Shown in pieces: positions 1 to 11,331 of a stretch of 11,331 nucleotides of DNA (position 1 is the stretch's first letter; every line of letters begins with the position of its first letter). The position numbers and the translations under genes were made by a program. Location of the stretch: positions 1 through 11,331 of the forward strand of contig JBDGSM010000031.1 of NCBI GenBank assembly GCA_042217545.1, given 5' to 3'. Source of the DNA: Candidatus Nanohalobium sp. GTDB taxonomy: Archaea > Nanohalarchaeota > Nanosalinia > Nanosalinales > Nanosalinaceae. A model generated the notes under the pieces. The model saw only the letters and a list, made by a program, of their open reading frames with translations, made no database searches and was not told the origin of the DNA.

Positions 1-1188
1 ATGAACATGGTGAATCAGCCCAGCAGTTTGAAAACTCAGTATATCTATGCGGGTAACTCGGTTCATCCTGATGGTCCTGTTAATTCATCTGTTATCAGCG
101 ACACGGATCCTGGTGTCTTTCTGGGCCTGTTGAGTATCGCGTACCTGTTTGGCAATGATTTCGCCGGAAACGGTGAAACTGAACCTGACGGTGCTGTGAT
201 GGAGGTGCAGGTGCCTTCGGAGGAAGTAGGAACTCTTATCGCACCAAAGGTTGTCCGATTGAACTCCTCGAACTGGAAGGTGAGTCCCGGCAGCTATGTA
301 GGGAAGTCTAACAGTCGTGCGATCCTTGAGGAGCTGGAGAGAGATGCTCAAAGGATGAATATGGATAATCCGAGAGAGATCTACAGAGAATACCTCAGGA
401 AATGTGCACAGGCAGAAAGCTACGATCAAATATTCCAGGCAGGAATAATTCACTGGGCGATCCCCCATGAGATGCAGATTAACCGGATAACAGCTGTCTG
501 GGATCTGGATTACTCCCAGAAACCTGCATGGGAAAGCCTTGGAGAATACATCAGATCCATCAGGGAGAAGTCTCCGGAGAAAGTGCCTGAAGGCAGAAAA
601 GGTAACACCCTCAGGACCAAGATCAAGAGGCACGCACAGAGCTCGGAGAACGTACTGGAGATACTGGAGGAAGTGGAGAACCTTCTCCTGAACATCAAGG
701 TGAACACGGAGAAAGCGAAGAAAGATCACAAGACGCCAGCTTACTACAGAAAACACCAGAAGGAGATAATACAGCACCTGGAACTTTACGAGGAGAAGCT
801 TTCACAGCTTAAACAGGCGATGGAGAACGATCTCGGGATACAGGTCGATTTCCAGACTGTGGACTCCATGGACAAGTTCCTTAAAGAACTTAAATTCTGG
901 CACGAGCACGCGGAGGGAATAACAGAAAGGATCGCAGAAATGATCGACGAAGAGAAAAGCAGAGCTCACAAAGAGGACTGGGACCGCGAAGAAGTCGAAA
1001 AAGAAGAGAGGTTCGAGGAAAGGATGGATGAAGAGATCAGCGACGACATATCCAAACTACCTGAGTTCACACCTGTCATAGAGTACCTTCAGCAGAACGA
1101 CATATACGAGCACTCCACAGGCTCTGTGGACTCAAAAATCCTCAACTTCATGGACGCCGTAGGATTCAAGAACCAACCAGAAACCTGA
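1..1188 (+). CDS. Hypothetical acidic protein; possible ADP-ribosyltransferase-fold N-terminal domain plus helical/coiled-coil C-terminus (true start may lie upstream of the window)
   Basis: 395-aa ORF with halophile-like acidic composition. Motif order IYAGNS ... PGVFLG...IAYLFG ... GAVMEVQVP ... HWAIPHEMQINRITAVW resembles ART-fold strands. The C-terminal half is E/K-rich and helical. The function is an inference; the CDS itself is well supported. Confidence 0.75.
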   Translation: MNMVNQPSSLKTQYIYAGNSVHPDGPVNSSVISDTDPGVFLGLLSIAYLFGNDFAGNGETEPDGAVMEVQVPSEEVGTLIAPKVVRLNSSNWKVSPGSYVGKSNSRAILEELERDAQRMNMDNPREIYREYLRKCAQAESYDQIFQAGIIHWAIPHEMQINRITAVWDLDYSQKPAWESLGEYIRSIREKSPEKVPEGRKGNTLRTKIKRHAQSSENVLEILEEVENLLLNIKVNTEKAKKDHKTPAYYRKHQKEIIQHLELYEEKLSQLKQAMENDLGIQVDFQTVDSMDKFLKELKFWHEHAEGITERIAEMIDEEKSRAHKEDWDREEVEKEERFEERMDEEISDDISKLPEFTPVIEYLQQNDIYEHSTGSVDSKILNFMDAVGFKNQPET

Positions 1189-1194
1189 CAGCTA

Positions 1195-2067
1195 TCACAT
1201 CTCACGCAGCCTTTCGATCCTCTTCTCCAGAGGAGGATGCGTGGAAAAGAAAGAGGCCCTGTTCTTCAAAGGGTTCGAGAAGTACAGGTGTGAAACCGCT
1301 TTGTTGACGTCCATCTTCTGATCCTTCTGCTGCTGGATCTTCTCCAGCGCCGAGGCGAGGCCTTCGGGGTAGCGTGTCATCTCAGCGCCTGATGCGTCGG
1401 CGAGGTATTCTCTTTTACGTGATATTGCGAGCTGTACCATTCTTGCGCTTATTGGTGCGAGTACTGCGAGTATGAGGCCTGCTGCTATTGCCCATGGTGG
1501 TGCGTCTCTGTCTCCGGCACCGAAGAACATGCTGTGGAGCAGTAGTTCGCTTAGTATGCTTATCATGCCGATGAGGGCTACTGCTATGGTCATGAACATT
1601 ATGTCCTGGTTTTTGATGTGGGAGAGTTCATGTGCCAGGACGCCTTCAAGTTCGTCTTTATCCAGTCTTTCCAGTGCTCCTGTGGTTACGCAGACTTTGC
1701 CGTCCTCAGGTTTCCTGCCTGTGGCGAAGGCGTTTATCCTGTCGTCTTCCTGTACGTATAGTTCTGGTTTCGGCATACCTGATGAGATCGTAAGGCCTTC
1801 CATCAGGTCGTAGAGCCGCCTGTACCTGTCTTTGTCGGCTTTTTCTGCTCCGACAACGGAGAGTATCATCTCATCGCTCCGGAAGTAAGAGAAAAGTACG
1901 TAGAGGACTGAGATCGCTGATCCTGCGGCCAGGATCAGGAAAGGGCTCATCCTCGGTACGAAGATCTTTCCTGTAACAAATATCAGGCCCAGAAGTATCA
2001 GAGGTACTATGAAAAGCAGTGCGTAGCTCTTTCTGCGGTTCCATTTGATCTGGTCTTCCAGCATCAT
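1195..2067 (-). CDS. htpX: HtpX-type M48 membrane zinc metalloprotease
   Basis: N-terminal TM helices, INAFATG, LEGVLAHELSH (HExxH), AISRKREYLADASG and STHPPLEKRI motifs; directly downstream of lemA, a common pairing. Confidence 0.95.
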   Translation of the reverse strand: MMLEDQIKWNRRKSYALLFIVPLILLGLIFVTGKIFVPRMSPFLILAAGSAISVLYVLFSYFRSDEMILSVVGAEKADKDRYRRLYDLMEGLTISSGMPKPELYVQEDDRINAFATGRKPEDGKVCVTTGALERLDKDELEGVLAHELSHIKNQDIMFMTIAVALIGMISILSELLLHSMFFGAGDRDAPPWAIAAGLILAVLAPISARMVQLAISRKREYLADASGAEMTRYPEGLASALEKIQQQKDQKMDVNKAVSHLYFSNPLKNRASFFSTHPPLEKRIERLREM

Positions 2068-2073
2068 CGTACT

Positions 2074-2637
2074 TTATTCCTGGGAGAAGTCTACTTCGGG
2101 TAGTTCCCGGTCCGCAGTCTCTATCTCAAGCTGGTTCTTCTCGCTCTTCCCCAGCATGTTTGCAAACATCACGGCCGGGAAGGTCTCGATAGCATTGTTG
2201 TACTCCATAACTGCGTCGTTGTAGTGCTGTCGGGAGTAGGCGATCTTGTTCTCGATACTTGAAAGCTCTTCCTGGAGCTGCTGGAAGTTCTCTGAAGCCT
2301 TCAGGTCCGGATAGTTCTCGGCGACCGCGAATAGGGATTTCAGGGCCTGACCCATCTCGTTTCCTGCCTTGGCCTCTTCCTCAGGGCTCTGCGCATTAAT
2401 CATTTTTTCACGGCTTTCCGAGACTTTCTCCATAACCTCTTTCTCATGCTCCATGTATCCTTCCACAGTCTCCTGCAGGTTAGGTACGAGATCAGCACGT
2501 TTCTTCAGCTGGACATCTATCTGAGCCCAGGAGTTATCCACCCTGTTCTCCAGCTTTACAATCCTGTTGTAGTAGTAAACAACTATCAAGGCAAGCAGGA
2601 CAACTATCCCGCCGACGATGTAAGGTAAAAGTGACAT
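2074..2637 (-). CDS. lemA: LemA family membrane-anchored protein
   Basis: N-terminal TM, then YN...NSWAQIDVQLKKRADLVPNL, AVAENYPDLKASENF, ENKIAYSRQHYNDAV, FP. Confidence 0.96.
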   Translation of the reverse strand: MSLLPYIVGGIVVLLALIVVYYYNRIVKLENRVDNSWAQIDVQLKKRADLVPNLQETVEGYMEHEKEVMEKVSESREKMINAQSPEEEAKAGNEMGQALKSLFAVAENYPDLKASENFQQLQEELSSIENKIAYSRQHYNDAVMEYNNAIETFPAVMFANMLGKSEKNQLEIETADRELPEVDFSQE

Positions 2638-2660
2638 AGAAACAGAACTTCACTTGTAAA

Positions 2661-2667
2661 CTTAAAA
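2661..2667 (-). promoter_or_regulatory. Archaeal TATA box for lemA-htpX (leaderless)
   Basis: TTTTAAG on the minus strand, 24-30 nt upstream of the ATG at 2637. Confidence 0.6.
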
Positions 2668-2728
2668 GCTGTTCGCTTCAGAAACGGAAACCCAGAACTC
2701 AAGGCCTGAACCAGACAATACCATGGAA

Positions 2729-3211
2729 CTACTGCAGCTTCTTCCTCATCACTTTCTGCCTGATCTCGCTGCCGTTAAGCTCCGTAACCTCCTCTTTTTC
2801 CTCCTCAAAACCTTTATACTGATAAAAACCAAGTCCCTTGCGGTTCTCACTCATAACCTCCAGTTTAACCACTTTACCGCCTCTATCGACTATTTCCTTC
2901 TCCGCTCTATCGTAGAGTGCTGATCCCAGGCCTTCACCCTGATTGCTAGGCCTCAGGTAGAGCCTGTGCAGATGCGCCTCTTCCCCTTTGACCGATGCAT
3001 GCACATAACCTGCTATCCTTCCTTCAACTTCCGCTACAAAGAATATTGGCTCTTTCACCTGCTGCCTGAGATCTTTGGTAGAGTACCAGTCGTTTACAAT
3101 ACCTTCGATCGTTTCCTCCGGGATAATACCTGAGTAAGTGTCCTGCCAGGACTCTCTGGCGACTTCACGAATTTCTTCAATGTCCTCATGGTCCGCGTGA
3201 CGTACAGTCAT
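2729..3211 (-). CDS. GNAT family N-acetyltransferase
   Basis: LHRLYLRPSNQGEGLGSAL acetyl-CoA motif A, N..GLGFYQYKGF motif B, N-terminal SWQDTYSGII; ATGA overlap with the upstream S66 gene at 3208-3211. Confidence 0.92.
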   Translation of the reverse strand: MTVRHADHEDIEEIREVARESWQDTYSGIIPEETIEGIVNDWYSTKDLRQQVKEPIFFVAEVEGRIAGYVHASVKGEEAHLHRLYLRPSNQGEGLGSALYDRAEKEIVDRGGKVVKLEVMSENRKGLGFYQYKGFEEEKEEVTELNGSEIRQKVMRKKLQ

Positions 3212-4257
3212 CTCTGGAACTCCAGAGCTTTCTCCTCAGGCCTTAAAACGATTTTACCTCCCAGCTGAAGAGGAATCTTTGGATCAGTATGCCCGAAATC
3301 TACATCGAAAACCACGGGAGTCCCGGGACAGTACCTCTCAACTTCCTCCCTGATTCTCTGCTTCTGCTTCCTGTGGTACTCCTCTTTCTCCTCCAGGGTT
3401 TTCTCCTCTCCATGAAGACTCTGCCTAACAGGCCTTCCGACCATTATGGCCTTAAACTTCTGCAGAAATCCTTTCTCGCCCATACACATCAGCCATCGCT
3501 TTACTTCAGCCTCTGAAGGAGCTTCCTCCGAGGTCTCCAGCGCCAGGACATCCCCTGGAACATCTTCCTCATCCAGAAGGCCTGATGCCAGTTGCCAGTG
3601 CAGTATCTCGAAGCATCCGCCGAAAAGCCTTCCTGAGACAGGACCCGAGAAGTTCCAGAACTCCCAGCCCGGGTTCTCAAATCTTTCACGTGTATCCGAT
3701 ATCTCTTCGCCCTCTATATCCACGAAACCATCGGCAAACCCCTCCGAGGCCTCGATCTTTCCCAGGCTGTCCTGGAAGAAGGCCTTTTCCAGGTTTTTGA
3801 AAGTATACTCTGCCAGTTCTCCTTCCGCCATAAGATCAGCTACGAACTGCCCTCCGTAAAAGCTCTCGAGCCCTAACTGGTTCAGGAAGATGTGAAGATT
3901 GGTGTTGTCGCTTAAACCGTAGAAACGTGTCGGATTTTTCTCCAGGCGCTCAGATTCGAGATGTTTCAGAACTCTGAGCTGTTCATCTCCGCCGGTCACG
4001 GCTACAACTCCTTTGATCTCCGGATCCTCGAAGGCCTCCATGATCTCCTCGGCTTTCTCCGCCGGATGCTCATTCAGGTACTCTGTACTTTTTTCTGCAG
4101 TGCTGTAGACCACTGGCTCAAGTTCAAACCGGTTTTCCAGGAGTTCAAGGCCTCTTTCAAATGCGGCAGGGAAGCGTTCTATACCTCCGGAGGTTCCCAG
4201 GACTGCTACTTTATCTCCTCTCTCAAGTTTATCCGGTGAAATCATCTCTTCAGCCAT
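3208..4257 (-). CDS. S66 family serine peptidase (MccF / LD-carboxypeptidase-like)
   Basis: P.KL..GDKVA, TGGD, FYGLSDNT (catalytic Ser), SGRLFGGC, LETSEE (Glu), DFGHTDP (His), LGG: intact Ser-Glu-His triad. Confidence 0.93.
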   Translation of the reverse strand: MAEEMISPDKLERGDKVAVLGTSGGIERFPAAFERGLELLENRFELEPVVYSTAEKSTEYLNEHPAEKAEEIMEAFEDPEIKGVVAVTGGDEQLRVLKHLESERLEKNPTRFYGLSDNTNLHIFLNQLGLESFYGGQFVADLMAEGELAEYTFKNLEKAFFQDSLGKIEASEGFADGFVDIEGEEISDTRERFENPGWEFWNFSGPVSGRLFGGCFEILHWQLASGLLDEEDVPGDVLALETSEEAPSEAEVKRWLMCMGEKGFLQKFKAIMVGRPVRQSLHGEEKTLEEKEEYHRKQKQRIREEVERYCPGTPVVFDVDFGHTDPKIPLQLGGKIVLRPEEKALEFQR

Positions 4258-4786
4258 CGTATTCGTTCTCCAGAATGCTCATCCAGTGTGCGTCCTTCCA
4301 TTCTCCATCTACGTACTTGTAATCTCTCTCCGTTCCTTCCTCCTGGAAACCTGCTTTCTCCATAACTCTTTTCGAGGCCTCGTTACCGTCCAGATATGCT
4401 CCACGTATCTTGTGCCTGTTCAGAGTTTCAAAGCCGTATTTCACAGCCAGCTTCAGCGATACAGTCATGATTCCCTGGCCGTGGAAAGCTGGTTCAAGGA
4501 AGTAGCCGACTGCGGACCTTCCGTAGTCCTTGTCAAGACCGCCAAGGAAGATATGCCCGGCTTTTTCACCCTGGTACTCTATCAGGAAGTGGACTGTATC
4601 GCTGTTGCCCCTCTCCTGCTCTATGTAATCTTTTTCTGCTTCAAGGCTTACAGGCTTTGGCGCGCTCCCCAGGAAAGGCCTTACCTCCATGCCCGTTAAT
4701 GTGTCGCGGAGAAATTCGGCGTCGCTTTTCTCCACAGGCCTCAGAATAATTTCTCCGTCCTGGAGGAACTTGTTTTCTCTACTCAT
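4250..4786 (-). CDS. RimJ/RimL family GNAT acetyltransferase
   Basis: LRPVEKSD, VGYFLEPAFHGQGIMT, NEASKRVMEKAGFQEEG, YVDGEWKD. Start placed at ATG 4786 (MSRENK) rather than 4798 because GGTGA lies 8 nt upstream and the ATG overlaps the end of the previous gene. Confidence 0.92.
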   Translation of the reverse strand: MSRENKFLQDGEIILRPVEKSDAEFLRDTLTGMEVRPFLGSAPKPVSLEAEKDYIEQERGNSDTVHFLIEYQGEKAGHIFLGGLDKDYGRSAVGYFLEPAFHGQGIMTVSLKLAVKYGFETLNRHKIRGAYLDGNEASKRVMEKAGFQEEGTERDYKYVDGEWKDAHWMSILENEYDG

Positions 4787-5312
4787 CTCGGTGTTCACCC
4801 TTCAGTTTTCCGAAGTAAACTGCGTCCCGGTACTCTCCCTCGGTGTAAACGTGTTCCCTCAGTCTTCCCTCCTGTTCGAACCCGAGTTTCCTCCAGATGC
4901 TCTGTGAAGCCTCGTTCTCGGAGTGGGCTCGTGCATAGATTTTGTGGTAGTTGAGCTGGTTGAAGCCGTAATCCGTCATTATACTTGATGCTTCGGTGCC
5001 GTAACCGTTTCCATGGTAGTTAGGGTGCAGCCAGATTCCGATTTCCGCCACCTTTGACTCCTCACTATGCTGGTTTAGAGAGATTATGCCCATCGGTTCC
5101 TCTCCGCGGCATATAAGCAGGTGCACATCATCTTCATCTCTTATGACGTCCTGGAAGAACTCCTCTTCATCTTCAAGGTTCTGAGGTCTCCTGTTCAGCA
5201 TGTGAACCCGTACATCAGGGTGATTTACGCCATCTCTCAGGAACTCGATATCATCTTTTTCTACAGTCCTTAAATGCACGTTCTCTCCCTCGAGGAATAC
5301 ATTACCGGGCAT
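4779..5312 (-). CDS. RimJ/RimL family GNAT acetyltransferase (paralog of 4250-4786)
   Basis: MPGNVFLEGENVHLRTVEKDD, EIGIWLHPNYHGNGYGTEA, NEASQSIWRKLGFEQEGRLREH. Confidence 0.94.
   Translation of the reverse strand: MPGNVFLEGENVHLRTVEKDDIEFLRDGVNHPDVRVHMLNRRPQNLEDEEEFFQDVIRDEDDVHLLICRGEEPMGIISLNQHSEESKVAEIGIWLHPNYHGNGYGTEASSIMTDYGFNQLNYHKIYARAHSENEASQSIWRKLGFEQEGRLREHVYTEGEYRDAVYFGKLKGEHRDE
4795..4799 (-). promoter_or_regulatory. Archaeal Shine-Dalgarno for the ATG at 4786
   Basis: Minus strand reads GGTGA-ACACCGAG-ATG, for an internal gene of an operon. Confidence 0.55.
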
Positions 5313-5333
5313 AAACCAAAATTTGAACCGCTC

Positions 5334-5341
5334 GTATAAAA
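5334..5341 (-). promoter_or_regulatory. TATA box for the GNAT-GNAT-S66-GNAT operon
   Basis: TTTTATAC on the minus strand, 22-29 nt upstream of ATG 5312. Confidence 0.6.
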
Positions 5342-5372
5342 CCGTACCCGGAAAACCGCGGGCAACCCATGG

Positions 5373-5378
5373 TTATAA
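5373..5378 (+). promoter_or_regulatory. TATA box for the SdpI-family gene
   Basis: TTATAA 27-32 nt upstream of ATG 5405. Confidence 0.55.
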
Positions 5379-5404
5379 CAGAATCACCCCCCGAAAAGTT
5401 CCTC

Positions 5405-6046
5405 ATGGACTCGCAAAAGAAAGAATACCTTGTAGCAGCAGTATTCGCACTCATGGCAGGTATAACCGTCTACGGCTTCCTGAACATCCAGGGCGACATA
5501 GCCGTACATTTCAACGCATCAGGCCAGCCCAACAACACTATGAGCAAATTTTCAGGCCTCATGATCCTGCCAGTCATATCTATAGCTGTCTACCTTCTCA
5601 TAATGTATCTTACGAGTATCGATCCGCTCAAGGAAAACGTTGAAAACTTCAGGCCTTCCCTGAAAGGCCTTGCAATCTTTATCACAGGATTCCTTACATA
5701 CATCCAGGGAATGATAGTATTCTGGAACCTGGGATACTCATTCAACGTTTCAGCTGCTATAACGCCAGGGATCGCCGTCATGTTCTACGCGATGGGCGTG
5801 CTGTGTGACAGGGCGGAGAGAAACTGGTTCATAGGTGTGAGAACTCCGTGGACGTTGAGCAGCGACGAGGTCTGGAGAAAGACTCACAGGAAGGCTGCGC
5901 CACTGTTCAAGCTTTCAGGTCTGATCGCTTTAGGCGGCCTGGTATTCCCCCAGTACCTTCTTGCATTTGTACTGATCCCTGTGATAGCTGTATCTATCTA
6001 TGCAACTGTTTACAGCTTCAAGGCCTACAGGGATCTCGAGAAATAG
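5405..6046 (+). CDS. SdpI family immunity membrane protein (DUF1648 + SdpI domains)
   Basis: IAVHFNASGQPN (DUF1648), IDPLKEN, RNWFIGVRTPWTLSSDEVWRKTHR (SdpI) and about 6 TM helices. Start moved from 5369 to ATG 5405 because a TATA box sits inside the longer ORF start. Confidence 0.92.
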   Translation: MDSQKKEYLVAAVFALMAGITVYGFLNIQGDIAVHFNASGQPNNTMSKFSGLMILPVISIAVYLLIMYLTSIDPLKENVENFRPSLKGLAIFITGFLTYIQGMIVFWNLGYSFNVSAAITPGIAVMFYAMGVLCDRAERNWFIGVRTPWTLSSDEVWRKTHRKAAPLFKLSGLIALGGLVFPQYLLAFVLIPVIAVSIYATVYSFKAYRDLEK

Positions 6047-6047
6047 T

Positions 6048-6248
6048 TTATTTTCTCCTGTACTGGTAGGTTTTCAAGCCTATGTAGTAAATAACTGTTA
6101 TCCCAAACGATAGAGGGATTGGCGAGATATTGAAGAAGTACTGTGCCAGTGGAGGAACCAGGAGCCAGAATAGCAGCAGGAAGACTGCGACTGCAAACTT
6201 TTTCGGCCTCTCACTTGCCGTCTCCCTGATCTTATCCATGTAGCCCAT
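6048..6248 (-). CDS. Small two-TM membrane protein, hypothetical
   Basis: 66 aa with two hydrophobic segments flanked by basic residues; TTAAAA box at 6274-6279 on the minus strand; fills the gap between neighbouring genes. Confidence 0.7.
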   Translation of the reverse strand: MGYMDKIRETASERPKKFAVAVFLLLFWLLVPPLAQYFFNISPIPLSFGITVIYYIGLKTYQYRRK

Positions 6249-6289
6249 GTAGAAATTTAGTTGCGGTGAAAGGTTTTAACGTCAGGCCC

Positions 6290-7540
6290 TTATTCTGTTC
6301 TCTGCCTGTTTACTTCCTCTATGCTTACCTGGTCTCTCAGCAGGGAGTTCAGGAAATGCTCCAGTTCTATCATCTTTTTCTGTTTCCTGTCCTGTTTCCT
6401 GTTCCTCTTCTCCTCCAGGTCACGGACGGTGTCCTTCTTCTCCATCAGGTCGTTTTCAAGCCGCTGCTTCTTCTGCTTCAGCTCGTCCTTTCTCTCATCT
6501 ATCTCTATCTCCTCAAGTCTCTCTTCAACGTCCTCCAGCTCTCCGGACAGTTCCTCGATCCCATCCATATGCTGTTCGAATTCCTCAAAGTACTTCGCCG
6601 CGTCCACAAACTTTTTCTCCTGTCTTTCCCCTAGAAAGTCCTCCTGCCTGATCCTCTTGATGGCCTCACGTACCTCATCCGACGGATCGGAGAGTTCCTC
6701 GATATCCTCGTCTTTCAGCTTCTTCAACATGTTTAGACGGCCTTCAAATGTCAGGCCTTCGTTTTCAATGTTGTAGATAAGTTTTTTCAGACCTCTCTCC
6801 ATCTTTGAGGCCTCTTCCCGGATTTCAGCTTTTCTCCGCTTCCTCTTCTTTTCCAGCTCCTTTTTCTCTTTCTCCAGGGATTTCATATGCTGCCATTCAT
6901 CGGTATCCTCTACCTTTTCGATCTCTTTCTCGGTGCTTTCGAGATCAGCCTTAATGCTCCGTGTATCCTTGCCTTCGAGAGCTTTCTCCGCTTCCTCCAG
7001 GTCTTCATCCGCTTCTTCTATCTCGTTCACGTAGTCCTTCACCATTTCAAGCTGGACCACGACCTGATACTGGGTTTCGACGAAGTCCTCCATCTTCTCC
7101 TCATGCTTAACCAAGCGGTCCAGAGCGTTGGAGAGCTCTGGAGCATCCTTGTGGACGTATCTCATGACCTCGCCTTCCTTCCGTGAGACATCGTTGAAAT
7201 CCTCAACAAAGTTGTGAAGATCCTCAAGATGCTCCTCGGTATCTTCAGAAGGATCAAAGTCTTCGACAAGCCGTTTCCTGGATCTGTAGAAGTTCTGCGC
7301 TACATCCTTCACCACCTTCAGGCGTTTGGAGTCCTCGTAATCGTTGAACGCTTCAAGGCCTTCCGCTATTTCTTTCCTGATCTCTTCAGTCGTCTCCCTG
7401 AAATCTTTCTCCCTTCTTTTTGCAGTCTCCAGGTCTCTCGACTTCTTCTGGCTGAAAAGTTCCGGTGCATCACGCCACGAGATCTCGATGTTCTCTGCCT
7501 GTGAACCCAGTTTATCCTTCAGTTTTTCGACAATTCCCAT
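6290..7540 (-). CDS. Long acidic coiled-coil protein, hypothetical
   Basis: About 416 aa, E/K-rich heptad character, no Walker motif. ATG 7540 preferred over TTG 7546 because TATAAG (minus, 7565-7570) lies 25-30 nt upstream. Confidence 0.85.
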   Translation of the reverse strand: MGIVEKLKDKLGSQAENIEISWRDAPELFSQKKSRDLETAKRREKDFRETTEEIRKEIAEGLEAFNDYEDSKRLKVVKDVAQNFYRSRKRLVEDFDPSEDTEEHLEDLHNFVEDFNDVSRKEGEVMRYVHKDAPELSNALDRLVKHEEKMEDFVETQYQVVVQLEMVKDYVNEIEEADEDLEEAEKALEGKDTRSIKADLESTEKEIEKVEDTDEWQHMKSLEKEKKELEKKRKRRKAEIREEASKMERGLKKLIYNIENEGLTFEGRLNMLKKLKDEDIEELSDPSDEVREAIKRIRQEDFLGERQEKKFVDAAKYFEEFEQHMDGIEELSGELEDVEERLEEIEIDERKDELKQKKQRLENDLMEKKDTVRDLEEKRNRKQDRKQKKMIELEHFLNSLLRDQVSIEEVNRQRTE

Positions 7541-7573
7541 AACCAAGGGAAAGGGCTCCAGAGACTTATACCT

Positions 7574-7921
7574 TTAACCTGGACGGAACTCGCTGATCTC
7601 GAAGTTATCCCTGAGAACGTCCTCTACCCGGGAAAGTCGCTCCATATCAGTGTCCTTCGGCAGGAAACGCTTCCTGGAAGAGGTCCTGGACTCGATAACG
7701 CCCAGATGTTCCAGCGCATTCAGTGAAGAACCAGCGGAGGAAACAGTCAGCGGAAAGTTCTCGGCAACCTTCGAAGAAGTGAAAGAAAGACCCTGCTTCA
7801 CCGCAAAATAACGGACAGCAGCCCTGATAACGTAGAAATTCCTGGTCAAGGCCTGGAACTGCCTGCCATGAAGATCCTTGACTCTTACAACATCCTCCTT
7901 CAACTCAGAAAGTTCCTGCAT
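7574..7921 (-). CDS. Putative winged helix-turn-helix DNA-binding protein
   Basis: FTSSKVAENFPLTVSSAGSSLNALEHLGVIESRTSSRKRF fits an HTH plus wing. ATG 7921 (MQELSEL) preferred, with TTTTTTAC at 7949-7956 on the minus strand. Confidence 0.72.
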   Translation of the reverse strand: MQELSELKEDVVRVKDLHGRQFQALTRNFYVIRAAVRYFAVKQGLSFTSSKVAENFPLTVSSAGSSLNALEHLGVIESRTSSRKRFLPKDTDMERLSRVEDVLRDNFEISEFRPG

Positions 7922-8031
7922 GGGTACACAACCATCCGCGCTCCACACGTAAAAAATACCCGGCAGAAAGGAAATCCACCCCAACATACTATATTTTTAT
8001 TAGTGTAAGGTAACAAATATTTTTTCGACAG

Positions 8032-9136
8032 GTGTCCGAGTTGAACGAGCAGCAAAAAGTCGAAACAGTTGAAAGAGAAGATCTGACAGAGGTAGAGGAC
8101 CTAAGATCCGCGCTGACATCCGACAGACTGGTAAGGCCTCAGAAGAGAGCGTTTCCAAATACGAAGTTCACTACGGATAGTTCTGAAACAGTTGAAGTCT
8201 TCAGAGCCTCGGACAGCCCTGTATTCGAACTGGATCACAGCAGAGAACATATAATGGAGCCAGAAAAATATTGAATGGGCAGCGCTTACCGCAGAAGAGG
8301 CCTCAAAGTTCTACACGGAGCTTGCGGAGGAGTTGGAGGATATATTCGGCGAAGGTTCCGTACTTCACTTCTACGAGGCCTATGAGCCCGGCGATGAGGT
8401 GAAGATGTCTGACCACGTTGACAGGAACTCGAAGAAGCACAGCCTCTGGATGTACGTTAACGGAGAGCCATAGCTCACGGTCCAGGGAAAAGTACCGGAG
8501 GAAGAAGTACCAGGCCTCATGGAAAGGAAAGAGCATAAATGGGAGATCGACCACTACCTGGAAGAAGGACTCTACCTGGAGGAAGAGGAGATAATTGAAC
8601 AGAGAGTTCCTTTCGGCAACAAAGTCGTGGAGATAATGAACTCCGAAGCCGACAAGGAAACCGTGGAAGAACTTGAACAGATCTGGCAGGAGTACAACGA
8701 CTCCCTGAATAGCCGTGTGGACTACGAACCCGACTACGCAGACGCCTACAATAACATCAAAGGCCTGGACTACAGTGCAGAGGATATTCGGGAGTTCGCA
8801 CTGGCACACACAGAGTTCAGGGATGAGGCAAGCAGCAGACAGGAACAGAGAATGGGCCTGATGCTTTCAGCATTGATGAACTCCTCGGATGAAGACGTAT
8901 TCGCATTACCCGGTTACTGGTCATTGGCGTACCGTAACAACGGCAACCACGTCTTCGTAGAGGAGGAAGCACCATGGATAGGCCATGAGATGGAGGGAGG
9001 AACCCTTTCAGTTCCGTACGGAGCCCAGCTCGGCATAGAACCAGAGGGAACGGAGTACAGGACGGTAGATCGCGGCTACCTAGAGATAACAGAGGCCAGG
9101 ACCCAGAAGCTGCAGGATCCACAGGAAAAGGCCTGA
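8032..9136 (+). pseudogene. Disrupted ~367-codon acidic protein with a degenerate FwdC/GXGXG-like C-terminal region (one frameshift, one amber stop)
   Basis: The frame-1 ORF 8032-8274 continues in frame 2 if one A is removed from the A5 run at 8264-8268 (PENIEWAALTAEEASKFYTELAEELEDIFGEG...). Frame 2 meets TAG at 8471-8473, then reads LTVQGKVPEEEVPGL straight into the 8519-9136 ORF. Confidence 0.75.
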
Positions 9137-9137
9137 C

Positions 9138-9692
9138 CTACTCTATTCCTTCCTCAAGCTTTTTGCGGAAGACCTCACATCTCCTCGAAAAATTTCTGAA
9201 CTTTTCACTGTAGCTGTCATCCTTCAGCTCTCCCTCAGGTCCAAAGACCGTTTCCACACGGGAGATAGGCAGGTTAGGGCCTATGAAACCCCCGAACGTG
9301 ATCACGATGTCGTGAAGATGGTTCAACGCTCTTATACCACCGAACCCGCCTGAAGAAACTGTAATAAATCCAAACGGCTTGTCCTCGTACTCATCGTACA
9401 GGTAGTCCAGAGCAGTCTTCAGGACGCCAGGATAACTGTGGTTGTACTCCGGCGTCGTGATCACTATGAAATCCGCCGCAGCAACTTTCTCGGACAGCTC
9501 CTCGGCAACCCCGGGGACAGACTCCTCATCCTCGACATAGGTCCTGTTCCCGAGAGGAGGAAACTCTTTCTCCTTTAGATCAAATATCTCTGTCTCATGA
9601 CCATCCTCCTGGAAAACCTCGTCCACGGCCTCCGCCGCGTAAACAGATTTTCTACCTTCACGTGCTGTTCCTACAATGTTTAGAACCTTCAT
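9138..9692 (-). CDS. NAD(P)H-dependent FMN reductase (flavodoxin-like fold)
   Basis: IVGTAREGRKS, ADFIVITTPEYNHSYPGVLKTALDYL, KP...VSSGGFGGIRA. Confidence 0.95.
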   Translation of the reverse strand: MKVLNIVGTAREGRKSVYAAEAVDEVFQEDGHETEIFDLKEKEFPPLGNRTYVEDEESVPGVAEELSEKVAAADFIVITTPEYNHSYPGVLKTALDYLYDEYEDKPFGFITVSSGGFGGIRALNHLHDIVITFGGFIGPNLPISRVETVFGPEGELKDDSYSEKFRNFSRRCEVFRKKLEEGIE

Positions 9693-9715
9693 AAAGACAC
9701 AACTGCGCGGGAAAA

Positions 9716-9722
9716 CCTTAAA
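9716..9722 (-). promoter_or_regulatory. TATA box for the FMN reductase
   Basis: TTTAAGG on the minus strand, 24-30 nt upstream of ATG 9692. Confidence 0.6.
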
Positions 9723-9749
9723 TCCCGGTCACTCACCGCACGGTAATCC

Positions 9750-9781
9750 AAAAACAAACAGGATCAAAAACCACCAGAAAA
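9750..9781 (-). terminator. Putative oligo-T archaeal terminator after the PAC2 remnant
   Basis: Several T4-T5 tracts on the minus strand just 3' of the stop at 9787. Confidence 0.35.
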
Positions 9782-9786
9782 CTTTC

Positions 9787-10047
9787 CTAACGCTACATAT
9801 CCTCGGGATAGGCCTCAGTCGTCCTCTGCTGCTCCGCCCTACGTATCTCCTCCGCAAGCCTCTCCTTCTACCTCCGGATCTCATCAGCGGTCTCGATAAG
9901 TAGCTCAGTATCCACATCAAGACCTATCAGAGGCCTGATACCTTCATCGATCGCCACCTGCGCAGCTTTTGGATCAGGAAGGAAAGGATCAGTCTCCACA
10001 AGCAGTCCCAGGCTTTGAAGGCCGTTATCCGAGGCCTCGCGCATCAA
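9787..10047 (-). pseudogene. C-terminal remnant of a PAC2-family proteasome assembly chaperone (PbaA/PbaB-like)
   Basis: Reads LMREASDNGLQSLGLLVETDPFLPDPKAAQVAIDEGIRPLIGLDVDTELLIETADEIRR*KERLAEEIRRAEQQRTTEAYPEDM*R*. The PDP.AA, VDT..L.E.A.EI and M-[Y]-X-stop tail are typical of the family. In-frame TAGs at 9868-9870 and 9793-9795; the N-terminal majority is missing. Confidence 0.8.
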
Positions 10048-10237
10048 CCACAGGAACATCCTGGTCGTAACTTGAGTCCACAGAGATCAAAGGATCAAAT
10101 ATGCCGTGCTCCCAGAGCTTGTCCCTGAAGTCTCTCATATGCTCATGCGCAGTGTAATCAGTACTCGTCAGTTTATCATAGTCCACGGACACAGATATAT
10201 CCCCTACGAAATTCTTAGCCTCTCTCCGTTTTAACAA
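10025..10237 (-). pseudogene. C-terminally truncated paralog of the 10361-10645 protein (start uncertain, possibly GTG 10192)
   Basis: 18/49 identities without gaps to the upstream 94-aa protein; similarity ends at VPVVD, where the PAC2-like frame begins. Confidence 0.7.
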
Positions 10238-10360
10238 ACATTACAGAAAGACAAAGCTACTTCAACAGCTATAACAAACCAGAATACTCCACATACCAAA
10301 GGCCTTCTCCTGAAACATCTCCAGGAAATAAGAAAAGAAGGAGGGATTGAAACCTGGGGC

Positions 10361-10645
10361 CTAGAGCTCGAGATCCATGAATGCGGATTCCCAGATACCG
10401 TGCATCACTTCCTCAAACTCCTCCTCGTTCACACCTTCAAGCCTGTAAGTTTCAGAGAACTCATCATCAGCAACAGGATCATACACGTCAACCTCGACTA
10501 CATGAACGCCATCCCTGCAATCCTTTCCCACGGAAGCAGCAGGATGGTAAAGGCCTTCATCCTCAAGTTTCCCCTCCATATCCTTGAAATGCTGATAAGC
10601 CGTATAACCTAGATCAGTAAGCTTCTCGTGATCAATCACTTCCAC
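10361..10645 (-). CDS. Small acidic hypothetical protein
   Basis: 94 aa, GTG start, acidic. Coding status is supported by the adjacent paralog and an ATAAAAGG box at 10674-10681 on the minus strand. Confidence 0.78.
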   Translation of the reverse strand: MEVIDHEKLTDLGYTAYQHFKDMEGKLEDEGLYHPAASVGKDCRDGVHVVEVDVYDPVADDEFSETYRLEGVNEEEFEEVMHGIWESAFMDLEL

Positions 10646-10772
10646 ATTACTTCCAACAAATGTTTACATCAGACCTTTTATCCAGACTCTACAATCCAAC
10701 AACACTGTTCCAACAATTATACAGTACTCCACAAGAGACAGGAAGGTCAGAAGCGGGAAAGGCCTCTATACA

Positions 10773-10780
10773 TTTTTAAC
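10773..10780 (+). promoter_or_regulatory. TATA box for the 10807 gene
   Basis: TTTTTAAC 27-34 nt upstream of ATG 10807. Confidence 0.55.
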
Positions 10781-10806
10781 CCAGTAGCACAGTAAAACAA
10801 AAATAT

Positions 10807-11298
10807 ATGTCATCCCGCAACAGGCTCGAGGCAGCTGCGAAAAGACTTGAACAGATCGACGACGAAACAGACACAGAACTTCAGGAGCTCCAGGAAGCCA
10901 TAAAAACGATTGAAGAACTCCATGAAGAACACGTCGAAGAACTTGAAGACGACGAAGAATTCATAGAAGAACTCAAAGACCTCTACGTCGAAATAAGAGA
11001 CATCAGAAAGATCGAAGAACACCTGTACAACGAAATAGAACAGTACGGAAACGGAAACATCGCGAAACAACGCTTCAAAAAACTGTATGTCAGAGACGAA
11101 GACCAGCTCGTCGAAATCATCAGTGAAGTCAGGGAAGACCTGGAAGACATGATAACAATCCTCTCCGAAGAAGAAAGATTCACCAACAAAGACCTCGACA
11201 TCGAAGGAGCCACAGAAGAACTCGTAGACGCCCTAACAGAAGAAGAAAAACAACTTGAAGAATCCCACAAACAGATCGAAAAACGAATACTCGGGTAA
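10807..11298 (+). CDS. Highly acidic alpha-helical/coiled-coil hypothetical protein
   Basis: 163 aa, very E/D-rich heptad pattern, consistent A/C-ending codon usage, upstream TATA box. Confidence 0.85.
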   Translation: MSSRNRLEAAAKRLEQIDDETDTELQELQEAIKTIEELHEEHVEELEDDEEFIEELKDLYVEIRDIRKIEEHLYNEIEQYGNGNIAKQRFKKLYVRDEDQLVEIISEVREDLEDMITILSEEERFTNKDLDIEGATEELVDALTEEEKQLEESHKQIEKRILG

Positions 11299-11331
11299 AA
11301 AAGAAACACAAAGGAGAGAGGCCTTAACTCT

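Follow-up and report, generated by a model that had tools for sequence, protein, structure and literature searches.

The hexamer AGGCCT is a genome-wide, DNA-level signal in this nanohaloarchaeon, point changes at each of the six positions having created the word. In the window, i.e. the whole 11,331-nucleotide stretch of DNA analysed, 37 exact copies were counted (Table 1), as given in the preliminary description, whereas 200 dinucleotide shuffles yielded a mean of 3.46 and a maximum of 9, and none reached 37 (approximately 11-fold excess). The enrichment is not confined to the window: the genome that it comes from (G000, 1.03 Mb) contains 3,699 sites at a mean of 3.58 per kb, compared with 3.3 per kb in the window, and each of the 82 contigs has 1.3-5.9 per kb. 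AGGCCT is the most abundant hexamer in G000, with an excess of 13.0-fold over a first-order Markov expectation and 15-fold over a zero-order one. GGCC outside AGGCCT occurs at 0.91 of expectation, which rules out a generic GGCC bias. Of the sites in the window, 27 fall inside 15 called ORFs (minus-strand genes with 20, plus-strand genes with 7; codon phases 7/8/12) and 10 fall outside, confirming the occurrence in genes of both strands, in different phases (read as EGL, RP, or EAS/EAF/KAF), and outside ORFs. The segments 8275-8518 and 9700-10350 are putative pseudogenes.

Table 1. AGGCCT sites in the window by gene or interval
Feature	Position	Strand	AGGCCT sites	Basis or remark
Span with 37 dispersed AGGCCT	1358..11324	.	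37	exact-word count
HtpX/M48 peptidase gene	1195-2067	-	1358 EGL, 1475 AGL, 1793 EGL	reading-frame check
lemA / GNAT gene interval (intergenic)	2702..2707	.	2702	position vs genes
GNAT gene	2729-3211	-	2928 EGL, 2948 RP	
S66 peptidase gene	3208-4257	-	3238, 3430, 3578, 3747, 3780, 4032, 4148	three codon phases all used
GNAT gene	4250-4798	-	4375 EAS, 4676 RP, 4736 RP	
SdpI/DUF1648 gene	5369-6046	+	5554 SGL, 5651 RP, 5665 KGL, 6021 KAY	
418-aa ORF without Pfam match	6290-7546	-	6753, 6808, 7356	
ORF	7574-7987	-	7849 QAL	
ORF	8032-8274	+	8134 RP	
Between called ORFs, possibly broken gene	8298..8517		8298, 8376, 8512	
ORF	8519-9136	+	8761 KGL, 9129 KA-stop	
Outside called ORFs	9810..10305		9810, 9931, 10032, 10300	
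ORF	10361-10645	-	10551 EGL	
Intergenic	within 10551..11324	.	10760, 11319	

Amino-acid usage had been considered an unlikely explanation of the word, and this was borne out by codon shuffles, silent positions, and peptide gains. In the coding DNA of G000, AGGCCT exceeds synonymous-codon shuffles, which preserve the protein, 5.3-fold (4.1-, 5.3-, and 5.9-fold in the three phases), and in non-coding DNA 538 copies stand against 23 (23-fold). Approximately 86-97% of the silent positions able to complete AGGCCT do so, whichever of the six positions is considered and leaving rare codons aside; the rare codons CAA (45 of 88) and CTA (56 of 109) are recruited at the word, versus 8-9% elsewhere. Motif-compatible peptides have been gained in the proteins (727 versus 268) and are nearly doubled in frequency (15.1 versus 8.5 per 1,000 residues). 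The view that AGGCCT merely follows from the codons used, the amino acids encoded, or an overall GGCC bias could appeal to an order-4 Markov ratio of only 1.11 in G000, but this null, proposed earlier as a check, is circular because 80% of the AGGCC/GGCCT 5-mers are AGGCCT itself. In addition, there are relatives with orthologous proteins but without AGGCCT enrichment. The by-product reading, whose probability we consider negligible, is refuted by the codon shuffles and the silent-position fill. Presence on 82 of 82 contigs, in all phases, and in non-coding DNA supports the part of the preliminary description that viewed AGGCCT as a HIP-like, DNA-level palindrome; the methylase/Vsr mechanism attached to it was not supported. 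Chromosome-organising, uptake, or self-marking functions, named there as alternatives, are possible.

All one-step precursors of AGGCCT are depleted, transversions as well as transitions, with ln-odds mostly of approximately 3 (0.9-5.1 in G000, G001, and G003; 0.8-3.3 in G019), a pattern absent in the non-enriched G021. The least depleted inner variant is AGGTCT on the coding strand (ln-odds 1.6-1.8). The reported frequency of one-mismatch forms was confirmed in part: overall they are mildly raised (GGGCCT/AGGCCC 1.9-fold, TGGCCT 1.2-fold), but at silent sites they are depleted to 0.08-0.41 of expectation. NGGCCT forms reach 1.2-1.9-fold in G000 and 3.2-4.9-fold in G019, and inner mismatches 0.4-1.2-fold. 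In spacers, the flanks of AGGCCT are alike in four genomes, with T at -3 in 37-46% and T at -1 in only 8-15%. Judged from these counts, the GGCC core is required and the end bases earn half-site credit, which together with the flank preference is a binding-type profile.

The fill rate is equal for conserved and variable genes (0.67-0.73). Site density is 2.5 per kb in conserved genes versus 3.6-3.8 per kb in variable genes, because conserved genes offer fewer permitted places. AGGCCT is scarce in rRNA, tRNA, and recently acquired DNA; a 28-kb integrase-flanked island of G019 contains 7 sites. Protein sequences and codon statistics of these nanohaloarchaea are distorted by a DNA-level force and should be interpreted with caution.

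Neighbouring AGGCCT sites suppress each other only within approximately 60 bp and are independent farther out. In pooled enriched DNA, pair density followed distance as 1-0.79exp(-d/33 bp), and the short-range dip was not seen for nine control hexamers. For pairs of places permitted by the protein, joint filling relative to expectation amounted to 0.27 at 6-11 bp, 0.66-0.88 at 20-45 bp, and 0.97-1.01 beyond 60 bp. In G000, the fill rate was flat (0.79-0.83) for one to six other sites 60-500 bp away, so the suppression is local and not per kilobase. The interference showed no significant helical phasing at 10 bp. Four genomes shared a dip at 16-19 bp, in bins picked after looking. On a larger scale, no 5-100 kb periodicity, a range that takes in the 10-90 kb periods expected of a HIP1-like word, was detected in 840 of the 1,047 kb of G019 (one simple periodogram, p 0.3-0.5; the method differs from that of PMC5861425).

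A comparison of related genomes, as had been proposed, located the enrichment in 12 of 70 genomes of the class, in four interleaved lineages, whereas most relatives live without the sites. The enrichment was absent in 80 loci from other archaea, and a viral scan for triple AGGCCT sites found a halophile-like acidic proteome in no enriched locus among the 122 matches listed. Literature searches retrieved no description of AGGCCT over-representation in nanohaloarchaea. The relative G034 has kept motif-type peptides (33 versus 12), similar to the enriched G022 (43 versus 12), with only 8 of 76 permitted places filled; a retained protein scar with most sites lost indicates that sites decay once the process stops. 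Enriched relatives share 38-68% of sites at orthologous positions, mostly explained by saturation. Co-filling of common permitted positions is 12-18% above independence for G003 and G019 (187 versus 163-167 for G003; 244 versus 207-216 for G019), with a full range of 12-23%, which may hint at position-specific conservation or shared ancestry. ACCGGT failed as an alternate word in G069, at 296 per Mb. A divergent short tract, with 18 differences in 1420-1489, was found between co-occurring alleles in public contigs; it is an anecdotal sign of short-tract exchange and may be an assembly chimera, with both runs possibly the source of the window.

No methylase common to the enriched genomes was found in searches for PF00145, PF01555, PF02086, and PF02384 (C5, N4/N6, Dam-type, and type I). 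The C5 methylase family PF00145 was absent from G000 (92% complete) and from seven of eight other enriched genomes searched, including the single-contig G001, G003, G019, and G031, only G022 having one; it was present in 11 of 28 non-enriched genomes. PF01555 gave a strong match in one enriched genome only, G019; the match in G000 is a TIGR01177/Trm-type RNA methylase. PF02086 was found in none of five genomes, and among 24 genomes PF02384 was strong only in G003, G019, and the non-enriched G021. Vsr and MutS were each found in none of five genomes, and neither were ComEC and DprA, in searches of five genomes other than G000.

A candidate pool for the causal gene was defined as the 418 of 1,074 G000 proteins without a match in the complete negative genome G021. 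Pool members that recurred in the DNA covered from G019 (840 of 1,047 kb) or from G003 (420 of 1,046 kb) were then assigned, 76 through Pfam and the others by eye, and the gene content of G022 and G034 was covered as 20-kb pieces. With approximately four fifths of G019 and 40% of G003 covered, no candidate was conspicuous as a DNA methylase or nuclease. Several candidates were rejected by their distribution: DnaG (28 of 36 family genomes), a giant-protein HerA/VirB4 ATPase (seven of nine enriched or relic genomes, yet also six of 28 others), a DUF2582 winged helix (many negatives, missing from G003 and G023), an HTH protein, a small SAM methylase (occurring in the negative G018), and NucS (three positives and the negative G021, not found in G000). 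Histones, with 3-4 genes per genome, were rejected as near-identical between enriched and non-enriched genomes. An 86-residue acidic orphan, encoded behind glycyl-tRNA synthetase, occurred in 6 of 12 enriched versus 1 of 58 other genomes (Fisher p 5e-5, overstated by kinship). It is absent from all five g21 genomes, and G069 carries it although both the sites and the scar are missing there. The orphan matched no Pfam family and had 8 relatives in 1.8 billion proteins; its predicted model has five helices (pLDDT 80), with an uninformative best fold match (Z 5.4). As an imperfectly co-occurring gene, it may serve as a lead only. Because enriched, non-enriched, and decayed sister genomes of 1 Mb can be matched with each other, the cause should be findable by gene-content comparison and pull-down.

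The explanation that we tentatively favour is molecular drive: a putative AGGCCT-binding protein may favour the site-bearing copy in short-patch repair or gene conversion, without methylation. An AGGCCT-like variant would become the full word by a point change at any of the six positions, the protein would recognise it, and the copy bearing it would then be preferred during repair or conversion, its advantage being a transmission bias and not fitness. The decay length of 25-35 bp would correspond to a tract or footprint, the factor acting over approximately 30-60 bases, and the self-spacing thereby indicates how many bases the responsible event spans. This reading draws on the near-saturated silent positions, the amino-acid changes to the word, the scarcity in rRNA, tRNA, and the new island, the self-spacing, the patchiness, and the decay. 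Polyploidy and frequent gene conversion are known for haloarchaea and may not extend to these cells. PRDM9-type hotspot erosion is the reverse of the proposed drive. We also regard it as conceivable, if doubtful, that a protein-directed drive independent of methylation is turned on and off time and again in nanohaloarchaea and rewrites genome and proteome to a 6-bp palindrome via tracts of tens of bases. The hunt described above yielded no causal gene for a drive, the excess co-filling also speaks against one, and convergence, footprint, and protein scar would be expected equally from selection on binding sites.

It is rather unlikely, although equally well in line with the binding-like profile and short-range redundancy, that natural selection maintains AGGCCT copies in their thousands for binding by an abundant protein of chromatin or chromosome handling, a second site inside a 30-60 bp footprint adding nothing. 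Archaeal histone wraps are of the same 30-60 bp scale, and the number of histone genes and the excess co-filling at orthologous positions also agree with selection, as does the argument for selection made for cyanobacterial HIP1 (PMC5861425). On the other hand, a diminishing return beyond 60 bp is absent, 5-100 kb periodicity was not detected in the G019 DNA covered, the histones are near-identical with and without enrichment, most relatives lack the sites, and in G034 they have decayed. It is improbable that cells favour taking up or receiving AGGCCT-bearing DNA and then recombine it: ComEC and DprA were not found in the five genomes searched, the giant-protein ATPase also occurs in others, saturation over fragment-scale distances is absent, and established uptake signals are longer words without palindromic symmetry. 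By analogy, the near doubling of motif peptides and the lower numbers in conserved genes, rRNA, and new DNA could nevertheless fit uptake, since both are described for uptake sequences (PMC2817400), and a second USS within 100 bp adds no uptake (PMC7811141). The methylation-coupled biased repair of the preliminary description corresponds to the two-step ratchet of Elhai, which is expected to level off at about one site per kb (PMC4390886) and would here involve a GGCC/AGGCCT methylase and a repair nuclease, of a novel family or host-supplied. Half-site credit resembles such a ratchet, and AGGTCT is the least depleted inner variant. The ratchet is nevertheless very improbable, as neither a shared methylase of the four Pfam families nor, in five genomes each, Vsr or MutS was found, six positions converge instead of a single T-to-C step, sites at 3.6-4 per kb are independent beyond 60 bp, and the C5 methylase-bearing, non-enriched G021 avoids GGCC (0.44).

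Compared with known systems, AGGCCT is identical in sequence to the StuI-type restriction-modification site, for which literature searches found just cloning uses. Prokaryotes usually avoid restriction sites, whereas here no hexamer is more frequent than this word, and the searches gave no cognate enzyme. GDGCHC methylation in Ca. Nanohalococcus occultus, of the same phylum, demonstrates that methylomes are readable from such cultures, but with 140 motifs it is an ordinary restriction system, and "GGCC" is in neither main text (PMC10266531, PMC11001535). Pasteurellaceae and Neisseria uptake sequences share the point-change origin, the approximately doubled peptides, the scarcity in rRNA, new DNA, and conserved genes, and the redundancy of close pairs (PMC2817400, PMC7811141); they differ in being about 10 bp long and bound by uptake machinery, in contrast to a 6-bp palindrome with ComEC and DprA not found. 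Cyanobacterial HIP1, GCGATCGC, is likewise a palindrome, hyper-abundant in all frames and in spacers, patchy, and most tolerant at its end positions (PMC4390886, PMC5861425). HIP1 proper is excluded, as its host is a cyanobacterium and the present host an archaeon with a 6-bp word that reaches 3.6-4 per kb, where HIP1 has about 1 per kb. Elhai reports a cognate methylase in every genome in which sequences are highly over-represented (PMC4390886), whereas a cognate methylase was not found here; short-range self-spacing was measured, and long-range periodicity not detected. Here, a HIP-like word occurs with no methylase found, at a higher density than HIP1, and in genomes of 1 Mb.

The 37 copies of AGGCCT reported for the window are exact and far beyond chance, 200 shuffles yielding an average of 3.46. 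The excess also extends beyond the window, as the genome in which it forms contig C25 (G000; 1.03 Mb, 92% complete) holds 3,699 copies (3.58 per kb), with some on each contig. No other hexamer is as common in G000, and the expectation of a first-order model is exceeded 13-fold. The RpoA' of G000 is 64% identical to a record from Ca. Asbonarchaeaceae, which sits within Ca. Nanohalarchaeota, and at most 53% identical to those of other named archaea. The encoded proteins are acidic, and the DNA was found in two salt-lake metagenome runs of a single study; judged from its sequences, G000 most probably belongs to a nanohaloarchaeon. Avoidance throughout G000 is strong for CTAG (0.24), for the pairs CTAA/TTAG and CCAA/TTGG and, among codons, for CAA, which encodes 9% of Gln. 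CTAG density among relatives ranges from 0.9 to 3.1 per kb and varies independently of AGGCCT.

Coding and non-coding DNA of G000 were separated with gene calls made in this analysis (1,074 genes). Coding sequence carries 3,120 AGGCCT versus 590 under synonymous-codon shuffling, with an excess in all three phases, and non-coding DNA carries 538 versus 23 expected; the next-ranked palindrome in the same shuffle comparison reaches only 1.4-fold. The excess is not explained by amino-acid usage, as the preliminary description had thought likely, and is a DNA-level signal. Where a single silent change suffices at four-fold positions 1, 4, 5 and 6 of the word, G000 completes it in 684/791, 1528/1736, 1011/1098 and 536/600 cases, and likewise in 387 of 398 Glu GAA and 542 of 578 Arg AGG cases. 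Even CAA and CTA, both rare codons, serve to complete it about half the time. The same silent-position completion occurs in G001 and G003, is weaker in G019, and is absent from the complete, AGGCCT-poor relative G021. Of all protein-permitted places, 61-75% are filled, and AGGCCT clusters at stop codons, the points at which constraint ceases.

The proteins of G000 are themselves bent toward the word. In aligned columns, a motif-compatible peptide is present in G000 alone 727 times versus 268 times in G021 alone, whereas reversed control peptides in the same columns give 357 versus 366. In this scar, I is often replaced by L, K by R, S by A, D by E, and D or E by G. AGGCCT is absent from the 16S fragment (1,242 bp) and 18 tRNAs, and an integrase-flanked 28-kb island of G019 holds only 7 copies.

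Among 61 genomes counted, G001, G002, G003, G019, G022, G023 and G031 contain 1,803-4,489 AGGCCT, G034 contains 762, and the remainder 30-579. A class-wide search for site pairs flagged 12 of 70 genomes, with 43-390 pairs versus at most 20 in the others. In a quick single-gene RpoA' tree (38 rows, excluding the 13 family genomes known only from that search), enriched genomes occupy four places interleaved among AGGCCT-poor ones. Compared with G021, the scar of G034 (33 versus 12) is as strong as that of its enriched sister G022 (43 versus 12), yet only 8 of its 76 permitted places (20 kb) are filled. Our interpretation is that G034 lost the trait and then underwent silent decay. No scar was seen in G069 (12 versus 13) or 19 pooled distant loci (90 versus 98); the enriched G031 gave 13 versus 14, indicating that a small sample can miss it.

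Other words and alleles were also recorded. ACCGGT, at about 0.5-1.1 per kb in family f4 (G039, G042, G044, G046, G048, G050, G052, G054), is near 1 per kb in seven of these eight genomes. This is several-fold above family f1 and may represent another iterated palindrome of lesser strength. CTCGAG is 3.2-4.4-fold over-represented in Natrialbaceae-type loci L063, L074, L107 and L116, and GATATC 6.1-6.6-fold in L072 and L097. Two viral contigs with non-acidic proteins, L331 and L297, carry 17 and 13 AGGCCT, 9-16-fold over-represented over 6 kb. The main contig of metagenome run X2 has the other allele of an htpX tract, and run X1 has both at similar depth; the divergence may reflect a short recombined tract or an assembly chimera.

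In pooled enriched DNA, site pairs are depleted as 1-0.79exp(-d/33 bp), which nine control hexamers do not show. Counting protein-permitted pairs alone, which takes out protein effects, leaves the picture unchanged (0.27 at 6-11 bp, rising to about 1 beyond 60 bp; fitted length 23 bp). Neighbouring sites more than 60 bp away have no influence; therefore the favouring force acts locally, two very close sites counting roughly as one. The core bases are essential and the end bases earn half-credit. In spacers of four genomes T is favoured at -3/-4 and avoided at -1; within genes, flanks hardly alter the fill rate. This profile is the imprint that would be expected of a dimeric DNA-binding protein.

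The methylation-coupled origin first proposed fails its tests: among four methylase families (PF00145, PF01555, PF02086, PF02384), Vsr and MutS, none is common to the enriched genomes searched. With 22 methylases of related genomes as queries, the sole match in G000 was an RNA-methylase gene. The AGGCCT-poor G021 encodes a C5 methylase and avoids GGCC in the ordinary way. Modification by an enzyme of an unrecognised family, or by a host enzyme, would be conceivable but improbable. Our tentatively preferred reading is a site-local molecular drive through a putative binding factor, in which the allele carrying AGGCCT would prevail whenever a short stretch is repaired or converted. Selection favouring binding sites would account for much the greater part of these observations too and is somewhat less likely. 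The 12-18% excess of co-filling with other genera speaks for it; the absence of diminishing returns, the lack of long-range order in a simple periodogram of G019, and sister genomes that do without the sites speak against it. An uptake-type drive would be consistent with the protein scar and the site-poor island, but is improbable; known machinery (ComEC, DprA) was not found in the five genomes searched.

The search for a causal gene gave no convincing candidate. The best co-occurring gene, an orphan with a predicted five-helix fold, is present in 7 of 70 class genomes and matches the enriched ones imperfectly. Of 36 family genomes, eight yielded no DnaG; among them are the single-contig G015 and G021 as well as G027, G033 and G034. 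Six of 37 genomes have a giant surface protein with an ATPase end together with a second ATPase gene. A separate cluster comprises genes that we take, by eye, to be CheY-, CheW-, CheB-, CheA- and CheD-like.

Positions of genes and tracts in G000, related loci and the window
Feature	Position	Remarks
86-aa acidic orphan	G000:C7:15008-15190 (L417:2108-2290); L227:1963-2220	between glycyl-tRNA synthetase and zinc-finger rhomboid-like gene
8,305-aa surface protein, HerA/VirB4-type ATPase at end	G000:C9:32587-59378	second such ATPase gene next
Chemotaxis-like cluster	G000:C64:7372-12206	absent from G021
395-aa ORF	window 1-1188 (+)	no Pfam match; relative in G003 25% identical
htpX tract	window 1420-1489	two alleles in public contigs, 18/70 bases different; AGGCCT at 1475 unchanged

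A literature search, with most subscription papers beyond its reach, returned no account of AGGCCT iteration in nanohaloarchaea, archaea or DPANN, and the main text of two nanohaloarchaeal methylation papers does not mention GGCC. AGGCCT is judged to be a real, methylase-free variant of the HIP phenomenon, differing from cyanobacterial HIP1 in being archaeal and in that no shared methylase was found. Elhai's ratchet is expected to stall at about one site per kb (PMC4390886). As described there it relies on kilobase-range strand marking, against which local action argues: the effect at AGGCCT is site-local, and neighbours more than 60 bp away are irrelevant.
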